Source: an uncultured Candidatus Actinomarina sp. (GTDB lineage Bacteria; Actinomycetota; Acidimicrobiia; Actinomarinales; Actinomarinaceae). Taken from it: a stretch of 64,000 bases of DNA. The stretch covers positions 11,514 through 75,513 of the forward strand of contig CACDQN010000004.1 in assembly GCA_902555055.1 (NCBI GenBank). Direction: 5' to 3'. The stretch's first letter is position 1, and each line of letters begins with the position of its first letter. The notes below the pieces were generated by a model, which was not told where the DNA came from, ran no database searches, and saw only the letters and a program-made list of their open reading frames with translations. The position numbers and the translations under genes were made by a program. Shown one piece after another: positions 1 to 64,000 of this stretch.

Positions 1-86
1 GTAGGTTTATAGTATCGATAAGGGGGGAAACTGGATCATTCAAGGGAGTGTTATTAGACGTACGGTAACACTATAAATAATTTCAG

Positions 87-148
87 GAACCAGCCCAGAA
101 TCTAGCAAAAACCAAATATGAAAAGGGATTTCTGGAGCTGGTTCTTTT
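87..148 (+). terminator. Long imperfect hairpin plus T-run (terminator-like element or small structured RNA)
   Basis: gaaccagcccagaatc (87-102) pairs with gatttctggagctggttc (127-144; one bulge, one unpaired a). 24-nt loop, then tttt at 145-148. An open frame entering from the left edge closes at 66-68. Confidence 0.3.
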
Positions 149-201
149 ATGCAAATAATGTATAAAAAAAATTGACCAATTAACAAATTAGATACGAAAC
201 A

Positions 202-288
202 ATGCTACTTTTTATGTATGCAAAAATTAAACGTTGTGCAAGTGGTGGTTTACATACATATGTAGTGCCCTTCTGCAACAATTTTTAA
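202..288 (+). CDS. Candidate 28-aa small ORF MLLFMYAKIKRCASGGLHTYVVPFCNNF (two Cys)
   Basis: ATG at 202, TAA at 286-288. The stop is followed 2 nt later by a GC-rich hairpin terminator. No clear SD. Below the ORF-track size cut-off. Confidence 0.2.
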   Translation: MLLFMYAKIKRCASGGLHTYVVPFCNNF

Positions 289-290
289 TA

Positions 291-313
291 CCGGGCACAT
301 GCCCGGTTTTTTT
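291..313 (+). terminator. Rho-independent terminator
   Basis: ccgggc-acat-gcccgg perfect 6-bp GC stem (291-306) followed by ttttttt (307-313). Confidence 0.6.
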
Positions 314-410
314 ATTTTAGGAAGGAAAATAATGAAAGAACAAGAAACTAATAATAGAAAGACTAACAACATACATAAGACAAAGGCTGATCTATATGAG
401 AGTCTTTACG

Positions 411-1691
411 ATGCAGAATAGTTTTCTAGATGCTGAATTCTTAAAAAAGGATTGGAGTACAAATCCTCGATGGAAAGGTATTACTAGAAATTACAGTGCG
501 GAAGATGTGATAAGCATTAGAAACTCTGTGGAAATTAAACATACTCTTGCAGAAAATGGAGCTCAAAAACTCTTTGAGGATTTAAACAAAAAAGATGAAT
601 GGATTTCAGCACTTGGTGCTTTATCCGGTAATCAAGCTGTTCAAATGGTAAAAGCAGGTCTTAGAGCAATTTATTTAAGTGGATGGCAAGTTGCCGCAGA
701 TTCAAATCTTGGAGAGACTACTTATCCAGATCAATCACTATATCCGAGTAATAGTGCACCAACACTTGCAAAAAGAATTAATAATGCTCTTTTAAGAGCA
801 GAACAAGTAGATCGTGTGGAGGGAAATAATAGTATTGATTATCTTGTACCAATAGTGGCAGATGGTGAAGCAGGTTTTGGTGGAACACTTAATGTATTTG
901 AATTAACCAAAAAATTTATTGAAGCTGGAGCTGCAGGAGTACATTTTGAAGATCAATTAGCTGCGGAGAAAAAATGTGGACATATGGGCGGTAAAGTATT
1001 AGTGCCAACTAGTCAACACATTAGAACGTTAACCTCAGCAAGGCTTGCATCTGACACCATGGGTGTTCCAACTATAATAATTGCAAGAACAGATGCGTTG
1101 GCAGCAAACCTTGTCACGAGTGATATTGACGAGATAGACAGTGACTTTGTATTAGGAGAGAGAACTTCAGAAGGGTTCTTTAAAGTAAAAAATGGTCCAG
1201 AGTCTGCAATTAGTAGAGGACTTTCTTATGCCCCATACTCCGATCTTGTATGGTGTGAAACAGGAAAACCTGATATAGGATTTGCAAAAGAGTTTGCTGA
1301 TGCAATACATGAAAAATTTCCAGATAAATTATTAGCTTACAATTGTTCACCTTCCTTCAATTGGAAGCAATCACTTTCAGATGATGAAATAGCTACGTTC
1401 CAAGAGAAATTAAGCTCCTTTGGATATAAGTTCCAATTTATTACTTTGGCAGGATTTCATGCTCTTAATACATCTATGTTTGAACTTGCAATGAAGTACA
1501 AAGGTGGAAATATGTCTGCATATGTTGAGCTTCAACAGAAAGAGTTTGCATTAGAAAAAGATGGATTTACGTCTGTCAAACATCAGAGAGAAGTAGGTGC
1601 AGGTTATTTTGATACAATCTCTACAATCATAAGTGATGGAGATGCTTCAACACTTGCTCTTAAGGGTTCTACAGAAGAGGAACAATTTTAA
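411..1691 (+). CDS. aceA: Isocitrate lyase
   Basis: Track ORF 396-1691. The N-terminus from Met at 411 ([33 protein letters not shown]) matches the ICL N-terminal pattern. Catalytic KKCGHMGGK motif present. Followed by malate synthase. Confidence 0.95.
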
Positions 1692-3253
1692 TGTTTGAAA
1701 TAAATGATTCAACAAACTCAGAAAGCATCATTAACGATGACTCACTAGAATTTTTTGAAAAGTTTATTATTTCTTTCGATAAAAGACGTAAAGAGCTTTT
1801 AGAAAAAAGAAATAAAACCCAAGAGTTTATCTCTAGTGGAGGGAGATTCTCCTTTCCAGAAGACACTTCTATTAGAGATAGTGAATGGACTGTAGTTCCA
1901 CCGCCAAAGGATGTAGCCAATAGAAATGTTGAGATTACTGGTCCTGTCGATCGCAAGATGATTATTAATGCACTCAATTCTGGTGCAGATGTCTTTATGG
2001 CTGATTTTGAAGACTCAACATCACCGACTTGGGAAAATATTGTGAATGGACACGTCAATTTAATAGATGCTAATAAAAGAAAAATATCTTTCGAGAATAA
2101 AGAAAAAGGGAAATCCTATTCTCTTAATGAGGATTCCACAACTTCACTTTTCGTAAGACCAAGAGGATGGCACTTAGACGAAAAAAATGTTACTTACAAT
2201 AATGGGCCTGTCTCAGCTAGCTTGTTTGATTTTTGTATGTATATATTTCACAATGCTCAAATAAGATTAGATAATAATCTAGGGACTTATTTTTATATTC
2301 CTAAACTCGAAACAGCAGAAGAGTCTCAGCTTTGGGATGATGTATTTACACTTGCTGAAGAAGAGTTAAATTTACCAATAAGTACTATAAGAGCAACTGT
2401 TCTTCTTGAAACGATTTCTGCATCATTTGAAATGGATGAAATCTTATATAGTCTTAAAAACCACTCTTTAGGCATGAATGCTGGAAGATGGGATTATATT
2501 TTTAGCGCTATAAAGAGACACAGAGAAGTTGAAGGCGTGATATTTCCAGACCGTTCTCAGATAACTATGACCGTTCCATTTATGAAGTCTTACACTGAGT
2601 TACTAGTTCAAAGTCTTCATAAACGTGGTGCACATGCAATTGGAGGTATGTCAGCATTTATTCCTGATAGAAAAAGTCCTGACATCACCGAAGAAGCTTT
2701 TACAAAAGTAAAAAATGACAAAATTCGAGAGGCTGAAATGGGGTTTGACGGTTCTTGGGTTGCACATCCAGATCTTGTAAAAATCTGCAAAGATGTTTTT
2801 TCAGAACATCTTGGTGAAGCTGATAACCAAATTGGTTATGTTCCTGATTACAAAATCACAGATGATATGTTACAAGACTTTAATATCAAAGATGGATCAA
2901 TTACTGAAGAGGGTATTCGTACAAACGTAAAGGTTGGAATTTTATATATTCAATCTTGGCTACTCGGTCAAGGAGCTGCTGCTTTATTTAATTTAATGGA
3001 AGATGCTGCAACTGCTGAAATCTCACGTTCACAATTATGGCAATGGGTACACAACAATGCCGTCACTGATAGTGGTATTGAAATAAATATTGAATTTATA
3101 AAAAAATTAATTGACGAAGAATTAAAAGAAATTAAAAATTTAACTCCAACTGATAAAATGTTGGATGAAGCAGTTACTCTTTTTGAAGATCTAATTGTAA
3201 GTAAAGAGTTTGAAGATTTTTTAACACTTCCTGCCTATAAATTAATATTGTAA
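1691..3253 (+). CDS. aceB: Malate synthase A
   Basis: 520 aa. TAATG stop/start overlap with aceA. Motifs GPVDRKMIINALNSGADVFMADFEDS and NAGRWDYIFS are typical of malate synthase A. Confidence 0.95.
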   Translation: MFEINDSTNSESIINDDSLEFFEKFIISFDKRRKELLEKRNKTQEFISSGGRFSFPEDTSIRDSEWTVVPPPKDVANRNVEITGPVDRKMIINALNSGADVFMADFEDSTSPTWENIVNGHVNLIDANKRKISFENKEKGKSYSLNEDSTTSLFVRPRGWHLDEKNVTYNNGPVSASLFDFCMYIFHNAQIRLDNNLGTYFYIPKLETAEESQLWDDVFTLAEEELNLPISTIRATVLLETISASFEMDEILYSLKNHSLGMNAGRWDYIFSAIKRHREVEGVIFPDRSQITMTVPFMKSYTELLVQSLHKRGAHAIGGMSAFIPDRKSPDITEEAFTKVKNDKIREAEMGFDGSWVAHPDLVKICKDVFSEHLGEADNQIGYVPDYKITDDMLQDFNIKDGSITEEGIRTNVKVGILYIQSWLLGQGAAALFNLMEDAATAEISRSQLWQWVHNNAVTDSGIEINIEFIKKLIDEELKEIKNLTPTDKMLDEAVTLFEDLIVSKEFEDFLTLPAYKLIL

Positions 3254-3287
3254 AGCTAACAAGACAATATTTTTATACAATGTAATC

Positions 3288-3800
3288 ATGGAAAAAGTTA
3301 TTGCAATTGCAATACCAGCCTTATTTATAGTAGGAATTATATGGTTAATCATTGCATCAAATAAACGAATAAATAATGCCCTTTCAACTGCTTCAAAAAC
3401 TTTAGGTTTTACTTATATACCCTCTAAAAACATATTCAGAAAGAAAAGAATATTTGGTGAATTAGATGGATACAACTGTGAAGTAGAAGTCTATACAAGA
3501 AGTCACGGTAAGTCCTCAACAACATATGTCTCTTTCTTTGCTTATTTTCCAGAAAGCTTTGATATGGGCTTAAAAATTAACTGGAGAGGTGAGTTTGATG
3601 GAGATGATGAGTATCTGACAGACCTATTTATAAAACGAAATGAAGAACTTATAGAGGCATCAAAGAAAAATCTAAGAAGATTAAGAGTAGAGGATGCATT
3701 TGTAAATTCAAGAAAAGTCTTATTTAGAAAATATTACAAAGCTGACGAGATCGTAAAAACAATGAGAGACGTACTTAACTTAGCGAAAGCAATTAAGTAG
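3288..3800 (+). CDS. Hypothetical membrane-anchored protein (one N-terminal TM)
   Basis: 170-aa ORF with hydrophobic N-terminus IAIAIPALFIVGIIWLIIA. No family recognised. Confidence 0.5.
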   Translation: MEKVIAIAIPALFIVGIIWLIIASNKRINNALSTASKTLGFTYIPSKNIFRKKRIFGELDGYNCEVEVYTRSHGKSSTTYVSFFAYFPESFDMGLKINWRGEFDGDDEYLTDLFIKRNEELIEASKKNLRRLRVEDAFVNSRKVLFRKYYKADEIVKTMRDVLNLAKAIK

Positions 3801-3812
3801 CTTTTTTATCCA

Positions 3813-3947
3813 CTAATCACGAATGTCAGCCCAAAGGGAGTCTTTTTCCATTGGAGCGCGTAATAATCCAATTACCAATAATGCAAAAGTACTTATTGGG
3901 AATAAAAGAATTAAAAACAAAGGGTGCGATGTTATTATTTCTATCAT
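3813..3947 (-). CDS. Candidate 44-aa small membrane protein
   Basis: Hand translation gives MIEIITSHPLFLILLFPISTFALLVIGLLRAPMEKDSLWADIRD. One hydrophobic helix. Below the ORF-track cut-off. Confidence 0.3.
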   Translation of the reverse strand: MIEIITSHPLFLILLFPISTFALLVIGLLRAPMEKDSLWADIRD

Positions 3948-4054
3948 ATTTTTATTTTACTAAATTGAAATAGATCTTGCTAAGCACAACTATTTTTATC
4001 TTATCTAAATCTTATTGTTTGTTTTAATTCTTCTTTAAATTCAGAAAGAGATAT

Positions 4055-5386
4055 TTAAACTAATTCAAATGATTTAATGATATTTTCTAAACCCTCTTTG
4101 GCATCTGCGAACAACATTTTTGCATTGTCATTCACAAATAGTGGGTTTGCGATACCTGCATAGCCTGGTGACATAGATCTTTTTATCACGATGACTTGTT
4201 TTGCTAAGTCAACATCAAGTATCGGCATTCCATAAATTGGAGAATCTTCATCAGTTCTAGCCAATGGATTTACAACATCATTTGCTCCAAGAACAATTAC
4301 AACATCCGTTGAGGAAAACTCAGAATTTATATCTTCCAAGGTAAACATATCTTCATAGTCAATATCTACCTCAGCTAAGAGTACATTCATATGTCCAGGC
4401 ATTCTTCCAGCAACTGGGTGAATAGCAAACTTCACTTCTATGTTTTTATTTTTTAAGGTATTAGTTAATTCTTTAACAGCTGCCTGTGCTTGAGCTACTG
4501 CCATTCCATATCCTGGAACAATAACTACAGATTCCGCATAGCTTAGCTGGATTGCAACATCTTCAGGAGAAGTGATTATTGGATCTTTATCATATTCATT
4601 GTTAATAGCTGTACCCCCAAAACCACCCTTGAGAACATCTAAAAGTGTTCGATTCATTGCAGCACACATAAGGAGTGTGAGAATTATTCCAGATGCACCC
4701 ACTAAGGCACCAGCTACAATCAAAATAATACTATTTACAATGAACCCTGCTGACATAGCAGCAATTCCAGATAGTGAATTTAAGAATGCTATTACAACTG
4801 GCATATCTGCTCCACCAATTACCGCAACTCGAATTATTCCAGCAACTAATGCAACTAATATAATAAATTCAATTAAAAGGTCGTCCATTTCTAAAACTGC
4901 AGGAATTACTATGATCGTAGGTAAAAATACTGAAAATATATCTGCTAATTTTTTACTGAAGTTATTTAATTTGCCACGCAGTTTCATTACAGCCACAAGG
5001 CTTCCCGAGAAAGTAAACATTCCGATAACCATTGAAAAGATAGCTACAAATACATCAGAAATTGGTAAGGAACTACCAGAGAGCTCAACGTAGGCAATTG
5101 CACCAGAAGCTCCTCCACCAAAACCATTAAATAAACCAACTAGTTCTGGCATTTGTGTCATCTGAACTCGTTTTGATATTAAAACTCCAAGTAATCCAGA
5201 AACAACAATTGTGATGTAAAAAGCAGAATCATATTTTGAAAAACCAAAATTAAATGCACTAAATACAGCTAGTGCCATGGCCAACATTGCAAATGTATTT
5301 GCCCTATGTGCAGTTGAAGGTCTTCCAAATAACTTCAAAGCAAAGATAAATAAAACAGATGAGACAAGTAAGATTATTTCAATCAT
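4055..5386 (-). CDS. pntB: NAD(P) transhydrogenase beta subunit
   Basis: 443 aa. Polytopic N-terminal half plus a C-terminal NADP(H) domain (VPGYGMAVAQAQ, HPVAGRMPGHMNVLLAE, GANDVVNP). Confidence 0.95.
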   Translation of the reverse strand: MIEIILLVSSVLFIFALKLFGRPSTAHRANTFAMLAMALAVFSAFNFGFSKYDSAFYITIVVSGLLGVLISKRVQMTQMPELVGLFNGFGGGASGAIAYVELSGSSLPISDVFVAIFSMVIGMFTFSGSLVAVMKLRGKLNNFSKKLADIFSVFLPTIIVIPAVLEMDDLLIEFIILVALVAGIIRVAVIGGADMPVVIAFLNSLSGIAAMSAGFIVNSIILIVAGALVGASGIILTLLMCAAMNRTLLDVLKGGFGGTAINNEYDKDPIITSPEDVAIQLSYAESVVIVPGYGMAVAQAQAAVKELTNTLKNKNIEVKFAIHPVAGRMPGHMNVLLAEVDIDYEDMFTLEDINSEFSSTDVVIVLGANDVVNPLARTDEDSPIYGMPILDVDLAKQVIVIKRSMSPGYAGIANPLFVNDNAKMLFADAKEGLENIIKSFELV

Positions 5387-5666
5387 TTTTCTTAAACATT
5401 TCTAGTATTCGACCAGTCACTGAAAACCCGCCAACAATATTGAGGGTGGCAAATGCTATTGCAATTAAAACAATAATTTTAAGTAATTGCGACTCTCCTA
5501 CTTCTGGGTATATAAGAATTGCTGCAATCAATGTAATTCCAGAAATAGCATTGGAACCAGACATCAAAGGAGTGTGTAATGTCTGTGGAATTTTAGATAT
5601 AAGCTCGTATCCAATAAAGCTCGCTAAAAACGTTATCAACAATGTAAGTAAGAACGTTGCTTCCAT
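5379..5666 (-). CDS. pntAB: NAD(P) transhydrogenase alpha subunit, membrane part 2
   Basis: 95-aa 3-TM protein between the PntAA-like and PntB genes. Overlaps both neighbours. HTPLMSGSNAISG motif. Confidence 0.9.
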   Translation of the reverse strand: MEATFLLTLLITFLASFIGYELISKIPQTLHTPLMSGSNAISGITLIAAILIYPEVGESQLLKIIVLIAIAFATLNIVGGFSVTGRILEMFKKND

Positions 5667-6673
5667 TAAGAACCCATCTCCACAAAAATCTCATCGTCAC
5701 TATTGTCTATATACAGTTCGATTAAATTTCTCACATTCTCTGAGTACAGCTTTGTAGCTGCATGTTTAACAGTGTTTAAGATATCTGTTTCACCAACTAT
5801 CTTTACACCATTAATCTCAACAACCTTGTTTACCTCTGTGCCTTCACAGTTTCCACCTGTACCAGCAGATAGGTCGATAATTACAGAATTCTCTTTCATG
5901 TTTTCAACAGTTGACTTTTCAATCAAGACAGGTGCTTTCTTTCCAGGTATTTGGGCAAATGTTAAAACAATATCACTTTCAATAACTTGTTTTTTTAGGG
6001 CTTCTTGAATTTTCTGATTTTCTTCATCAGAGACTTCTTGAGCATACACACTATCTTGAGCTTCGGTACTGGCTTCTACAAATTTGGCTCCTAAGCTTTC
6101 TACTTGATCTTTTGCTTCTTTTCTAATATCAAAAGCCCACACTCTAGCACCGAGTCTTTTAGCAGTTGCGATTGCCTGAAGACCTGCAACTCCAACTCCA
6201 AGAATTAATACTTTAGAAGGTTGAATATTTCCTGCAGCAGTTGTCATCATAGGCACTACGTCTGATGTTTCTTTTGCTGCTCTCAAAACTGAAGCGTATC
6301 CAAGTAAGTTTGCTTGGGAGGAAAGTGCATCTAAATTTTGAGCTCTTGAAATTCTTGGCAGTTTAAAAAAACTAAATACTTTGATATCTGGTCTTAAATT
6401 TTTAATTTCATTTATTTTATCAAAGTCAAATATGCCAATCAGGACAGCTCCTTCTTTTAAATTTTTTACTACCTTGTCTTCTATGTTTTCAACACATGCA
6501 ACAATATCAAGTTCGTTTAATTTAGAAATAGTTTTTACATTTTTAGGTTCACTGTAATTAAGATAATCAAACAGACCTTTTTCTAAATGAATATCTGCAG
6601 TGTATTTATCAATAGATTCAGGATGTACAGGAGCCCTATATCCATCGACGTCTTTTATAAATCCAATTTTCAT
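5666..6673 (-). CDS. pntAA: NAD(P) transhydrogenase alpha subunit part 1 (alanine dehydrogenase/PNT domain)
   Basis: 335 aa. Rossmann motif VLILGVGVAGLQAIATAKRLGA. First gene of the pnt operon. Confidence 0.9.
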   Translation of the reverse strand: MKIGFIKDVDGYRAPVHPESIDKYTADIHLEKGLFDYLNYSEPKNVKTISKLNELDIVACVENIEDKVVKNLKEGAVLIGIFDFDKINEIKNLRPDIKVFSFFKLPRISRAQNLDALSSQANLLGYASVLRAAKETSDVVPMMTTAAGNIQPSKVLILGVGVAGLQAIATAKRLGARVWAFDIRKEAKDQVESLGAKFVEASTEAQDSVYAQEVSDEENQKIQEALKKQVIESDIVLTFAQIPGKKAPVLIEKSTVENMKENSVIIDLSAGTGGNCEGTEVNKVVEINGVKIVGETDILNTVKHAATKLYSENVRNLIELYIDNSDDEIFVEMGS

Positions 6674-6728
6674 ACTTCTTTAGTTTAAATATGCTGACAA
6701 CTTACTAAGAATTAAATAAAATACTTAC

Positions 6729-7763
6729 ATGAATGTTGCAGTATTTAGTGATAAGTTTTCAGGAACATTAACTGCAAAAGAAGCTCTGAGCATAATTAAA
6801 GAGGTGTTTCAATCTTCTAATATTAATGCTGAGTTTTTTAGTGTTACAGATGGTGGTGAAGGCAGTTCAAAGATATTCAAAGAATATGGTTTTAAACAAT
6901 TTGAAGAATATAAGGCCTACAATTGCGATGATATAGAGATTGAGGTTGAATCTTTAAATATCAATGGGCTTGAGTATTTTGAATCTGCTCAATTAATCGG
7001 AATTAATTCAACAAAAGATACCTTAGAAATAAATTCTGCTTCCTTAAGTGAAGTTGTACAAAGAGTAAACATTTTAGGAACAGGTGGGTCTAAAACTGTC
7101 GACTTTGGAGTTGGTCTATTAAGCAAATTAGGGATAGAGTTTTTATCAAATGGAGAAAAGATTATTAACCCGACTCCAAAAGACTTTCCTCTAATTAATA
7201 GTGTGAAAACTAAAGAGTTCGACCCTGTTATGAACTTAAAAGTACTTACTGACACAACTATTCCATTACTTGGACAAAATTCAGCATATGACGTTTTTGG
7301 ACCTCAAAAGGGTTTAAAACAGGAATTCATAAAACAACATAAAAATGAAACTGAAAGATTAATAGGACTTTTAGCAAAAGAGCTTTCTCTTGAGCTAAAC
7401 CCATACGAACAACTCTCGGGAGCAGCTGGAGGATTATCTTTCTGTTTACATCAAATATTAGGCTGTGAAATTGATAGTGGCTCTAAATATTTTATGAAAG
7501 CAACAAACCTTGCAGAAAAAGTAAATGAATACGAAATAGGAGTTTTTTGTGAAGGTAAATTTGATAAATCGTCTTTTGAGGGAAAAATAATAGGGGAGCT
7601 TTTAAAAAATTTTAATGGCAATAGTTACTTTCTAGGAGGTCAATATAAATCAGAAAGTAAAAAATTATTTACTAATATTTTTGAATGTGGAGAAGCAGGC
7701 CTCAATGACCCAAAAGGTACGCTCAAAATAGCTACTAATAATCTAATTAAAGAATTAACATAA
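6729..7763 (+). CDS. Glycerate kinase family protein
   Basis: 344 aa. N-terminal SDKFSGTLTAKEA and TDGGEGS motifs resemble the glycerate kinase pattern (DSFKGSLSA, ADGGEGT). Shorter and more divergent than typical members. Confidence 0.7.
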   Translation: MNVAVFSDKFSGTLTAKEALSIIKEVFQSSNINAEFFSVTDGGEGSSKIFKEYGFKQFEEYKAYNCDDIEIEVESLNINGLEYFESAQLIGINSTKDTLEINSASLSEVVQRVNILGTGGSKTVDFGVGLLSKLGIEFLSNGEKIINPTPKDFPLINSVKTKEFDPVMNLKVLTDTTIPLLGQNSAYDVFGPQKGLKQEFIKQHKNETERLIGLLAKELSLELNPYEQLSGAAGGLSFCLHQILGCEIDSGSKYFMKATNLAEKVNEYEIGVFCEGKFDKSSFEGKIIGELLKNFNGNSYFLGGQYKSESKKLFTNIFECGEAGLNDPKGTLKIATNNLIKELT

Positions 7764-7768
7764 TTCCC

Positions 7769-8023
7769 ATGGCAATAACTTCACCCTGTATAAATGTTTG
7801 CGTAACAGACCCGGATAGTGATTTATGTTATGGGTGTGCAAGAACAACTCCCGAAATTTCAAAATGGTCAAAATATACTGACGAAGAACAAAAACAAATT
7901 ATAGAAATAAGTAGATTAAGAATGGATGGATGGCAATTAGAAGCATTTGATAGGGCTTACAAGCAAAAAAAGGAAACCGGATTAAGTCCAATAAAGGAAC
8001 AAAAACTTCAGTCTGAGGATTAA
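7769..8023 (+). CDS. DUF1289 family small Cys-rich protein
   Basis: SPCINVCVTDPDSDLCYGCARTTPEISKWS matches the DUF1289 signature (C-x3-C ... C-x2-C-R). Confidence 0.8.
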   Translation: MAITSPCINVCVTDPDSDLCYGCARTTPEISKWSKYTDEEQKQIIEISRLRMDGWQLEAFDRAYKQKKETGLSPIKEQKLQSED

Positions 8024-8036
8024 TTTTTTCCTTCTT

Positions 8037-8070
8037 AAAACAGAAAAAGAGAGAATGAAAGGTTCTCTCT
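8037..8070 (-). terminator. Rho-independent terminator for the minus-strand tnaA-to-small-ORF operon
   Basis: On the minus strand, agagagaa-cctttca-ttctctct is followed by tttttctgtttt. It lies about 100 nt downstream of the 59-aa ORF stop. Confidence 0.5.
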
Positions 8071-8167
8071 TCTACTGCTTGAAGCCTATAGTGTTGCAAC
8101 ACTAATTCTTTAAAAAGACAGCTTCTTCATAAATAGTACAGTTATGTGTTTTAAAAGGACAAAGTTT

Positions 8168-8347
8168 TTAATTTACTTTTTTAGCTTTGCGATTTTTTAG
8201 ATAGTAAACACAGAAGGATATCCATGATATTACCAAAAGAATACTGCCTAATGGTAATAAGTGCTGTGGGTAGTATGCCCAAACACCAGTGACAAATACT
8301 AATAGCAACGTGATAGCAGTAAGTAATCGCCAATTCCAATTTTTCAT
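8168..8347 (-). CDS. Candidate 59-aa two-TM membrane protein
   Basis: Hand translation gives MKNWNWRLLTAITLLLVFVTGVWAYYPQHLLPLGSILLVISWISFCVYYLKNRKAKKVN. Starts 12 nt after the GH57 stop. One residue below the ORF-track cut-off. Confidence 0.4.
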   Translation of the reverse strand: MKNWNWRLLTAITLLLVFVTGVWAYYPQHLLPLGSILLVISWISFCVYYLKNRKAKKVN

Positions 8348-8359
8348 ATTTTAATGATA

Positions 8360-10096
8360 CTATTTTCTAATTGGCTCTTTTAAGAACTCTGGTATTGCTA
8401 TATTGAGCTCAATATATACATTTGATAATAAAGTTCTAAAAGCTTTATCAAAGTATTCATCTACACTTGAGTCCTGATCATCTCCATACCACCAAAACCA
8501 ATCAGATCCTTCGGCTAGTAATATATATTCGTATGCAGCATTTACTTGTTCAACTGAGTGATTATTAGAGTTTTTAGCTATTTCAAAATCGTCTCTTACT
8601 TTATATAAGTAATCCCATGCTAAATTTTCATCAAGCTCTCCTATCCAGGTTGCATAATTTGGTTGGAACCAAGACGCAGGGTAAAGATTTTCAATGACAT
8701 CTAGATTGTTTTGATGCATTTCTAAATATTCGGAAGGAGTAACAGTTTGAATCCATTCATATTTTGTGAGAACGTCATACATTCCATTAAGAAAATCTAT
8801 ACCGTCATTTGAATACGATTCCCAGAAATTCTCGCCATCAGCAATAATCGAAACCACTGGGGTAAATTCTAAGCCAGTTGTTTTTTCGCGAATTTGCATC
8901 ATTGTGTTTTCAAACTCAGCAACTGCAAGATCTGTTCTCTTGCTAGAGTAGTTAAACATATTATCCGAAAGATAATTATCTCTAAAAAATATTGCTACGG
9001 ATTCTCCATTATCTAGTTTGGTATTCCAAGGCCTGTAAAGTAATTCGGGTTTTGAAGATACTCCCCCAACCCAGCGTTGGAATCTAACATCTAATGATTT
9101 AGATAGCGGCTGTTCTCCTGAAGCTATCCAAGATATATTCTCATTATTAAAATATTTTAAAACATCCTGAGCAACTGCACCTTCTCCAGGCCACATACCA
9201 TTAGGAGAAAATCCAAAATTGTTTTCAAAGACCTGTTTTCCTTTTGTTACATGAACTTGTGCATCTTCAGGATATTTGTAATTGTTTTCTGGAAAAGGAG
9301 ACTGTGTATCTCCTATTTTTCCAAGATTTGAATCATGGATAAGTGGAAGTATTGGATGTGCATACGGAGTTGTTATGATTTCAATATCATTTTCTTGATA
9401 AGCTTTTAGATGTGTGGGAATTACTTTTTGAATTATATCCATATGAACTTCGAGTACAATGGCTTTATCATTTTCTGTAAAATTTGACTCTTTACGATTA
9501 ATAGAATTAAGTGGTTCTTCTAATAAATATTTAGGATCAGTCCAACCAAGATTAAATAATACTTGTAAATCTAGATAGTCTGCTTCTGTCCATTTATCAG
9601 GAAACTGTCTAAGATTCTTAAGTTCTAAGTATCTTTGAGATTTATTTATTGTTCTTGAATTTATATCAAAGAATCTATTTCTTATAAATGTTTTTTGAGC
9701 ATCATCAAGTTTTGTTGCTTCTATCTCCGTGTGTATCCAATATATATCTTTTACACCACTCTCTAGTTCTCTTAATTGATTAAGAAGTGTTGGGGTAAGG
9801 TTAAAAGTAACTCTTAATCCTTCATATTTTTGAACGAGTTCAACCATGTCTAAATAATCTTTAGTAGCATGAAGCCTTACCCAAGGTTTAGTGAAATGTC
9901 CGTCTCCATCTTTTGGATAATAAGGCTGATGCTGATGCCAAAGTAACATAACATAAACATCTGGTTCCTCTTCATTAACTATTTCATTTGAAATTAATGT
10001 TGTTGAGGTAGTAGTTATTTCGTTAACAGGTAATGAGTTTTCAGAACAAGTTATGAAAAATAAAAGAAAGATAAATAAAAATTTTTTACTAATCAT
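8360..10096 (-). CDS. Glycoside hydrolase family 57 protein with lipoprotein signal peptide
   Basis: [10 protein letters not shown] and [14 protein letters not shown] are GH57 N-terminal hallmarks. The probable start is the ATG at 10096 ([17 protein letters not shown], a lipobox-like sequence), which overlaps the upstream stop by 8 nt. Confidence 0.85.
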
Positions 10097-11027
10097 CCAA
10101 TACCTCATTTAAACGCATTAATAATATATCATTTTCTTGTGCTAAAAAGTTATTAAAGTTTTTGATTACGCCAGGAATATCTGTAGAGAAATACTTTTTA
10201 ATTGTTTCTTCTACCCCAACAGTATGTAAATCTTCATAAAAATCAACAAGATACACTTCATAACCAACTTCACTAATCAAATAGACTGTAAACCATGACC
10301 CAAGATAATAAGGACGTAATGGTGAGCCATATTGAATTTCATTTAAGGGAATATTTCCTGAAAGATATTCTTCTTTTGATAATAGTTTTAACTCCATCTG
10401 TGAATTGAACTTTTCTTCCGTTTGATAGCCAAGTTGATAAAGAATTATCTCAGAAAACAGCTCTGCTCCCCCTTCAATCAGCCAAGGACCATCAACTTGC
10501 AAAGCTCCAATTGAAGAAGCATCTGCATAGTGAAACTGATAAGCGTGGAATAATTCATGAAAAGCTAACCTCTTAAATGAAATATCTTCAAAAACTGTAT
10601 CAAAAAAAACAATTATCCCCTCTTCACCATATGTATTTTCTTTTTGAGAATAAAATGCGTCACCGCCTTTCATTGCAAATATGAATGGTTCTAGTTCACT
10701 ATTACAATTTCTATAAACATCACACAAATCAATTACACTTTGCCTGTTAGCTCCAACTACATAGATATCTAATTTTTTAGAACTAAAATTCCATTTGTTT
10801 TTTGCTTGTTCGACTATTTTTGTTATTTCGGTAACAAAATTATTTTGTACGGATGTAGAAACTGTAAATTTTGTATTCATTTCTTTATAAAAATTTACAC
10901 TTACTTCTTCTGAGTACTGAATAATCTCTGTTTCTAGAACATCTTCTGAATAACTCACTTCATCTAAAGGTGAATTATTACAACTGGATAGAAAAAATGT
11001 AATAAATAAAAGAAAGAATTTAAACAA
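10089..11027 (-). CDS. Putative lipoprotein with HExxH motif (possible zinc metallopeptidase)
   Basis: Signal plus lipobox [21 protein letters not shown] within [11 protein letters not shown]. No family assignment possible by eye. Confidence 0.5.
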
Positions 11028-11030
11028 TTA

Positions 11031-12410
11031 TTATATTGGTTTCAACTTTGCAGTAAAGTGTCGTAGTAATTCTGGTTGTTCAGTCACTTCATAACCTTTA
11101 AGAGTTTCTTTTCTTTCAGCTAACTTTTCCAATACCTCTGCTACATAATCAAAATGGCTTTGAGTATAAGTTCTTCTGGGAGCAGCAAGTCTTACTAGCT
11201 CATGCGTTGCTGGTGTGTCAGGTTTGCCATCTTTACCTGCAACCCCAAATGCAAGCGTTCCTAGCTCAACAGCCCTAACACCTCCAAGTAAATATATTTC
11301 ACAAGCAATCGAATGTCCTGGATATTCATGTGGTGGTATATGGGGCAAAAAAGTTTTTGCATCAATATATAAAGCATGACCACCTGCAGGCTGAACGACT
11401 GGAATTCCAAAACTTAAGGCTTTTTCACCAAGGTAAGATATTGATCGGGCTCTATATTCTAAATAGTTCCTATCGGTTATCTCTTTCAAGCCTTGTGCTA
11501 AAGCATCTAAATCTCTGCCTGCAAGACCGCCATATGTAGGAAATCCTTCAGTGAGTATTAATAAATTTCTTGCTGCTTCAGCAAGTGCATCATCATTTAG
11601 TGCAAGAAGGCCACCAATGTTACCAAATCCATCTTTTTTTAGACTTATTGTGCAACCATCAGCTAATCTAAAAGCCTCTTTCGTAATATCTCTAATTTCT
11701 ACATCTTTATATTCTTCTTCTCTTTGTGATACAAACCAAGCATTTTCCGCAAAACGACAAGCATCAAGCAGAAACATTTTATTATATTTTTCGCAAAGGG
11801 CTTTAACCTTTTTTAGATTATCCATAGATACTGGCTGCCCACCACCTGTATTATTTGTTATTGTCATCAATACAAAAGGAACTTTATCACTATCTTTTCC
11901 TGACAATAAAGCTTCCAATTTTTCTAGATCAATATTTCCTTTGAACGGAGACGGGGATAAAAGATCTAACCCTTCTTCACAGAGTAAATCAATTGGGTTT
12001 GCCTGAGCGAATTCAAAATTTGCTCTAGTAGTGTCAAAATGACTGTTGCTAGGAATAATATCACCCTCTTTTAATGTTATAGTTGCTAATATTTTCTCAC
12101 TTGCTCTTCCTTGATGAGTTGGAATTATGTGCTTGTATCCAGTTAGGTCAGAGACTACTTCATGAAACCTTTGCCAAGAATGTGAACCAGCATAAGCTTC
12201 GTCACCTCGCATTATTGCTGCCCATTGCTCAGAAGACATTGATCCAGTTCCTGAATCAGTAAGAAGATCAATTGTCACTTCTTGAGACTTAAGACCAAAT
12301 ACATTCCAATGCTCGCGTTCTAAAAATTCTTTTCTCTGTTCCGGGGTGGTAATTGGTAGAGATTCAACAGACTTTATTTTAAATGGCTCTATTATCGTTT
12401 TGAATTCCAT
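11031..12410 (-). CDS. tnaA: Beta-eliminating lyase (tryptophanase / tyrosine phenol-lyase family)
   Basis: 459 aa. LLTDSGTGSMS. PLP-lysine block ISLKKDGFGNIGGLL resembles the tryptophanase SAKKD..GG block. Substrate (Trp versus Tyr) is not resolvable by eye. Confidence 0.8.
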   Translation of the reverse strand: MEFKTIIEPFKIKSVESLPITTPEQRKEFLEREHWNVFGLKSQEVTIDLLTDSGTGSMSSEQWAAIMRGDEAYAGSHSWQRFHEVVSDLTGYKHIIPTHQGRASEKILATITLKEGDIIPSNSHFDTTRANFEFAQANPIDLLCEEGLDLLSPSPFKGNIDLEKLEALLSGKDSDKVPFVLMTITNNTGGGQPVSMDNLKKVKALCEKYNKMFLLDACRFAENAWFVSQREEEYKDVEIRDITKEAFRLADGCTISLKKDGFGNIGGLLALNDDALAEAARNLLILTEGFPTYGGLAGRDLDALAQGLKEITDRNYLEYRARSISYLGEKALSFGIPVVQPAGGHALYIDAKTFLPHIPPHEYPGHSIACEIYLLGGVRAVELGTLAFGVAGKDGKPDTPATHELVRLAAPRRTYTQSHFDYVAEVLEKLAERKETLKGYEVTEQPELLRHFTAKLKPI

Positions 12411-12452
12411 AGAAGAATTGTAACTAATGATTTTTCAGATATCATAATCTTT

Positions 12453-12929
12453 ATGGTTGAAATTCATAAAACTGTTGCAAAAGTTTTAGAAACTCATAAA
12501 GATGAGTTAGAGATTTTTGAATGTCTTGATGAGTTTTCAGATACTCAAAATTTCTCTGAACACTACGGCTTTGACATTGAAGATGCTTGTAACGCAATTT
12601 TAATTAAATCCAAAAAACCTCAGGAATTCTTTGCAATGTTCTGTGTCCTAGGATCAAGTAGATTAGATGTAAATCATAAAGCTAAAGCTGCCATTGAATC
12701 AAAAAAAGTGAGTTTTGCATCTAAAGAGGAGGCGGAAGATATAACCTTACAAACCTATGGAGGCATAAGTCCTCTGGGCTTACCTGAAGAAATAAAAATA
12801 TTTGTTGATGAAAAAGTGTTAAATAGAGAAAAAGTTTTTATTGGTGCTGGTAATAGGGTTTCAAAATTTTTTCTATCACCAGAGACATTAATTAAGCTTA
12901 CAAACGCAACTGTTCTAGATTTAACTTAA
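12453..12929 (+). CDS. YbaK/ProX-type aminoacyl-tRNA editing domain protein
   Basis: 158 aa. GGISPLGLPEEIKIFVDEKVL and FIGAGNRV resemble YbaK/EbsC-family motifs. Confidence 0.7.
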   Translation: MVEIHKTVAKVLETHKDELEIFECLDEFSDTQNFSEHYGFDIEDACNAILIKSKKPQEFFAMFCVLGSSRLDVNHKAKAAIESKKVSFASKEEAEDITLQTYGGISPLGLPEEIKIFVDEKVLNREKVFIGAGNRVSKFFLSPETLIKLTNATVLDLT

Positions 12930-13364
12930 TCCAGATCTACATAAGCTTGCAGCTTGAGGTAGCAATGCTTTACCATTAAACCCTGGGATTCTACCGCCTT
13001 GCAAATAAGTACTTAAAGTTCCTTTAATACCTTCAAATTGATCGGGTTCAATAGTTTGTGGCTCAAGAAGAATTTGTAAGTTATCTGGAAGTCTCTCCTC
13101 AAGAAATTCTCTTTGATAGCTGTCTAATTCTTGAACATATTCAGAAAGTAGATTTATAGAGACTTCATAGCTATCAATCACATCGATACAATTCTCGTAT
13201 TCTATTTTGGTAAGTGGACTTGTGTCAACATCGTAATCAGCTCTGTATTGAAAAAATAAAATTAAGACTGTGAATATCAATAGGGTATAAAACAAGAATT
13301 TAAATGGAAGTAAAATAATTTTTTTTACAGGCCAAAAAATAATTTTAAATAATCTTTTAAACAT
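12921..13364 (-). CDS. Hypothetical membrane-anchored protein
   Basis: 147-aa ORF with an N-terminal TM (ILLPFKFLFYTLLIFTVLILFF). No family recognised. Confidence 0.5.
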   Translation of the reverse strand: MFKRLFKIIFWPVKKIILLPFKFLFYTLLIFTVLILFFQYRADYDVDTSPLTKIEYENCIDVIDSYEVSINLLSEYVQELDSYQREFLEERLPDNLQILLEPQTIEPDQFEGIKGTLSTYLQGGRIPGFNGKALLPQAASLCRSGLS

Positions 13365-13371
13365 ATATTTT

Positions 13372-14166
13372 TTAGTTTAATGCTATGACGAGACACTGGC
13401 ATGCTCCACCAGATTTAAGAAATTCAGATACATCTGCAACTTCTGCTTGTAAACCAAGTTTTTCTATTGTACTGATTGCTTCAATATCTTCACTGGGGAA
13501 AATTACTGTATTTTCTACCACGACTGCATTGCAAGCTAACTTATTAGCATCATGTTCTGTTACTGGAATTAAATTGAACAGGCTTTGAAAACTGCTTAAT
13601 GATTTATCTACAAAAGCATCAGGATAAAAAATGGCGTCTCCTGAAGGAAGGTTTTGAAAACAAGTATCTAAATGATAAAATTTCTCCTGAGCTAGCTCAA
13701 CAATGACAGGTTCTAATTCAAACGCATCAGCTATGTACAATAATGCGTCTTTGTCACTTCTTATTCCATATGAGCCAACCAAGTAATCTCCATAAACAAA
13801 TGCATCTCCCCTTCCCTCAAATTTAAATTCAGAAGGTATCCGACTTACGTTGTAACCGTTGTCTTTAAACCAGTTACTGTAAAGCTCTTCCTCTCCTCTT
13901 CTTTCTTCAAATCTAAAATTTGCAATGAGTACATCATTTTTATTAATTATTCCTGAGTTTGCTGTAAATACTAAATCTGGATAATTTTCATTTGGTGGAA
14001 CAACTTTTACTTCTGCACCAGCATTTTCAATTGTTGATTTTAGATTTTCCCACTGGTGCTTAGCCAGTTCTAAATCTATTTGAGTTCCGCTTACCATCCA
14101 TGGATTAATTGAATACTCTACCTTAAAATACTCAGGTGAACTCATTAAAATCTGTGTTTGAGACAT
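13372..14166 (-). CDS. Amidinotransferase / dimethylarginine dimethylaminohydrolase-like (guanidino-group modifying) enzyme
   Basis: 264 aa. N-terminal PEYFKVEYSINPWM and C-terminal GGACQCL with a catalytic-type Cys, as in the amidinotransferase superfamily. Confidence 0.65.
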   Translation of the reverse strand: MSQTQILMSSPEYFKVEYSINPWMVSGTQIDLELAKHQWENLKSTIENAGAEVKVVPPNENYPDLVFTANSGIINKNDVLIANFRFEERRGEEELYSNWFKDNGYNVSRIPSEFKFEGRGDAFVYGDYLVGSYGIRSDKDALLYIADAFELEPVIVELAQEKFYHLDTCFQNLPSGDAIFYPDAFVDKSLSSFQSLFNLIPVTEHDANKLACNAVVVENTVIFPSEDIEAISTIEKLGLQAEVADVSEFLKSGGACQCLVIALN

Positions 14167-14210
14167 AGGACTAGTTTACATTTTTATACATTAAATGTAT
14201 ATTCCTAGGT

Positions 14211-14729
14211 ATGAAAGATTTTATATTTGAACCTATAAATACAAATACTATTCAAAAATGTCATGAGTTGAATGAGAAAAATGTTCCTAATGTGGGTTCT
14301 AGATCATTAAAAGGATTAACTAATTCATTAGAAAATTCTGACTACAGTGAATGTATTCTTTTTAGGGATCAAGTAGTTGGATTTGTAATCTGTTTTTTAG
14401 ATAGTGAAATAACTAAATCATATATGGAGCAAATAGACCACAAAAACTTTAGAGAAATTAGTAACAGGGTTAGTAACTTTTTATACATTGACAGAATTGC
14501 AGTAGATATAGAATATAGAAATAAGAAATTAGGTAGTCAGCTTTATTCAAATATAGTTGATTTTTCTAAAAATAACTCTATCACAAGTTTGACTGCAGAA
14601 ATTAACTTATTGCCATCAATAAATATTTCATCTTTTGAATTTCACAAAAAATTTAATTTTTACGAAATTGATACTGTTAAATACTCTGAAGATTATGAAG
14701 TATCACTACAAAAGAAAGAAATAAATTAG
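14211..14729 (+). CDS. GNAT family N-acetyltransferase
   Basis: IDRIAVDIEYRNKKLGSQLY matches the GNAT motif A (R/Q-x-x-G-x-G/A-like). Confidence 0.75.
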   Translation: MKDFIFEPINTNTIQKCHELNEKNVPNVGSRSLKGLTNSLENSDYSECILFRDQVVGFVICFLDSEITKSYMEQIDHKNFREISNRVSNFLYIDRIAVDIEYRNKKLGSQLYSNIVDFSKNNSITSLTAEINLLPSINISSFEFHKKFNFYEIDTVKYSEDYEVSLQKKEIN

Positions 14730-14742
14730 TTAGAATACATTT

Positions 14743-15024
14743 ATGCAATTTGAACTTCCAAGAAGACATAGAAAAAGTTTTGAAGTAACTACAAGAAAAA
14801 AGTTGAGTGAAAAATTTAATAAATCTGAATCAATAGAATTATTTGAAGTTATTAAAAAAGAGTATAAAAATAGTCCTCCAACATTTGGCTCATCCTCTGG
14901 TAAAAAGGAATCCCTACTGGAACTTCTTATTATTACGGGCAACCAAATAGCAAATGAGTATAAGGACTGTGATGTAGTTATGACACAGGGTATCCCAGAA
15001 ATTAAAAAAGTTAGAACATCATGA
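14743..15024 (+). CDS. Hypothetical small basic protein
   Basis: 93-aa ORF. Its stop overlaps the next gene start (ATGA). Preferred over the antisense 70-aa ORF because of this coupling. Confidence 0.4.
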   Translation: MQFELPRRHRKSFEVTTRKKLSEKFNKSESIELFEVIKKEYKNSPPTFGSSSGKKESLLELLIITGNQIANEYKDCDVVMTQGIPEIKKVRTS

Positions 15025-16007
15025 CAAAGTTAATTATTGATGCAGATACAGGCTCTGATGATGCAGTTGCAATTTTAATGGCGTATCGAAACCTATCAGA
15101 AAAAGATATCCTTGGTGTAACTGTTGTTTCAGGAAATGTGCCCCTTGAACAAGGTCTTTTAAATACTATTTTTGTAAACGAACTTTGTGATGTAAGCGTT
15201 CCTATTTATAGAGGAGCTAGCAAACCCTTAGAAAGAGATTACGTAGAAGTATATAAAACAGATGAAGCGAACAAAATCGCTCTGAGCTATGAAAACTATT
15301 CTACTTCAGCTCAACATGTTCATGGAGTTGATGGACTTGGTGATATTGGAATTAAACCTGAAGGAAATAATATTGAAAAAGAAACTGCACAGGAGTTTTA
15401 CTCAATGGTGTTAGATAGTGAAGAGGAAGTTGAAATTGTTACGCTTGGTCCTTTAACAAATATTGCAGAACTTGTAAGAAATAATTCAGATAAGCTTTCA
15501 AAAATAAAACACTGCTACATTATGGGTGGCAGCTCAAATGCTCTTGGTAATGTGACAAAATTTGCTGAATATAATTTCTGGGTTGATCCTGAAGCAGCAG
15601 ACATTGTGCTCAATTCTGGAATTCCTATAACAGTCATTGGTTGGGACCCATCTTTATATGATGCAATGATTGATTCAGATAAGATTAAAGAAATAGACGC
15701 AATTGGAACAAAGTATTCAACATTCACTAATGATATTCAAGTTGTCCTTAGGGAAATGATGAAAGATATATTTGGAACTGATAGTTATGACCTACCTGAT
15801 CCTTTGGCTATGGCTGTTTATTTAGACAATGATATTATCAGTGAATCTGTAGAAGTTAATGTTCGTGTTGATACAAGAGATGGAATGACAAGAGGAGGTT
15901 GTATTCTTGATTTTCTTAATCTTGAACCTGACGCTCCTAAAGTACGTGTTGTACAACGATGTCACGGAGATAAATTTTACAGCCTTTTAAAACAAAGTCT
16001 TACTTAG
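15021..16007 (+). CDS. Inosine/uridine-preferring nucleoside hydrolase
   Basis: The N-terminal IIDADTGSDDAVAILMA is the DxDxxxDD nucleoside hydrolase fingerprint. 328 aa. Confidence 0.9.
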   Translation: MTKLIIDADTGSDDAVAILMAYRNLSEKDILGVTVVSGNVPLEQGLLNTIFVNELCDVSVPIYRGASKPLERDYVEVYKTDEANKIALSYENYSTSAQHVHGVDGLGDIGIKPEGNNIEKETAQEFYSMVLDSEEEVEIVTLGPLTNIAELVRNNSDKLSKIKHCYIMGGSSNALGNVTKFAEYNFWVDPEAADIVLNSGIPITVIGWDPSLYDAMIDSDKIKEIDAIGTKYSTFTNDIQVVLREMMKDIFGTDSYDLPDPLAMAVYLDNDIISESVEVNVRVDTRDGMTRGGCILDFLNLEPDAPKVRVVQRCHGDKFYSLLKQSLT

Positions 16008-16612
16008 TGATTTCAAGTAGTTCAACAATTGAATTTCTCATTCTGCAAATAAGTGTAGCTTTTAGTCCGGGTCTGATAATTGCCTTAATAGTAAATGAGT
16101 CAGTACAAAAAAGTAGAAAAAATGGATTACAAGTAGCAGCTGGTGCAGCGACTGGAGCAGTTTTTATAACTTTAATTACCGCAACTGTCGTTGCATTTGT
16201 ATTCAATTTGATTCCAGGAATACTGACTTCCATTTACATAGTCGGAATAATTTATATCATATACAAAGGAGTCAAAACAATTCGAGCTGAAATTGAGATA
16301 GATGCTCCTAAAGTGACTTCAGAATCATTTAAAGCTGGCATGAAGTTAAATCTACTTAATCCAAAAATGTGGGTTTTTTATTTATCAGTTTTGCCAATAT
16401 TTGTCGAAAGTGAATCAAGCGTATTTCAATCACTCATTTATTTAGGAACTTTAACTATTGGAGTAAATCTTGTTGCTGACATTACATATGCGTTTTTAAG
16501 TAGTTATTTTTTTGGTAGCTCATCATTAAAATCGAAAAAGTTAATAAATAACGTAAGCGGGTTTTGTCTTATTCTTATTGGAGCTTATTTATTTTTCAGT
16601 AGATTCTTCTGA
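16007..16612 (+). CDS. LysE/RhtB family amino-acid exporter
   Basis: 201 aa, about 6 TM. SPGLII near the N-terminus and NLLNPKMWVFYLSVLP resemble LysE-family motifs. GTG start overlaps the upstream TAG. Confidence 0.75.
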   Translation: MISSSSTIEFLILQISVAFSPGLIIALIVNESVQKSRKNGLQVAAGAATGAVFITLITATVVAFVFNLIPGILTSIYIVGIIYIIYKGVKTIRAEIEIDAPKVTSESFKAGMKLNLLNPKMWVFYLSVLPIFVESESSVFQSLIYLGTLTIGVNLVADITYAFLSSYFFGSSSLKSKKLINNVSGFCLILIGAYLFFSRFF

Positions 16613-17542
16613 GTCTTCTGCTACTTCTGATTTATCATCTTTAAATAACTCTGAAATTGCACCAATACTGCCAAGTGTTGCTGAGAGATCCGCTGGTAAG
16701 AATATCTTTGTTGCATTTCCTTCTGCAACTTTTTCAAGTGACTCTAGATATTTAATTGCAATTAAATCATTTGTAGGGTCACCTTTATGAATAGCGGCAA
16801 ATACTTTTTCAATTGCTTCAGATTCACCCTCAGCTATTGCAATTTTTTCATACTTTTGTGCATCTGCAACTTGTTTCAAAGCCTCGGCCTCACCATTTGC
16901 ATCCAAGACTTGAGACTCTTTTCTACCTTCAGCAGAAAGGATTGCAGCTCTTTTTTCACCTTCAGCTTCTGTAACAGCAGCTCTTCTATCTCTTTCAGCT
17001 TTCATAACTTTATTCATTGCATCTTGGACATCTTGTGGTGGGTCGACTCTCTGAATTTCAACCCTAACAACCCTGGTTCCCCATTTGTCGGTAGCCTCAT
17101 CTAAAATAAGTTTTAGTTGAGTATTGATAGTTTCCCTAGATGTCAAAGCTGCATCTAACTCAAGGTCACCAACAACATTTCTTAAGTTTGTTTGAGCTAA
17201 TTTAGTTGCTGCTTGAATGAAGTCTCCAACATTGTATACAAGCTTTTTAGGATCTGTTGGCTCATAGTAAATTACGGCGTCAACAGTAATTGTCACGTTA
17301 TCTTTAGTAATAACTTCTTGTGGTGGAACATCAATGACCTGCTCCCTCATGTCAACAATAATAATTCTTTCAAGACCTGGAATAACAATATTTAGACCGG
17401 GTGTTGCCTGTCTGTTGTATTTACCCAATCTTTCAACAAGACCAGTTTCGAATGGTCTAATAATTCTAAAAATTCTAAAAAGTATTACTCCGAGTAGTAC
17501 GATTACTACTACCCATCTAACTAAACCAAAAATAACATCCAT
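16589..17542 (-). CDS. SPFH/band-7 (stomatin-like) protein
   Basis: 317 aa. N-terminal TM, an SPFH core (FRIIRPFETGLVERLGKY, VDAVIYY) and a C-terminal Ala/Glu-rich coiled coil. Confidence 0.9.
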   Translation of the reverse strand: MDVIFGLVRWVVVIVLLGVILFRIFRIIRPFETGLVERLGKYNRQATPGLNIVIPGLERIIIVDMREQVIDVPPQEVITKDNVTITVDAVIYYEPTDPKKLVYNVGDFIQAATKLAQTNLRNVVGDLELDAALTSRETINTQLKLILDEATDKWGTRVVRVEIQRVDPPQDVQDAMNKVMKAERDRRAAVTEAEGEKRAAILSAEGRKESQVLDANGEAEALKQVADAQKYEKIAIAEGESEAIEKVFAAIHKGDPTNDLIAIKYLESLEKVAEGNATKIFLPADLSATLGSIGAISELFKDDKSEVAEDSEESTEK

Positions 17543-17551
17543 AGCTATATC

Positions 17552-17995
17552 CTAACCTTCCTTCGTTTGTACTTCTAATTTTGTACCATTTACATTTTTG
17601 ACCTCTACGACTGTATCAGCAGGAATACGTTGGTCTATTGAAACAACCTGCCAATCATCACCGAAAACATGTTGGGATATAGATGTGTAAGGATCTAATT
17701 CAGCAGTTGAAATAAACGACTTACCAATATATTTGTTTGTACCCTCATTGAAATTTTGAGACTTACTAGATTTATTTTTCTTAGGGCCGAATATTTTTAT
17801 AGATATATAAACACCTACAATACTAAAAACAACAAAAGTACCTAGTTGAATATTTTGATTATCTGAAACAAGGGAGACAAGGCCAGCAAAAAATGATCCT
17901 ATTGCAAAAGGCAGCATAAAAAAAGTTGTGACTAGAAGTTCAGCAAGTAAAAGAACAGCGGCTGCAATAAACCATATCTGTGTCATGGTGACCAT
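17552..17995 (-). CDS. NfeD family membrane protein
   Basis: 147 aa. Hydrophobic N-terminal half plus a small C-terminal soluble domain. Lies directly upstream of the SPFH gene, the classical NfeD-SPFH pairing. Confidence 0.75.
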   Translation of the reverse strand: MVTMTQIWFIAAAVLLLAELLVTTFFMLPFAIGSFFAGLVSLVSDNQNIQLGTFVVFSIVGVYISIKIFGPKKNKSSKSQNFNEGTNKYIGKSFISTAELDPYTSISQHVFGDDWQVVSIDQRIPADTVVEVKNVNGTKLEVQTKEG

Positions 17996-18364
17996 TTAAT
18001 TTTCTTGTTCTTCCTTTTCAATCTGTTCTTGTTCAAATCTATTTAAAGCCAATAAAAACATGATGAATAAAATTGTGGAACCTATAAGAAATGTTAGTGG
18101 GAGGATTCTTATCTCAAAAGCATTCAGGCCATCAATACTTGCTGGAGCTGGACCTCTTGGAGCATAAAGTAAAAACAAAATCGAATTAATTACTAACCAG
18201 CCAAATGTGCCAGCACCTGTTATCAAAAATGCTAATCTCTTACCTACATTTGTAGCATTAAGTAAAAATGTAGAGCCTAAGAATACAACCAAAGAGCCGG
18301 CGAACATAATAATTCCGGTAACTGTTAAGTTAGATGAAAGTAGTGATCTCATTATTTCACGCAT
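17996..18364 (-). CDS. Hypothetical 4-TM membrane protein in the respiratory operon
   Basis: 122 aa. Its ATG overlaps the cytochrome c stop (ATGCGTGA), and its stop abuts the NfeD start. Confidence 0.55.
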   Translation of the reverse strand: MREIMRSLLSSNLTVTGIIMFAGSLVVFLGSTFLLNATNVGKRLAFLITGAGTFGWLVINSILFLLYAPRGPAPASIDGLNAFEIRILPLTFLIGSTILFIMFLLALNRFEQEQIEKEEQEN

Positions 18365-19781
18365 CTTGTTTCAATCCTCTCAAATAATCAATAATCAAAG
18401 CGATGTCAGATTCTGGCAGTACTGCACCAAATCCGGGCATTTTACCTCCACCTACTCCGTTAACTCCGTAAGCTTTACCATTAACAGAGCCCTTAACAAT
18501 AAAGTCTATCATGTCTTCTCTTTGCTTAAACTGAATATTGGCTCTTCCAGCTCTTAAAGCAGGTCCTAAACCTCCAGAACCTATTTCTTTTGTATAAGCA
18601 ACGCCTGCAGAATAACCTGCGGTGTGACACCTAGCACAATAAGCATTAAACAATCCTATAGCTCTTTTAGCCTTGTCAATATCACCATCGAAAGTAGAGT
18701 CAGCAATCTCTTCAAAAGATACTTCCCAGAGTTTTTCTTCAAGAGCTTTTTCTAAAAATGCTAAGCCTGTCTCAGCTTCACCTAAGAATTTATCATATCC
18801 ATCTGCAACAATTCTTATATTGATAAGCTCTGATTCAAGCTGAGATAGAAATCCGTTTGCAACAGATTTATCTTTTCTTCCAGGAATTGACTCTTCATTA
18901 TCTGGATCTAAATTAAGTATTGAAGTACCAAGAACCTCATTAATATTTGCACTATAAGTAGATATATCAACCTCAACTGAGTCTGTTAAACCATCTTCAT
19001 CAGTATCAATACCACCTTCTTTAGAAAGTAAGGCTGAAACATCAGTTACTGCTTTTTCTAAAACTGGTAATTTAGAAGGGGCGTCTTTGACACTTTGAAT
19101 TAATTCTTTTTGTCTAGCAATTTCATTTTCAACTAAGAGTTCAGAAGTTTCGAGTCTTAGTAAAGAGCTGTTTATACTCATTTCGATAGTAGACAGTTCA
19201 TCATTTTGAGAAATTTGGAAGTGATGGAGGTATTCAATCAAATCATCTAGTTGTCCATCATTCATTGGACCACCTCCGTCTAGACCCCAGGCAGGCATAG
19301 GAGAGTTTGCTCTTCCCCAAATAAGCCAGTATCTTACTTCTTCATCATCGTATCTGTAGAAAACATTGTTAATAGCTGGAGCTTCCCATGTTACGTTTAT
19401 GCCACTTCTTTTTTCAACGTAAGATGCAGCACCTCCAGAGCCATCAACGCCGTGACAATTTCCACAACCAAACTCTTCATATAGGTGCTCTCCACGTTCT
19501 ATAGAAACTTCATCAAACTCTTCAACAAATCCTTCTTGTCTTGTCTCTTCTCCAAGGTAGTAAAGAGGAATCATGATTGTTAGAAGTGATGCAACTAAAA
19601 CGGCTACAGTTAAAGTTCTATCAAGAGTTTTAGTTTCTAAGTCATCATCAGTTCTGTATTTTGTTAAGTTTGGTGCATAATCTGAAACTTTTCCGGAGCC
19701 TCTAAAACCGGCAGAAACAAAAAAAGCAAGACCGCCAGTTAAGCCTAACGCAATAAGTGTAATGAGAATTGAACTACTCAC
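18357..19781 (-). CDS. Membrane-anchored dihaem c-type cytochrome (QcrC-like, enlarged)
   Basis: Two CxxCH motifs (CGNCH, CARCH), each followed by a Met-Pro block (SPMPAWG, GKMPGFG). N-terminal TM. A long non-haem insert separates the two haem domains. Confidence 0.85.
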   Translation of the reverse strand: MSSSILITLIALGLTGGLAFFVSAGFRGSGKVSDYAPNLTKYRTDDDLETKTLDRTLTVAVLVASLLTIMIPLYYLGEETRQEGFVEEFDEVSIERGEHLYEEFGCGNCHGVDGSGGAASYVEKRSGINVTWEAPAINNVFYRYDDEEVRYWLIWGRANSPMPAWGLDGGGPMNDGQLDDLIEYLHHFQISQNDELSTIEMSINSSLLRLETSELLVENEIARQKELIQSVKDAPSKLPVLEKAVTDVSALLSKEGGIDTDEDGLTDSVEVDISTYSANINEVLGTSILNLDPDNEESIPGRKDKSVANGFLSQLESELINIRIVADGYDKFLGEAETGLAFLEKALEEKLWEVSFEEIADSTFDGDIDKAKRAIGLFNAYCARCHTAGYSAGVAYTKEIGSGGLGPALRAGRANIQFKQREDMIDFIVKGSVNGKAYGVNGVGGGKMPGFGAVLPESDIALIIDYLRGLKQDA

Positions 19782-19784
19782 TTA

Positions 19785-20648
19785 TTATTCCTCTGTAGTT
19801 AAAGCTATACAAGATAAGCCTTGAGGGTATTTAACAGACATACCTGGAGCTCTAGGTGATTCAATAATTGTTCCTGTGTCAATAATGAATCTTCCGTTTA
19901 CATTTGAAACATTAAACCTATCTAAATTTCTAGGGGCAGGTCCAGCAAAATATTCTCCTACCATGTTGTATTTTGAACCATGACATGGACACTCAAATCC
20001 TTGAGATGAATTACACCAGGGCACCCTACATCCAAGATGAACACATCTTTGATAAACAGCTACTAAACCATCTGCAACTGTTGAGCCAGATGAAAATTGA
20101 GAATTAGCAGCAGCAGTTTGATCTAATGGAAGAACATAAGCTCTTGCAGATGGAATAAAAGCTGGAATGACTGATCCATCAGCTTGAAATAATTGATCTT
20201 TAATTTCTTCAATTGAGCCCGCATCAATTTTAGAACCAAAGCCTCCTGAGACTTTTGGCCATAAAAATCCAAGCCATGAAATTGCTTGAATACCTGCAAA
20301 AGCTCCAAAAGAAATTCTCAGAGCTTTAGTTAAAAACTGTCTTCTTGTTACTCCAGCTTCCTCTTCAGATATTTCTTCATAGATAACCTTCTCTTCAAGC
20401 TTTACAGCACCATCGGACTCCCCAGCTGGTTCTTCAATCTCATCAACTACTGTCTCTGTTTCACCTTTAGGTAAGTCTGGTTCAAGAAAATTAGTTTGTG
20501 ATTTATCTTCTTTTAAAGCTTTTTTATCAACATTCTTTTTCCAATTAAGATTTTTTGGTCCACGTCCTGTAACTATAACGACAATACCAATAATGCTTAG
20601 TAGTCCTACTGCAGTAAAAGCTGCAAAAGATAACTGAACTATACTCAT
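19785..20648 (-). CDS. Rieske [2Fe-2S] subunit of a bc-type complex
   Basis: CVHLGC and CPCHGS boxes. Internal twin-arginine motif [10 protein letters not shown] preceded by an extra TM and an acidic linker. The probable ATG at 20648 forms an ATGA overlap with the upstream gene (the track uses a TTG at 20663). Confidence 0.9.
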
Positions 20649-21535
20649 TCGAAATGTATCCAATCAAGTAGGTCATCAAACCAGATACCGTCAATCCATG
20701 GATATACCCAGTTCCAGCCTGGACCTCTAAAAAGAACACCTATAATTGTTAAGGTTCCAGCCCCTGCTAAAAAGAACGTGTAAAACATAATTGCAAATTT
20801 TCTCTTTGAAGGATGTGTTTCAGGATTTCTATCTATGTAAGGAAATGCCATCCAAAGTATCAAGCCTACAACTGTTGGAATCATCACTCCAGCTATTTGT
20901 GGGTCCCAATATGACAACATCTCTTGAAGTCCTAAAAAATACCAAGGCGCTTTTGCTGGGTTAGGTGTTACGTTAGGGTTAGCCTCCTCTAACAAAGGAG
21001 CTTGTAAAATTGCTGATAAAAATATTAAGAATGCTGTCATTGCCATAAGTGCAACAAATTCTGGAAGCATTAAGTGAGGCCAAGTGTTAACTTTATCAAT
21101 TGGTTCTTTAACAGGTTTCTGAATTGGCTTGGCTTTAACAACAGTTAGCAATCGTTGTGTTACTTTTACTTCTGGTGCAAAATCAACTTCATCAGGTGCA
21201 TCTGCTTTGGCAGGAGGAGGGGGTTTTGCTGCTGCAGGTTTTTCATCAATTTTTACAGCTGCCACCTTTTCAGTTGTTTCTGCAGCATGCTCTTCTTTTA
21301 TCGGAGTTATAGTCTCTGCTGCTGGGGCTGGGGCTGAAGTCTCAGGTGGTGGAGCTGGGGTCTCTGCTGTTGGAGTTGGAGTCTCGTCAATTACTTTTAC
21401 TTCTGGTTCTTTTGATATGACTGTTGGGTCTGATTGACCTTTCATCTCAGCCATAGCCTGTTCAATACTTATACCAAGAGCTTTAGCTCTAGCTTCTGCT
21501 GATCTCTGCAACAAATGTTCTGGGATATCTACCAT
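20645..21535 (-). CDS. Cytochrome b C-terminal part (subunit IV-like) with an N-terminal extension
   Basis: The C-terminal half has 3-4 TM and an [12 protein letters not shown] block aligning with the PEWYF Qo motif. The N-terminus carries a QRSAEARA module plus a Pro/Ala/Glu/Thr-rich linker. Confidence 0.85.
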
Positions 21536-21542
21536 GATGCCT

Positions 21543-22316
21543 TTATAAAGGTCCTGATATTCCGCCGTCTTTTCTTACTCTCCAGAAATGAACAGCCATG
21601 AATATAACGATTATGAATGGGAAAAAGAGAACATGTAAAACATAAAATCTTAATAAAGTCGCAGTTGTAGCCTCAAGTCCTGCAAATAAACCAAACTTAA
21701 CCTGTGCACCCACAACGGGGACATAGCCAGCCATATTACCTCCTACTGTTACAGCCCAAATAGCTAACTGGTCCCAAGGTAATAAATAACCTGTAAATGA
21801 AAGAAGCAAGGTAAGAAGTAGCAAAATTACTCCAATAACCCAGTTGAATTCTCTTGGAGCTTTGTAAGCACCATGATAGAAAACACGAGACATATGTAAG
21901 AAGACAACTAGAACCATTAAGTGAGCTCCCCACCTATGCATGTTTCTCACTAATGAACCAAAAGCAATAGTTGTTTGAAGATTTTGTATGTCAACATAAG
22001 CTAGTTCAGTAGGTCGGAAATAAAACATCAACCAAATACCTGTAATGGTTAAAACGATGAACAAGAAAAAACTGAGTCCACCTAAGCAGAGAGTATAAGA
22101 TAACCTCACACCATGTCTTTTAACTTTAACTGGATGTAGGTGATACAAAACGTTGTTCATGACAACATATGATCTATTTCTTGGACTGTCTACATAACCT
22201 TTTCTAAATGGTGAACCTGGGCGAAAAATACTAGACATAAGTTTTCCACCTCTAAAGCCATCACTAGCTTTTGCTCTGGTTTCTTTTAACCTATCTCTAA
22301 ATGACATTTTCTGCAT
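21543..22316 (-). CDS. Cytochrome b N-terminal part (b6-like, 4 TM)
   Basis: 257 aa. Haem-ligand His pairs in RNMHRWGAHLMVLVVFLHM and FYVLHVLFFPFIIVIFMAVHFW. Confidence 0.9.
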   Translation of the reverse strand: MQKMSFRDRLKETRAKASDGFRGGKLMSSIFRPGSPFRKGYVDSPRNRSYVVMNNVLYHLHPVKVKRHGVRLSYTLCLGGLSFFLFIVLTITGIWLMFYFRPTELAYVDIQNLQTTIAFGSLVRNMHRWGAHLMVLVVFLHMSRVFYHGAYKAPREFNWVIGVILLLLTLLLSFTGYLLPWDQLAIWAVTVGGNMAGYVPVVGAQVKFGLFAGLEATTATLLRFYVLHVLFFPFIIVIFMAVHFWRVRKDGGISGPL

Positions 22317-22325
22317 TATATTATT

Positions 22326-22772
22326 TTATAGCCTTCCATATATATAACCATGCCTGTCACTTCTTTGGCCAGAATCTTCTTCCCATGGAGCGGTATATAA
22401 ACCATTTTCAACAGCTTGGTCTGCTAAAGATCCTGCAAATTTTCCAAGTGAGATAACTCCCGTAGGACACCTGTCAACACAGAGAGCACATCTTGTACAT
22501 GCTTCTTCATCTACAACAAAGAATCCTGTTGATTCACTTGCATCAGGTGACTCAACATTAATTGAATCTTCAATTGCATCAACTGACAAATAGTGAATAC
22601 ATTTCCATGGACATATATCTACACATCCCTCACATAAGATACATTCAGATTCGTCAATGTGTAGAAATTGTTTTGGCCTAACTCTTGATGAAACTTTTTC
22701 AGCATCAACCATTGCAAGATTGTATTTCTTTTCAAAATCTGGCATCTCAATAAGTACTTCGGATTTAGCCAT
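22326..22772 (-). CDS. 2x[4Fe-4S] ferredoxin-domain protein
   Basis: CILCEGCVDICP and CTRCALCVDRCP cluster motifs. The probable ATG at 22772 overlaps the upstream stop by 8 nt (the track uses a TTG at 22781). Confidence 0.85.
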   Translation of the reverse strand: MAKSEVLIEMPDFEKKYNLAMVDAEKVSSRVRPKQFLHIDESECILCEGCVDICPWKCIHYLSVDAIEDSINVESPDASESTGFFVVDEEACTRCALCVDRCPTGVISLGKFAGSLADQAVENGLYTAPWEEDSGQRSDRHGYIYGRL

Positions 22773-23358
22773 CTTGGTCAACCCTCACAACTTCTTTTCC
22801 ATAGTCTGAAATTCTTGATTTTGAAGATTCGATTTTATCATTGATATCTTGAATCAAATATGCAACAACACAGCCAGCTATAAGAAAGTTGGTAGAAATT
22901 CCAGCTTGTATAATGTCTTTTAAAGCCCCAAGGCTTAGACCAATTTCATTATTTAAAAATAGAATCGGAGGAAAGTTGATAAACTCTCTTTGACCTGTCC
23001 ACTCAAGAGGACCTTGAGCAAGGTTTAACCATTCTGAAGGAACTATGCCTAATAATATGGCCATCTCAATCCAGACTATGAATGAAAAATAAGTAGCTTT
23101 TGCCCAAGTTAATTCTTTTTGATTCCAGACAACAAGTACCATACCAAGAAGTAGTAACTGGCTTGCTCCAAATGCCAAAAGTTGCCCGATAGTTTGAGGT
23201 AACCAACCACGAGGCATCCAATTGAAATAATCTATAAATTCTCCTTCAGGAAAGCCAGCGAAGTGGGCTATGAGTACACCGATAGTCATACCGCCAATGC
23301 CAGAAACAATTGAGATAAAACCTATTCTGTATCTAAATTTATAAATTGTGTATATCAA
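22765..23358 (-). CDS. Hypothetical polytopic membrane protein, first gene of the respiratory operon
   Basis: 197 aa, about 5 TM. No family recognised. Overlaps the ferredoxin gene. Confidence 0.55.
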   Translation of the reverse strand: MIYTIYKFRYRIGFISIVSGIGGMTIGVLIAHFAGFPEGEFIDYFNWMPRGWLPQTIGQLLAFGASQLLLLGMVLVVWNQKELTWAKATYFSFIVWIEMAILLGIVPSEWLNLAQGPLEWTGQREFINFPPILFLNNEIGLSLGALKDIIQAGISTNFLIAGCVVAYLIQDINDKIESSKSRISDYGKEVVRVDQDG

Positions 23359-23505
23359 ATTTCCTCAAACCTTACCTATATATAATATCGTATGTTGGGG
23401 ACAAATTATAAATTGATTAGATATCTTTTTTTAAAAATTTTCAACATTACCAAGCCACTTTTTTCCAATATAATAGTAAAGTCATAGTGAATATTTACTA
23501 AATAT

Positions 23506-24897
23506 ATGAAACTTAAGTTAATTCCAAAAAATGAACAAGAGCTTTCAAAACTTTTTGTTTTGATTTTTCCACTAACTCTTCTTTTGTCATCCCTTTTTAC
23601 GTTCCTTAAAGATTCATACTTCACATTTGCAAATTTACTGCCAAACAATCAAATCTTTAATTATGGATTTTTAGATCGCGTAAGCACGAAAGCAAGTTTT
23701 GGGTTAGTTTTTGCCACAATAATTTGTTTAACATTTGCATATCTATTCTCAAAATCTCTGGGACGTGTTGCAGTTTTGTTCCCATTATTATTCCTAACTT
23801 TACTTGGATTCATAGGCACTGAATTTTTAGATATTATTCTTAGCTTTTTTTATCAGGATAATTTAAACATAACTGGCAGTATTTCTATTGTAATTTTATT
23901 AAAAATTCTGGTTGCATTCGGATTATTTGGTCTTGCTTCTCTTAATTTATTAGCAAAGAAGGAAACTACTATATTTGCGAGTGCTCAATTTATTTATGGG
24001 GCTGTGGTCTTCTACTTCTTATCATTACTAATAGCTAGAAGTGAATTGATCGTTTTTACTGACTCTCTTTTAATAACTTCTTTATATACTTCAACCCACA
24101 TATATGTAGCATTCTCATTTATCTATCTTGCAATTATTCACTTTCTAATGACGAAACCTATTGATGCCACACTTTTCAGTAAGACCCTGTCTTCAATTAC
24201 TTTCTGGGGGTTCTTGTTTTTACTTCCATGGACTAGTTATAAATATTATTTTGGATCAGTTCTACCAAACTGGTTAGAAAATGTATCTATATATCTTTCT
24301 TTAAGTCTAATTATTCCTTTACTGGCATTTGCTGTTAACTACGTAAAAACAACTCAAACACGAGAAATTGACATGAACAAATCTGCTAATCTCATGAATT
24401 TTTCAGTTATTCTATTTTTAATAACAAATGTACTTCATATAGTTTCTAGCTTTGAAAACTTACTTCCATTAGTTGGTTTAACAAACTTTCAAAATGTTAT
24501 ATCTCATGGCTATTTTGGTTCTCTTGTTTTAGCTTCTGTTTCTCTAAGCTATTATTTAATTCCTAAACTATTTGGAAGATCTGTAAAGTATTCATTATTA
24601 GAAAATCTAATATTTGGTGGATTTAAATTAACATACCTATTTCTTTTGGTAAATAACTTTTTAATAGGTGTCAATTCTGGATATTCATGGAATGCAGCAG
24701 CGAATGCGGGGAGTCCAGCTATCTACGGAGAGGGTTTCAACATAGTTTGGAATTTAGTCGGAATAAATTACTCAGCAAATACATTTATTTCATTGTTATT
24801 TCTTGGCGTATCAACATTGTTTTTCATATCAATAATTAGGTCAATTAGTTCTGGAGATATTACAACTGTTGAAGAAATGGTTTTTAGTAATGAGTGA
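23506..24897 (+). CDS. Haem-copper oxidase subunit I (cbb3 CcoN)-like polytopic protein lacking most canonical His ligands
   Basis: 463 aa, about 12 TM. Blocks ITFWGFLFLLPWTSYKYYFGSVLPNW and ISHGYFGSLVLASVSLSYYLIPKLFGRS align with CcoN helix 7 and helix 10-11 as recalled. There are only 4 His in the whole protein. Followed by a CcoO-like gene. Confidence 0.6.
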   Translation: MKLKLIPKNEQELSKLFVLIFPLTLLLSSLFTFLKDSYFTFANLLPNNQIFNYGFLDRVSTKASFGLVFATIICLTFAYLFSKSLGRVAVLFPLLFLTLLGFIGTEFLDIILSFFYQDNLNITGSISIVILLKILVAFGLFGLASLNLLAKKETTIFASAQFIYGAVVFYFLSLLIARSELIVFTDSLLITSLYTSTHIYVAFSFIYLAIIHFLMTKPIDATLFSKTLSSITFWGFLFLLPWTSYKYYFGSVLPNWLENVSIYLSLSLIIPLLAFAVNYVKTTQTREIDMNKSANLMNFSVILFLITNVLHIVSSFENLLPLVGLTNFQNVISHGYFGSLVLASVSLSYYLIPKLFGRSVKYSLLENLIFGGFKLTYLFLLVNNFLIGVNSGYSWNAAANAGSPAIYGEGFNIVWNLVGINYSANTFISLLFLGVSTLFFISIIRSISSGDITTVEEMVFSNE

Positions 24898-25636
24898 GTT
24901 AGTTAATAAAGTAGCAGAAATACTTAATGCTCCAATAGATCTAGTCCAAAGATCAGCCGAAGCAAGAGCAGCTGCATCAGGTAAGTCTGTAGATGAAGTT
25001 CTCAGTTCTTGGGCTGGTGGAGAAAGTATAGAATCTACAGCACCAGTTGAAGAGACTCCAGTTGAAGAGACTCCTGTTGAAGAGACTCCAGTTGAAGAGA
25101 CTCCAGTTGAAGAAGTGGTTCAAGAAGTAGTAGAAGAATTAGTAGATCTAAAAAATGAGAGCTCGTTAGCATTCATTTCAGGTGTACTGTCAATTGCAGT
25201 GTTTACATTTGTATTTGCATTTTTAATTCCTAAAAATCAATCAATAAGGATTGTTGAAAGCTCGTTGAACAACACTATAAGTGTTTCTGCTGACGTAATA
25301 AAAGGTGCAGAAATTTATAGTGAGCTAAACTGCCAGTCTTGCCATACACAAAATGTAAGAACTCTTATTCCAGATACTCAAAATGGAAAAGTTTTAAGTA
25401 ATAAATATGCGAATAAAGCATTGATAAAGAATATTGGAAATATTCGACTTGGGCCAGATTTGTCAACTAATAGTCTCCGAGAACCTACAAACAATGCACA
25501 ATGGTTAGGTCGATATTTAACTGATTCATCATCTGTTAATAGAGAAATACCTCATCCTAACTATGAATTTCTTGATGATCAGGATTTGGACTACCTCGTA
25601 ACTTATTTACTATCATTAGGAGAGCCAAATGAGTGA
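24890..25636 (+). CDS. Monohaem c-type cytochrome, cbb3 CcoO-like, with an N-terminal QRSAEARA module
   Basis: GAEIYSELNCQSCHTQNVR and IRLGPDL resemble the CcoO haem and RxGPDL blocks. One TM. Probable ATG at 24890 (MSELVNK, the same start as the next gene), which overlaps the upstream stop as ATGAGTGA. Confidence 0.7.
   Translation: MSELVNKVAEILNAPIDLVQRSAEARAAASGKSVDEVLSSWAGGESIESTAPVEETPVEETPVEETPVEETPVEEVVQEVVEELVDLKNESSLAFISGVLSIAVFTFVFAFLIPKNQSIRIVESSLNNTISVSADVIKGAEIYSELNCQSCHTQNVRTLIPDTQNGKVLSNKYANKALIKNIGNIRLGPDLSTNSLREPTNNAQWLGRYLTDSSSVNREIPHPNYEFLDDQDLDYLVTYLLSLGEPNE
25043..25113 (+). repeat. In-frame 15-nt tandem repeat (about 4.7 copies) encoding (PVEET)n
   Basis: ccagttgaagagact repeated head-to-tail from 25043. 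One synonymous variant (cctgtt). Confidence 0.9.
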
Positions 25637-26564
25637 GTTAGTCAATAAAGTAGCTGAATTATTAAACGCACCAGTAGACCTAGTACAGAGATCTGCTGAA
25701 GCAAGGGCTGCTGCATCAGGTAAGTCTGTAGATGAAGTTCTCAGTTCTTGGGCTGGTGGAGAAAGTATAGAAGCTTCAGCGCCAGTTGCTGAAACTCCAA
25801 AAGAGGAAGCGCCAGTTGCTGAAACTCCAAAAGAGGAAGCGCCAGTTACTGAAACCCCAAAAGAGGAAGCGCCAGTTACTGAAACCCCAAAAGAAACCAT
25901 TGCTGCTGCTGTAACTCAAAAAATTACAAATTCTTATTCAGTTATTAATGAAACAATGGGAATAAAAACTAACTCAGATACACTTCTGCCTAAATGGTTA
26001 AATTTTAGCTTTATAATTATTCCTCTATTTATATTGGTTGGATTAATTAGTTCTTCCAACACTCAAGAGTGTGGAGAAAGAGGTATGTTGAATATTGATA
26101 GAAAATCCCAACAGGCTGTTAATTGTGATGGTTCTCCATACGAAGGTAGAGGAGTTGCTTCAACAAACACTATCAACTACATTGCACTTGGACAAGAGGT
26201 ATATGCAGGAGCTGCTGCATGTGCTGGATGTCATGGCGGCGGTGGTGGTGGAGGTGTTGGGCCAGCATTTACAGGTGGTGCGCTTTATACAACCTTTCCA
26301 ACATGTGCAGATCATGCCAAGTGGATACAGCTAGGTTCTGCAGGATGGCAAGCAGAAGTGGGGCCAACGTACGGGGCAGAAGATACAGTATCTATTGGAG
26401 GTATGCCCGGATTTCAAGGAAAACTTACTGAAGATGAATTATACGCAGTTGTAGTTTTTGAAAGAGTTGTTTTTGGTGGAGGAAATACTGAAGAAGTATT
26501 GACCGATTGTGGTCTTCTCGAAACTGAAGAAGAGGAAGTCACAACCGAAGCGATTAGTCCATAG
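25629..26564 (+). CDS. Membrane-anchored class I c-type cytochrome (CcoP-like monohaem) with an N-terminal QRSAEARA module
   Basis: CAGCH haem motif, GGMPGF Met block, LTEDELYAVVVFERV. One TM. Its start overlaps the upstream stop as ATGAGTGA. Confidence 0.8.
   Translation: MSELVNKVAELLNAPVDLVQRSAEARAAASGKSVDEVLSSWAGGESIEASAPVAETPKEEAPVAETPKEEAPVTETPKEEAPVTETPKETIAAAVTQKITNSYSVINETMGIKTNSDTLLPKWLNFSFIIIPLFILVGLISSSNTQECGERGMLNIDRKSQQAVNCDGSPYEGRGVASTNTINYIALGQEVYAGAAACAGCHGGGGGGGVGPAFTGGALYTTFPTCADHAKWIQLGSAGWQAEVGPTYGAEDTVSIGGMPGFQGKLTEDELYAVVVFERVVFGGGNTEEVLTDCGLLETEEEEVTTEAISP
25779..25894 (+). repeat. In-frame 30-nt tandem repeat (about 4 copies) encoding (APVAETPKEE)n
   Basis: gcgccagttgctgaaactccaaaagaggaa repeated. 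Copies 3-4 carry gct-to-act and act-to-acc changes. Confidence 0.9.
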
Positions 26565-26571
26565 TTCACAA

Positions 26572-26997
26572 ATGAAAAAATTTTCATTTTTGTATATATT
26601 TGCTTTCTTTGATGGCCTAGGAGTAGCCTCTGGAGCACTAATTGGATTCTTTTTTCCACAGATTGTATCTGATATTTTTGGAGCTAATTTTCAAACGAAT
26701 GATTTAATATGGTTTAAGTTTGTGCTACTCCCCGGTTTTGCAATAAATGTTTTGTATATGTTTTTTGCAATTTCAAAAAATAGACCTGCAATTCTTTTAT
26801 CCAATATTTTAAGAATATTAACAACTATTGGTTTTGTAATTATGTGGAGTGAAGCAGTTGTTTTAAGGTCTTTACTTAATTTAATGATAATTCATCATAT
26901 TGCATTTATATCAGCGACATTTGTCCTATATTTTAAAAAAGATAAAACCAAAGAAGATGAAATATCAAGTGAAAAAGAATTTCTACAAGAAAACTAG
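26572..26997 (+). CDS. Hypothetical 4-TM membrane protein, last gene of the oxidase-like operon
   Basis: The track ORF starts at 26509, inside the upstream gene. The Met at 26572 (MKKFSFLYIFAFF) starts 8 nt after the upstream stop. Confidence 0.5.
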   Translation: MKKFSFLYIFAFFDGLGVASGALIGFFFPQIVSDIFGANFQTNDLIWFKFVLLPGFAINVLYMFFAISKNRPAILLSNILRILTTIGFVIMWSEAVVLRSLLNLMIIHHIAFISATFVLYFKKDKTKEDEISSEKEFLQEN

Positions 26998-27106
26998 TTT
27001 GTTTCTTTTCAAAACTTAATTACAATTTTTTTATGCTTCCAGTTATTTATTTTCACTTAGGACTAATAGTCTTTAGCGCTCTTCTGTTTTACGTTATCTT
27101 ATAGAG

Positions 27107-27550
27107 ATGGCTCAACAAAAAAGACAAAAGAGGGTTGTTGGTTGGAAAGAACACGCTGCTTTGCCTGATTTAAAAATAAAAGATGTTATTGCAAAAATGG
27201 ATACGGGTGCAAACCTAGCTTCCATTGATGCATCAGAAATCAAATATTCAACAAAGGGTGGAGTAAAACATGTTAACTTCAAAGTCATGAAGAGAAATAA
27301 TACTGTGAGAAAAACTTCTGCTCCCCTAGCTGGTTTTAAAAGAATAAAAAGTTCTAATGGTGATGTTGAAAGAAGACCATATATAAAAACAACATTATTA
27401 GTAGATGGTATTTCAAAAAAAATTGAACTTACCCTTACAGATAGAGGTCCCATGGATTACACAATGCTAATTGGTAGAAAAGCTCTTGGCAGAAGGTGGG
27501 TAGTAAACCCCTCAGTTAGCTTTCTTACAAAACCGAACCGAGAAAAATAA
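27107..27550 (+). CDS. RimK-associated retropepsin-like/'ATP-dependent zinc protease' domain protein
   Basis: 147 aa. GWKEHAALPDL, KMDTGANLASIDA and LIGRKAL resemble the family commonly encoded next to rimK. Lies directly upstream of rimK. Confidence 0.75.
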   Translation: MAQQKRQKRVVGWKEHAALPDLKIKDVIAKMDTGANLASIDASEIKYSTKGGVKHVNFKVMKRNNTVRKTSAPLAGFKRIKSSNGDVERRPYIKTTLLVDGISKKIELTLTDRGPMDYTMLIGRKALGRRWVVNPSVSFLTKPNREK

Positions 27551-27552
27551 TA

Positions 27553-28455
27553 ATGAAACTTGGAATTCTTTCGCAAGATATAAAGCTTTACTCAACTAGC
27601 AGATTAAATGAATCTGCAAAAAAACGAGGGCATGAGACTGAAGTTGTAAGTTATTTAAGATGCTACATGAATATAGCAAAAGCAAAACCTAGAGTGTTTT
27701 TCCAAGGTAGGGAGATAAATTTTGACGTTGTCATTCCAAGAATAGCGGCAACTTGGACGTTTTACGGAGCAGCAGTTGTACGACAATTCGAACTTATGGG
27801 TTCTTTGTCAGCAAACTCTTCTGCTTCAATCAGCAGATCTAGAGATAAATTGAGAGCATTACAACTAATTGGAAATATTGGTGTAGAAATGCCTATCACA
27901 GGTTATGTTCATCTTTCACGAGATATTGAGTCAGTATTAAACACTGTAGGTGAACCACCGTTTGTAATAAAACTTTTAGAAGGAACCCAAGGAAGAGGTG
28001 TCGTTTTAACTGAAACAATGGGTGCTGCAATAAGTGCTATTGAAACTATGAAAAAAATTGATGCCAATATTTTAATCCAGGAATTTATCAGTGAAGCAAA
28101 TGGAGAAGATATACGTGCAATTGTAGTTGGTGATGAAGTGGTCGCGTCAATGAAAAGAATTGCAAAGCCTGGTGAATTTAGATCTAATGTGCATTTAGGT
28201 GGAAGGGTTGAAGATTATAAATTAACAGATCAGGAAAAAGAGAGTGCAATTAAATCAGCTAAAGTTCTTGGTTTATCAGTAGCGGGTGTTGACCTAATTC
28301 AATCTGACAGAGGCCCTTTAGTTCTTGAAGTAAACTCATCACCTGGCCTAGAAGGAATTGAAAGAGCTAGTGGAATAGACGTTGCAGATAAAATAATTGA
28401 ATATCTTGAAAAAGAGCATTTAACAAGAGACAAATCTAAACCGATTGATATTTAA
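27553..28455 (+). CDS. rimK: RimK-type ATP-grasp glutamate ligase
   Basis: 300 aa. MKLGILS, KLLEGTQGRGVVL, QEFISEANGEDIRAIVVG and VNSSPGLEGIE are typical RimK/ATP-grasp blocks. Confidence 0.9.
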   Translation: MKLGILSQDIKLYSTSRLNESAKKRGHETEVVSYLRCYMNIAKAKPRVFFQGREINFDVVIPRIAATWTFYGAAVVRQFELMGSLSANSSASISRSRDKLRALQLIGNIGVEMPITGYVHLSRDIESVLNTVGEPPFVIKLLEGTQGRGVVLTETMGAAISAIETMKKIDANILIQEFISEANGEDIRAIVVGDEVVASMKRIAKPGEFRSNVHLGGRVEDYKLTDQEKESAIKSAKVLGLSVAGVDLIQSDRGPLVLEVNSSPGLEGIERASGIDVADKIIEYLEKEHLTRDKSKPIDI

Positions 28456-28673
28456 AAAAGCAATTTTTTGAATATTTTTATTCTTGAAAAAATACCTTCA
28501 TCAACAACTTCATTATTTTTCAATAGCACGGGGATTCTCAATAAATACTCCTGATATCCATCCTCAACATTTACTTGTTTTATCTTTGTAAAATAACTGA
28601 AAATTTTTACTTTTTTAAATCCTTTTTTACATAACTCGCATGAATCTGATGTGACAAAAATTAACTCTGACAT
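28452..28673 (-). CDS. Glutaredoxin/thioredoxin-like small protein (CxxC)
   Basis: 73 aa. An N-terminal FVTSDSCELCKK CxxC motif in a beta-alpha context, as in glutaredoxin-like DUF836 proteins. Confidence 0.55.
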   Translation of the reverse strand: MSELIFVTSDSCELCKKGFKKVKIFSYFTKIKQVNVEDGYQEYLLRIPVLLKNNEVVDEGIFSRIKIFKKLLF

Positions 28674-28755
28674 GTAATATTATGTGATGAGGCCTTGGAC
28701 ATTAGTATTTATAATTTTATTAATTTTAATAATTTTTATTTCAGGCTCCATTGCA

Positions 28756-29583
28756 CTATCGAACTTTCAACTTTGAATTTTCAACTTTTATTTTAACTTT
28801 AGAACTGTCTTTACAATCTAGAACTTGGCTTGCATTACCGTTGCTTACAAAGAGAGAAACCATACCCCATGAGTCAACAACTATACCAATATCTCTCTCA
28901 TTATCATTTTGATATGTTTCGCACCATTTTGCTTTAATCTCTTGATTGCCAATAGTAAGACTTAAAACATCGCCAATCTGAAAATTTTTATCTTTCAATT
29001 CATCTGGGGATACATTTGTTTGACAGTTACCAAAGTGATCTACATAGAGAATTTCTCCTTTTATTTCCTTGTCGGAGATATCAGTAAGAGGAATTAAATA
29101 CTGTGTTAAATCTTCAAGATTGAGTTCTCTACCAAAGTCTTCAAGCTTCAATTGTCCCGATGCATATGCTGCAGCAAATGGTGCAAAAATATCTCTAGCA
29201 TGAAATGTTTCACCTTCGTGAGGAATAATCCAATTCTCATTCTCTAAAAGAAACGCCTGTTTTGCTCCACCAACTGTTGCGCAAGCTAAATTTAATAGGC
29301 CATTGTCCGGTCCAATCATTAATCCCCAATCTGTAGTGATAGCAATTGGATTTCTTTCTGTTCCTACACCCGGATCTACAACAGCTAACAACACGCCGTT
29401 AGGAATATATTGAATTGCTCTCATCAAAAGTAGGCTTCCGTATTTTATATTTTGAGGTGGAATCCCATGTGATATATCATTTATTTTTAAATCAGAATCT
29501 ACTCTATTTATTACACCCTTAACAACACCAACGGAACCGTCTTCTAGCCCAAAATCTGATGCAAAAGATATGATTTCTTTCAT
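28756..29583 (-). CDS. SAM hydroxide adenosyltransferase / SAM hydrolase family (DUF62)
   Basis: 275 aa. FASDFGLEDGSVGVVKGVI, VVDPGVGT and YVDHFGN blocks are typical of the family. Confidence 0.8.
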   Translation of the reverse strand: MKEIISFASDFGLEDGSVGVVKGVINRVDSDLKINDISHGIPPQNIKYGSLLLMRAIQYIPNGVLLAVVDPGVGTERNPIAITTDWGLMIGPDNGLLNLACATVGGAKQAFLLENENWIIPHEGETFHARDIFAPFAAAYASGQLKLEDFGRELNLEDLTQYLIPLTDISDKEIKGEILYVDHFGNCQTNVSPDELKDKNFQIGDVLSLTIGNQEIKAKWCETYQNDNERDIGIVVDSWGMVSLFVSNGNASQVLDCKDSSKVKIKVENSKLKVR

Positions 29584-29669
29584 AAATACAAGTATATAGA
29601 TAATAGAAATTGAAGAGAATACGCAATAAGTTATAAATATAGCTATATTTATTGATGTATAGGGGGAAC

Positions 29670-30623
29670 ATGAAAAAAGTATTAATATTTCTTTTAGTTA
29701 TTGGTGTATCTGGATATTTATATGCAGGATACTATGTTTACAATCAAGCCGGTTCTGTTCCCTGTGCGGTTTGGGAGGGAGAGCAAAACAACTCTCCAAG
29801 TGAATTTACTATATGGTCTGAAGAATATGATATAGATCCTACGCCTTATTTCATACCAACATATGAAACTGTTGAAATACCTGTTCCAAATGAAGAAATC
29901 ATTTTAAGTGCATGGTGGATGGAAACTCAAAAAGAAGGTCCAACGATATTATTAATACACGGGCTGACCAGTAGTAAATATAGTTCTGGAATCTTATTAG
30001 CTGCAGGAATTCTCTATCACGAAGGTTTTAATGTTCTAGCAATTGATATGAGAGACCATGGTGACAGCACGTGTGAGGATGGGTATTATTCCGCAGGCCA
30101 AAAAGAATCTGATGATTCAGCCGCTGCCCTTGGTTGGTTAGTTGATGAAAAAAATATTGATCCAACAAAAATCGGAATTTATGGACAGTCACTAGGCGCA
30201 CTAACAGCTCTCACTACCCCAGCAAAATCAAATAACTACTCCGCAATGGCGGTTCATGACCCACCTGTAGATTTTGAAACTTTAGTTAGAGAAGAAATGA
30301 TATATCAAGGCTTCCCAGAATTTTTATTCCAACCCCTATATCATTATGCGTTAATATTTGAAAGAGTAAATATCACCGAAGTTGTTCCAGAAAATGCATT
30401 ACCAAGGAGTAATAAACAACCTATTTTAATTTTTAATGGAGTGTTAGATGAGAGAGTTCTAGCTCATCATACAGATGATTTAATTAAAATTGCTTCTGAA
30501 AATGGTATTGAAACAACTTTATATAGATACGACGACATGGGTCATGTGGAGAGTATATGGGGTTATACAGATGAATTTGCAGAAGCTATAGTTTCATTTT
30601 TTCAGGAAAATTTAGCTTCCTGA
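29670..30623 (+). CDS. Alpha/beta hydrolase with N-terminal membrane anchor
   Basis: Nucleophile elbow GQSLGA and HG oxyanion motif LIHGLTS. The ATG at 29670 is preceded by a ggggga SD (track start 29652). Confidence 0.8.
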   Translation: MKKVLIFLLVIGVSGYLYAGYYVYNQAGSVPCAVWEGEQNNSPSEFTIWSEEYDIDPTPYFIPTYETVEIPVPNEEIILSAWWMETQKEGPTILLIHGLTSSKYSSGILLAAGILYHEGFNVLAIDMRDHGDSTCEDGYYSAGQKESDDSAAALGWLVDEKNIDPTKIGIYGQSLGALTALTTPAKSNNYSAMAVHDPPVDFETLVREEMIYQGFPEFLFQPLYHYALIFERVNITEVVPENALPRSNKQPILIFNGVLDERVLAHHTDDLIKIASENGIETTLYRYDDMGHVESIWGYTDEFAEAIVSFFQENLAS

Positions 30624-31741
30624 TATAAATCTAAAAGCTTATCGACAGTGTTTTCCCATTTGTAATCTTTTGATTTATTCATACATTTAATCATTCGTTC
30701 TTCAAAATATTGGTAATCATTAATTAAATTTTTGATTGAAATACTTACATCTTGATAATCTAACCCATCAACCAAATACCCATTCTCTTTGTTTGTAATA
30801 ATCTCTTGCATTGAACCATTGTTTGTTGTTAGTACGGGCACACCCATTGAGTTTGCTTCAATTGCAACTAGACCAAACGTTTCATACTGTGAAGTATGAA
30901 TTAATAATTTTGCACTATTGAGTAGGTTTCTAATATCAACTTGAGGTAAATTTCCTAAAAACTCTACATGCGAACTTAAAGAAAGCTCTTTAACACTTTC
31001 TTTAAGTTCTGATAGATATTCATCTCCAGAACTCCCGCTAGGGCCTCCAACAAAATAACACATAAAATCAGTTTCAACTTCTTTAAACGAGTTTAAAAAT
31101 CTTAACGTCTCTAGTTGACCTTTCTGTTGTTGTATTCTTCCGATAGATAAAAAAATATTTTCTCTTTCAATGCTTAAATCTGGTACAAATAATTCATAAT
31201 CGACACCGGGATTTATTTGTTTTATCTTTTGGTTATCCACTTGATAGCTCTCTGAAATCAAAGTCTGCTCATAATTAGTAGATGCAGTTACAAATTGAGA
31301 TGAAGACATTACTATTTTTTCACAATCAGCTCGCTCTTTGTTATATCCCTCTAGGAAAACCCCTAAGCTGTGAGAGGTAAAAATATAAGGTATGTTAAAT
31401 TTATTTGAAATGTCTTTAGCAATTAAACCTGACATCCAATAATGAGCATGAATAATATCAAACTGTTTCAGATCTAAGACTTCCTCTAATCTTTTATTGA
31501 ATTCAATTAAGTGTATTTCTTTATCATCAGTGGGGATGTCGGGTTCAAATAAATTTAATGAACAAAATTCCAAATTTTGATTTTTAAAACTTTCAGCTTT
31601 TTCTGCAGTTACAACGGTCACATTATGATTTTGAGAAAGATGTTTTGAAATTTGTTGAACATAAACATTCAACCCCCCAGAGTCAAATTTCCCAACACTT
31701 CCAAAAGGTGCAGTGTGATAACTTATCTGTAAGATATTCAT
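30602..31741 (-). CDS. GT4 family glycosyltransferase (MshA-like N-terminus)
   Basis: 379 aa. ISYHTAPFGSVGKFDSGGLNVYV resembles the MshA/GT4 N-terminal loop. The C-terminal ETFGLVAIEANSMGVPV is the GT4 E-x7-E region. Confidence 0.8.
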   Translation of the reverse strand: MNILQISYHTAPFGSVGKFDSGGLNVYVQQISKHLSQNHNVTVVTAEKAESFKNQNLEFCSLNLFEPDIPTDDKEIHLIEFNKRLEEVLDLKQFDIIHAHYWMSGLIAKDISNKFNIPYIFTSHSLGVFLEGYNKERADCEKIVMSSSQFVTASTNYEQTLISESYQVDNQKIKQINPGVDYELFVPDLSIERENIFLSIGRIQQQKGQLETLRFLNSFKEVETDFMCYFVGGPSGSSGDEYLSELKESVKELSLSSHVEFLGNLPQVDIRNLLNSAKLLIHTSQYETFGLVAIEANSMGVPVLTTNNGSMQEIITNKENGYLVDGLDYQDVSISIKNLINDYQYFEERMIKCMNKSKDYKWENTVDKLLDLYQEAKFS

Positions 31742-32553
31742 ATATTCATCGTCAAGTCATAAAGCTGGACCGAGTTTCCACCTAAGTCATATTTATATCT
31801 TTCTGTGCCCTTTAAAAAATCAAAGAAAGACTTTTTTTCACTTATTAGTTTTTGAATAATTAGGTCATTAATAACAATCCCAGGATTTATTGAGTTAAAT
31901 TCATTATTTCTACTGGAATTATAGAGATAACATCCAAGTTCATTTTCATAACAAAAAGCTGTTGAAAGTAGGCCTTTATCTGTTTCTAAATAGTAAATTT
32001 TCCAACCATCTAATTTTAAAAGAGAGTCAAAATAATTTTCAACTGTTTCAGTCATAAACTTACCCTTCTCACCAGCTGACAGTCTGTGCTGAGAGACAAA
32101 AGTATCAAAAACATTACTGTCTTTGGAATGCTTTAACTCCACTGAATTAATTTCGTCAGCAAATTTCCTTTTCTTCCTCTTCAATTCATGTCTATTCTTT
32201 TTTGTTAAACTCTCTAGATATTTCTCATATGAATCGGGTAGAGGGAGGTTTACCGAGACATCAGATTTTTCAACTCTTACTGATTCAAATTCTATCTCAT
32301 TAACCAAATTCTGAACTTGAAAGAAATGGAGGGAGTCAAAATTAATAGTTTTTATATTATGTTTTTGAATAATTGTAGAATCGATTGAAATTGTAGGCCT
32401 GTAGTCAACAACCTCTCTACTTCCAATATTTACAATAGAGGATTCTGAGATAGCAAAATTTTCAATCTTAACCTCATTAGGGTCAATAACCTCATTAGCT
32501 AAATCTAAGAATTTTTTATCAACAAAGGGAGATCTTAAAACCTGTTCTTTCAC
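31738..32553 (-). CDS. CelD/BcsL-like GNAT-fold acyltransferase (FemAB-like)
   Basis: 271 aa. The C-terminal FDFLKGTERYKYDLGG resembles the conserved G-x-E-x-YK tail of this family. Overlaps the GT4 gene. Confidence 0.5.
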   Translation of the reverse strand: MKEQVLRSPFVDKKFLDLANEVIDPNEVKIENFAISESSIVNIGSREVVDYRPTISIDSTIIQKHNIKTINFDSLHFFQVQNLVNEIEFESVRVEKSDVSVNLPLPDSYEKYLESLTKKNRHELKRKKRKFADEINSVELKHSKDSNVFDTFVSQHRLSAGEKGKFMTETVENYFDSLLKLDGWKIYYLETDKGLLSTAFCYENELGCYLYNSSRNNEFNSINPGIVINDLIIQKLISEKKSFFDFLKGTERYKYDLGGNSVQLYDLTMNI

Positions 32554-32558
32554 AGATT

Positions 32559-33305
32559 CTAGAATAAACCATTTATGACATTTAGTGAATCAACAATATA
32601 GAGTGAACAAATAAAAGCAAACAGATAGTCAAATATATATATCTGATTCGATAGCTTGGAAGTCAACTCATATTCATATCTTATTTTTATAAACATAAAT
32701 GTTAAGAATGTTGTAAAAAGAGCTGTAGCAGCCGCAGCAATTAAAACATATATCATTACGAAATCGTAGAAACTACTTATTCCCGAAAAAATAATAAAGA
32801 CTAAGAAGAAATTAAAAAAGAACTGGAAGTTACCAAATTGAATATTGAAATAAGTTGCTAAGGTTTTTAGAAATAACAAAAGAAGCATCATGAAAGATAC
32901 ATAAATAATATTTTCTTGAAAAACACTACCGATAATGAATCCATTAACCAGCATGGCTATGGCTGTAGCTAATAAAGAGTTTCCAACTTTATAAATATTG
33001 ACATCAGGTTGGAGCAAGAAATACAGTATTGCCATAACTAATGCTCCAACAAAAAGATACGATAAATTTGTGTCTGGAGAAAGACTTTTAATACTCACAG
33101 TCGAAAATGCAATAAGTAAGAGTACTAATACGACATAAAACTTTTCGGTGTTAATATCAAATTGCCCAACAAGCATTTCAGTAAGCCAGATAAGTGTAAG
33201 GCCAACAAAGCATGCCGAGATTAGTGGCGTACTAGAAATAACTATTCCAGCAAATATTGCTACACATAGAATATATTGAAAATATCTTAGTTGAACTTGA
33301 ATCAT
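32559..33305 (-). CDS. Hypothetical polytopic membrane protein
   Basis: 248 aa, about 8 TM. First gene of a 3-gene minus-strand unit. No family recognised. Confidence 0.5.
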   Translation of the reverse strand: MIQVQLRYFQYILCVAIFAGIVISSTPLISACFVGLTLIWLTEMLVGQFDINTEKFYVVLVLLLIAFSTVSIKSLSPDTNLSYLFVGALVMAILYFLLQPDVNIYKVGNSLLATAIAMLVNGFIIGSVFQENIIYVSFMMLLLLFLKTLATYFNIQFGNFQFFFNFFLVFIIFSGISSFYDFVMIYVLIAAAATALFTTFLTFMFIKIRYEYELTSKLSNQIYIFDYLFAFICSLYIVDSLNVINGLF

Positions 33306-33366
33306 CCTCGCGAAAATTTTACTTGCATAAGCTTGAAAATTAAAGCACTTTATTATATAGTTAATA

Positions 33367-33414
33367 ACACTACATTTAGTGTAGTTTTAAAACATCATAC
33401 AATATTTAGTTGTA
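33367..33414 (+). promoter_or_regulatory. Tandem NrdR-box-like palindromes upstream of nrdA
   Basis: acactacatttagtgt (33367-33382; perfect 6-nt arms acacta/tagtgt) and tacaatatttagttgta (33398-33414; arms tacaa/ttgta). Centres are about 31.5 bp apart, the spacing reported for paired NrdR boxes. GGAG SD at 33418, GTG start at 33427. Confidence 0.6.
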
Positions 33415-33426
33415 AATGGAGAAAAA

Positions 33427-35907
33427 GTGGAAGAAGAAACAGGGTTAAGGAGCGAAGTGGAAAAGACAAGTTTAAATAAGGAAGAAATAGCAGAACAAGA
33501 GGAAATTAATCTCGACGATCCCAAAAACACAATTTTTATTACAAAAAGAAATGGTAAACAGGAACCGATAGATTTAGAAAAAATTCATAGAGTTATTTTT
33601 TGGGCATCTGAGAATTTAGATGTATCCCCTTCCCAAGTTGAGCTCAATTCACAAATTCAATTTTATAACGGCATTACAACTGAAGAAATTCATGAAACAA
33701 TGATCAAAGCTGCTGCTGATCTTATTTCAACCGAGTCGCCTGATTATCAATACCTTGCAGCAAGACTCCTAATATTTCATTTAAGAAAGAAAGCTTATGG
33801 GCAGTTTAAACCACCTTCTGTTTATGAACAGGTCACAAAAATGGTTAAGGAAGGCAGATACGATCCTGAGTTGTTAACAGATTATACAGAAGAAGAGTTT
33901 TCAATCATGGATGGATTTATAGATCACTGGCGTGATATGAAATTTACTTATGCTGCTGTAAAGCAGCTTGAGGGGAAATATCTTGTGCAAAATAGAGTGA
34001 ATGGAGATGTGTATGAAAGTCCTCAATTTATTTTTCTTCTTGTAGGTGCTTGCCTTTTTTCCAAATATCCAAAAGAAACAAGACTTGATTATGTTGAGAG
34101 ATTCTATAATGCTGCATCAACATTCAAGCTCTCTCTACCAACACCTATAATGTCGGGTGTTAGAACCCCAACACGTCAATTCAGCTCATGTGTTTTGATT
34201 GAGACAAGTGATTCTTTAGATTCAATTAATGCTACTTCTGGGGCAATTGTCCGTTATGTAAGCCAAAGAGCAGGAATAGGAATCAACGCAGGAAGAATTA
34301 GAGCAATTGGAAGCCCTATCCGCAATGGAGAAGCGTTTCACACAGGTTGCATACCATTCTATAAGCACTTTCAATCAGCGGTTAAAAGCTGCTCACAAGG
34401 AGGAGTTCGAGGAGGAGCTGCAACCTTGTTTTATCCTCTGTGGCATTATGAAGTAGAGGACTTGTTGGTATTAAAGAATAACCGTGGAGTTGAGGAAAAT
34501 AGAGTACGACATATTGACTACGGTGTTCAGTTCAATAAAACAATGTATGAAAGACTCATAAAAAATGAAGACATTACTCTGTTTAGCCCATCTGATGTCC
34601 CTGGACTATATGATGCATTTTTTGAAGATCAGGATAAGTTTCAAGAACTATATGAACTATATGAGGCAGATCCAGATATAAGAAAGAAATCAATTAAGGC
34701 GGTTGAACTTTTTTCATTGTTTATGAATGAAAGAGCAAGCACTGGAAGAATATATCTACAAAATGTTGATCACTGTAATACTCACGGAGCATTTGATCCG
34801 TCTGTTGCTCCAATTAGACAAAGTAACCTATGCCTTGAAATAGCTCTTCCTACAAAACCACTCAGCAATGTTGATGACCCAGATGGCGAAATAGCTCTAT
34901 GTACTTTATCTGCATTTAACCTTGGGGTAATTAAAGATTTAGAAGAGTTAGAAGATACAGCTGAATTAATAGTTAGAGCATTAGATGGATTACTAAGTTA
35001 TCAGGATTATCCTGTTCCAGCAGCAATTCATTCGGGTAAAAGAAGAAGGACCCTTGGAGTTGGAGTTATCAACTATGCATACTATTTAGCAAAGAACGAT
35101 GTTAAATATTCTGATGGTTCTGCAAATAATCTAACTCATAAGCTCTTTGAGTCTATCCAGTATTACTTACTAAAAGCATCCAATGAGCTAGCTAAAGAAC
35201 AAGGTGCGTGTGAACTCTTCCACGAGACAAACTATGCTAAAGGACTCTTACCAATAGACACATACAAAAAAGATGTGGATGATATTTGTGATGAAGAGCT
35301 TCACTTGGATTGGGAACAGCTTAGAGGCGACATCAAAGAACATGGTTTAAGAAATAGTACACTCACTGCTCTTATGCCTGCAGAAACCTCTGCTCAAATC
35401 AGCAATGCTACAAATGGCATCGAGCCACCAAGAGGCTATGTCTCTGTGAAGCAAAGTAAAGATGGAATCATGAAACAAGTTGTTCCAGATTTTGAGGAAT
35501 TGAAAGATAAATATGAACTATTGTGGAATATTCCAGACAATAAAGGATATCTAGAATTAGTTGCAATTATGCAAAAATTTGTTGATCAAACTATCTCAGC
35601 TAATACAAATTATGATCCTAGCAAATTTGAAGATGGAAAATTGCCACTACAGAAGATGATTCAAGATATTTTAACTACCTACAAATTAGGTATTAAAACA
35701 CTTTACTACCACAATACAAGAGACGGCTCTACTGATGCACAGGCAGAGAAAGAAGTAGCAGCCGAACAAAAGACTGTGGAGGTAACGGAAGAGATTTCTA
35801 CCAATGAGTATGAAGAAAATACTGATTCAACAACTTCAGATAAATATGGAGCGGTAGATTACATACAAGAAGATCCAGATGACTGTGGGGATGCTTGTAA
35901 GATATGA
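33427..35907 (+). CDS. nrdA: Class Ia ribonucleotide reductase alpha subunit
   Basis: 826 aa. ATP-cone (ITKRNGKQEPIDLEKIHRV). Long near-identical blocks to enterobacterial NrdA as recalled (PTPIMSGVRTPTRQFSSCVLIE, SNLCLEIALPT). C-terminal Cys pair ending ACKI. Confidence 0.97.
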   Translation: MEEETGLRSEVEKTSLNKEEIAEQEEINLDDPKNTIFITKRNGKQEPIDLEKIHRVIFWASENLDVSPSQVELNSQIQFYNGITTEEIHETMIKAAADLISTESPDYQYLAARLLIFHLRKKAYGQFKPPSVYEQVTKMVKEGRYDPELLTDYTEEEFSIMDGFIDHWRDMKFTYAAVKQLEGKYLVQNRVNGDVYESPQFIFLLVGACLFSKYPKETRLDYVERFYNAASTFKLSLPTPIMSGVRTPTRQFSSCVLIETSDSLDSINATSGAIVRYVSQRAGIGINAGRIRAIGSPIRNGEAFHTGCIPFYKHFQSAVKSCSQGGVRGGAATLFYPLWHYEVEDLLVLKNNRGVEENRVRHIDYGVQFNKTMYERLIKNEDITLFSPSDVPGLYDAFFEDQDKFQELYELYEADPDIRKKSIKAVELFSLFMNERASTGRIYLQNVDHCNTHGAFDPSVAPIRQSNLCLEIALPTKPLSNVDDPDGEIALCTLSAFNLGVIKDLEELEDTAELIVRALDGLLSYQDYPVPAAIHSGKRRRTLGVGVINYAYYLAKNDVKYSDGSANNLTHKLFESIQYYLLKASNELAKEQGACELFHETNYAKGLLPIDTYKKDVDDICDEELHLDWEQLRGDIKEHGLRNSTLTALMPAETSAQISNATNGIEPPRGYVSVKQSKDGIMKQVVPDFEELKDKYELLWNIPDNKGYLELVAIMQKFVDQTISANTNYDPSKFEDGKLPLQKMIQDILTTYKLGIKTLYYHNTRDGSTDAQAEKEVAAEQKTVEVTEEISTNEYEENTDSTTSDKYGAVDYIQEDPDDCGDACKI

Positions 35908-35922
35908 GGAAGCGAGGAAATA

Positions 35923-37053
35923 ATGGCATATTCTACATTTAGCCAAGAAAAAAATGATGCACTCCAGGAACCGATGTTCTTTGGAAACCCAGTAAATGTT
36001 GCAAGGTATGATCAACAAAAATTTGAGATATTTGAAAAACTAATTGAAAAACAATTAAGTTTCTTTTGGAGACCAGAAGAAATAGACGTCTCTAAAGACC
36101 GTATTGATTATGGAAAAATGTCTGATCACGAAAGGCATATATTTATTAGTAATCTGAAATACCAGACACTTTTAGACAGTATTCAAGGAAGGTCACCTAA
36201 TGTAGCTTTATTACCATTAGTTTCACTCCCTGAGCTTGAGACCTGGATAGAGACTTGGGCTTTTAGTGAAACTATTCATAGCCGAAGCTATACACATATA
36301 ATTAGAAATATTACAAATGACCCATCACTTATTTTTGATGACATTGTTGGAAACAAAGATATTGTTGAAAGAGCGGAGTACACATCTCGTTACTATGATG
36401 ACTTAATCAATTACCAGCAAGCATATAACCTGCATGGTGAGGGAGTTCACAAAACAGATTTAGGTGAACTTGATATCAATATGCGTGATTTAAAAAGAAA
36501 GCTATATATGTGTTTAATGTCTGTAAATGTGCTTGAGGCAATAAGATTTTATGTAAGTTTTGCTTGTAGTTTTGCTTTTGCAGAACGTGGGTTAATGGAG
36601 GGAAACGCAAAAATTATTAAGTTAATTGCTCGTGATGAACAACTACACCTATCTAGCACTCAACATATGATTAACCTTATAAGAACCGGTCAAGATGACC
36701 CTGAAATGGCTGAGATTGCAGAAGAGTGTAAGCAAGATGCTGCCGATATGTTTAAAGAAGGTGCTGAACAAGAAAAAGAATGGGCTGAATACTTATTTAA
36801 AGACGGCTCTATGCTCGGATTAAACAAAGAAATCTTATGTCAATATGTAGAGTACATAACTGATGTTAGGGTGAAAGCAATTGGGATTGACCCAATTTTC
36901 AATGTAACAAAAAATCCTATCCCTTGGATGAAGACCTGGTTAGCTAGTGATACAGTTCAAGTTGCACCGCAAGAAGTAGAGATAAGTTCATATCTAGTTG
37001 GGCAAGTAGATAGTGAAGTTAATGTTGAAGACTTGGGAGAATTCGAGCTATAA
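35923..37053 (+). CDS. nrdB: Class Ia ribonucleotide reductase beta subunit
   Basis: 376 aa. [53 protein letters not shown] closely matches the E. coli NrdB N-terminus as recalled. Di-iron ligand motifs present ([15 protein letters not shown]). Confidence 0.97.
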
Positions 37054-37068
37054 TTTGCACCAATTCAA

Positions 37069-37332
37069 ATGAAACAAAAAGTAACTGTCAAAGTTAACGA
37101 TACTGTTGAAATATTATGTAATAAAAATGATAACTTATTACGTGTTCTTGAAAAAAACGGTTATGAAATTGAGTACGAGTGCCAAGAAGCACATTGTGGA
37201 ACATGTAGGATTATCATGACTGAAGGTGAAGTTCAATATGCTTATGAACCTGTTGCATACATTGGTAAAAATGAGGTTTTACCATGCTCAGCAAATATTA
37301 AATCTAATCTAAACCTTACTATTGAATGGTAA
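37069..37332 (+). CDS. yfaE: [2Fe-2S] ferredoxin YfaE-like (RNR radical maintenance)
   Basis: 87 aa. C-x4-C-x2-C (CQEAHCGTCRI) plus a distal Cys (LPCSA). Immediately downstream of nrdB, as in the nrdAB-yfaE operon. Confidence 0.85.
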   Translation: MKQKVTVKVNDTVEILCNKNDNLLRVLEKNGYEIEYECQEAHCGTCRIIMTEGEVQYAYEPVAYIGKNEVLPCSANIKSNLNLTIEW

Positions 37333-37441
37333 AAGTTTATACCACAAGTAAATAGAGACTATCTAGCTGAAATTAGACGTGATTAGATAACAAACAGAGC
37401 GGCTCATGTAAAAGTATCTAAATTGTGGTAGAATTTTTGAA

Positions 37442-38677
37442 TTGCAGCTTAAAACAAAACTTCATAAATACATATACTGGTTTACTTTTTTAGCAATAAA
37501 TTTTCTTAGTCTCTTGTTTAAAATTAGGAAACTAAATTTTGTTGAGTATAAGTATGATCAACAATTTGCTTTTAATGTACTCAGCAGCTGCCAAAATGGT
37601 GAAATATTTAATTATATTCAGAACTCAGCAGGAGTTCCTGCTGGTCCTTTAATCTACCTATATGAATGTGTAGGGGGACTAGCTGGAATTTCGAACTATC
37701 AAAGCCTGTTAATTTTTGAAATTCTTACTTCACAATTACTTTTAATATTTTTATTTTATAGTTTAAAAAACTACTTAAACCCTTATAACAACTTATTGGT
37801 TTTTTTAGCTATATGTTTAAATCCTTTTTTAGTTTTATGGACAAGAAACCCAGGGATTACTGCTCATTTTGAATTATTTGCAGTTCTTTTTGTATATTAT
37901 TATCTAAACAGGAACAAAAAAAAGAGTAACTACTTTTTTATTGGATTTGTATCATCGTTAAGTTTTGCAGCATATATACCGATATTTGTAATAAGCTATT
38001 CAATTCTTTTTACTTTGCTACTTTTTAGAAAAATTAATAACTTAAAACTTTTAATATACGGATCGTTAAGTGGATTTGTATTATCAATTATGTCTTTTAT
38101 CCCTTATTATCAAAATGCTCCTTTTGAGGTTCCAAGATCTAGATCAGGTTCCTGGGGACTGAGTTCATACTGGAGAATTCTTATTGATGTTCTCTCAGGT
38201 AGGTCAATTAAAACAAAAATTAACAATCCTGAAGATTATGAATTGCTTAATCAAAATTTTTCACATTTTGATTTTTTTGTAAATTTAAATTACGTATTGA
38301 TATTGCTAATTTTATCTTACGCCCTCTTTCATCTGTTTAAAAATTTGTATAAGAATCAAATTAATGACCTTGATATATTATTTATAGGTTCCCTTATTAT
38401 TAGTGGAATTATTTTTACAGTATTAGATGTCCCACTTTATGCACATTACCTATTAACACTTTCAATTTTTATATTTATTTACTCATTTAATGCAATAATA
38501 CGCAGTTCATTTTTAATTCTTATATTTATCGTATTGATGTTTTCAAATATATACATTAACTTCAGCTTTCATGAATTTATTCAGGTAAATTCTGGTGCTG
38601 AAAATAGTGATTATGGAAAGTCTTATATCACTTGTGGTTGTTGTGTAGAAGATGCAAGAGTTTGTAGGGGTCAGTAG
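37442..38677 (+). CDS. Polytopic membrane protein, possible GT-C fold glycosyltransferase
   Basis: 411 aa, more than 9 TM, in a sugar-modification cluster. TTG start per the track. Cys-rich tail CGCCVEDARVC. The family call is tentative. Confidence 0.35.
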   Translation: MQLKTKLHKYIYWFTFLAINFLSLLFKIRKLNFVEYKYDQQFAFNVLSSCQNGEIFNYIQNSAGVPAGPLIYLYECVGGLAGISNYQSLLIFEILTSQLLLIFLFYSLKNYLNPYNNLLVFLAICLNPFLVLWTRNPGITAHFELFAVLFVYYYLNRNKKKSNYFFIGFVSSLSFAAYIPIFVISYSILFTLLLFRKINNLKLLIYGSLSGFVLSIMSFIPYYQNAPFEVPRSRSGSWGLSSYWRILIDVLSGRSIKTKINNPEDYELLNQNFSHFDFFVNLNYVLILLILSYALFHLFKNLYKNQINDLDILFIGSLIISGIIFTVLDVPLYAHYLLTLSIFIFIYSFNAIIRSSFLILIFIVLMFSNIYINFSFHEFIQVNSGAENSDYGKSYITCGCCVEDARVCRGQ

Positions 38678-38680
38678 AAC

Positions 38681-39778
38681 CTAGATATAATTTTTAATTG
38701 TCGATACAACTCTCTTAACTTCACTTTTTTCCATTTTTGGAAAAATAGGTAAAGAAAGAAGCTGATCTGCATAGCTGTCAGCTAATTTAAAATTTTTATT
38801 AAATTGTTTATGTGTTGAATAGGCCTTTTGTCGGTGTATTGGAACTGGGTAGTGAATTCCAAATTCAACTTTGTGTTTACTGAAATCTTTTAATATTGTC
38901 TCTCTGTTTTGTACTCTAATCACAAACAAATGCCATACGTGATAGTTTCCCTCTTTTGTTTTAGGAAGAGCTAGAGAACTAATGTCTGCTAATTCTTTAA
39001 AATACATTTCTGCAATATCGTTCCTTAAAATGTTCCAGTATTTAAGTTTTTTAATTTTTTCTGATAAAACTACACCCTGTAAAGGCTGCAGTCTAGAATT
39101 GAACCCTAATTCCTCATGATAATATTTTTTAACACTCCCCCAATTTCTGAGTAAAAGAATTTTTTCATATAATTTTTTATTATTAGTTGTTACAGCACCC
39201 CCATCACCCCATGCACCTAAATTTTTTCCTGGGTAAAAGCTATATGCTGCTGCGATAGATTGATTATTAGTAATAGATTCATTAGCTGCACCATGTGACT
39301 GAGCAGAGTCTTCAATTAAATGTAGTGAGTTTTGAGTTGAAATTTTTTTTAAAATCTTAAGGTCAGCAAGTTGTCCATACAAATTTACAGCAATAATTGC
39401 TTTAGTTTTTTTGGTAATTTTTTTCTCAACTTCAACGGGATTAATTAAATAATATTCATCATTATCAACAAATATTGGCTTAGCACCACATCTTGTAACC
39501 GCTAAAGCAGTTGCAATAAATGAATTTGTTGGAATAATAACTTCATCATTATCACCTATATCTAAAGCCCTCAAAATCAACTCTAAAGCATCAGTACCAC
39601 TTGAGCAGCTGATAGTGTACTTTGAATGTGTAAAATCAGAAAATAAGGACTCGAACTCACCTATTTCTTTATTTAAGACAAACCTATTTTGTTCAACAAC
39701 ACTTGAAAATTTAGTAAAAACTTTTTCATGAATAGGTCGATGAATTCTTGATAAATCATTAAAAGGAATTTTTTTCAT
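38681..39778 (-). CDS. DegT/DnrJ/EryC1/StrS family PLP-dependent sugar aminotransferase
   Basis: 365 aa. CSSGTDALELILRAL, EDSAQSHGA, and FYPGKNLGAWGDGGA with the PLP lysine. Confidence 0.9.
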   Translation of the reverse strand: MKKIPFNDLSRIHRPIHEKVFTKFSSVVEQNRFVLNKEIGEFESLFSDFTHSKYTISCSSGTDALELILRALDIGDNDEVIIPTNSFIATALAVTRCGAKPIFVDNDEYYLINPVEVEKKITKKTKAIIAVNLYGQLADLKILKKISTQNSLHLIEDSAQSHGAANESITNNQSIAAAYSFYPGKNLGAWGDGGAVTTNNKKLYEKILLLRNWGSVKKYYHEELGFNSRLQPLQGVVLSEKIKKLKYWNILRNDIAEMYFKELADISSLALPKTKEGNYHVWHLFVIRVQNRETILKDFSKHKVEFGIHYPVPIHRQKAYSTHKQFNKNFKLADSYADQLLSLPIFPKMEKSEVKRVVSTIKNYI

Positions 39779-40764
39779 TTACCTTGGACTTCTCTTTCAA
39801 TATTTTCTAATAATGAAACTGTCCTAAGGGAGATATCGTTGTTATTATTTGAAATAAATTTTTTTTCTTTAGATATTAATGAAATAAAATGTTTTACAAC
39901 CTGCTGAAGTGGTTCTGAGTTTTTTATAAAAGGAGATACTACATCCCCTATAGAAAATGAGAAAAATGAATTATTATCAATTTGCGATGATTCCTTGTCA
40001 TAAATTTGATCAAACTTTTTATCGTAAATTTTTATTGGTTCATTGAAATTTAAATCATCAAAAACTATCATTTTTTTGTCTCCAACAATTTTAATTTTTC
40101 TTGTTTTCTCAGGATGGAGCCAACTTGAAAACAAAGTAACAAACAAATTATTTTCATAATTTAATGACACATTTACCATATCAAAAGCTTCTGATGAACC
40201 TGAATTAAAACTTGAGGCTTTAATTTTAATTGGGTCAGATTTGGTTATCGCATTTAAAATTGAGATGTCATGAGTAGTTAAATCCCACAGGCAACTTACA
40301 TCAGTTCTAATTGGACCAAGATTTGTTCTCTCAAAATTTATATGTAATAGTGATCCAATCTCTCCGTCATGAATTTGTTTTATTGCAAAATTTATTGCCT
40401 CATTGTATAAAAAAGTATGGTCAACAAGAAGAGTTAAATTGTTTTTGTTTGCAATTTCTAGTAGATCTTTAGCTTCTACTGATTTAGTTGCTAAGGGCTT
40501 TTCCACAAGAACATGTATGCCACTATTTAGTAGCTTTCTAGTGATTTCATAGTGAGTATTTGTTGGGGTACAAATTACAGCAGCATCAATTGTTATTTCT
40601 GAATTTAATAATTCTTCTAAGTTATAAAATTGCTTAATTTCTTCGTCTAATTTAATGTTTTGTGTCGGTTCGACTACAGCAGATAATTTAACTCCATCGT
40701 TTGAACTAAGAATTCTAAGATAATTTTTTCCCCAATAACCAAGTCCTATAATTGCAATATTCAC
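39775..40764 (-). CDS. Gfo/Idh/MocA family NAD-dependent sugar oxidoreductase
   Basis: MNIAIIGLGYWGKNYL Rossmann motif and EKPLA motif. Overlaps the aminotransferase gene. Confidence 0.85.
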   Translation of the reverse strand: MNIAIIGLGYWGKNYLRILSSNDGVKLSAVVEPTQNIKLDEEIKQFYNLEELLNSEITIDAAVICTPTNTHYEITRKLLNSGIHVLVEKPLATKSVEAKDLLEIANKNNLTLLVDHTFLYNEAINFAIKQIHDGEIGSLLHINFERTNLGPIRTDVSCLWDLTTHDISILNAITKSDPIKIKASSFNSGSSEAFDMVNVSLNYENNLFVTLFSSWLHPEKTRKIKIVGDKKMIVFDDLNFNEPIKIYDKKFDQIYDKESSQIDNNSFFSFSIGDVVSPFIKNSEPLQQVVKHFISLISKEKKFISNNNNDISLRTVSLLENIEREVQGK

Positions 40765-40857
40765 TTATTCATTATAAATAACTCTTCTTATTAATCTAAA
40801 TCTTTAAATTTTCTTAAGTAAATGAGTTAACATATGTTATCAAATAGTTAAATAATT

Positions 40858-41481
40858 ATGGAAAAACTTAATAACTTCATTGAATATGGCAAAGATATTT
40901 TTATGCATAATTCATCTCAGATTGGTAAAAATGTAAAAATAGATCCATTTGTAACTATAGGGCCAAATGTAATAATAGGTGACTCTTCTTCTATAAGCTC
41001 CCACGTTGTAATTGGTACACCAGCTGAAATGCCTGGTGAGCCTAAGCAGGACTTTACGGTTTTAATTGGATCAAATGTAATAATTAGAGAGTTTGTAACT
41101 ATTCATTCAGGTCACACGAGAAATACTATTATTGAAGACGGGGTGTATATTATGAATCATTCTCATATTGCTCATGATTGCCTAATCGGAAAACACTCAA
41201 CAATTTCTGCTGGTGTAACCTTAGCTGGATCAGTATCAATAGGTGAAGAATCTTTTCTCGGTATAGAAAGTGCAGTTCATCAAGGAGCGGTCATTGGAGA
41301 CCTTACTATTCTTGGTGCTAATTCGTTTGCAAAAGGTAATTTGGGTCCTTGTTTAAAATATGTCGGAAACCCAGCATTACCTATATCAATTAATGAATTT
41401 GCTATAGATAAATCTAGAAAAGATAAAACTGAACTAGATTTTTTGATATCAAATGCTAAAAAAATTTTAAATGAAAAATAA
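40858..41481 (+). CDS. LpxA-family left-handed beta-helix acyltransferase (short form)
   Basis: 207 aa. IREFVTIHSGH, SHIAHDCLIGK, LAGSVSIGE, AVHQGAVIG and VGNPA track the E. coli LpxA blocks IRESVTIHRGT, AHIAHDCTVGN, LAGHVSVDD, AVHQFCIIG and QGNHA as recalled. Confidence 0.65.
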   Translation: MEKLNNFIEYGKDIFMHNSSQIGKNVKIDPFVTIGPNVIIGDSSSISSHVVIGTPAEMPGEPKQDFTVLIGSNVIIREFVTIHSGHTRNTIIEDGVYIMNHSHIAHDCLIGKHSTISAGVTLAGSVSIGEESFLGIESAVHQGAVIGDLTILGANSFAKGNLGPCLKYVGNPALPISINEFAIDKSRKDKTELDFLISNAKKILNEK

Positions 41482-42208
41482 AACCTTAATTTTTTGTCCT
41501 GTATTTAATGAAATGCACCATCTTCCACAACTGCTTAAAAGAATAGAATCCTCAAATTATGATGGTGATTTTTATTTCATTGATAGTGGCTCAAATGATG
41601 GTAGCTCAGAGTTTATAAAGAATTCTGGATTGAATTATATTAAAATAGAAAAAAATTTGGGTGTCGGATACTCAATAATTACTGCAATAAAATTTGCAAT
41701 TGAGAACAAATACGAAATAATTTGCGGGATATCAGGAAATAATAAAATGGATCCTAATGAAATTAATAGCGTAATTAATCCAATAATTAATGAAAATTTT
41801 GACTTTATTCAAGGTAGTAGGTTTCTTGAGTATGAGGCAAATAATAATACCCCTACGTTTAGAGTTGTTTCAATACCTGTCCTGTCTAAATTAGTTTCTT
41901 TTTTATTTAAAACTAAAGTAACTGATGTAACCTGTGGTTTTAGAGCTTATAAATTAGACCTAATCAAGCGAGCTAATTTTGAAATTGACCAGAAGTGGCT
42001 TTATGGATACTCTTTTGAACCATATCTTTATTCAAATGTTTTTTTAGATAAGAATGTACGAAAAAAGGAAATTCCAGTAAAAATGTCTTATCCTACAGAT
42101 AGCAAAATTAAATATACAAAAATTAAACCAATTTTAAATTATCCTGGACTTGTAATGCCATACTTATTTAGTAAATTTTTATATAAGGGATTCCAAGAAA
42201 ATAGCTAA
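41471..42208 (+). CDS. GT2 glycosyltransferase (polyprenyl-phosphate sugar synthase-like)
   Basis: 245 aa. LIFCPVFNE and YFIDSGSNDGS (DxD-type). About the size of DPM1/ArnC-like GT2 enzymes. Overlaps the upstream gene by 11 nt. Confidence 0.8.
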   Translation: MKNKTLIFCPVFNEMHHLPQLLKRIESSNYDGDFYFIDSGSNDGSSEFIKNSGLNYIKIEKNLGVGYSIITAIKFAIENKYEIICGISGNNKMDPNEINSVINPIINENFDFIQGSRFLEYEANNNTPTFRVVSIPVLSKLVSFLFKTKVTDVTCGFRAYKLDLIKRANFEIDQKWLYGYSFEPYLYSNVFLDKNVRKKEIPVKMSYPTDSKIKYTKIKPILNYPGLVMPYLFSKFLYKGFQENS

Positions 42209-42239
42209 TAAGGTATGTTTCTATTAATTATGAGCAGGT

Positions 42240-42306
42240 AGATTTCTGAAAAACCCTTGTGGGCGCTACAGGATTTGAACCTGTGACTTCTTCCTTGTAA
42301 GGAAAG
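42240..42306 (-). repeat. Duplicated 3' part of tRNA-Val (positions about 27-73) plus 20 nt of 3' flank; direct repeat of 43028-43094
   Basis: The 67 nt differ from 43028-43094 at only 2 positions (42255, 42303). The offset is exactly 788 bp. Confidence 0.9.
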
Positions 42307-42326
42307 AACCATTAAATACTAGGTAG

Positions 42327-42403
42327 TATCAGAGAGTATCAATTTATAGAGTCAATGAACTCAAGCTCTTTTAAAAAGATATCAGAGGTTATCAGAGAGT
42401 ATC
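42327..42403. repeat. Three copies of a 14-nt direct motif TATCAGAG(A/G)(G/T)TATC
   Basis: tatcagagagtatc at 42327-42340 and 42390-42403. tatcagaggttatc at 42380-42393. Confidence 0.8.
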
Positions 42404-42430
42404 TACAGTTTTAGAAAATTTTGGTGTCTT

Positions 42431-42952
42431 TTAGGTGTCTTTTAAAATTTTTTGTGCCTGAGATCTAACAGCTTTTCTTTCATCATTCTTTAACTGTCTT
42501 GCGATACTTATAACATTTGACTTCAATATTTCGTCTGAATTGGATAATTTTTCTAGAAGTTTTAAACCTTGAGCAAGTATCATCCAGTCTTTACTATTTT
42601 CCACCCAACTCATTGCATTTTTACTAATAACTTTGTATTCTTTATCGTCAAAATATGAAATGAAATCATAATAAATTGTAATAAGCCCTAGTTTGACTAC
42701 ATTATGTTCAGACTCTGAAAACTCATCTATGAATCTTTTTTTATTTTCAACAAAAATATGATTATCACCTTTTATTATTCTTTTTGTTGCATTCATAGCT
42801 CTCATTGCAATTAAAGAATTGTTAGAAAAAAAACATAAGAATAATTTATCAATTTCTTTTATATTGTTTTGAATATGTTCTACTACTTTTAATGTCTCTC
42901 CAAGTGAGTTTTGTTTTCCTTTGCTTAACTCAAATTCAAAATCTAATTCCAT
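42431..42952 (-). CDS. Hypothetical all-helical protein inside the tRNA-Val repeat-bounded segment
   Basis: 173-aa ORF with no recognisable family. Its last codons (KDT-stop) lie in a 21-nt motif, ggtgtcttttaggtgtctttt (42423-42443), that recurs at 42991-43011 upstream of the ORF. Confidence 0.5.
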   Translation of the reverse strand: MELDFEFELSKGKQNSLGETLKVVEHIQNNIKEIDKLFLCFFSNNSLIAMRAMNATKRIIKGDNHIFVENKKRFIDEFSESEHNVVKLGLITIYYDFISYFDDKEYKVISKNAMSWVENSKDWMILAQGLKLLEKLSNSDEILKSNVISIARQLKNDERKAVRSQAQKILKDT

Positions 42953-43047
42953 AACTAAATGTATATTACCAAATGAAACTCTACAGAAGCGGTGTCTTTT
43001 AGGTGTCTTTTGAGTATATATATGTAAAGATTTCTGAAAAACGCTTG

Positions 43048-43121
43048 TGGGCGCTACAGGATTTGAACCTGTGACTTCTTCCTTGTAAGGGAAGCGCTCT
43101 GCCAGACTGAGCTAAGCGCCC
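43048..43121 (-). tRNA. tRNA-Val (anticodon TAC)
   Basis: The reverse complement GGGCGCTTAGCTCAGTCTGGCAGAGCGCTTCCCTTACAAGGAAGAAGTCACAGGTTCAAATCCTGTAGCGCCCA folds as a cloverleaf (7/4/5/5-bp stems, anticodon loop CTTACAA, TTCAAAT T-loop). CCA is not encoded. Confidence 0.95.
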
Positions 43122-43147
43122 TAATTAAATCTTTTTTATTGTAACAT

Positions 43148-45265
43148 CTATCCAGATTTTACAATGAAGGAAAATTGATCTAGATAATAGGCATCGTGAC
43201 TTTCTTCTTGGGATTTATAATCGAATTTAATCTTTCCATTATTTAAAATTTCTACACTTGTACTTTGGTCATATAAAGTAATTGACTCAAAAATGTACTT
43301 ATAGCCATCTTCCCAGGTATTACTTAAGTTTGAAACTGTAGAGACTACTTTTTCAATCTTTAAATTAAAATTATAATTTTCATTATCTACTGGCAAGTAA
43401 ATTTCTTTAGATTTAGATTTTTTAGTACTACCTGTATCTGGTAAAAGTTGAAATTTAATCTTTACAAACTCAGGCTTCGAAGAACCGTCTACAATTCCAT
43501 CAAAATTAAAACTAACTTGGTCTCCAGAATTTACAACTATTCCTTTTGGACCAGTATTCAAAAACTCACCAGATACTTGATCAGAGGAATTAATTGAAGG
43601 TGGGGTGTAAGAAATTCCATTACTGTTTACAACAAAAGCTTTATCGAATAACGGGTTTATCATGTCTTGTGTGGTTGTATTGCTGGTTGTTGAAGATCCG
43701 CTAGACCTCCAAGAAAAAGTTGTAATTTGCTCAAGTGAATATCTGTCATAAGGGCAATTAGTAAAATTAAACTCATTTGTAGTAAGTTCTGAACCGAGTG
43801 GAACTTGAAATTTCATACCAGTTTCATTTCTAAATATTGCATAGGCAAAATCTGATATCTTTGTTTCTTGATTTAAATTTTTTATAGCCTGAACTGTGTT
43901 GCCAACAGCATATGCCTTAATCTCCGTATTCAGGAATCCTCTCTCAACAGTAAAGTTATTTCCATCTTTTGCTACAACCTTGATTAATTCAGAACCAATT
44001 AACAAAATCTCTGAAACTGAGGCTTGACTTTCATTGCTCAGCTGAATGATAGAGTCATTAACTGTAATTTCATTTGTTGTGTCTAACCTGTTATCTAAAA
44101 TACCATCAGTAATATATACTATGTTTACTTTATCTGTTGTGCTGACTCCTAAGCCAGAAGATATATTTTCATAAGAACCTGATGATGAAACAGTTTTTGA
44201 GGTAACCAAAACTTTACTAATTCCACTATGTGAAGAAACTTCTTGAGATGAACTACTTCCAACCAAAAACTCTCTATTTCCAGTAGCTTTGACAACAGTA
44301 CCGTCTCCACTTTCTGCAAAACTATAAAACCATACCCCAGACGATAATCCTGAGAGGCTAAAAGTAGCCTCCGTTAAATTAAGTACGGTTGAAATGGAGT
44401 TTGGTTTTACATTTGTTAATTTTGATGAATAAGGTGGGATAAAATAAAAATTAAAATTGGTACTTCCATCGCCAACAATCCTAATCTTTATTTCACTACT
44501 GGATTCCTCAAAAATTTCGGTTGTATTAGAAGATTGAGAGTATATACCATTTGATATGCTTAATGCCTCTGGTACTGAACCATTTGAATACTGATTTAAA
44601 ACTCCCGTGCTTAAAGTTCCTAAATATGGAGTTCCACAAATACTATTAGAATTTTCAATACCTTTGAACAAACTGGTAGTTTCATTTGTGCTTAAGGAAA
44701 TGCTTGGAATAATTCCATAATTACTAGTTGTTTCAAGGGAGGTTGTTGGAATAACAGTTGTTGTGGTTGTATCAGTAACTACAGTTGTTGTGGTTGTATC
44801 AGTAACTACAGTTGTTGTGGTTGTATCAGTATTTACAGTTGAGTTATAGTCGTTGACTCTTTCTTCACAACCTGTAAAATTTTTCATTTTATCAATTGTA
44901 TTTGGGCCTATGTCCCCATCCGGCTTTAGGCCAACATAGGCTTGAAAATCTCGAATTGCGTTAGTAGTTTGTTGGCCTAAATAACCATCTTCATCACCAG
45001 CATTAAAACCATACTGATTAAGAAATTTCTGGACATTTATAGTATTTTCAAAATTTACACCAGTGTTACTGTCAGGAGCACAGGTAGGTGAAGTGGTAGT
45101 GGTAGTTGTAGTTGTAGTTGTAGTATCATCAACAACTAAAGTAGTTGTGGTTTCTTCATTTTCTTCATTTGTTGGAATTTCAATAACTTCAGAAACTCCT
45201 TCATCTGCTCCACAAAAAGTAAACAGTAAAATTAAGATTGTAAATTTTAAATAATTTTTAACCAT
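43148..45265 (-). CDS. Lipoprotein with peptidoglycan-binding domain, poly-Thr tracts and a large C-terminal beta-rich region
   Basis: Signal plus lipobox LLFTFC. T-runs (TTTTTTTTTT; 3x TDTTTTTVV). PG_binding_1-like block VQKFLNQYGFNAGDEDGYLGQQTTNAIRDFQAYVGLKPDGDIGPNT. Confidence 0.75.
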   Translation of the reverse strand: MVKNYLKFTILILLFTFCGADEGVSEVIEIPTNEENEETTTTLVVDDTTTTTTTTTTTSPTCAPDSNTGVNFENTINVQKFLNQYGFNAGDEDGYLGQQTTNAIRDFQAYVGLKPDGDIGPNTIDKMKNFTGCEERVNDYNSTVNTDTTTTTVVTDTTTTTVVTDTTTTTVIPTTSLETTSNYGIIPSISLSTNETTSLFKGIENSNSICGTPYLGTLSTGVLNQYSNGSVPEALSISNGIYSQSSNTTEIFEESSSEIKIRIVGDGSTNFNFYFIPPYSSKLTNVKPNSISTVLNLTEATFSLSGLSSGVWFYSFAESGDGTVVKATGNREFLVGSSSSQEVSSHSGISKVLVTSKTVSSSGSYENISSGLGVSTTDKVNIVYITDGILDNRLDTTNEITVNDSIIQLSNESQASVSEILLIGSELIKVVAKDGNNFTVERGFLNTEIKAYAVGNTVQAIKNLNQETKISDFAYAIFRNETGMKFQVPLGSELTTNEFNFTNCPYDRYSLEQITTFSWRSSGSSTTSNTTTQDMINPLFDKAFVVNSNGISYTPPSINSSDQVSGEFLNTGPKGIVVNSGDQVSFNFDGIVDGSSKPEFVKIKFQLLPDTGSTKKSKSKEIYLPVDNENYNFNLKIEKVVSTVSNLSNTWEDGYKYIFESITLYDQSTSVEILNNGKIKFDYKSQEESHDAYYLDQFSFIVKSG
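44754..44834. repeat. 27-nt tandem repeat x3 (encodes the VTDTTTTTV repeats on the minus strand)
   Basis: acagttgttgtggttgtatcagtaact at 44754, 44781 and 44808. The third copy diverges in its last 4 nt. Confidence 0.9.
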
Positions 45266-45376
45266 ATATATCCATATTAAAGAGACCTTGTTTATTTTTA
45301 TAGTTAATTTTTTTTTAATTTAACAAAATATTTATGGTTAAATGTTATTTTTTTAATCCTATAATCAAGACTATTA

Positions 45377-46588
45377 ATGACAAATTATAAATCAAAAGCC
45401 TACTTTTATTTTTCGTCGGTTATAACTTTTTTATTATTTATTCCAATATTTAACAGATCAAATATAGGTTCTGACTGGGATTCGTACGCAATAATAGGTA
45501 CTTATAAAAATTATTTAGAAAATGGAATTTATATACCCTCAAGGCCTCCAGGCTTTCCTCTTTATGAAGTTACGATTGGAATTTTAATAAGTTTTTCAGA
45601 CTATTTATATCTCTCAAGTGAACAAATACTTCTAACTTTTCAATTTATTTTATGCATAAGTTTTAACCTGTTAATTTTTAAATATTTTGAAAAAACTAAA
45701 AATAGTAACTTTTTTATTTACCTTGTAATTGTTCTTTCTCCAATCTATATTATTTCCGGACTATCAATTATTGATTATTTTCTTGGAAGTTTCTTAGGTT
45801 TCCTATCTCTCTATTTAGCAATGTTTAAAAAATATCAAAAAAACATAGAAATTATAATTTCATTATTTTTAGCACTGTCAGTAGCTACAAGGTTGAGTAA
45901 TTTAATATTTGTTTTAATTATTTTTCTCTTTACTTTTTTCAACCAGCAAGATAGAAAATCTGCAATATTAATTGGCTCATTATCTCTGATTTTATCTTCA
46001 ATATTTTATCTACCTTTTTATATGAATCTATTTGAGTTTTACAAGTCTACTGGTGTATATGAAAACTGGTCAGACATGTTATGTATTTTCAATTTAACTA
46101 ATACAGACCATACAGTTATTGGAAGGATTGGAAGATTTATATTAAAACAAATACCATTTTTAGGTACTTTGGGTGTGTTTTTATTTTTATTCAATATCCC
46201 TAAATATAATATTGATCTAAAAGAGAGAAACTGGTATCTTTTTCTTTTGTTTATATTTTTTGAATTAAGTTTTTTGAGACTTCCGACTGAAGAAGGACAT
46301 TTACTTCCAGCATTTATAGCTTTTATGATTCTAATTAATAAGTCTAAAAATAAAATATTTTCATTAATATTTGTATTGGTGTTTATTAGTAATTTTGTTG
46401 ATTTAAAATTTTATTCAGTTGATGAAATTGACAGTGCTTCGAGTATAAGTTTTGGACTAAATATCAAATCAGGTTTTTTTACAGAGGATTTCAATCTGCG
46501 TAATAGTATTGACGAAGATAAGGTGTACCACTACAACAATGCTCAGACTACTTTATATAATGCATGGTCTAATGGGTGTCCAAATTGA
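45377..46588 (+). CDS. Polytopic membrane protein, possible GT-C fold glycosyltransferase
   Basis: 403 aa, more than 9 TM. An early loop (GSDWDSYAIIGTY ... IPSRPPGFPLYE) resembles the GT39/GT83-type first periplasmic loop. Tentative. Confidence 0.4.
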   Translation: MTNYKSKAYFYFSSVITFLLFIPIFNRSNIGSDWDSYAIIGTYKNYLENGIYIPSRPPGFPLYEVTIGILISFSDYLYLSSEQILLTFQFILCISFNLLIFKYFEKTKNSNFFIYLVIVLSPIYIISGLSIIDYFLGSFLGFLSLYLAMFKKYQKNIEIIISLFLALSVATRLSNLIFVLIIFLFTFFNQQDRKSAILIGSLSLILSSIFYLPFYMNLFEFYKSTGVYENWSDMLCIFNLTNTDHTVIGRIGRFILKQIPFLGTLGVFLFLFNIPKYNIDLKERNWYLFLLFIFFELSFLRLPTEEGHLLPAFIAFMILINKSKNKIFSLIFVLVFISNFVDLKFYSVDEIDSASSISFGLNIKSGFFTEDFNLRNSIDEDKVYHYNNAQTTLYNAWSNGCPN

Positions 46589-47745
46589 AAAAAGATAAAA
46601 TTGCACTAATTCTTTATGCAAGATTTCCATCAGAGATGGCATATGGAAATCATTTAATACAGATAGCTAACAGCTTCATTAAAAATGAATTTGATGTAAA
46701 TATATATTTTCCTCGAACTTATAATTCAAAAACTATTTTTGAAAAACCAGAATCGTTTTACGATATTAAAAACAATATGAACTTTGTAGAGGTTAATAAT
46801 TTTGATGTGACAAGTTATAAATTATATGAAATCCTTCCTAGTTTCTTAAAAATGTTAACTTACTCAATTAATACTTTAATTTGGTCACGTAAGCTCAAGA
46901 AATATCTAAACAATGAAGACTATGTTTGGTCTACAAATCCAAATATATTATTGGTAGTCAAAAAATTTTTCAAATTTGTAATTTATGAAAAACATGGTGC
47001 AGCAAGATTCATACAAAAATATTCAATTACCAAACTAAAAAAAGATTCCAGAGTAACTCTAATTGGTGTTACAGAGAAATCTGTACAGGAACTTACTATG
47101 GCCTCAAGGGAAACACTTTATCTCCCAAATGGTGTTGATAGTGAATTATTTTTTCCACAACCTAGAAGTGCAAAAGAAAATTTAACAGTAGGATACATTG
47201 GCTTTCTTGAAACCTACGGGGTTGATAAGGGTGTCCTAAATGCAGTAAAAGAAATAGTTAAAATCAATGAAGATACCCCTATTAATACTCTAATTGCAGG
47301 AGGACCAAATAATAAAATTAATGAAATCAGTAAATATATAAATATTAAAAACCAAAGTGATTATTTTGATATCAAAAGTTTCGTTCCACACAAAAAAGTC
47401 CCTGAAATAATATCAAATATAGATATTGGAATTATTCCTTATCCAGGAAAAGGGCATATGAATTTATATGCGTCACCTTTGAAAATTTTTGAATTTGCTG
47501 CGTGTGGAATACCTATTTTGGCATCAAACATTACATCACATTTGGAGCTAGAAAAGCTGAACTTAGGAATTTATTATTTTCAACATGATAATTTTGATGA
47601 CTTTAAGAATAAGCTAATTGATTTAATTGGAGATAAATATCTTAGAGAGGATTTAAGAAAAAAATCTTTAAACAATATAAAAAATTTATATTGGGAAAAT
47701 AGAACTAAAACAATACTCAAAAGCGTCCGTAGCTCAACTGGATAG
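46576..47745 (+). CDS. GT4 family glycosyltransferase
   Basis: 389 aa. ASPLKIFEFAACGIPILASN is the GT4 C-terminal E-x7-E region. The last 23 nt, including the TAG stop, lie inside tRNA-Arg. Confidence 0.8.
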   Translation: MSKLKKDKIALILYARFPSEMAYGNHLIQIANSFIKNEFDVNIYFPRTYNSKTIFEKPESFYDIKNNMNFVEVNNFDVTSYKLYEILPSFLKMLTYSINTLIWSRKLKKYLNNEDYVWSTNPNILLVVKKFFKFVIYEKHGAARFIQKYSITKLKKDSRVTLIGVTEKSVQELTMASRETLYLPNGVDSELFFPQPRSAKENLTVGYIGFLETYGVDKGVLNAVKEIVKINEDTPINTLIAGGPNNKINEISKYINIKNQSDYFDIKSFVPHKKVPEIISNIDIGIIPYPGKGHMNLYASPLKIFEFAACGIPILASNITSHLELEKLNLGIYYFQHDNFDDFKNKLIDLIGDKYLREDLRKKSLNNIKNLYWENRTKTILKSVRSSTG

Positions 47746-47796
47746 AGCACCTGACTTCGGATCAGGGGGTTGAGGGTTCGAGTCCTTCCGGACGCG
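47723..47796 (+). tRNA. tRNA-Arg (anticodon TCG)
   Basis: GCGTCCGTAGCTCAACTGGATAGAGCACCTGACTTCGGATCAGGGGGTTGAGGGTTCGAGTCCTTCCGGACGCG folds as a cloverleaf (7/4/5/5-bp stems, anticodon loop CTTCGGA, TTCGAGT T-loop). Confidence 0.95.
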
Positions 47797-47803
47797 CGTA
47801 GAA

Positions 47804-48910
47804 TTAAGATAGTAAGTTTTTTATTTTTTTAACCCTGCTACTCATTGAATAATGAGCATTTAATTCGTCCTGGAGGTCTGAATTAGAGTTTATTGCTAGT
47901 TTGACTGCATCAATAAAAGAGTTTTCTTTATTCTTATTAAAATAAACTATGTTGTTCTGAAAAGGTAGAGTCTTGTGCGCTTCATTATTTGAAGCAACTA
48001 CATTCAAGCCGCAACTTAAATATTCAAAATACTTAAGTGGTGAAGTATATTTTTCTGCATGTTTAGAATCATTATTTATCAAGATTCCGACAGCACACTC
48101 TTTAAATAATTGTGCTATTTCCTTCCTCTGCAAACCTGAATAAAAAGTAACACTACTTTGATCAAAACTATGTGGAGCTATTTCTTTTAAAAACTGAATA
48201 TCTTTTTCATCATTAGATACAAGTATTGTCTCTATTTCTAATTTTTTTAACTTTTGAAATGATTCCAATAAATGTTCTAAGCCTCTACTTTTGCCAAATC
48301 TAAAAAATGAACCAGCATAGATTATTTTTCTTGATTTTTTAACTCTACTTTTTAAACTAAATAAATCTTCATCAAATCCACTTGGTAGAATTATCACTTT
48401 TTCATTTTCAGATAATTTGAGTTCATCTAACATAAAATTATTAAGTAAAATTAATCTTGAATTCTCATTTTTTAAACTAGTTAAAATCAGTCTCTTTTTT
48501 AATCTTGATAGTTGATGACACTCAAAAACAACATTCAGTTTTCTTTTTGATAAGAAATAAAACACCCATTCTGAACGAGTGAAGAAGCTGTCCGAACTTT
48601 TACTGTACTTTCTAGTTACGAAATATGACCAAACTAAATGACTAAATAAGTAGTTAAATTTTTCAAAAAAATTAACTTTTTTAAAAGGTAAAGGATGAAT
48701 AGTTCCGTGAACTTCAAAGTTCTCATCAATTTGATAAAAGTTTTTTAATTTTAATAAATCACTGTTTGATTCTTTATTTCGTAATGGAAATATTAACTTA
48801 ACATTCATCTTCAATTTAGAAAAATATTTAATATGAGTCATAGTTTGAATAGAATTTGCAGTGAAAGCTGGGAAAGTTTGATAAGTTATATAAGTTAAGT
48901 TCATATCCAT
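47804..48910 (-). CDS. GT4 family glycosyltransferase
   Basis: 368 aa. TSPLKYFEYLSCGLNVVASN is the GT4 C-terminal motif. Its stop is 7 nt from the tRNA-Arg 3' end. Confidence 0.8.
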   Translation of the reverse strand: MDMNLTYITYQTFPAFTANSIQTMTHIKYFSKLKMNVKLIFPLRNKESNSDLLKLKNFYQIDENFEVHGTIHPLPFKKVNFFEKFNYLFSHLVWSYFVTRKYSKSSDSFFTRSEWVFYFLSKRKLNVVFECHQLSRLKKRLILTSLKNENSRLILLNNFMLDELKLSENEKVIILPSGFDEDLFSLKSRVKKSRKIIYAGSFFRFGKSRGLEHLLESFQKLKKLEIETILVSNDEKDIQFLKEIAPHSFDQSSVTFYSGLQRKEIAQLFKECAVGILINNDSKHAEKYTSPLKYFEYLSCGLNVVASNNEAHKTLPFQNNIVYFNKNKENSFIDAVKLAINSNSDLQDELNAHYSMSSRVKKIKNLLS

Positions 48911-48970
48911 CTCTTACATTATATTATTAAACAATTACATATAATTTTATAAATATAATACGATTTAATA

Positions 48971-49813
48971 ATGCAAGGTGATCCAGGATATTTTGGCCCA
49001 AATTCTATGATGTGGAAAGTCAATAAGGAAATAACTGTCCTTTTTGGTGGTGCACGAGCTCTGCTTATGCATGCTGCACATCCTTTAATTGCAGCAGGAG
49101 CTAGACAAACTTCATTTTATCAAAGAGACCCCTGGAAGCGCTTAATAAGAACTTTGTCTCTTCAAAACTCAGTAACTTTTGGTACTAAAGAAGAGGCAAA
49201 TGAAAGTGCTCACAGAATTAATAAACTTCATGAAGTTATAAAAGGTGAGGATGAAGTAACGGGGTTGATATATGATGCATTAGATCACGAACAGTTGCTT
49301 TGGGTTCATGCATGCTTACAAATCTCTTCTATATTTTTTTATGAAAAAACTGTAAAAAAACTCTCTGAAAAGGAAAAAGATATTTATCACAATGAAAATA
49401 TGAAAGCTGCCGAATTAGTTCTTGTTGATATTAAAAAAATGCCTAAAACACATAATGATTTAGTTAATTGGGTAAAGGAAAAATCCTTAAAGAAAAATTA
49501 CTTAATCCATACTGATGTTGCTAATGATGTAAAAGAGATTATAGGTGGAGGTCCTGTTCCAGGACATATAAAACCCATATGGCCATTTATATCATTTACT
49601 GCTTTCAACACCCTGCCTATTGAATTTAAAAATATTTATGGAATCAAAGACTCCAAAGTAAAAAAATTCATTGTTTCATTCAATCTTTTTTTTCTTAAAT
49701 TTACAAGGCCTCTTTTACCACCATTTTTTAGATTAATAGCCCCTGCGAGATGGGCTAAGCAGAGATTGACTAAAAAGCCTAATCTGAAATTTAAAGATAA
49801 AGCAAATTTTTAG
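48971..49813 (+). CDS. DUF2236 / MpaB-like oxygenase family protein
   Basis: GPNSMMWKVNKEITVLFGGARALLMHAAHPLIAAG matches the DUF2236 N-terminal signature. Confidence 0.75.
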   Translation: MQGDPGYFGPNSMMWKVNKEITVLFGGARALLMHAAHPLIAAGARQTSFYQRDPWKRLIRTLSLQNSVTFGTKEEANESAHRINKLHEVIKGEDEVTGLIYDALDHEQLLWVHACLQISSIFFYEKTVKKLSEKEKDIYHNENMKAAELVLVDIKKMPKTHNDLVNWVKEKSLKKNYLIHTDVANDVKEIIGGGPVPGHIKPIWPFISFTAFNTLPIEFKNIYGIKDSKVKKFIVSFNLFFLKFTRPLLPPFFRLIAPARWAKQRLTKKPNLKFKDKANF

Positions 49814-49830
49814 ATTATTATATTTACTAG

Positions 49831-50145
49831 ATGGAAGAAAATAATAACTGGTCAGAAATTAATAAAAATATCTCAGAGGTAAAAAATAAAATTAAAGATG
49901 GGCTGCATCAAGACAACCTAACAGATGATTTAATAAATTCGTTTAAAAACACTTTAGAATCAGCAAGTAAAACTTTTTCTGAACTGATGTCTAATATAGA
50001 AAATACTGTTACAGATGAAGAAATCAAAAACGAAGCAATGTCAGTTATTAAAAAGATTGGCGCCGAAATGGAAGAAAACATAAAGAATGCCTCTTCAAAA
50101 GTATCAGATTATTTCGAAAGTAACAAAAATTTAGAAGAAGAGTAA
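49831..50145 (+). CDS. Hypothetical acidic helical protein
   Basis: 104-aa ORF. Charged and coiled-coil-like. No family recognised. Confidence 0.45.
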   Translation: MEENNNWSEINKNISEVKNKIKDGLHQDNLTDDLINSFKNTLESASKTFSELMSNIENTVTDEEIKNEAMSVIKKIGAEMEENIKNASSKVSDYFESNKNLEEE

Positions 50146-50151
50146 TTTAAA

Positions 50152-51834
50152 TTATAATTTTCTAATATTCCGTATTGCTAGTCCAATAATTGAAAGAATC
50201 GAAATAAAAAAGATATTACTATTGAACCTTGGAGTACGATCGGTTATGTAAATGTTAATATTTCTATAATACCCCCCTTCTACATAATTTAAACACTCAG
50301 CATATCCGTTTACGGTTACTGCATAACCTGAATCATCAATTAAATTTATTGGATTGAAGAAATCATCATTTTGAAATATCAAATACCCGTCTGGGTGGCT
50401 TTCTGGTTTTGCAAACTCTTCATAAAAACCACATGTAGCTATTTTTTTATTCAAACAATTTGTTTCTTTGGAAAAATAATTATCAAAATATAAAGAAGAT
50501 ACCTCGCACCCTACCGTTACTGAGAGTTTATCCTGAAGAACGTTTTCATATTCTGCATCATAAGTTTTTGGAAAACCAAAAATAAATAAAAATATAGTGA
50601 TTAATAAAATAACAGAAACTAATTGAGTTATATACTTTCTCCTTGATAGATACTGAACAAGAATAATGGTGAATGAAATTGCAATTAAATAAAAATAGTA
50701 ATGGGTTTTAACTGTATCCCCCTTATCTGGATTGAAGTGCAGGCCAAAAAGTCCTAAAGAAGTTAAAGCTAGAACTGACATTCCTATTAAATAAACTTTT
50801 TGATGCTTTTTAAATTTTTTTTCTGGTGTGTAAGCTATTGAAGAAAGAACAAATATAGATGATAAAGATAATCCAACATTTCTTCTTGGGTTTGGCAAAA
50901 ATTCTAATAAATCAACTCTATTAGATAGAAACAAACTTCTACTGTGATCCCAATATCTGTTAAAGTAATCGCCAAATAAATCTATTAAAGTAATGCCAAT
51001 TAAAGAGTTTGCGTGCTCATTTCTAAATGGATTAAAAATCAGGTCATTAAAATTAATATTCAAAAGGAAGCTAATTGGTGCTTTAAATAAATACTGATCT
51101 AATTCTTGATGAGATAAAAGACTTACAGAGTTAATATTTGAATTTTCGCTGTATAACAATGTGCTTAAAATAGTAAAAAATGCTACAGGGATTAATAAAT
51201 CTTTTAAATTTATTTTTTTTATTTCGTGAAAATATAAATATAAAAGAGAGAAAAACATCATCATAGCAATTGTGCCTTTACTTGTAACAAGCAGAGAAAG
51301 TAACGGTGCAACTAAAATTAAATTGATTTTATTTTTGTTTTTAAAATAATTATCAATACCTATAAAAATCCATGGTAAGAAACAAAACACTAATATTTCT
51401 GGTTTCATTATTAATCTTCCTCCATAAATTGGGGGAAAAAAATTAAGCACAGAAAAGGTAAGAAAGATTATGCTTTTATTTACTCCTCTTGATGAAAGCC
51501 ATAAAAAGAGCCCCAGTAGGCCAATTAAATATAGAACAAAGTTTCCAAGTTGTATTGAAGTGCTGTATACATACTCCCACTTATCAGGAAGGTAATAGCT
51601 CTGGGAAAATTCAATAAAATTAGAAATAAACCAAAAGTAAAACAGCCCTTGTTCACGAGAAGGTGTTTCTATTGTTCCACTAAAATACTCTATATACCTG
51701 AAATATCTATAAAAATCAGTACCGTCAATTGAATTATAAAAAATTTCACCTAAAAAAAATGAAGTAAGGAGTGAGATAATAAAAGTTGTAAAAGAAATTA
51801 ATATTTTTGTATTGCTTTTCATCACTTTTTGCAT
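50152..51834 (-). CDS. Large polytopic membrane protein, possible GT-C fold (ArnT-like) glycosyltransferase
   Basis: 560 aa, more than 11 TM, with a C-terminal soluble-looking domain. Last gene of a 7-gene overlapping sugar operon, downstream of a GT2. The family call is tentative. Confidence 0.4.
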   Translation of the reverse strand: MQKVMKSNTKILISFTTFIISLLTSFFLGEIFYNSIDGTDFYRYFRYIEYFSGTIETPSREQGLFYFWFISNFIEFSQSYYLPDKWEYVYSTSIQLGNFVLYLIGLLGLFLWLSSRGVNKSIIFLTFSVLNFFPPIYGGRLIMKPEILVFCFLPWIFIGIDNYFKNKNKINLILVAPLLSLLVTSKGTIAMMMFFSLLYLYFHEIKKINLKDLLIPVAFFTILSTLLYSENSNINSVSLLSHQELDQYLFKAPISFLLNINFNDLIFNPFRNEHANSLIGITLIDLFGDYFNRYWDHSRSLFLSNRVDLLEFLPNPRRNVGLSLSSIFVLSSIAYTPEKKFKKHQKVYLIGMSVLALTSLGLFGLHFNPDKGDTVKTHYYFYLIAISFTIILVQYLSRRKYITQLVSVILLITIFLFIFGFPKTYDAEYENVLQDKLSVTVGCEVSSLYFDNYFSKETNCLNKKIATCGFYEEFAKPESHPDGYLIFQNDDFFNPINLIDDSGYAVTVNGYAECLNYVEGGYYRNINIYITDRTPRFNSNIFFISILSIIGLAIRNIRKL

Positions 51835-52367
51835 TGAATATTTAAGCTTATATGAATTCCATTTTCTTTATCCATGTGCGGGAAATAGGCTTGAGAATGA
51901 TCATCATATTCAAGATTGTCTTGAAACACTTCTCTCCAATCCCATAAAGTAATATCAGAAAATCCTACCCTCTCTAAAAGTGAAGTTAAGCTATTTTTAT
52001 CATATACTGTCTTGTGATAGAGGTTGCTTCCATCACTTAAGACCCACTTACCATATAAAGGTCCTAAAATTTTTTCAATTTCATTAGTTTCCTCATATAC
52101 CTTTATCAATGCTTCAAAATTTGGAACAGCTATCCTTAATATTCCGTCTTTCTTTAAAACCCTCATCCACTCTTTTAAAACAGATTCAACCTCATTCCTG
52201 TCAAAGTACTCAAGAACATGTGAAGCATAAATTTCACTCACGATATCGTCATCGATTGTATTAAGTTTGTCGATTGAAGTCTTAATATCTATATGCTCAT
52301 AATCAGCAATGTCAATATGTACATAGCCTTCTAAATACCTACTGCCAGAACCAAGATGGAGTTTCAT
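51822..52367 (-). CDS. Class I SAM-dependent methyltransferase
   Basis: 181 aa. MKLHLGSGSRYLEGYVHIDI and LKKDGILRIAVPN are typical of the small methyltransferases found in polysaccharide clusters. Confidence 0.75.
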   Translation of the reverse strand: MKLHLGSGSRYLEGYVHIDIADYEHIDIKTSIDKLNTIDDDIVSEIYASHVLEYFDRNEVESVLKEWMRVLKKDGILRIAVPNFEALIKVYEETNEIEKILGPLYGKWVLSDGSNLYHKTVYDKNSLTSLLERVGFSDITLWDWREVFQDNLEYDDHSQAYFPHMDKENGIHISLNIQCKK

Positions 52368-53050
52368 ATTAGAAACCTCAGGCTTAACATGCCCCTCAAG
52401 ATTTTTAAACCATCAAAAAAGGCGTTTACTTTTGTAACACCTGCAAATCTTTCTCTCTCTATGCTTAAAATCTCTGTATATCTCAATTTATTTGAGTGAA
52501 CAACAGCTGGTAACTCTAAACAAAGTGTGAAATCTGAAGACCTTAAATCAATTTTTTCAAGAATTTCTCTTCGAAATAATGGGTAAAAAAATAAAGCATC
52601 TGAAATTTTACATTTAAATAAAAGCCGAACAAGAAATGTAAATAATTTATTACCAATTCCTCTTATGAAAGTATCATCTGGACTTTTTGCGCCACCCTTA
52701 TATCTAGATGAAAAAACAGCATCATTATCTTTAATCAAAGACTTCATTTCTAAAATAGCAGTAGGATTGTATGATCCATCACCATCCATATATGTAATGT
52801 ATTCCAATGATGAAGCTGAAATTCCTTGTAAAACTGCACTGCCCCATCCTTTTTTATCTTGTTGTATAAAAGTAGCACCATAGCTTTGAGCAACAAGTTT
52901 CGTATTATCTGTTGAGTGACCATCTACAATTATTATCTCCCCAAAGTCATATTCTTTAATCTCATCAAGAACAAAAGGAAGAGATTCTTCTTCATTGTAA
53001 GTAGCGATGATTAAAGAAGTGTCTTTTAAAGATATATTTAAATTACCCAC
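52364..53050 (-). CDS. GT2 glycosyltransferase (polyprenyl-phosphate sugar synthase-like)
   Basis: 228 aa. SLIIATYNEEESLP, IIIVDGHSTDNT and MDGDGSY (DxD) motifs. Confidence 0.85.
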   Translation of the reverse strand: MGNLNISLKDTSLIIATYNEEESLPFVLDEIKEYDFGEIIIVDGHSTDNTKLVAQSYGATFIQQDKKGWGSAVLQGISASSLEYITYMDGDGSYNPTAILEMKSLIKDNDAVFSSRYKGGAKSPDDTFIRGIGNKLFTFLVRLLFKCKISDALFFYPLFRREILEKIDLRSSDFTLCLELPAVVHSNKLRYTEILSIERERFAGVTKVNAFFDGLKILRGMLSLRFLI

Positions 53051-53065
53051 CTTATAAAGATAGTC

Positions 53066-54136
53066 TTAATTTCCAAAAAAGTTATTAACTCCTTCAGAAA
53101 CATATTCAATATCTTCCTGAGACAAACCGGTAGATGAAGGGAGCCATAAAATATTATTTGAAATATCTTCTGAAAAAGCTAGATCTGTTTTATCTGTTTT
53201 TTGCAAATATGATTGACTACTAAGAGATGGATATGAAAATCTTGTTTCAATATTTTTTTGTTTCAGGTATAAATATAATTCCTCTCTTTGTTTTTCACTC
53301 TCACAAAACAGATCAATAAACCAGGGGGTTTCATATTCATAAAATGTTTTCAAAAATCTAGTACTTATAAAGTTTGAATAATGGCTGTATATTTCTTTTT
53401 TCAAATTTATAAATTTTTCAATTTTACTAAATTGAGATAAGCCTAATGAAGATTGCAAATCTGTAATTTTAAAATTAAGTCCAAAACCTTTGTGAACGTC
53501 ACTTTTGTCTTTTTCTCTATTAAATGTTTTAATATCAATTAAATTTTGATATACATCATCATCATCTAATAAGACCATTCCGCCTTGCCCCATTGTGATT
53601 ATTTTATGTGGTGTGAAGGAAAAGATACTGACATTTCCTAATGATCCACATTTTTGCTTTAAATATGAAGAGCCTAATGCATGAGCAGAGTCTTCAATCA
53701 AAATAATGTCTCTATCTTTACAATATTGTTCAATCTCTAGTCCTGAACCAACTCTTCCATTTAGTGGGACAAAAATAGCCGCATCAATATGGGATATTTT
53801 TTTTAAGGATTCAACTGACATACATAATGAATTATCAATGTCAACAATTACCGGTTCTGCGCCAGCCCAAATTATGGCATTAATAGTTGCGATCATAGTT
53901 ATATTTGGCACAGCCACTTTATGTCCTTTTTTTATTCCTGAAGCAACAAGTGCTAAGTAAATTGCAATTGTTCCATTAGGAACTGCTACTGCATGTGTTC
54001 TATTGACATAAGCTGCTACTTTGTCCTCAAGCTCTTTTGTTAATTTATGTTCAGTAATCCATGAACCAGATTGCATGTATTGTGAAACACTCTCAATATC
54101 TTCATTTGAAATATTTGGCTCTACCTGATTAATCAT
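53066..54136 (-). CDS. DegT/DnrJ/EryC1/StrS family sugar aminotransferase
   Basis: 356 aa. NGTIAIYLALVA, EDSAHALGS, and FSFTPHKIITMGQGGM with the PLP lysine. Confidence 0.9.
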   Translation of the reverse strand: MINQVEPNISNEDIESVSQYMQSGSWITEHKLTKELEDKVAAYVNRTHAVAVPNGTIAIYLALVASGIKKGHKVAVPNITMIATINAIIWAGAEPVIVDIDNSLCMSVESLKKISHIDAAIFVPLNGRVGSGLEIEQYCKDRDIILIEDSAHALGSSYLKQKCGSLGNVSIFSFTPHKIITMGQGGMVLLDDDDVYQNLIDIKTFNREKDKSDVHKGFGLNFKITDLQSSLGLSQFSKIEKFINLKKEIYSHYSNFISTRFLKTFYEYETPWFIDLFCESEKQREELYLYLKQKNIETRFSYPSLSSQSYLQKTDKTDLAFSEDISNNILWLPSSTGLSQEDIEYVSEGVNNFFGN

Positions 54137-54563
54137 TTCTAATATTCACTCTTGTTCTGTCTTTGTCAGGTCCAAAATACGGTCCATTTTTGATTTCAAG
54201 AATCTTACTATCTTTCATAATTTCATATTCATGTATTCCTTGATATTGAATAATTAATTGATTTTGATTAATCTCTTCAGTAGCAATAAAATTTCCATCT
54301 TTTGTGTATAAGTTGCAAATAATACTTCCTTCTAGTACTAAAACTACCTCTTGGGTAATAAATGACTTTCGCTCAAATGTATTATGATAATGGGCGTCTA
54401 GTATTTTACCTTTTTCATATTTCCAAGTACCTACCTGTATAAATGATTCATCATTAGTAAGAAAATCTAGACCTTCACTTATGTTGTTTAAATCAAATAT
54501 ACTTGAATAAAGTTCGTCATTATAAATTATATTTTTTATATTTTTATTGTTCATATTTATCAA
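54129..54563 (-). CDS. Small cupin-fold protein (WbuC/FdtA-like)
   Basis: 144 aa. AHYHNTFERKSFITQEVVLVLEGS and GIHEYEI give a cupin-type His/Glu pattern. Embedded between fcl and the aminotransferase gene. Confidence 0.5.
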   Translation of the reverse strand: MINMNNKNIKNIIYNDELYSSIFDLNNISEGLDFLTNDESFIQVGTWKYEKGKILDAHYHNTFERKSFITQEVVLVLEGSIICNLYTKDGNFIATEEINQNQLIIQYQGIHEYEIMKDSKILEIKNGPYFGPDKDRTRVNIRND

Positions 54564-55461
54564 TATACCAATTCACTGTAGTTTGAATTCCATCAATCAA
54601 GCTAGTTTCAGGTTTCCAATTTAACTTCTCTTCTCCACGAGTTCCATCAACTTTTTTTTCAAGTACTCCATCTGGTTTTGAAGTGTCTAATACAAATTTG
54701 CCATCCCAGCCTATTTTATCTTTTATTATTTCTGCTAATTCTAAAATTGAAATTCCTTTTTCAACACCAACATTAAAAAAATGATGCCCAGATTCTAGAT
54801 TAATAGATTTAATTAGAGCTTTAGCCCCATCATCAACATAGAGCCATTCTCTAATAGGTTTTCCAGTGCCCCAAAGTTCAACTTCCTTATAATTATTTAT
54901 TTTTGCATCATGTACTTTCTTGATGATTGCTCCCAATGCGTGTGATCTTTCAATATCAAAATGATCATTTGGACCATACATATTTGAAACTACTACATTA
55001 ACTGATGAGAAGTTCTTTTCTTGATAAAAACTTTTTCCTAGTTGTACAAATAGTCTTTTTGCAATTCCATAATTGTAAACTGAATCATCTGGAGGGCCAT
55101 CAAAAAAATTTTCTTCTTTGTATGTAGTTAAATTTCTCGGATATGCACAATTTGAAATTGGATTTATTAACTTTTTAACTTTGTTTTTTTGTGAAGCTCT
55201 ATAAAGATTAATTGCCATAGTTGAATTTTCATACAGCATCCTAGCTGGATATTTATATCCATAAGAAATCCCCCCTACAAATGCTGCGCAATTGATTACT
55301 ATATCTGGTTTTAATTTTGACAAATATTTATCTAACTTATCATATTTAGTAATGTCTATTTGCTTTTTTCCAGTGATTTCAAAGGTATCATATTCATTAT
55401 TCAAGATAGTTTTAACATGATTGCCAAGAAATCCACCAGAACCAACTAATAAGATTTTCAT
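54544..55461 (-). CDS. fcl: GDP-L-fucose synthase (GDP-4-keto-6-deoxymannose 3,5-epimerase/4-reductase)
   Basis: MKILLVGSGGFLG, NMYGPNDHFDIERSHALGAII and LWGTGKPIREWLYVDD blocks. Probable ATG at 55461, 5 nt after the gmd stop (track start 55488). Confidence 0.9.
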   Translation of the reverse strand: MKILLVGSGGFLGNHVKTILNNEYDTFEITGKKQIDITKYDKLDKYLSKLKPDIVINCAAFVGGISYGYKYPARMLYENSTMAINLYRASQKNKVKKLINPISNCAYPRNLTTYKEENFFDGPPDDSVYNYGIAKRLFVQLGKSFYQEKNFSSVNVVVSNMYGPNDHFDIERSHALGAIIKKVHDAKINNYKEVELWGTGKPIREWLYVDDGAKALIKSINLESGHHFFNVGVEKGISILELAEIIKDKIGWDGKFVLDTSKPDGVLEKKVDGTRGEEKLNWKPETSLIDGIQTTVNWYIDKYEQ

Positions 55462-55466
55462 AATTG

Positions 55467-56498
55467 TTATATTTTCGGATATTCCCAAGTTGGTGATATT
55501 AAATTATCTTTTAATAAGGCTAAATCTTTTTTTGCTTCTTTAATGTCATGTTCAACCATTATCTTTACAAGGCCAGAAAAATCTACTGATGGTTTCCATT
55601 TAAGTTCTTTCCTAGCTCTTGAGGAATCTCCCAGTAAATAGTCAACTTCATTTGGTCTAAGGTACTTTTCTGAAGTTATTACAAAATCCTCCCAATTCAG
55701 GTTTACATGGTTAAAGGCCTCAATAGCAAATTCTCTGACAGTTTTTGTAACTCCTGTAGCCAATACCCAGTCTTCGGGTTTTTTATGCTGCATCATAAGC
55801 CACATTCCTTGGACATAGTCTTTTGCATATCCCCAATCCCTACTGGCATCTAAGTTTCCAAGGGTTAATTTTTCTTGAATTCCAGCTGAAATCCTTCCAA
55901 CTGCTTTTGAAATCTTTCGAGTAACAAAAGTTTCACCTCTCAAAGGTGATTCGTGATTAAATAATATTCCATTAACTCCAAACAAATTATACGAATCTCT
56001 ATAAATTTTTGTAATCTCGTGTGCAAACACTTTAGATGCACCATAAGGACTTTTTGAATCAAAGGCAGAATTTTCATTTAAAAGTTCTGTAGATGTACCT
56101 CCGAACATTTCGGAAGAAGAAGCTTGATAAAATTTTATATCTCTATTTGTGTGTCTGATAGCTTCCAAAATAGTTATTGAACCTAAAGTTCCAACCTGGG
56201 TGGTGAAAATTGGATTTTGAAATGAAACTGAGACATGTGATTGTGCTGCTAAGTTGTAGACCTCATCGGGACTTACATTGTTAATCAAATTTGTAATCGA
56301 TGAAGAATCTAATAAGTCAGAATAATGTAAATATAATTGATCATCTTGGTAATATTTTGAAATTAAACTATCAATTCTGTCTGTATTAAACGATGAAGAT
56401 CTCCTGACTGTTCCGTGAACTTCATAACCTTTGCTCAAGAGAAGCTCTGCTAAATATGCACCATCTTGTCCAGTTATTCCAGTAATTAAAGCTTTCAT
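55467..56498 (-). CDS. gmd: GDP-mannose 4,6-dehydratase
   Basis: MKALITGITGQDGAYLAELLLSKGYEVHGTVRRSSSFNTDRID is the canonical Gmd N-terminus. 343 aa. Confidence 0.95.
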   Translation of the reverse strand: MKALITGITGQDGAYLAELLLSKGYEVHGTVRRSSSFNTDRIDSLISKYYQDDQLYLHYSDLLDSSSITNLINNVSPDEVYNLAAQSHVSVSFQNPIFTTQVGTLGSITILEAIRHTNRDIKFYQASSSEMFGGTSTELLNENSAFDSKSPYGASKVFAHEITKIYRDSYNLFGVNGILFNHESPLRGETFVTRKISKAVGRISAGIQEKLTLGNLDASRDWGYAKDYVQGMWLMMQHKKPEDWVLATGVTKTVREFAIEAFNHVNLNWEDFVITSEKYLRPNEVDYLLGDSSRARKELKWKPSVDFSGLVKIMVEHDIKEAKKDLALLKDNLISPTWEYPKI

Positions 56499-56559
56499 TT
56501 ATATAAATATTGTACTTTGATAAATAATATTATTATCACATTTAATCTAAATAACTAGA

Positions 56560-58557
56560 TCAATTATTTTTTAAGTGACCATCAATATATAGCTTCCTGT
56601 AAATTATTCCTAAAGCAATGTTAAAAAGAAAAATAATCACACCATCAGCAAGCATTATTGAATCTGTCTTTAATTCCAAACTTAATAATAATGAAAAAAT
56701 AATAAAGGTTATTGACGCGTTTTTAAAACTCATATCTACTAATAAGAACAGAAAATACCTAAAAATATATATTGAGAAAATCAATAACCCAATTAATCCA
56801 AATTTATTTAGGACCTGTAATAACATTGAGTGAGGACCTGAAGCAACTTTCCTTTCGGTAAATTTAATAATATTCAAATAAGCACCTGAACCATGACCAA
56901 AGATAAGCTCAGTAAAATTAGGTTTATACCCTGAGGCAAACATTGTCCAAGGTAAAGTTCTGTTTAGCCGATCACTAATAACCTCAAATCCATATAAATC
57001 AGTTTGTAGAGAACCTATATTTGTTAAATTCGATTCTTCTACAAAAAATGGTTCGTCTCTTTCAAAAATTGGAATAAATTGAAATAATATAACAACAGAT
57101 ATAACCAGTGAAATTAATTCTATTTTATATCTCTTAAAAAATGTTACAACCAATAAAAATATTAAGATAAGTATTATTAATGCTGTAAATCTCGACTGTG
57201 ATAAAAGCGCTGTGGAACATGATAAAATTATATAAATAAAATTTTTCGAAGATCTATTGAGATAAAAATTTATTGCAAAGAAACAAAAACAAAATAATTG
57301 AAGATTGCTAAAAATTTCGTAATGAGTATTAATTCCTCTCCAAGTTTGTATCTCTCCAAAATCGATCATTTCTGAATTTCGAGTTAAGAAAAATAAAAAT
57401 TCAGATATTGAATTAAAAAAATAATTTATTCCTGTAAAAATAGCAAGTATAGGATAAAAAATTAGGATATTAGAACCGGTCTGAATTTCATCTTTGAAAT
57501 CGTTAAATTCGATATTTTTTATTTGATTTACTAAAAACATAAATAATACACAAAAATTTAAATACCAAATAAAGCTTGGAATATGATATTTAAAATCTGG
57601 AAGAAAGGAAACCATGATCCCCCATCTATTTGGATAATTTACATCTTTTAAATTTCTTGATAAATTTACTACTTCTTTTTTTAACTCTTCATTATTAATT
57701 TGATATATATTTTCATTTAAAAATACAATGTCTTTTTGTTCAAGATAAGTATTTTTAGTAGTTTCAAAATCTAAATTACCTACTATATTTTTATATTCAT
57801 TTGGATTTTCTATAATTTGTGTTTCAATGCTAGGAGTACTCAATAGTGGTGAAAGTAAACTAAAAGAAAGTACAAAAATTAAAATTAAAAAATTTTTATT
57901 TTTAAAGCTTATCTTTTTTTCTAATAAGAAATTAAATAATAAAAAATAAATCATAAAATCAAACATCCAGCTAATTCCAAATCCTGTACTGAAGAATGGA
58001 AAGAGGCATAAAATGAATAATTTGATATAAGATTTTCGATGTTTTGAATATATAAATGCAACAAAAGCTTTAAAAATAGAAAAAGTTACAAATATTAAAT
58101 TATAAAAAAATGTTTCGAAGTCAACATAAATAGAAGTAATTGTAAAACTTGCAAATAGGCCAATAAACAGAATAGTAAAAAACTTAAAATCTATAGCTTT
58201 TAAAGTTTGTTTGTAATTTACACCTTTTAGAAGAACAGTAGCTACAACTATCAAAATCAAGATTTGTTGTACTAATACTCTTGCCTGTCTGGGGAGAAAT
58301 ATCTTAAATAATTCTGGAATACCATTTTGATTATAAATTGTTTCGGAAACAGTAAACACACAAATTTTTCCCTGGGAAGATTCGTTTACAAACTGTGTAT
58401 TAATAGACAAGTTAGTTAAATTCTCAAGATTGATAAATTTTATTTTCAGATACTCAAATATCACAAAATTTGTACAGCCATTTACTAGATATATGGTTAC
58501 AAAAAAAACGATAAAAACTAAAAATTGATTTTTCTTAAGATAGGAATCTACTGACAT
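56560..58557 (-). CDS. Large polytopic membrane protein, O-antigen ligase/polymerase (Wzy_C)-like
   Basis: 665 aa, more than 12 TM. LIFGHGSGAYLN resembles the G-x-G-x-G block C-terminal to the Wzy_C loop. Tentative. Confidence 0.45.
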   Translation of the reverse strand: MSVDSYLKKNQFLVFIVFFVTIYLVNGCTNFVIFEYLKIKFINLENLTNLSINTQFVNESSQGKICVFTVSETIYNQNGIPELFKIFLPRQARVLVQQILILIVVATVLLKGVNYKQTLKAIDFKFFTILFIGLFASFTITSIYVDFETFFYNLIFVTFSIFKAFVAFIYSKHRKSYIKLFILCLFPFFSTGFGISWMFDFMIYFLLFNFLLEKKISFKNKNFLILIFVLSFSLLSPLLSTPSIETQIIENPNEYKNIVGNLDFETTKNTYLEQKDIVFLNENIYQINNEELKKEVVNLSRNLKDVNYPNRWGIMVSFLPDFKYHIPSFIWYLNFCVLFMFLVNQIKNIEFNDFKDEIQTGSNILIFYPILAIFTGINYFFNSISEFLFFLTRNSEMIDFGEIQTWRGINTHYEIFSNLQLFCFCFFAINFYLNRSSKNFIYIILSCSTALLSQSRFTALIILILIFLLVVTFFKRYKIELISLVISVVILFQFIPIFERDEPFFVEESNLTNIGSLQTDLYGFEVISDRLNRTLPWTMFASGYKPNFTELIFGHGSGAYLNIIKFTERKVASGPHSMLLQVLNKFGLIGLLIFSIYIFRYFLFLLVDMSFKNASITFIIFSLLLSLELKTDSIMLADGVIIFLFNIALGIIYRKLYIDGHLKNN

Positions 58558-58566
58558 ATGTATGTA

Positions 58567-59280
58567 TCAGTTTGTTGATAATTGACTTAAAACACCATTA
58601 TCAATGACAATGCTTGAACCGTGTAAAATACTTCGATGCTTAATTAAAAGATCAATAATCAAATTTGAAACTTCCTCTGGTTGTAATATTTTTTTTGAGG
58701 GTAGTTGGTTTTTCAAATCATTTACTTCTTTTTCATTCACACTATTTAATAACATGGGTGAATCCATAGCACCAAGAATCAATTCAAATATCGACATCTT
58801 ATCTTGTTTTTCAAGAGTTAAACCCTGAATTAAGCCCCTTAGTGCAGACTTACTTGATGCATACAAAGTGTTATTGACTGTTGTTGCTATTGCGTGTACA
58901 GAAGAAATAACACAAATACTACTAAATTCAGAAAATTCACTTTCTAACATTTCTATCAGAACATAGATAGATTTTGTATTTACAGAAAAAACTTCATCAA
59001 ATGTCTTTGAAATATTAGATAGATTTTTTTGTGGATTTTTTTGTACAGCAGCACAATGTATGATTGAATCTATTTTAGAATTTTCTAACTTTACTTTAAT
59101 TTTTTCAATGTCATCCATAGAGATGCTTGCTAAGTCCACAACAATATCGGTATTCCTACCTTCATCGATATCAATACCTATGGTTTTTAAACCTTTTTCG
59201 TTAAGAACTTTAACTAAATTTTCACCTAGGCCAGAACTAGAGCCAGTTATAAGAAAATAATTTTTATTAGTCATAACCAA
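58567..59280 (-). CDS. Short-chain dehydrogenase/reductase (SDR)
   Basis: TGSSSGLG cofactor motif and YASSK catalytic Y-x3-K. Confidence 0.85.
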   Translation of the reverse strand: MVMTNKNYFLITGSSSGLGENLVKVLNEKGLKTIGIDIDEGRNTDIVVDLASISMDDIEKIKVKLENSKIDSIIHCAAVQKNPQKNLSNISKTFDEVFSVNTKSIYVLIEMLESEFSEFSSICVISSVHAIATTVNNTLYASSKSALRGLIQGLTLEKQDKMSIFELILGAMDSPMLLNSVNEKEVNDLKNQLPSKKILQPEEVSNLIIDLLIKHRSILHGSSIVIDNGVLSQLSTN

Positions 59281-60187
59281 GCCAGTTTAATAAAATTTCA
59301 GTAACTTGGCTGTTTACAGAAGCATTTGCTTCATGAGTATTAGAAGCGTTATGAGATGAAAATACAACATTTTCAAATGTTTTTAATTGACTATCTTTAT
59401 TTATGGGTTCATTTTCAAATACATCAAGTGCACATCCAGAAATTAATTCCTCTTCTAAAGCTTCAATTAAGTCTTTTTCGTTAATGATGCTTCCTCTAGA
59501 AACATTCACAATGTATGGTTTCTTTCCTAGACTATTAAAAAAGTCACTATTTAATAAGTTTTTAGTATCGTTTGTTAATGAAGCAGTAATAACCAAAATA
59601 TCACAGTTTTCTTTTATGTATTCGATATTCTTTTTCTCACCTAAGTTGTTTTCTACATTTTCAACATATGGATCACTAAAGTAAATATTGGCGCCAAAAG
59701 ATTTCAAAATCTTGGCAGTTTGCTGACCTATTCTTCCAAATCCTACAAGACCAATGTCTTTATTCATTATTCTTGTACCCGTTGGCTTATGCCATAAATT
59801 ATTATTTAAAACTTTGAGATGAATCTCAGGAATATTTTTCAAAAGTGAACCAATTAAAAAGACTGTGTGTTCAGCAACATCTTTGTAAATATCTCCTGGA
59901 CTATTTAGTACTTTCGGTTCTGTATTTGTTATGTTTATGTTGTCAACTCCAGCACCCCACTTAATTATTAAATCTAAATTTTTACATTCATCTAATAAAG
60001 AGTCATCAATCTGATCATCTCCTACAACAGCGATTGATGCATCTTTCAAGAACAGTTTCATTTCATTTAATAAAAATCCTTGGCCATCAGGTTTTTTGAA
60101 GTCAATCTTTACATCATGTTTTCTTAACAAGTTATTTATATGATTTAATTCGGGAAAGTACCTAGGGCAAGTAACTACGATATTCAT
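59267..60187 (-). CDS. D-isomer-specific 2-hydroxyacid dehydrogenase family protein
   Basis: GLVGFGRIGQQTA NAD motif, SRGSIINEKDLIEALEE, ALDVFENEP, SSHNASNT. Confidence 0.85.
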   Translation of the reverse strand: MNIVVTCPRYFPELNHINNLLRKHDVKIDFKKPDGQGFLLNEMKLFLKDASIAVVGDDQIDDSLLDECKNLDLIIKWGAGVDNINITNTEPKVLNSPGDIYKDVAEHTVFLIGSLLKNIPEIHLKVLNNNLWHKPTGTRIMNKDIGLVGFGRIGQQTAKILKSFGANIYFSDPYVENVENNLGEKKNIEYIKENCDILVITASLTNDTKNLLNSDFFNSLGKKPYIVNVSRGSIINEKDLIEALEEELISGCALDVFENEPINKDSQLKTFENVVFSSHNASNTHEANASVNSQVTEILLNWLGYD

Positions 60188-60834
60188 ATTTTTTTTTCTA
60201 AAAATATTCTTGCTAATTCAAAATCTTCAAAATTATCGATATCAATATTTTCAGGAAAACTTATTTCAAAAATGTCAGATTTATCATTTATTCTATTCTT
60301 GTTCTTATTAAAAGTTTCTTTAGTAAAAATATAAAACGCTGAATTTTCGGCATATAAAGGCTCCAGGTCTTGGGTTTGAACCAGATTATTTATATCGTGA
60401 TTTATAGGTTTCAAATCTTTGTCATAAAATCTCTCTTGTAATTTGTTAACAGAAAAAATATCTTTTTTCTTATCAAAATGAAATTTTATAGCTTGGTCTA
60501 TTGTATTTGTTTTTAGTAACGGACTGGTTGTATGAACTTGAATAATAGTTTGATTTGTACACTCATCAAGGGAGGAGTCAATTATTTTATTCATTGAAAC
60601 TTCGTCTCCAAATAATTCATTGGGTCTTTTACAAAATTTAATTGAATCAAAATATTTTGACACTTCTTGAACTGTGAAATCATCGTCATGATTGATAACT
60701 ATTTCATCAACAAATTCTGAATGGAGTAAATTATCAATTATCCAGAAAAATAGAGGCTTTGAGTTAATTTCTAGAAAATTTTTATTTGGGATTCTCTGAG
60801 AATTTCTTTTAATTGGAACTAATGCTGTAATCAT
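60184..60834 (-). CDS. CMP-sugar-type cytidylyltransferase (NeuA/KdsB-like, CTP_transf_3)
   Basis: The N-terminal ALVPIKRNSQRIPNKNF matches the acylneuraminate cytidylyltransferase P-loop-like motif. 216 aa. Confidence 0.75.
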   Translation of the reverse strand: MITALVPIKRNSQRIPNKNFLEINSKPLFFWIIDNLLHSEFVDEIVINHDDDFTVQEVSKYFDSIKFCKRPNELFGDEVSMNKIIDSSLDECTNQTIIQVHTTSPLLKTNTIDQAIKFHFDKKKDIFSVNKLQERFYDKDLKPINHDINNLVQTQDLEPLYAENSAFYIFTKETFNKNKNRINDKSDIFEISFPENIDIDNFEDFELARIFLEKKI

Positions 60835-61763
60835 ATTTTGGGCGGGTAAAAGTATAGTTCTGTCATTTTATTTTTATCAATCGTTTTATTAAAACCATTA
60901 TATGTTCCATAAAATTGGTTATATCTATATTTCAAAATATCAGTTAAATTTTTAAATGGTAATTTTGAATATTTTCTCTTTCTAATGTCATAAAACATTC
61001 CTCTAAAAAATCCCTGTATACAAGCAATTAAAGTTGAGTTGTATAATTTTAAATTATATTTACTCGAGTATATTTTATGTTCATCAAAAATAACTTTCAA
61101 AGCTTCGGATTCTCTTCTGTACCTATTTCTAATAGTCTTGTAGTTTTCTTTGTGCAAGTGTTGAACATCAGATTCATTCGAGTAATATAATTTCCAACCT
61201 TTAGATTTTGCATAAAGACCAAAATTTATATCTTCTAAACCAGTAAGTATTTCATCAAATTTTATTTCTTCCCATAGACTTTTTCTATATGCGGCATTGC
61301 CGTTGTTCAAAAAAATATCTTCTCTTACCATAGATTCACCTGAGAACCATTTTTTCTGAACTGATGCCTCGGAGAATCTAGTATTTTCATGTGGAGATTG
61401 CTTGCCAAAAACAATTCCTATATTGCTGTTTGAGAAAGGCTGTGTTATATTTTTAAGCCATTCTTCAGAAGTTGGAAAGCAATGAGCGCTCAAAGATATT
61501 ACAATCTCTCCCGAAGCTTTACTAAAACCTATATTTAGTGACTTCCCAAAAGTAAACTCTTCTTTTTTAATATGTGTTAATTGAACATTGTTTGAATTGT
61601 TTAAACAATTTTTTATAGTATTTAAAGTACCATCTGTGCTTCCAGAATCTACAAAAATTATTTCAAAATCTTTATAGGTCTGTTTTAAAATTAATGGGAT
61701 AAGTACCTGAAGATTTTCGTTTTCATTAAGACATCTAACTACAATTGAAACTTTTTTATTCAA
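60831..61763 (-). CDS. GT2 glycosyltransferase
   Basis: VSIVVRCLNE, IIFVDSGSTDGT and LEDINF (DxD-like) motifs. 310 aa. Confidence 0.85.
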   Translation of the reverse strand: MNKKVSIVVRCLNENENLQVLIPLILKQTYKDFEIIFVDSGSTDGTLNTIKNCLNNSNNVQLTHIKKEEFTFGKSLNIGFSKASGEIVISLSAHCFPTSEEWLKNITQPFSNSNIGIVFGKQSPHENTRFSEASVQKKWFSGESMVREDIFLNNGNAAYRKSLWEEIKFDEILTGLEDINFGLYAKSKGWKLYYSNESDVQHLHKENYKTIRNRYRRESEALKVIFDEHKIYSSKYNLKLYNSTLIACIQGFFRGMFYDIRKRKYSKLPFKNLTDILKYRYNQFYGTYNGFNKTIDKNKMTELYFYPPKI

Positions 61764-62587
61764 ATTAACTCAATTGTATACCAAGTGTGAAAATTATTAT
61801 CGTTCGGTATGTAAATTAAATTATTTTTTACAGCTGTTTGAATATCTTTTAAGCCAGAATTGCAAGGTTCTAAAACATTTACGTTTAAATTATTCCAACC
61901 TCCTCTAGATTGAAATATCCAAAAATATGGCAATGTGTCTTTGTCGTATTCTAAAATACAAATATTGTCTTTTTGATCAAATATTTTAATTTCGCTATTT
62001 ATTCCGTAAAAATACACAAAGTCATTTCTTCTTTCGTCAGCATTTATAGAAGTTAAAAAATCATTAAGATTATCTTCTTGTACTATGTTTCCAAATTGAT
62101 TATCTACTTTTTTAAATGATTCAAATTCAAATTCAACTGCATGGTTATTTATTGGTAAAGCAAGATGAAGTTTAAATAAATAATTTTTAAATTTAATTTT
62201 TTTTATATCTAAATTAACTATTAACTTATTACCAATAAGCTCAAATTTTTTAAATATTATTGAATTGGAAAAATACCCATCACACTTAATCTCAAGGCTA
62301 GTTGCGGAATGGTTTATTATTTCCCACGTAGAAGACCAAAGCTCTCCATGATCAGGAGCTTGTTTATCATTCATAAGTTCAACTTTATCATTTGGATATA
62401 ATTCTTCGTATCCCCCAATCCATTGTGAATCGTAATCAGAATATGCAACAGGTTTAAAATCTTTTCTTTTTTTATTGCTAAACCACACCCAGTCATATTC
62501 ACTTATCTTATTTTCAAGACGAGTAATTTTCCCGCCGTACTTTTCATCAATGTCTACGGCAATATAATTATTTTCTAAGGTCAGCAT
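61760..62587 (-). CDS. Hypothetical protein, possibly galactose-mutarotase-like fold
   Basis: 275 aa. The N-terminal LENNYIAVDIDEKYGGKITRLENK and later VLEPCNS resemble aldose-epimerase-like proteins. Weak. Confidence 0.35.
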   Translation of the reverse strand: MLTLENNYIAVDIDEKYGGKITRLENKISEYDWVWFSNKKRKDFKPVAYSDYDSQWIGGYEELYPNDKVELMNDKQAPDHGELWSSTWEIINHSATSLEIKCDGYFSNSIIFKKFELIGNKLIVNLDIKKIKFKNYLFKLHLALPINNHAVEFEFESFKKVDNQFGNIVQEDNLNDFLTSINADERRNDFVYFYGINSEIKIFDQKDNICILEYDKDTLPYFWIFQSRGGWNNLNVNVLEPCNSGLKDIQTAVKNNLIYIPNDNNFHTWYTIELI

Positions 62588-62592
62588 ATTTT

Positions 62593-63699
62593 TTAAATTC
62601 CATTTCTTAAGTTTAAAAAGTCAATATTTGACTTTGTTAAATTTATAAAATTAAATCCTTTTTTTTCTAAAGATGTTATTTGTTTTTCAAATATTTTTAC
62701 ATGTTTAGAGTAATATTTACCCATATCTCTGTCTTCAAAAAATGATGTATGAGTTACTTTGTGTGAGTCTATATCCTGATTTGTTGAAGTGGAATATTTC
62801 CAAAAATTTAGTTCATCTTTGTCTCTTCCATCAAAACCGCCTAGATATATATTTTTTCCCAGCATGGTAGCAACAGGTAACATAAATTCAGTAAGAACAT
62901 TACTTGTTTTTTTCATAGCTATGTATTTGCCATCAGAATCTTTATATGTAGAAGTTGAGTTTGTTTCTAAGCCAATTATAAATCTTTCATCTATCTTCCA
63001 AACATATTTTAAAATAGGAAAACACTCAATTGGACAAATAATAAAAAAGTTTTTTTTTGAAAATTTATTTATAACTTCTTTTTTAAACTTAAGGGCCTCT
63101 TCACTTGTGCCAAAATGGTATACGGGGTCAGCAAAGCATAGAATAATATTTTCATTTTTCCATAATAAATCTTCGTAAATTGAAGAATTACAAGTAATGA
63201 TTACTTCATCATTATTTGGAAAAGATTTAATTGCTTTATTAAAACTAGGGCCTGTTCCCAGAATGCAAATCTCACTTTTCTTGTATTGAGAAATTAATCT
63301 TCTTAAGTTGCTTAAAGAAGTCTTTTTGTAGTCATTTCTTTCATTGATGGAGCTGAAGTCGTAAAACCATAGTCGCATCCTTGTTGATGCTTCGGACGTA
63401 AGGAAAAAGTTTTTATCGATAATTCTAAGATTTGGTAATTGAAAAAAATGCTTTAAAATCAGACTAAATTTAACCTCATTAATAAAAATTAATGAAGATT
63501 TTGTTAATTTATTTATAACTTTTACATCACTCGGTATATACAGATTTTCAATTGATGAAATATTTCTATCTAAAAAAAATACCGTCTCATATTTTTTTTT
63601 ATTGTTAAATTGAAATTTTCTTAATATAGCCCATATAAATATTTTTATTAATTTAGCTGGCTTAAAAGAGTTAATTTGGGAAATACTTATTGGCAACAT
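62593..63699 (-). CDS. Hypothetical protein with DUF115/Maf-like (MptE-like) motifs, putative glycosyltransferase
   Basis: 368 aa. ICILGTGPSFNKAI, IITCNSSI and MLGKNIYLGGFDG resemble the G-x-GPS, and G-x-D blocks of DUF115 proteins. Tentative. Confidence 0.35.
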   Translation of the reverse strand: MLPISISQINSFKPAKLIKIFIWAILRKFQFNNKKKYETVFFLDRNISSIENLYIPSDVKVINKLTKSSLIFINEVKFSLILKHFFQLPNLRIIDKNFFLTSEASTRMRLWFYDFSSINERNDYKKTSLSNLRRLISQYKKSEICILGTGPSFNKAIKSFPNNDEVIITCNSSIYEDLLWKNENIILCFADPVYHFGTSEEALKFKKEVINKFSKKNFFIICPIECFPILKYVWKIDERFIIGLETNSTSTYKDSDGKYIAMKKTSNVLTEFMLPVATMLGKNIYLGGFDGRDKDELNFWKYSTSTNQDIDSHKVTHTSFFEDRDMGKYYSKHVKIFEKQITSLEKKGFNFINLTKSNIDFLNLRNGI

Positions 63700-63768
63700 T
63701 TAATAATCATTATAGAAATAATTAAAATCAAAGTTTTTATTATGTAAAATGTAATAGCTGAGTTAAAA

Positions 63769-64000
63769 ATGCTATTAAAAAATATTAAAATCTACCTAAA
63801 CAACAGATATAAAGGGACTATTCATAATATTTATTATTTTTTGAAAAATTTTGCTAGTAGAGAAATTAAGAATCTTGAACAAAAAATTGATACAAAAAGC
63901 GATATATGGATTTTTGATAGTTCTTCAAAGCTAACCAGATACTCGTTATATTCTGTTTTTAGCTTTCTTCTCACAAGTGAATTAAAGAAAAGAAAATTAA
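63769..64000 (+). CDS. 5' part of an ORF running off the right edge (MLLKNIKIYLNNRYKGTIHNIYYF...)
   Basis: ATG at 63769 and open to the end of the window (77 codons). Divergent from the 62593-63699 gene. Function unknown. Confidence 0.3.
   Translation, partial: MLLKNIKIYLNNRYKGTIHNIYYFLKNFASREIKNLEQKIDTKSDIWIFDSSSKLTRYSLYSVFSFLLTSELKKRKL

Follow-up and report, generated by a model that had tools for sequence, protein, structure and literature searches.

A three-helix N-terminal module common to respiratory membrane proteins of Acidimicrobiia and its possible role in docking

Three proteins encoded in the window analyzed here, i.e., the whole 64 kb stretch of DNA from an uncultured Candidatus Actinomarina sp., carry one common module at their N-termini: a PetD-like subunit IV, a FixO/CcoO-like cytochrome and a class I cytochrome c. 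This module is a previously undescribed autonomous three-helix domain of about 33–45 residues, and its co-occurrence and synteny tentatively suggest a docking handle common to the quinol-to-oxygen chain. In the three window proteins its core reads PxxL[LV]xRSAEARAxAxG. The initial annotation, which had reported such a module on three proteins, was borne out: coordinates and N-termini of the ORFs (subunit IV at 20645-21535 on the minus strand, class I cytochrome c at 25629-26564 on the plus strand and the FixO-like ORF ending at 25636 on the plus strand) were confirmed by a direct check of the window, and the module is conserved in orthologues of all three. The mechanical ORF start of the FixO-like gene is TTG 24869; the conserved start is ATG 24890 (MSELV...), the equivalent of which is used by the paralogue and by all orthologues. 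The features of the region are the following:

17996..23358, minus strand: bc-type operon with subunit IV (Pfam, NCBIfam)
17996-18364, minus strand: small membrane protein (matches to P0336 and P0351)
18357-19781, minus strand: dihaem cytochrome c
19785-20663, minus strand: Rieske protein
20645..21061, minus strand: PetD-like membrane core of subunit IV with three predicted TM helices (PF00032, 34.9 bits vs. gathering score 20.7)
21062..21436, minus strand: Pro/Ala/Lys/Glu/Thr-rich linker of subunit IV, residues ~34-158 (composition; net charge -6)
21437..21535, minus strand: short (two-helix) module, residues 1-33 of subunit IV (HMM; 66/66 orthologues with 5' end)
21543-22316, minus strand: cytochrome b6-like protein
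22326-22781, minus strand: 2x[4Fe-4S] ferredoxin-like subunit
22765-23358, minus strand: ORF197 of the bc operon
23506..24897, plus strand: CcoN/COX1-like polytopic protein without conserved His ligands ('pseudo-CcoN'), first gene of the two-module operon (weak COX1 and ccoN matches)
24890..25024, plus strand: long (three-helix) module, residues 1-45 of the FixO/CcoO-like mono-haem cytochrome (HMM, AlphaFold2)
25025..25171, plus strand: acidic Glu/Val/Thr/Pro linker of the FixO-like protein with (ETPVE)n repeats (net charge -15)
25172..25636, plus strand: TM anchor (residues 95-113) and haem c domain (CQSCH at residue 148) of the FixO-like protein (PF02433, 33.2 bits vs. gathering score 29.6)
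25629..25763, plus strand: long (three-helix) module, residues 1-45 of class I cytochrome c (HMM)
25764..25997, plus strand: Glu/Thr/Ala/Pro linker of cytochrome c with (APVxETPKEE)n repeats (composition)
25998..26564, plus strand: TM anchor (residues 124-142) and haem domain (CAGCH at residue 198) of class I cytochrome c (PF13442, PF00034)

A six-frame search of the window with an HMM of the three modules matched only the three loci, with E-values of 6e-31, 1e-30 and 1.5e-20 that are self-matches because the HMM was built from these same modules; the next best match had an E-value of 4.4. Compared alone, the subunit IV module and the cytochrome module are weakly alike, with 14 of 33 residues identical (E = 0.007 in a single comparison), and the independent evidence against a chance likeness is conservation in relatives. 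AlphaFold2 predicted a confident three-helix bundle for the module (pLDDT ~89-90), with helices at residues 3-12, 16-30 and 34-41 of the FixO-like protein, the last two in a helix-turn-helix (HTH) arrangement, which agrees with the HTH-like look noticed in the initial annotation. In the same protein the linker was modelled with a pLDDT of ~50-57 and the TM helix with confidence, and module and linker are thus predicted to resemble a folded bead on a flexible string. All three linkers are low-complexity, net acidic and partly encoded by tandem repeats: a 21-nt repeat at 21329-21385 in the subunit IV linker DNA, 15 nt x 4.7 at 25043-25113 in that of the FixO-like protein and 30 nt x 3.9 at 25778-25894 in that of cytochrome c. 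These tethers of 50-125 residues, predicted to be disordered, lead into a membrane anchor as described before, each cytochrome having a single predicted TM helix and subunit IV having three; hydrophobic sequence first appears with this anchor, at residue 95 of the FixO-like protein, 124 of cytochrome c and 159 of subunit IV. In line with the earlier placement, we infer that the module lies on the cytoplasmic side, where the topology of its parent families (PetD and anchored cytochromes c) puts the N-terminus.

The identity of the carriers was examined likewise. Subunit IV resembles PetD in its PF00032 match, its three predicted TM helices and the cytochrome b6-like gene immediately upstream, and is not an equivalog of cyanobacterial PetD (TIGR01156, 14 bits vs. 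127). The FixO-like protein has the PF02433 domain, one TM helix, one CxxCH motif and a ccoN-like ORF before its gene, as in CcoO/FixO, and scores far under the ccoO equivalog cut-off (22 bits vs. 200); in a Foldseek search with its full model NorC chains ranked first, not significantly.

The module itself could not be matched to any described domain, as had been suspected. Pfam-A 2025 yielded zero matches over the gathering score for the three window modules and 35 further module sequences, all NCBIfam 20.0 matches of the three full proteins fell C-terminal to the module, a PDB profile search gave as best match a designed repeat protein (E = 0.11), and Foldseek of the module model against the PDB returned designed helical repeats only (E > 1), the fold not being assignable by Foldseek because the domain is too small. 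The possibility, raised earlier, of a well-known signal or generic domain was likewise checked, and the module matches neither; a reading of the three N-termini found, ahead of the TM anchors, no hydrophobic stretch or RR motif of Sec, Tat or lipoprotein signals. Pfam matches to DUF1805 (17-19 bits vs. gathering score 29.5, in 2/35 members only), HTH_23 and HTH_28 (2/35 and 1/35 members, E = 0.075-0.16) and MIF were rejected as being under threshold, inconsistent among members or derived from summed repeats. In literature searches, neither the module, the gene cluster nor the His-less CcoN was found described.

Conservation of the module extends far beyond the single genome. None of the 66 subunit IV genes that have their 5' end inside the fetched GTDB loci lacked it, and it is nearly invariant there across Acidimicrobiia; both cytochromes carry it in every fetched locus reaching them, high-GC Acidimicrobiia included, and so do 120/120 FixO-like homologues. 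A homologue search with full subunit IV found more than 7,900 distinct relatives, and the 120 matches listed, all >80% identical, added no diversity. Since the trio and a 10-gene divergent cluster are kept across Acidimicrobiia down to ~50% identity, the concern of the initial annotation about a duplication confined to one genome can be set aside. The core residues P, L, R, S, A, R, A, G and W are invariant in genomes of 33% to ~70% GC. Moreover, the modules of the two window cytochromes differ at 15 of 135 nt (120/135 identical, ~89%) and share 43 of 45 residues; 13 of the differences leave the amino acid unchanged and the other two fall in codons where it changes conservatively (I/L, I/V), a synonymous excess that points to selection at the protein level and away from a very recent copy. 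The module sequence is under purifying selection. The mean identity of the two cytochrome modules is 86% within one genome as compared to 65% for orthologues between genomes, which implies that they evolve in concert, as a common partner would predict; gene conversion of the adjacent cytochrome genes could give the same pattern. The subunit IV form and the 7-TM form described below are distinct module subtypes in most marine lineages, and the core common to all subtypes is just P..L..RS(A/I)(E/Q)ARA.A.G; thus, an identical handle is not required on all carriers.

Which other proteins carry the module, a question left by the initial annotation, was addressed with a profile built from the window sequences and exact substrings of retrieved proteins. 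Among 1.84 billion representative proteins only 447 clusters matched. The best 150 of these 447 clusters included 147 newly retrieved proteins, 61 of which had a recognizable C-terminal part, and all 61 belonged to five respiratory membrane families, including one read-through (cytochrome c 24, FixO 14, subunit IV 11, 7-TM protein 9, small bc-operon subunit 2, read-through 1). The C-terminal part of the other 86 was not recognizable, and these appear to be fragments or frameshifted calls. Two carriers are thereby added to the trio, namely a small membrane subunit encoded in the bc operon and, from the caa3 operon, a ~7-TM protein. In a metagenome scan with one 7-TM protein as query, the 7-TM protein carried the module in 73/80 loci, the other seven ORFs being split or cut by the contig end, and in 54 of the 57 metagenomic loci with enough upstream DNA its gene is the one that directly follows ctaG in the caa3 operon. 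The retrieved proteins P0336 and P0351 match the small membrane ORF of the window (1e-25 to 1e-28), and in other lineages this protein carries 3-7 modules. Tandem arrays of 2-7 modules with Ala/Pro-rich linkers in between were found in some relatives, in the same families and in high-GC genomes; they count in favour of docking because recruitment modules are typically multivalent in this way. Where a carrier has a single copy, the module begins at residue 1-2. A word-indexed search with a 44-residue profile returned only proteins of ≤77 residues and no new architectures; these proteins are pieces of close relatives, and many of them run into frameshifted sequence within the linker.

Together, the divergently oriented bc and cbb3-like operons make up a single conserved unit of 10 genes, the order of which is kept in distant Acidimicrobiia; it contains no conserved chaperone gene and no Rex gene. 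SPFH and NfeD genes downstream of the bc operon were considered as a general hub and rejected because their linkage is confined to the Actinomarina clade (SPFH in 53/54 and NfeD in 28/54 near loci; 3/26 and 0/26 in far loci).

The initial annotation had assigned the two module-bearing cytochromes to an oxidase-like complex, and the genes do resemble those of CcoN and FixO; a cbb3 oxidase is not what they encode. A functional cbb3 enzyme is defined by six conserved histidines in CcoN, of which two ligate haem b, one haem b3 and three CuB; according to PMC11214002, every HCO family keeps these histidines, the sole exception being one substitution in gNOR. The CcoN-like window protein contains four His and no HH or HxH motif, zero His columns are conserved in 21 syntenic orthologues, one of which lacks His altogether, and the fused N-O proteins of other lineages likewise lack the catalytic His motifs. 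Without conserved His for haem and Cu, the CcoN-like subunit cannot belong to a working oxidase, and for the two cytochromes a role as an electron relay or scaffold fits better than one in an oxidase. Genes of the class routinely annotated as 'cbb3-type oxidase subunit II' adjoin this His-less protein, to which neither haem nor copper can bind; this changes metagenome-based inferences on high-affinity oxygen respiration in Acidimicrobiia.

The restriction of the module to respiratory-chain proteins among the matches examined, in up to seven copies, indicates that it probably docks complexes. The earlier suggestion of a docking, assembly or tethering function, or of a common partner, is thereby strengthened by the caa3-operon and further bc-operon carriers, the respiratory-only distribution and the tandem copies, although its role is still something that we infer. 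We propose that membrane-anchored subunits of the menaquinol-to-oxygen branch in Acidimicrobiia and related Actinomycetota hold the module out into the cytoplasm, where it would sit at the N-terminal end of a long acidic tether predicted to be disordered. In the b6c-type bc complex it is carried by subunit IV, joined in some lineages by the small membrane subunit; in the cbb3-like module, which is catalytically dead, by both cytochromes c; and in the caa3 operon by the ~7-TM protein. Each complex would present one or several copies that bind each other or one cytoplasmic or membrane-peripheral partner, so that complexes of one electron path may be held together or one common factor recruited to all, with a valency tuned through tandem amplification (1-7 copies). 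Simple self-binding is disfavoured by the acidity of the modules, the net charge of which averages -3.3, and tethers of 50-125 disordered residues cannot hold complexes rigidly, which also counts against docking. A wider version, which we regard as doubtful, is a cytoplasmic organizing system in which multivalent handles gather the bc complex, the dead cbb3-like relay and the caa3 oxidase into one assembly or membrane patch, acting via handle-handle binding or a putative hub. If true, supercomplexes would here be organized from their cytoplasmic face, with evolution adjusting the system through copy number, and we know of no other respiratory chain with a principle of this kind.

An unlikely alternative to a docking handle is a biogenesis or quality-control tag, i.e., an N-terminal domain acting during insertion and assembly of the subunit, either recognized by an assembly chaperone or capping the cytoplasmic tail against membrane proteases such as FtsH. 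It would fit the position of the module at residue 1-2 of single-copy carriers, the fact that every carrier is a membrane subunit needing assembly into multi-subunit cofactor complexes, and the adjacency of one carrier family to the assembly factor gene ctaG. However, up to seven copies are hard to square with a targeting or capping signal, the carriers use differing cofactor pathways (haem c, none, haem b neighbours), and the 10-gene cluster conserves no chaperone gene. A regulatory module, which would bind a small metabolite or sequester a soluble regulator such as the redox-sensing repressor Rex at the membrane and thus let gene expression or activity respond to the state of the chain, is considerably less probable. 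Multivalent sequestering of a dimeric regulator is conceivable, the three-helix shape is HTH-like, and Rex-type genes (Put_DNA-bind_N plus CoA_binding) adjoin module-bearing genes in three high-GC loci; yet the conserved Acidimicrobiia cluster has no Rex gene, respiratory operons are ordinary Rex targets anyway, and a bundle of 33-45 residues leaves little room for a ligand pocket and shows no cofactor-binding motif. Equally improbable is a passive spacer or solubility 'bristle', in which module and linker limit crowding or set the spacing of complexes without a specific partner: the highly acidic, repetitive and length-variable linkers, net negative like the module itself, would suit it, but it needs neither a core that is invariant from 33% to ~70% GC nor the 13:2 synonymous excess. 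A nucleic-acid-binding HTH tying respiratory complexes to DNA or RNA is very improbable despite the A-x3-G-x5-V spacing, which fits the classical pattern, and marginal HTH_23/HTH_28 matches in 3/35 members, as these are far under threshold, the would-be recognition helix 3 has a net charge of -1 to -3 in 35/35 members, the module averages -3.3 and the adjoining linkers are strongly acidic. A functionless artefact of recent duplication or gene conversion, to which the ~89% DNA identity of the two cytochrome modules might point, is refuted by class-wide conservation, also on unlinked genes, and by copy differences that are almost all synonymous.

Marine metagenomes frequently contain Candidatus Actinomarina and other Acidimicrobiia, whose respiratory chain is annotated by analogy only. 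The new domain family labels five membrane proteins from three gene clusters (bc complex, cbb3-like module and caa3 operon), from which we predict that these belong together. As a soluble domain of 45 residues, it offers a concrete bait for a partner search and for studying respiratory organization in actinobacteria without soluble cytochrome c.

Among known systems, the tri-helical HTH_23, HTH_28 and DUF1805 domains are similar to the module in size and in the HTH arrangement of the last two helices, and differ in that the module surface is acidic and scores far under their thresholds. The obligate bcc-aa3 supercomplex of Mycobacterium and Corynebacterium (e.g., PDB 6ADQ, 7E1V) couples complexes III and IV with lineage-specific accessory subunits. 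Common to both is an actinobacterial respiratory chain without soluble cytochrome c and with lineage-specific extras, whereas QcrB is unsplit in bcc-aa3 and split here into b6 and subunit IV, accompanied by a ferredoxin-like subunit. To our knowledge, no common N-terminal module has been reported for the bcc-aa3 supercomplex. In Rhodobacter capsulatus and Pseudomonas aeruginosa, membrane-anchored cytochromes (cy, CcoP) are reported to link bc1 and cbb3 in CIII2CIV supercomplexes (PMC7876108, PMC10556555). Similarly, N-terminally anchored c-type cytochromes of the cbb3 gene family accompany the bc complex in Acidimicrobiia, and here as there they would pass electrons between complexes. Contacts in the CIII2CIV structures are reportedly made via TM helices and periplasmic domains, and we know of no common cytoplasmic domain described for them. 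The system presented here differs in having a CcoN-like subunit devoid of any metal ligand and a common element on the cytoplasmic side. Finally, the peripheral subunit-binding domain (PSBD, Pfam E3_binding) of 2-oxo acid dehydrogenase E2 chains is a helical mini-domain of ~35-45 residues on Ala/Pro-rich flexible linkers, sometimes beside other repeated modules, the sole job of which is docking partner enzymes to a large complex. Homology to it (PF02817) was rejected, with an hhalign probability of 0.4% over 12 aligned columns, and PSBD chains, though many are in the PDB, were absent from the PDB sequence matches (E ≤ 10) and the Foldseek matches. Unlike PSBD carriers, the carriers of the module are membrane proteins; as an analogy of function, the PSBD is the best one for the tethered docking bead proposed here.

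ORF prediction combined with Pfam and NCBIfam annotation revealed two divergent operons in the window, the GC content of which is about 33%. The genes of the minus-strand operon are, in this order, those for ORF197, a ferredoxin-like protein (2x[4Fe-4S]), the cytochrome b6-like protein, the PetD-like subunit IV, the Rieske protein, the dihaem cytochrome c and a small membrane protein, and the plus-strand operon encodes a CcoN/COX1-like protein followed by two cytochromes, one FixO/CcoO-like with a single haem and one a class I cytochrome c. The initial annotation had reported a common N-terminal module followed by a low-complexity linker on three of these subunits, and the N-termini quoted there were recovered in the following window ORFs:

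20645-21535, minus strand, PetD-like subunit IV with N-terminal module
likely start ATG 24890, plus strand, FixO-like mono-haem cytochrome with N-terminal module
25629-26564, plus strand, class I cytochrome c with N-terminal module

The start of the FixO-like gene is most likely ATG 24890 and not the mechanically listed TTG 24869, because its paralogue and all orthologues begin with MSE. An HMM of the three modules, searched against the six-frame translation of the window, found only the three sites from which it was built (next best E = 4.4). Compared directly and taken alone, the modules of subunit IV and of the cytochromes match only weakly (14/33 identical, E = 0.007), and therefore the case for a shared module rests on its conservation.

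Almost all relatives of subunit IV bore the titles Candidatus Actinomarina, OCS155 or Acidimicrobiia, with identities of up to 94% (one-genome-per-species contigs). The module was present on each of the 66 subunit IV genes with a 5' end inside the 80 fetched loci, on both cytochromes in every fetched locus reaching the divergent operon, and, in a profile search with distant FixO-like proteins, at the N-terminus of 120/120 FixO-like homologues listed. This conservation extends to high-GC Acidimicrobiia in which subunit IV is only about 50% identical; thus, the module is conserved class-wide and not confined to a single genome, a possibility that the initial annotation had raised. Moreover, a unit of ten genes is kept in distant Acidimicrobiia genomes: cytochrome c, FixO-like and CcoN-like in one direction, and ORF197, ferredoxin-like, b6, subunit IV, Rieske, dihaem c and small membrane protein in the other. 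A complete Actinomarina-type cluster with a subunit IV 81% identical to that of the window was also found in the MAG 'Gammaproteobacteria bacterium LRMED-300' (JBJKYB010000001.1, 124.9 kb; locus L012), the bin label of which is probably wrong.

The module consensus is MSxxLxAAAxALGxPExLVxRSAEARAAAxGxSVEExLAxWAGGE. The cytochromes carry a long form with three helices, subunit IV a short form without the first helix that is almost invariant across the class, and in most marine lineages a further family of proteins with about seven TM helices (~7-TM) carries a subtype of its own (..GIPQMLVSRSAQARAEASGVSVDDVLNSWTGGE); common to all forms are the core P..L..R(S/T)(A/I)(E/Q)ARA.A.G and a hydrophobic third helix. 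AlphaFold2 modelling from a 24-sequence alignment gave a mean pLDDT of 88.6 with helices at residues 3-12, 16-30 and 34-41, and when the FixO-like protein was modelled in full, confidence was again high for the module (pLDDT about 90) and for the TM helix, with about 50-57 for the linker (residues 45-90): the module is modelled as a folded bead on a flexible string. Module sequences matched nothing above threshold in Pfam, NCBIfam or PDB sequences, and a Foldseek search of the module model against the PDB gave no significant match. None of the three window carriers has a signal-peptide-like hydrophobic stretch upstream of the TM anchor. It follows from the topology of the carrier families that the module is cytoplasmic, because the haem c domains must be extracellular and one TM helix lies between them and the module; the N-terminus of PetD in the b6f family is on the n-side. 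The linkers are acidic, repetitive and partly encoded by tandem DNA repeats:

21329-21385, 21-nt tandem repeat
25043-25146, 15-nt tandem repeat
25778-25894, 30-nt tandem repeat

Since many database proteins of relatives (retrieved proteins P0010, P0017, P0030, P0043, P0090, P0093 and P0095) are truncated within the module or the linker and finish with out-of-frame sequence, the repeats seem to be a source of errors in assembly or gene calling. A 94-aa ORF on the opposite strand (25616-25900) is a repeat artefact.

The distribution of the module was analyzed by scoring A7, a profile built from window sequences and exact substrings of retrieved proteins, against 1.84 billion representative proteins, among which only 447 clusters matched at E <= 0.001. 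The best matches contained 2-7 tandem modules separated by Ala/Pro-rich linkers. The best 150 of the 447 clusters yielded 147 newly retrieved proteins. A recognisable C-terminal part was present in 61 of them, and all 61 fall in five respiratory membrane families; the other 86 lack such a part and resemble fragments or frameshifted calls.

Module carriers with a recognisable C-terminal part (best 150 of 447 clusters)
Class I cytochrome c: 24 hits, 1-5 module copies
FixO-like: 14 hits, 1-2 module copies
Subunit IV-like: 11 hits, 2-5 module copies
~7-TM protein: 9 hits, 1 module copy
Small membrane protein of the bc operon (homologues of window ORF 17996-18364): 2 hits, 3 and 7 module copies
Read-through: 1 hit, 1 module copy

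The additional ~7-TM family could be assigned to the caa3 operon: its Actinomarina-type member P0459 lies in an operon COX2(c)-COX1-COX3-COX4-CtaG-P0459, and two high-GC members adjoin ctaG or lie within 2 kb of it. In a metagenome scan, module and ~7-TM protein shared one ORF in 73/80 loci, the remaining seven ORFs being split or cut by the contig end, and ctaG was located directly upstream on the same strand in 54 of the 57 loci with enough upstream DNA. A role of this family in electron transfer at the caa3 oxidase is hinted at by one member, P0455 (486 aa), which has a C-terminal cupredoxin-like domain with weak Pfam matches to SoxE and Copper-bind (about 20-21 bits, just below threshold). 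Taken together, the family tally and the ctaG neighbourhood indicate that, among the matches seen (best 150 of 447), the module marks only proteins that belong to the bc complex, to the cbb3-like module or to the caa3 operon.

High-GC Actinomycetota MAGs possess the same divergent cluster with the CcoN-like and FixO-like proteins fused; the fusion carries no module, and there are 3-4 modules on the cytochrome c and two on subunit IV. In some Actinomycetota, a subunit IV-like protein bearing 3-5 modules is encoded away from any full bc operon (L082 2118-3647, L087 9371-11455), and neither a Rieske nor a cytochrome c gene is close by; directly upstream lies a cytochrome b gene in L087, and upstream in L082 a 139-aa ORF without Pfam match. 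A Rex-type gene (Put_DNA-bind_N + CoA_binding) adjoins module-bearing genes in high-GC relatives (L082 3837-4460, L086 1382-1936, L087 11544-12173). Additionally, a SAM hydroxide adenosyltransferase (SAM_HAT) gene is found near the cluster both in high-GC relatives and in the window (28756-29583), so that some local synteny may be preserved.

The CcoN-like protein of the window (23506-24897, plus strand) matched COX1 and ccoN only weakly and contains four His but no HH or HxH motif. No conserved His column was found among 21 syntenic orthologues, one of which has no His at all (orthologues in L055-L080, L083 8075-9997 and L086 8009-9994), and HH/HxH motifs are likewise absent from the fused CcoN-FixO versions. 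On this evidence the protein is predicted to be a 'pseudo-CcoN', a CcoN-like subunit without any ligand for haem b, haem b3 or CuB. Given that the active-site His are kept throughout the HCO families, apart from a single substitution in gNOR (PMC11214002), the 'cbb3' of this cluster, judged from its sequence, cannot be an oxidase. The CcoN-like protein probably serves the two cytochromes as a scaffold, and the three proteins together are predicted to contain haem c but neither haem b nor Cu. Many FixO-like homologues, partners of the pseudo-CcoN, are named 'cbb3-type cytochrome c oxidase subunit II' or 'cbb3-type oxidase subunit II' in databases, and oxygen-affinity inferences for Acidimicrobiia may consequently be wrong.

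The bc-type complex of the window is unusual and may have an n-side iron-sulfur branch. Its operon starts with ORF197, a membrane ORF of unknown family, and its ferredoxin-like subunit has no predicted TM helix (ORF197 to cytochrome b, 21543-23358, minus strand). With 287.7 bits, the cytochrome b falls just short of the cut-off of 290 for NCBIfam ExtP (selenite/tellurite reduction operon cytochrome b), and it keeps a Cys in the motif TLCLGG, a position that would correspond to that of the haem ci cysteine in b6-type cytochromes. Directly after this operon, on the same strand, lie SPFH/Band 7 and NfeD genes (16589-17995, minus strand); SPFH is linked to the bc operon in 53/54 near loci of the Actinomarina clade as compared to 3/26 in distant Acidimicrobiia, and NfeD in 28/54 as compared to 0/26.

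The module is under strong purifying selection; functionless duplication is essentially excluded. The two cytochrome modules of the window differ over 135 nt by 13 synonymous nucleotides and 2 nt in non-synonymous codons. Across 42 genomes, FixO-like and cytochrome c modules within one genome shared a mean identity of 86%, orthologous modules between genomes 65%, and cross-comparisons 64%. The two modules thus evolve in concert, either by gene conversion or by the need to fit the same partner.

The module is best read as a tethered docking handle common to the complexes of the quinol-to-oxygen path, because it combines a folded mini-domain with a long, flexible tether, occurs among the matches seen on these respiratory subunits only, faces the same membrane side in every carrier, is under strong purifying selection and is amplified in tandem in some lineages. 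Rival explanations are that it serves as an assembly or quality-control tag, that it acts in regulation or sequestration, or that it is a passive acidic spacer. The mean net charge of the module is -3.3 and that of helix 3 is always -1 to -3; this acidity argues against binding of nucleic acids or anionic lipids, and nucleic-acid binding is essentially excluded. As docking handles, the modules of different complexes would bind each other or a common hub, for which candidates are the ferredoxin-like subunit, which alone among the cluster proteins lacks a predicted TM helix, the His-less CcoN-like scaffold with its cytoplasmic face, or the product of a gene elsewhere. The absence of the module from FixO where it is covalently fused to the CcoN-like protein is a weak hint on this question.

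The carriers belong to families already known (PetD, FixO and class I cytochrome c), and the module is a new domain family. Full-text literature searches found no description of the module, the gene cluster or a ligand-less CcoN, and to our knowledge there is no described counterpart of one cytoplasmic domain placed on subunits of several respiratory complexes in variable tandem copy number. Homology to the peripheral subunit-binding domain (E3_binding) of 2-oxo acid dehydrogenase E2 chains was tested and rejected. That domain, likewise a helical mini-domain between Ala/Pro linkers, is nevertheless the closest functional analogy, and the proposed function of the module resembles that of known tethered docking domains.

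Follow-up and report, generated by a model that had tools for sequence, protein, structure and literature searches.

A CcoN homologue lacking conserved haem and copper ligands is maintained by selection beside a Rieske/cytochrome b6 operon in Candidatus Actinomarina

What does a protein built like the catalytic subunit of a cbb3 oxidase do in a respiratory gene cluster when hardly any histidine is left in it to hold haem or copper? The question is raised by a forward-strand gene at positions 23506-24897 of a 64,000-nucleotide stretch of the genome of an uncultured Candidatus Actinomarina sp. (hereafter the window). The gene starts with ATG and encodes 463 amino acid residues with about 12 predicted transmembrane helices and His at positions 198, 212, 311 and 334 only, so that the intact open reading frame with four His described in the initial annotation was recovered as such. 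We refer to this ligand-free CcoN homologue as pseudo-CcoN. Family models recognise it poorly, with 31.4 bits against Pfam COX1 (PF00115; cut-off 34.8) and 31 bits against TIGR00780 ccoN, far below the cut-off of 583. A phmmer search of the PDB nevertheless matched CcoN 3mk7_A (E = 9e-10), and hhalign aligned the pseudo-CcoN family with canonical CcoN over 446 columns (probability 100%, E = 3.5e-66). The AlphaFold2 model (pLDDT 86.8, pTM 0.90), which may lean on cbb3 structures among the training data, superimposed on the 3mk7 CcoN in Foldseek with a TM-score of 0.86 at 14-15% identity; the top matches were the CcoN subunits of 3mk7, 8smr and 6xkw (TM 0.84-0.86), followed by NorB and then by A/B-type subunit I. 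By both profile-profile and predicted-structure comparison, pseudo-CcoN is a true homologue with the 12-helix haem-copper oxidase subunit I fold, nearest to CcoN, as had been suggested from the sequence, and membership of an unrelated transporter family was rejected on the same matches. The protein also carries a family-specific cytoplasmic C-terminal tail (RxxSSGxxxxxExxV). A profile search of 5.8 billion proteins returned almost solely the same close Actinomarina relatives.

We mapped the metal ligands using the hhalign alignment with canonical CcoN, in the numbering of P. stutzeri. The low-spin haem b ligand H60 is replaced by S60, the CuB ligands H207, H257 and H258 by S196, K246 and Y247, the proximal ligand of high-spin haem b3, H345, by I332, and the cross-linked Tyr, Y251, by L240. 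The second low-spin haem b ligand, H347, corresponds to H334. The cross-linked Tyr and all but one of the six ligand residues are therefore substituted; phmmer places H334 on H345 instead of H347, and under both alignments a single ligand column holds His. This His is itself peculiar to the strain studied: among 26 distinct Actinomarinales orthologues (50-100% identity), the remaining 25 have Y, Q or F in its column. Neither the CuB trio nor the low-spin haem pair is kept. These orthologues contain one to four His each, none of them invariant, and the haem b3 proximal position is Ile or Val in all 26. K246 is invariant within the order, Y247 is Tyr in 23 and Phe in 3 of the 26, and H198 is present in 81%; the latter was considered as a shifted CuB ligand and rejected, being two residues out of register with H207, not equivalent to it, and not conserved beyond the order. 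The ligand set of cNOR NorB, six His plus the FeB Glu, is not found either, as it draws on the same columns, from which His is absent. In high-GC relatives the ligand columns are mostly Ala, Gly or Ser. The blocks initially read as ITFWGF..KY.., YGFLDRVSTKA and VISHGYFGS were all correct, and the ligand columns bear out the prediction that the protein would be unable to bind the canonical set of haem b, haem b3 and CuB. The real protein would thus be expected to carry no such cofactors, and with their ligands and the cross-linked Tyr lost it should not be able to reduce O2 or NO.

The gene is followed on the same strand by two genes for membrane-anchored cytochromes. The first (24890-25636, +) encodes a CcoO/FixO-like monohaem cytochrome c with CQSCH and RLGPDL, supported by a FixO match (PF02433) of 33 bits, above cut-off, and it overlaps the end of pseudo-CcoN by 8 nt (ATGAGTGA, 24890-24897), an overlap already pointed out in the initial annotation. 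A CcoO-like gene follows pseudo-CcoN on the same strand in 26/26 loci, and the 8-nt overlap is common; relatives P0154, P0166, P0212, P0217 and P0243 are fused CcoN-CcoO proteins. When aligned with CcoO proteins of the PDB, the distal Met position falls on the His of IPHPNY, which upholds a reading first offered as tentative, and CQSCH together with (I/V)PHPxY is kept in 30 of 31 Actinomarinales CcoO-like matches. The Met is retained in the loci L007, L009 and L134. In Actinomarinales this haem is probably His/His-ligated, and such a haem would have a low potential, awkward for an oxidase relay. The next gene (25629-26564, +), whose start overlaps the CcoO-like stop by 8 nt, had been taken for a CcoP homologue. 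It is not a dihaem CcoP: the product is a class I monohaem cytochrome c (PF13442, PF00034) containing one CAGCH and a Met in GGMPGF, motifs conserved in 25 of 26 matches, and TIGR00782 matches it only at E = 0.03. A direct repeat of 220 nt is common to this gene and the 5′ end of the CcoO-like gene.

On the opposite strand, a Rieske/b6 operon diverges from pseudo-CcoN in 35/35 Actinomarinales loci. The intergenic control region (23359-23505) measures 145-156 nt in all of them and contains the invariant blocks TTTTATCG, TATAAAT and CTAAAGT. Back-to-back promoter-like sites were located at 23447-23474 (+) and 23434-23405 (-), such sites being no more numerous across the scanned region than expected by chance. 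The first gene of the operon (22765-23358, -) encodes a conserved 197-aa membrane protein with the motif PSEWLNLxQGPLEWT, which gave no Pfam or NCBIfam match and has orthologues down to high-GC Acidimicrobiia (dN/dS 0.03-0.06). It is followed by genes for a 2x[4Fe-4S] ferredoxin-like subunit (22326-22781, -; PF00037 and related families), a cytochrome b6-type subunit corresponding to the N-terminal half of a split cytochrome b (21543-22316, -; PF00033, 148 bits), subunit IV, the C-terminal half, with the Qo motif APWY (20645-21535, -; PF00032), a Rieske iron-sulfur subunit (19785-20663, -; PF00355), the dihaem cytochrome c of the complex (18357-19781, -; CGNCH and CARCH) and, last, a 122-aa membrane protein (17996-18364, -). 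The divergent arrangement also occurs in the high-GC Acidimicrobiia loci L007 and L132, at 24-26% protein identity; the ferredoxin-like gene keeps its position in both, and L007 has a 120-aa orthologue of the last gene at the matching position.

The two gene sets have a further element in common. An N-terminal mini-domain of about 45 residues, with the motif …PExL(V/L)xRSAEARAxAxGxSV(D/E)xVL…, is found on subunit IV of the b6 complex and on both cytochromes of the pseudo-CcoN operon, in low- and high-GC genomes, as well as on the alpha subunit of a 2-oxoacid:ferredoxin oxidoreductase encoded elsewhere in the genome. In the CcoO-like protein this three-helix element precedes an (ETPVE)n linker and in the second cytochrome an (APVxETPKEE)n linker; the linkers are long and acidic. 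AlphaFold2 models the mini-domain confidently as a three-helix bundle (pLDDT 84). Its only Pfam match was a sub-threshold one to DUF1805, a profile search of the PDB gave nothing significant, and Foldseek found no match at E < 1 for the model. The peripheral-subunit-binding domain of 2-oxoacid dehydrogenases was considered as a relative and found no support in these searches.

Ligand-free relatives of pseudo-CcoN occur throughout Acidimicrobiia with the same synteny, some of them as the CcoN-CcoO fusions mentioned above. A second clade, with members named from Verrucomicrobiota and Opitutales, lies directly after actABCDEF, which encodes alternative complex III (ACIII), in L009 and L135. There, relatives P0149 and P0185 are followed by a FixO-like gene and, in L009, where the contig continues, by a cytochrome c gene; members of this clade retain 0 to 4 of the six ligand His. 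Linkage to an operon for complex III or ACIII is thus seen in two phyla. The ligand loss is ancient and family-wide, affecting Acidimicrobiia and a separate Verrucomicrobiota clade, and is not peculiar to one genome. As to a functional terminal oxidase, no COX1, cyd or cox gene was recognisable by eye in the window or in the flanks of related loci. Degenerate DNA scans with AT-rich codons for the ctaD motif WFFGHPEVY gave, among the matches listed, SAR11/Rickettsiales sequences, and those combining the ctaD motif with LPFFG gave, among the matches listed, freshwater Actinomycetia. The sister order possesses coxABCD, and caa3 has been reported beside 'cbb3' in MAGs apparently belonging to Acidimicrobiia, an assignment made from their listing ahead of the Bacteroidota section of a paper that names Acidimicrobiia elsewhere. 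In the literature covered, which is incomplete, we found no published description of ligand-free CcoN homologues, a weak sign of novelty.

Loss of all catalytic residues, together with sub-threshold Pfam and TIGRFAM scores, is what a decaying pseudogene with a still open frame would display, and the initial annotation had recommended a dN/dS analysis among orthologues for this reason. Values for pseudo-CcoN are 0.035-0.076 at dS 0.16-0.87, which indicates purifying selection; cytochrome b6 has 0.005-0.04 and the CcoO-like gene 0.07-0.11. Outside a single genome, matches to orthologues at 37 other loci, some of which overlap, each form one uninterrupted alignment. Most of them run the full length or stop at the end of the locus, and they are spread over the whole 50-100% range of identity; the lone frameshift is confined to one long-read assembly, sampled as loci L006 and L159. 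The gene is moreover kept in a streamlined genome of about 1 Mb, and its homologues persist throughout a class and in a further phylum. Decay is refuted by the selection analysis and we give it practically no credence; the early view that the gene is conserved stands. Could the protein then still be a redox enzyme, binding haem or metal through Lys, Tyr, Met or the remaining His and reducing O2, NO or another acceptor by unconventional means with electrons from the CcoO-like haem? The conservation of K246, Y247 and H198 within the order speaks in favour of such chemistry, as does the resemblance of the two c-type cytochromes to an electron input line, and haem-copper oxidase (HCO) families with altered ligands exist (nNOR, eNOR and gNOR; PMC11214002). 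However, none of the three residues persists outside the order, where K246 gives way to Q, A, T, R or S, and H198 to Q, T, L or G, as in P0124 and P0143 among others. The positions of the low-spin haem ligands vary widely, and some orthologues have a single His in the entire protein. Added to the Ile or Val that occupies the proximal position of the catalytic haem in every orthologue, and to the small residues that fill the ligand columns of relatives, these substitutions make a surviving redox activity quite improbable.

Somewhat less remote, though still unlikely, is that the emptied scaffold now conducts ions or protons or works as a transporter. Its gating might depend on the redox state of the bound cytochrome c, or the former haem pockets might accommodate quinone or lipid. 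Purifying selection extends over the whole 12-helix bundle and not over its surfaces alone, the fold is preserved, and small residues at former ligand positions could leave cavities. On the other hand, polar or charged residues do not form a conserved chain through the membrane in the family alignment, in which Gly, Pro, Trp and Thr at helix ends and in loops make up the invariant positions. E317, which corresponds to the channel residue E323 of the C-family, is lost in P0121, P0124 and the high-GC members. A role in assembly, maturation or regulation, for instance as a chaperone platform for c-type cytochromes or the b6 complex, appears a shade less likely than a conduit. It would accord with tight co-regulation with the b6 operon through the conserved shared spacer and with the position of relative P0160 directly after ResB/CcsA cytochrome c maturation genes, but this context was seen once only, and the natural CcoN-CcoO fusions and the translational coupling point to 1:1 stoichiometric partners rather than to a transient factor.

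The reading that we favour, to which we give slightly more than an even chance, is that a dead cbb3 core has survived as a membrane scaffold, supporting a cytochrome c relay that is attached to complex III. Pseudo-CcoN would be a non-catalytic descendant of the cbb3 catalytic subunit that kept the CcoN fold and serves as a membrane platform carrying the CcoO-like cytochrome and the second anchored cytochrome c; selection would maintain it because the structural half of CcoN's job is still being done. The fusions, the linkage to complex III or ACIII and the shared mini-domain favour the pseudo-enzyme, scaffold or cytochrome c docking role suggested at the outset, and they are consistent with a physical attachment of the module to complex III. 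The cytochrome module would work with the neighbouring quinol:cytochrome c oxidoreductase, namely the Rieske/b6 complex in Actinomarina and ACIII in Verrucomicrobiota, most likely as a bound relay that passes electrons from complex III on to a distinct terminal oxidase, whose existence we assume; the direction and acceptor of electron flow are likewise presumed. We propose a pseudo-enzyme branch of the C-family, in agreement with the dN/dS values, the synteny (35/35 and 26/26) and the ligand-free relatives. A bolder extension, about as doubtful as the conduit, would place the dead core at the centre of a respiratory megacomplex of Acidimicrobiia that has so far gone unrecognised, with 2-oxoglutarate oxidation wired directly into it. 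The mini-domains might all dock on one partner, candidates being the 2x[4Fe-4S] subunit and the pseudo-CcoN tail, and electrons might pass from the ferredoxin-like subunit to the b6 complex and on to the c-type cytochromes held by the pseudo-oxidase. If true, this would be a new electron entry route into a Rieske/b complex.

A retained scaffold of this kind would be a clear case of a respiratory-chain pseudo-enzyme, an oxidase core kept for its architecture after its chemistry was lost. It makes testable which elements of the HCO fold serve assembly rather than catalysis, and how complex III or ACIII and their electron acceptors are physically organised in these phyla, while the intermediates of the ACIII-linked clade provide a natural series for the death of an oxidase. 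There is also a consequence for annotation. These relatives are all named "cbb3-type cytochrome c oxidase subunit I", as seen in JGI and at NCBI (MBK5266846.1, MEX2381372.1 and MBI5388581.1), and ccoN counts have been used by studies as a marker of high-affinity, low-oxygen respiration. Candidatus Actinomarina is abundant in the sea and has been described as a widespread epipelagic lineage, and ligand-free "ccoN" genes in Actinomarina, Acidimicrobiia and part of Verrucomicrobiota would inflate inferences of low-oxygen respiration.

How does this module compare with known systems? Like the variant HCOs eNOR, sNOR, gNOR, nNOR and NOD (PMC11214002), pseudo-CcoN is a member of the superfamily whose active site is no longer canonical; it is not among the 12 HCO families listed there. 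In the parts of that source consulted, nNOR and eNOR have a low-spin haem with His/Met or His/Lys ligation and gNOR has one active-site residue replaced; these variants alter individual metal ligands only, whereas the pseudo-CcoN family conserves none of the six as His. The bcc-aa3 system of Mycobacterium and Corynebacterium belongs to the same phylum, shares the lack of an obvious soluble cytochrome c and has a complex III-attached dihaem cytochrome c that hands electrons on within the complex, but it uses a fused QcrB and an active A-type oxidase, without a CcoN or CcoO homologue. An ACIII-aa3 supercomplex has been described in Flavobacterium johnsoniae, and ACIII has been noted beside a 'C-type oxidase' in Verrucomicrobia, as cited in a review. 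P0149 and P0185 share with such ACIII-oxidase operons their location directly 3′ of actABCDEF. In contrast to them, the ACIII-linked relatives examined lack all or most ligand His, and therefore do not represent the oxidase partner assumed in the literature; they bear Cys-rich C-terminal tails and no mini-domain.

The closest parallels are with cbb3 itself. Pseudo-CcoN and its partners share with CcoN-CcoO-CcoP (3MK7/5DJQ) the 12-helix CcoN fold, the order of the genes (N, then O, then a further cytochrome c), a CcoO-like partner with CxxCH and an RxGPDL block, and the conserved helix-end motifs YGR, PRLxG, FW, P-x-W and PK-x-GR. They differ from it in the lack of both a conserved His at any ligand position and the cross-linked Tyr, in the scores below family cut-offs, in the His that replaces the distal Met of CcoO in Actinomarinales, in a third subunit that is monohaem, and in the long cytoplasmic N-terminal extensions and mini-domain of both cytochromes; no ccoQ or ccoGHIS was seen near the operon. 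The bc1-cbb3 supercomplexes of R. capsulatus (6XKW) and P. aeruginosa (8SMR) likewise combine a CcoN-fold subunit with c-type cytochromes and are functionally coupled to a Rieske/cytochrome b complex; for the module described here, synteny and the shared mini-domain suggest a physical association. Their oxidase is active, while the CcoN-like core of Actinomarina is ligand-free, and the b complex is here a split b6 form that has an additional 2x[4Fe-4S] subunit. The module may represent the fossil of a CIII-cbb3 supercomplex, in which the oxidase would be dead and the architecture kept.

The CcoN-like ORF (23506-24897, + strand) begins with ATG and runs uninterrupted for 463 residues, and its nearest counterparts in a collection of species-level genomes are loci of Actinomarina single-cell and metagenome genomes (59-95% protein identity). 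Single-sequence scores against CcoN families are weak, at 31.4 bits for Pfam COX1 (cut-off 34.8), 31 bits for TIGR00780 (cut-off 583) and E = 9e-10 for the phmmer alignment to CcoN chain 3mk7_A. Family-level evidence for CcoN homology is unambiguous: comparison of a profile of the protein and 18 relatives with one of six canonical CcoN sequences gave a probability of 100% and E = 3.5e-66 over 446 columns. The AlphaFold2 model built from the family alignment (pLDDT 86.8, pTM 0.90), possibly influenced by the cbb3 structures in the AlphaFold training data, contains about 12 long transmembrane helices. Its best PDB matches are the CcoN chains 3mk7, 8smr, 9g6b, 6xkw and 9g83 (TM 0.84-0.86, 14-16% identity), followed by NorB and then by A- and B-type subunit I. 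We regard the CcoN fold as established.

Ligand columns were read from the profile-profile alignment using P. stutzeri CcoN numbering. The haem b ligand H60 corresponds to S60, the CuB ligands H207, H257 and H258 to S196, K246 and Y247, the cross-linked Y251 to L240, and the haem b3 ligand H345 to I332, leaving H334 at the haem b ligand H347. The phmmer alignment places H334 on H345 rather than H347, a disagreement that illustrates a register uncertainty of a few residues in alignments at 14-25% identity. The protein has four His in total (positions 198, 212, 311 and 334); H198 was rejected as an equivalent of H207, lying two residues off that column. Among 26 distinct Actinomarinales orthologues from the fetched loci (50-100% identity), each protein carries one to four His and no His column is invariant. 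The b3 ligand position is Ile or Val in all 26, and the H334 column is His only in the window strain, being Y in 16, Q in 8 and F in 1. Because the ligand columns are substituted in this protein and its orthologues, binding of the canonical haem/CuB set is precluded, as the initial annotation had concluded from the sequence alone; the conclusion extends to the whole lineage, and ligand loss is established.

HMMER, run exhaustively against 1.8 billion representative proteins, yielded 129 relatives; those with a source name are all labelled "cbb3-type cytochrome c oxidase subunit I". When the seven ligand columns were read in an alignment of the 65 full-length relatives, the canonical HHYHHHH was found in 7; the others lack most or all ligands, usually replaced by Ala, Gly or Ser. 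A rough neighbour-joining tree, which is a distance sketch only, separates canonical CcoN with a few paralogues lacking CuB ligands; a ligand-free high-GC clade (Acidimicrobiia by source name, MBK5266846.1) that includes five natural CcoN-CcoO fusions; a third clade keeping 0-4 of the six His (Verrucomicrobiota and Opitutales by source names, MBI5388581.1 and MEX2381372.1); and the long-branched Actinomarinales. Within the canonical cluster, the relatives P0239, P0247 and P0215 keep some or most haem-ligand His and have lost at least one CuB ligand, P0239 and P0247 lacking the cross-linked Tyr as well; partial active-site loss has therefore occurred more than once.

The two genes that follow encode cytochromes c. 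The overlap that had been read from the sequence as translational coupling is present, the CcoN-like stop overlapping the CcoO-like ATG by eight bases (ATGAGTGA, 24890-24897). The CcoO-like product, with a FixO/CcoO match above the Pfam cut-off and both CQSCH and RLGPDL, is the monohaem neighbour that had been described. Its gene is overlapped, again by eight bases, by the second cytochrome c gene (25629-26564). The label "CcoP-like cytochrome c" holds for the latter as regards cytochrome c but not CcoP, since this monohaem class I protein has a single CAGCH and a GGMPGF Met and is thus not a dihaem CcoP. The tentative reading of IPHPNY at the distal Met was borne out: the CcoO sixth-ligand Met column aligns with the His of this motif, and CQSCH and (I/V)PHPxY are kept in 30 of 31 Actinomarinales matches. 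High-GC and relatives linked to alternative complex III (ACIII) keep the Met (SLMPSF, SIMPSY, STMPHY). The conserved His makes a His/His haem c likely in the Actinomarinales protein; as such ligation lowers the potential of haem c, a lower potential would be expected. With covalent fusions included, the coupling of the CcoN-like protein to CcoO is established.

Both cytochromes share an N-terminal segment of about 45 residues with subunit IV of the divergent Rieske/cytochrome b6 (b6) complex (24890-25039, 25629-25778 and 21401-21535 on the - strand; the segment also occurs at seven other loci, L007, L132, L133, L151, L155, L171 and L174). This mini-domain carries the motif RSAEARAxAxGxSV and is followed by acidic Pro-rich repeats and a membrane anchor. 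It is kept in high-GC Acidimicrobiia, where one subunit IV has two copies, and is absent from the ACIII-linked loci examined. A DNA pattern for the motif, run over 185,579 species genomes, matches 59 stretches, almost all of them from Actinomarina or Acidimicrobiia. A fourth carrier, encoded elsewhere in Actinomarina genomes, is the alpha subunit of 2-oxoacid:ferredoxin oxidoreductase (POR, POR_N, PFOR_II), with the segment in N- or C-terminal acidic extensions. AlphaFold2 predicts a confident three-helix unit, for which Pfam, PDB sequences and Foldseek gave no significant match. The 5′ ends of the two cytochrome genes match each other as a direct repeat of 220 nt with 82% identity (24889-25108 and 25628-25847), and the two N-termini are near-identical within each genome examined, which suggests gene conversion. 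Tandem repeats follow (25022-25081 and 25761-25910), encoding (ETPVE)n in the CcoO-like gene and, in 30-nt units, (APVxETPKEE)n in the second.

The CcoN-like gene is divergent from the b6 operon in 35 of 35 Actinomarinales loci. That operon encodes, in order, a 197-aa membrane protein, a 2x[4Fe-4S] protein, cytochrome b6, subunit IV, a Rieske protein, a dihaem cytochrome c and a 122-aa membrane protein. The intervening spacer (23359-23505) measures 145-156 nt even in orthologues with as little as 50% protein identity; this conserved length and the invariant blocks TTTTATCG, TATAAAT and CTAAAGT suggest a regulatory region shared by both operons. The same operon pair lies beside relatives of 24-26% identity in high-GC Acidimicrobiia (L007, L132). 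The third clade has its CcoN-like gene directly after actABCDEF and before a FixO-like gene (L009/L010, L135), with a further cytochrome c gene at L009, where the contig continues. A review cites a "C-type oxidase" next to ACIII in Verrucomicrobia; at least some genes of this kind belong to the ligand-poor clade. Linkage to operons for complex III or ACIII is established in two phyla. At L134, the ligand-free gene of relative P0160 directly follows ResB/CcsA cytochrome c maturation genes and precedes a short FixO-like gene (165 aa) and a 61-aa protein whose match is confined to the N-terminal membrane portion of CcoP, an arrangement that resembles one more step in the reduction of cbb3.

Several other features were observed at these loci. 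The conserved 197-aa protein (PSEWLNLxQGPLEWT), which matches no known family, and the ferredoxin-like 2x[4Fe-4S] protein (22326-23358, - strand) are found at this place in high-GC Acidimicrobiia as well. It is unusual for a b6-type complex to have an iron-sulfur subunit, through which electrons may enter from the cytoplasmic side. Subunit IV (20645-21535, - strand) has the Qo motif APWY, which has been reported for the split cytochromes b that some deep-branching Actinobacteria possess (PMC4122944). ACIII-linked ligand-poor CcoN proteins (P0149, P0155, P0192, P0199, P0228 and P0233; L009, L135) end in Cys-rich cytoplasmic tails such as ARACCADLCGCG, RCCRACC and RCCGNCC; the Actinomarina type ends in RxxSSGxxxxxExxV, without such a tail. 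After the second cytochrome, a conserved hydrophobic ORF (26509-26997, + strand), probably a membrane protein, has no family match; its conservation starts near residue 19-22, which makes the ATG at about 26572 the probable true start, and its counterpart lies on the opposite strand in some genomes (L004/L145), so that the ORF is possibly not part of the operon. From about 38000 to 64000, G+C is 26-31%, versus 32-39% elsewhere, and by eye the ORFs resemble genes for glycosyltransferases, sugar-nucleotide epimerases/dehydratases, aminotransferases and polytopic membrane proteins. Actinomarinales have been described as carrying a flexible genomic island for envelope sugars (PMC7771536), with which this region is consistent.

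Simple decay, the alternative raised in the initial annotation, is refuted. Nei-Gojobori dN/dS, restricted to pairs with unsaturated dS (0.16-0.87), is 0.035-0.076 for the CcoN-like gene, compared with 0.005-0.04 for cytochrome b6, 0.04-0.06 for Rieske and 0.07-0.11 for the CcoO-like gene. Orthologue matches at 37 further loci, some of them sharing genome regions with one another, each form a single unbroken alignment with one exception: in the polished long-read MAG contig JAYQSV010000001.1 (L006/L159) the match is split over two frames near codon 217, probably through assembly error rather than decay. The gene is kept in genomes of about 1 Mb, and purifying selection on it is established. 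Since none of the candidate ligands is kept outside the order, the protein is unlikely to have a non-canonical redox site. A function as conduit or transporter, for which no conserved polar pathway speaks, is a less likely possibility, and an assembly factor fits poorly with the natural CcoN-CcoO fusions.

The simplest account is one in which a cbb3 oxidase, formerly a partner of complex III, lost its cofactors and kept the CcoN fold as a membrane platform. The protein would have been retained because this platform holds the CcoO-type cytochrome, and in Actinomarina the further cytochrome c, beside the quinol oxidoreductase. We infer a physical association of the module with complex III, the absence of any cofactor from the CcoN-like protein, and an electron acceptor for the cytochrome module. 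Actinomarinales are described as aerobic photoheterotrophs, some being predicted haem auxotrophs. Actinomarina may have a genuine oxidase elsewhere in the genome, for which the literature offers indirect support: coxABCD is reported in the sister order UBA5794, and caa3 alongside "cbb3" in MAGs of apparent Acidimicrobiia origin.

These results bear on the interpretation of "ccoN" genes in genomic and metagenomic data. A full-text literature search of incomplete coverage returned no description of ligand-free CcoN homologues. In the part of a recent survey of 12 HCO families available to us (PMC11214002), the ligand-free branch is not among the families and their variants alter individual metal ligands only; relative to the surveyed HCO families, the CcoN-like proteins are proposed to form a new, pseudo-enzyme branch of the C-family.
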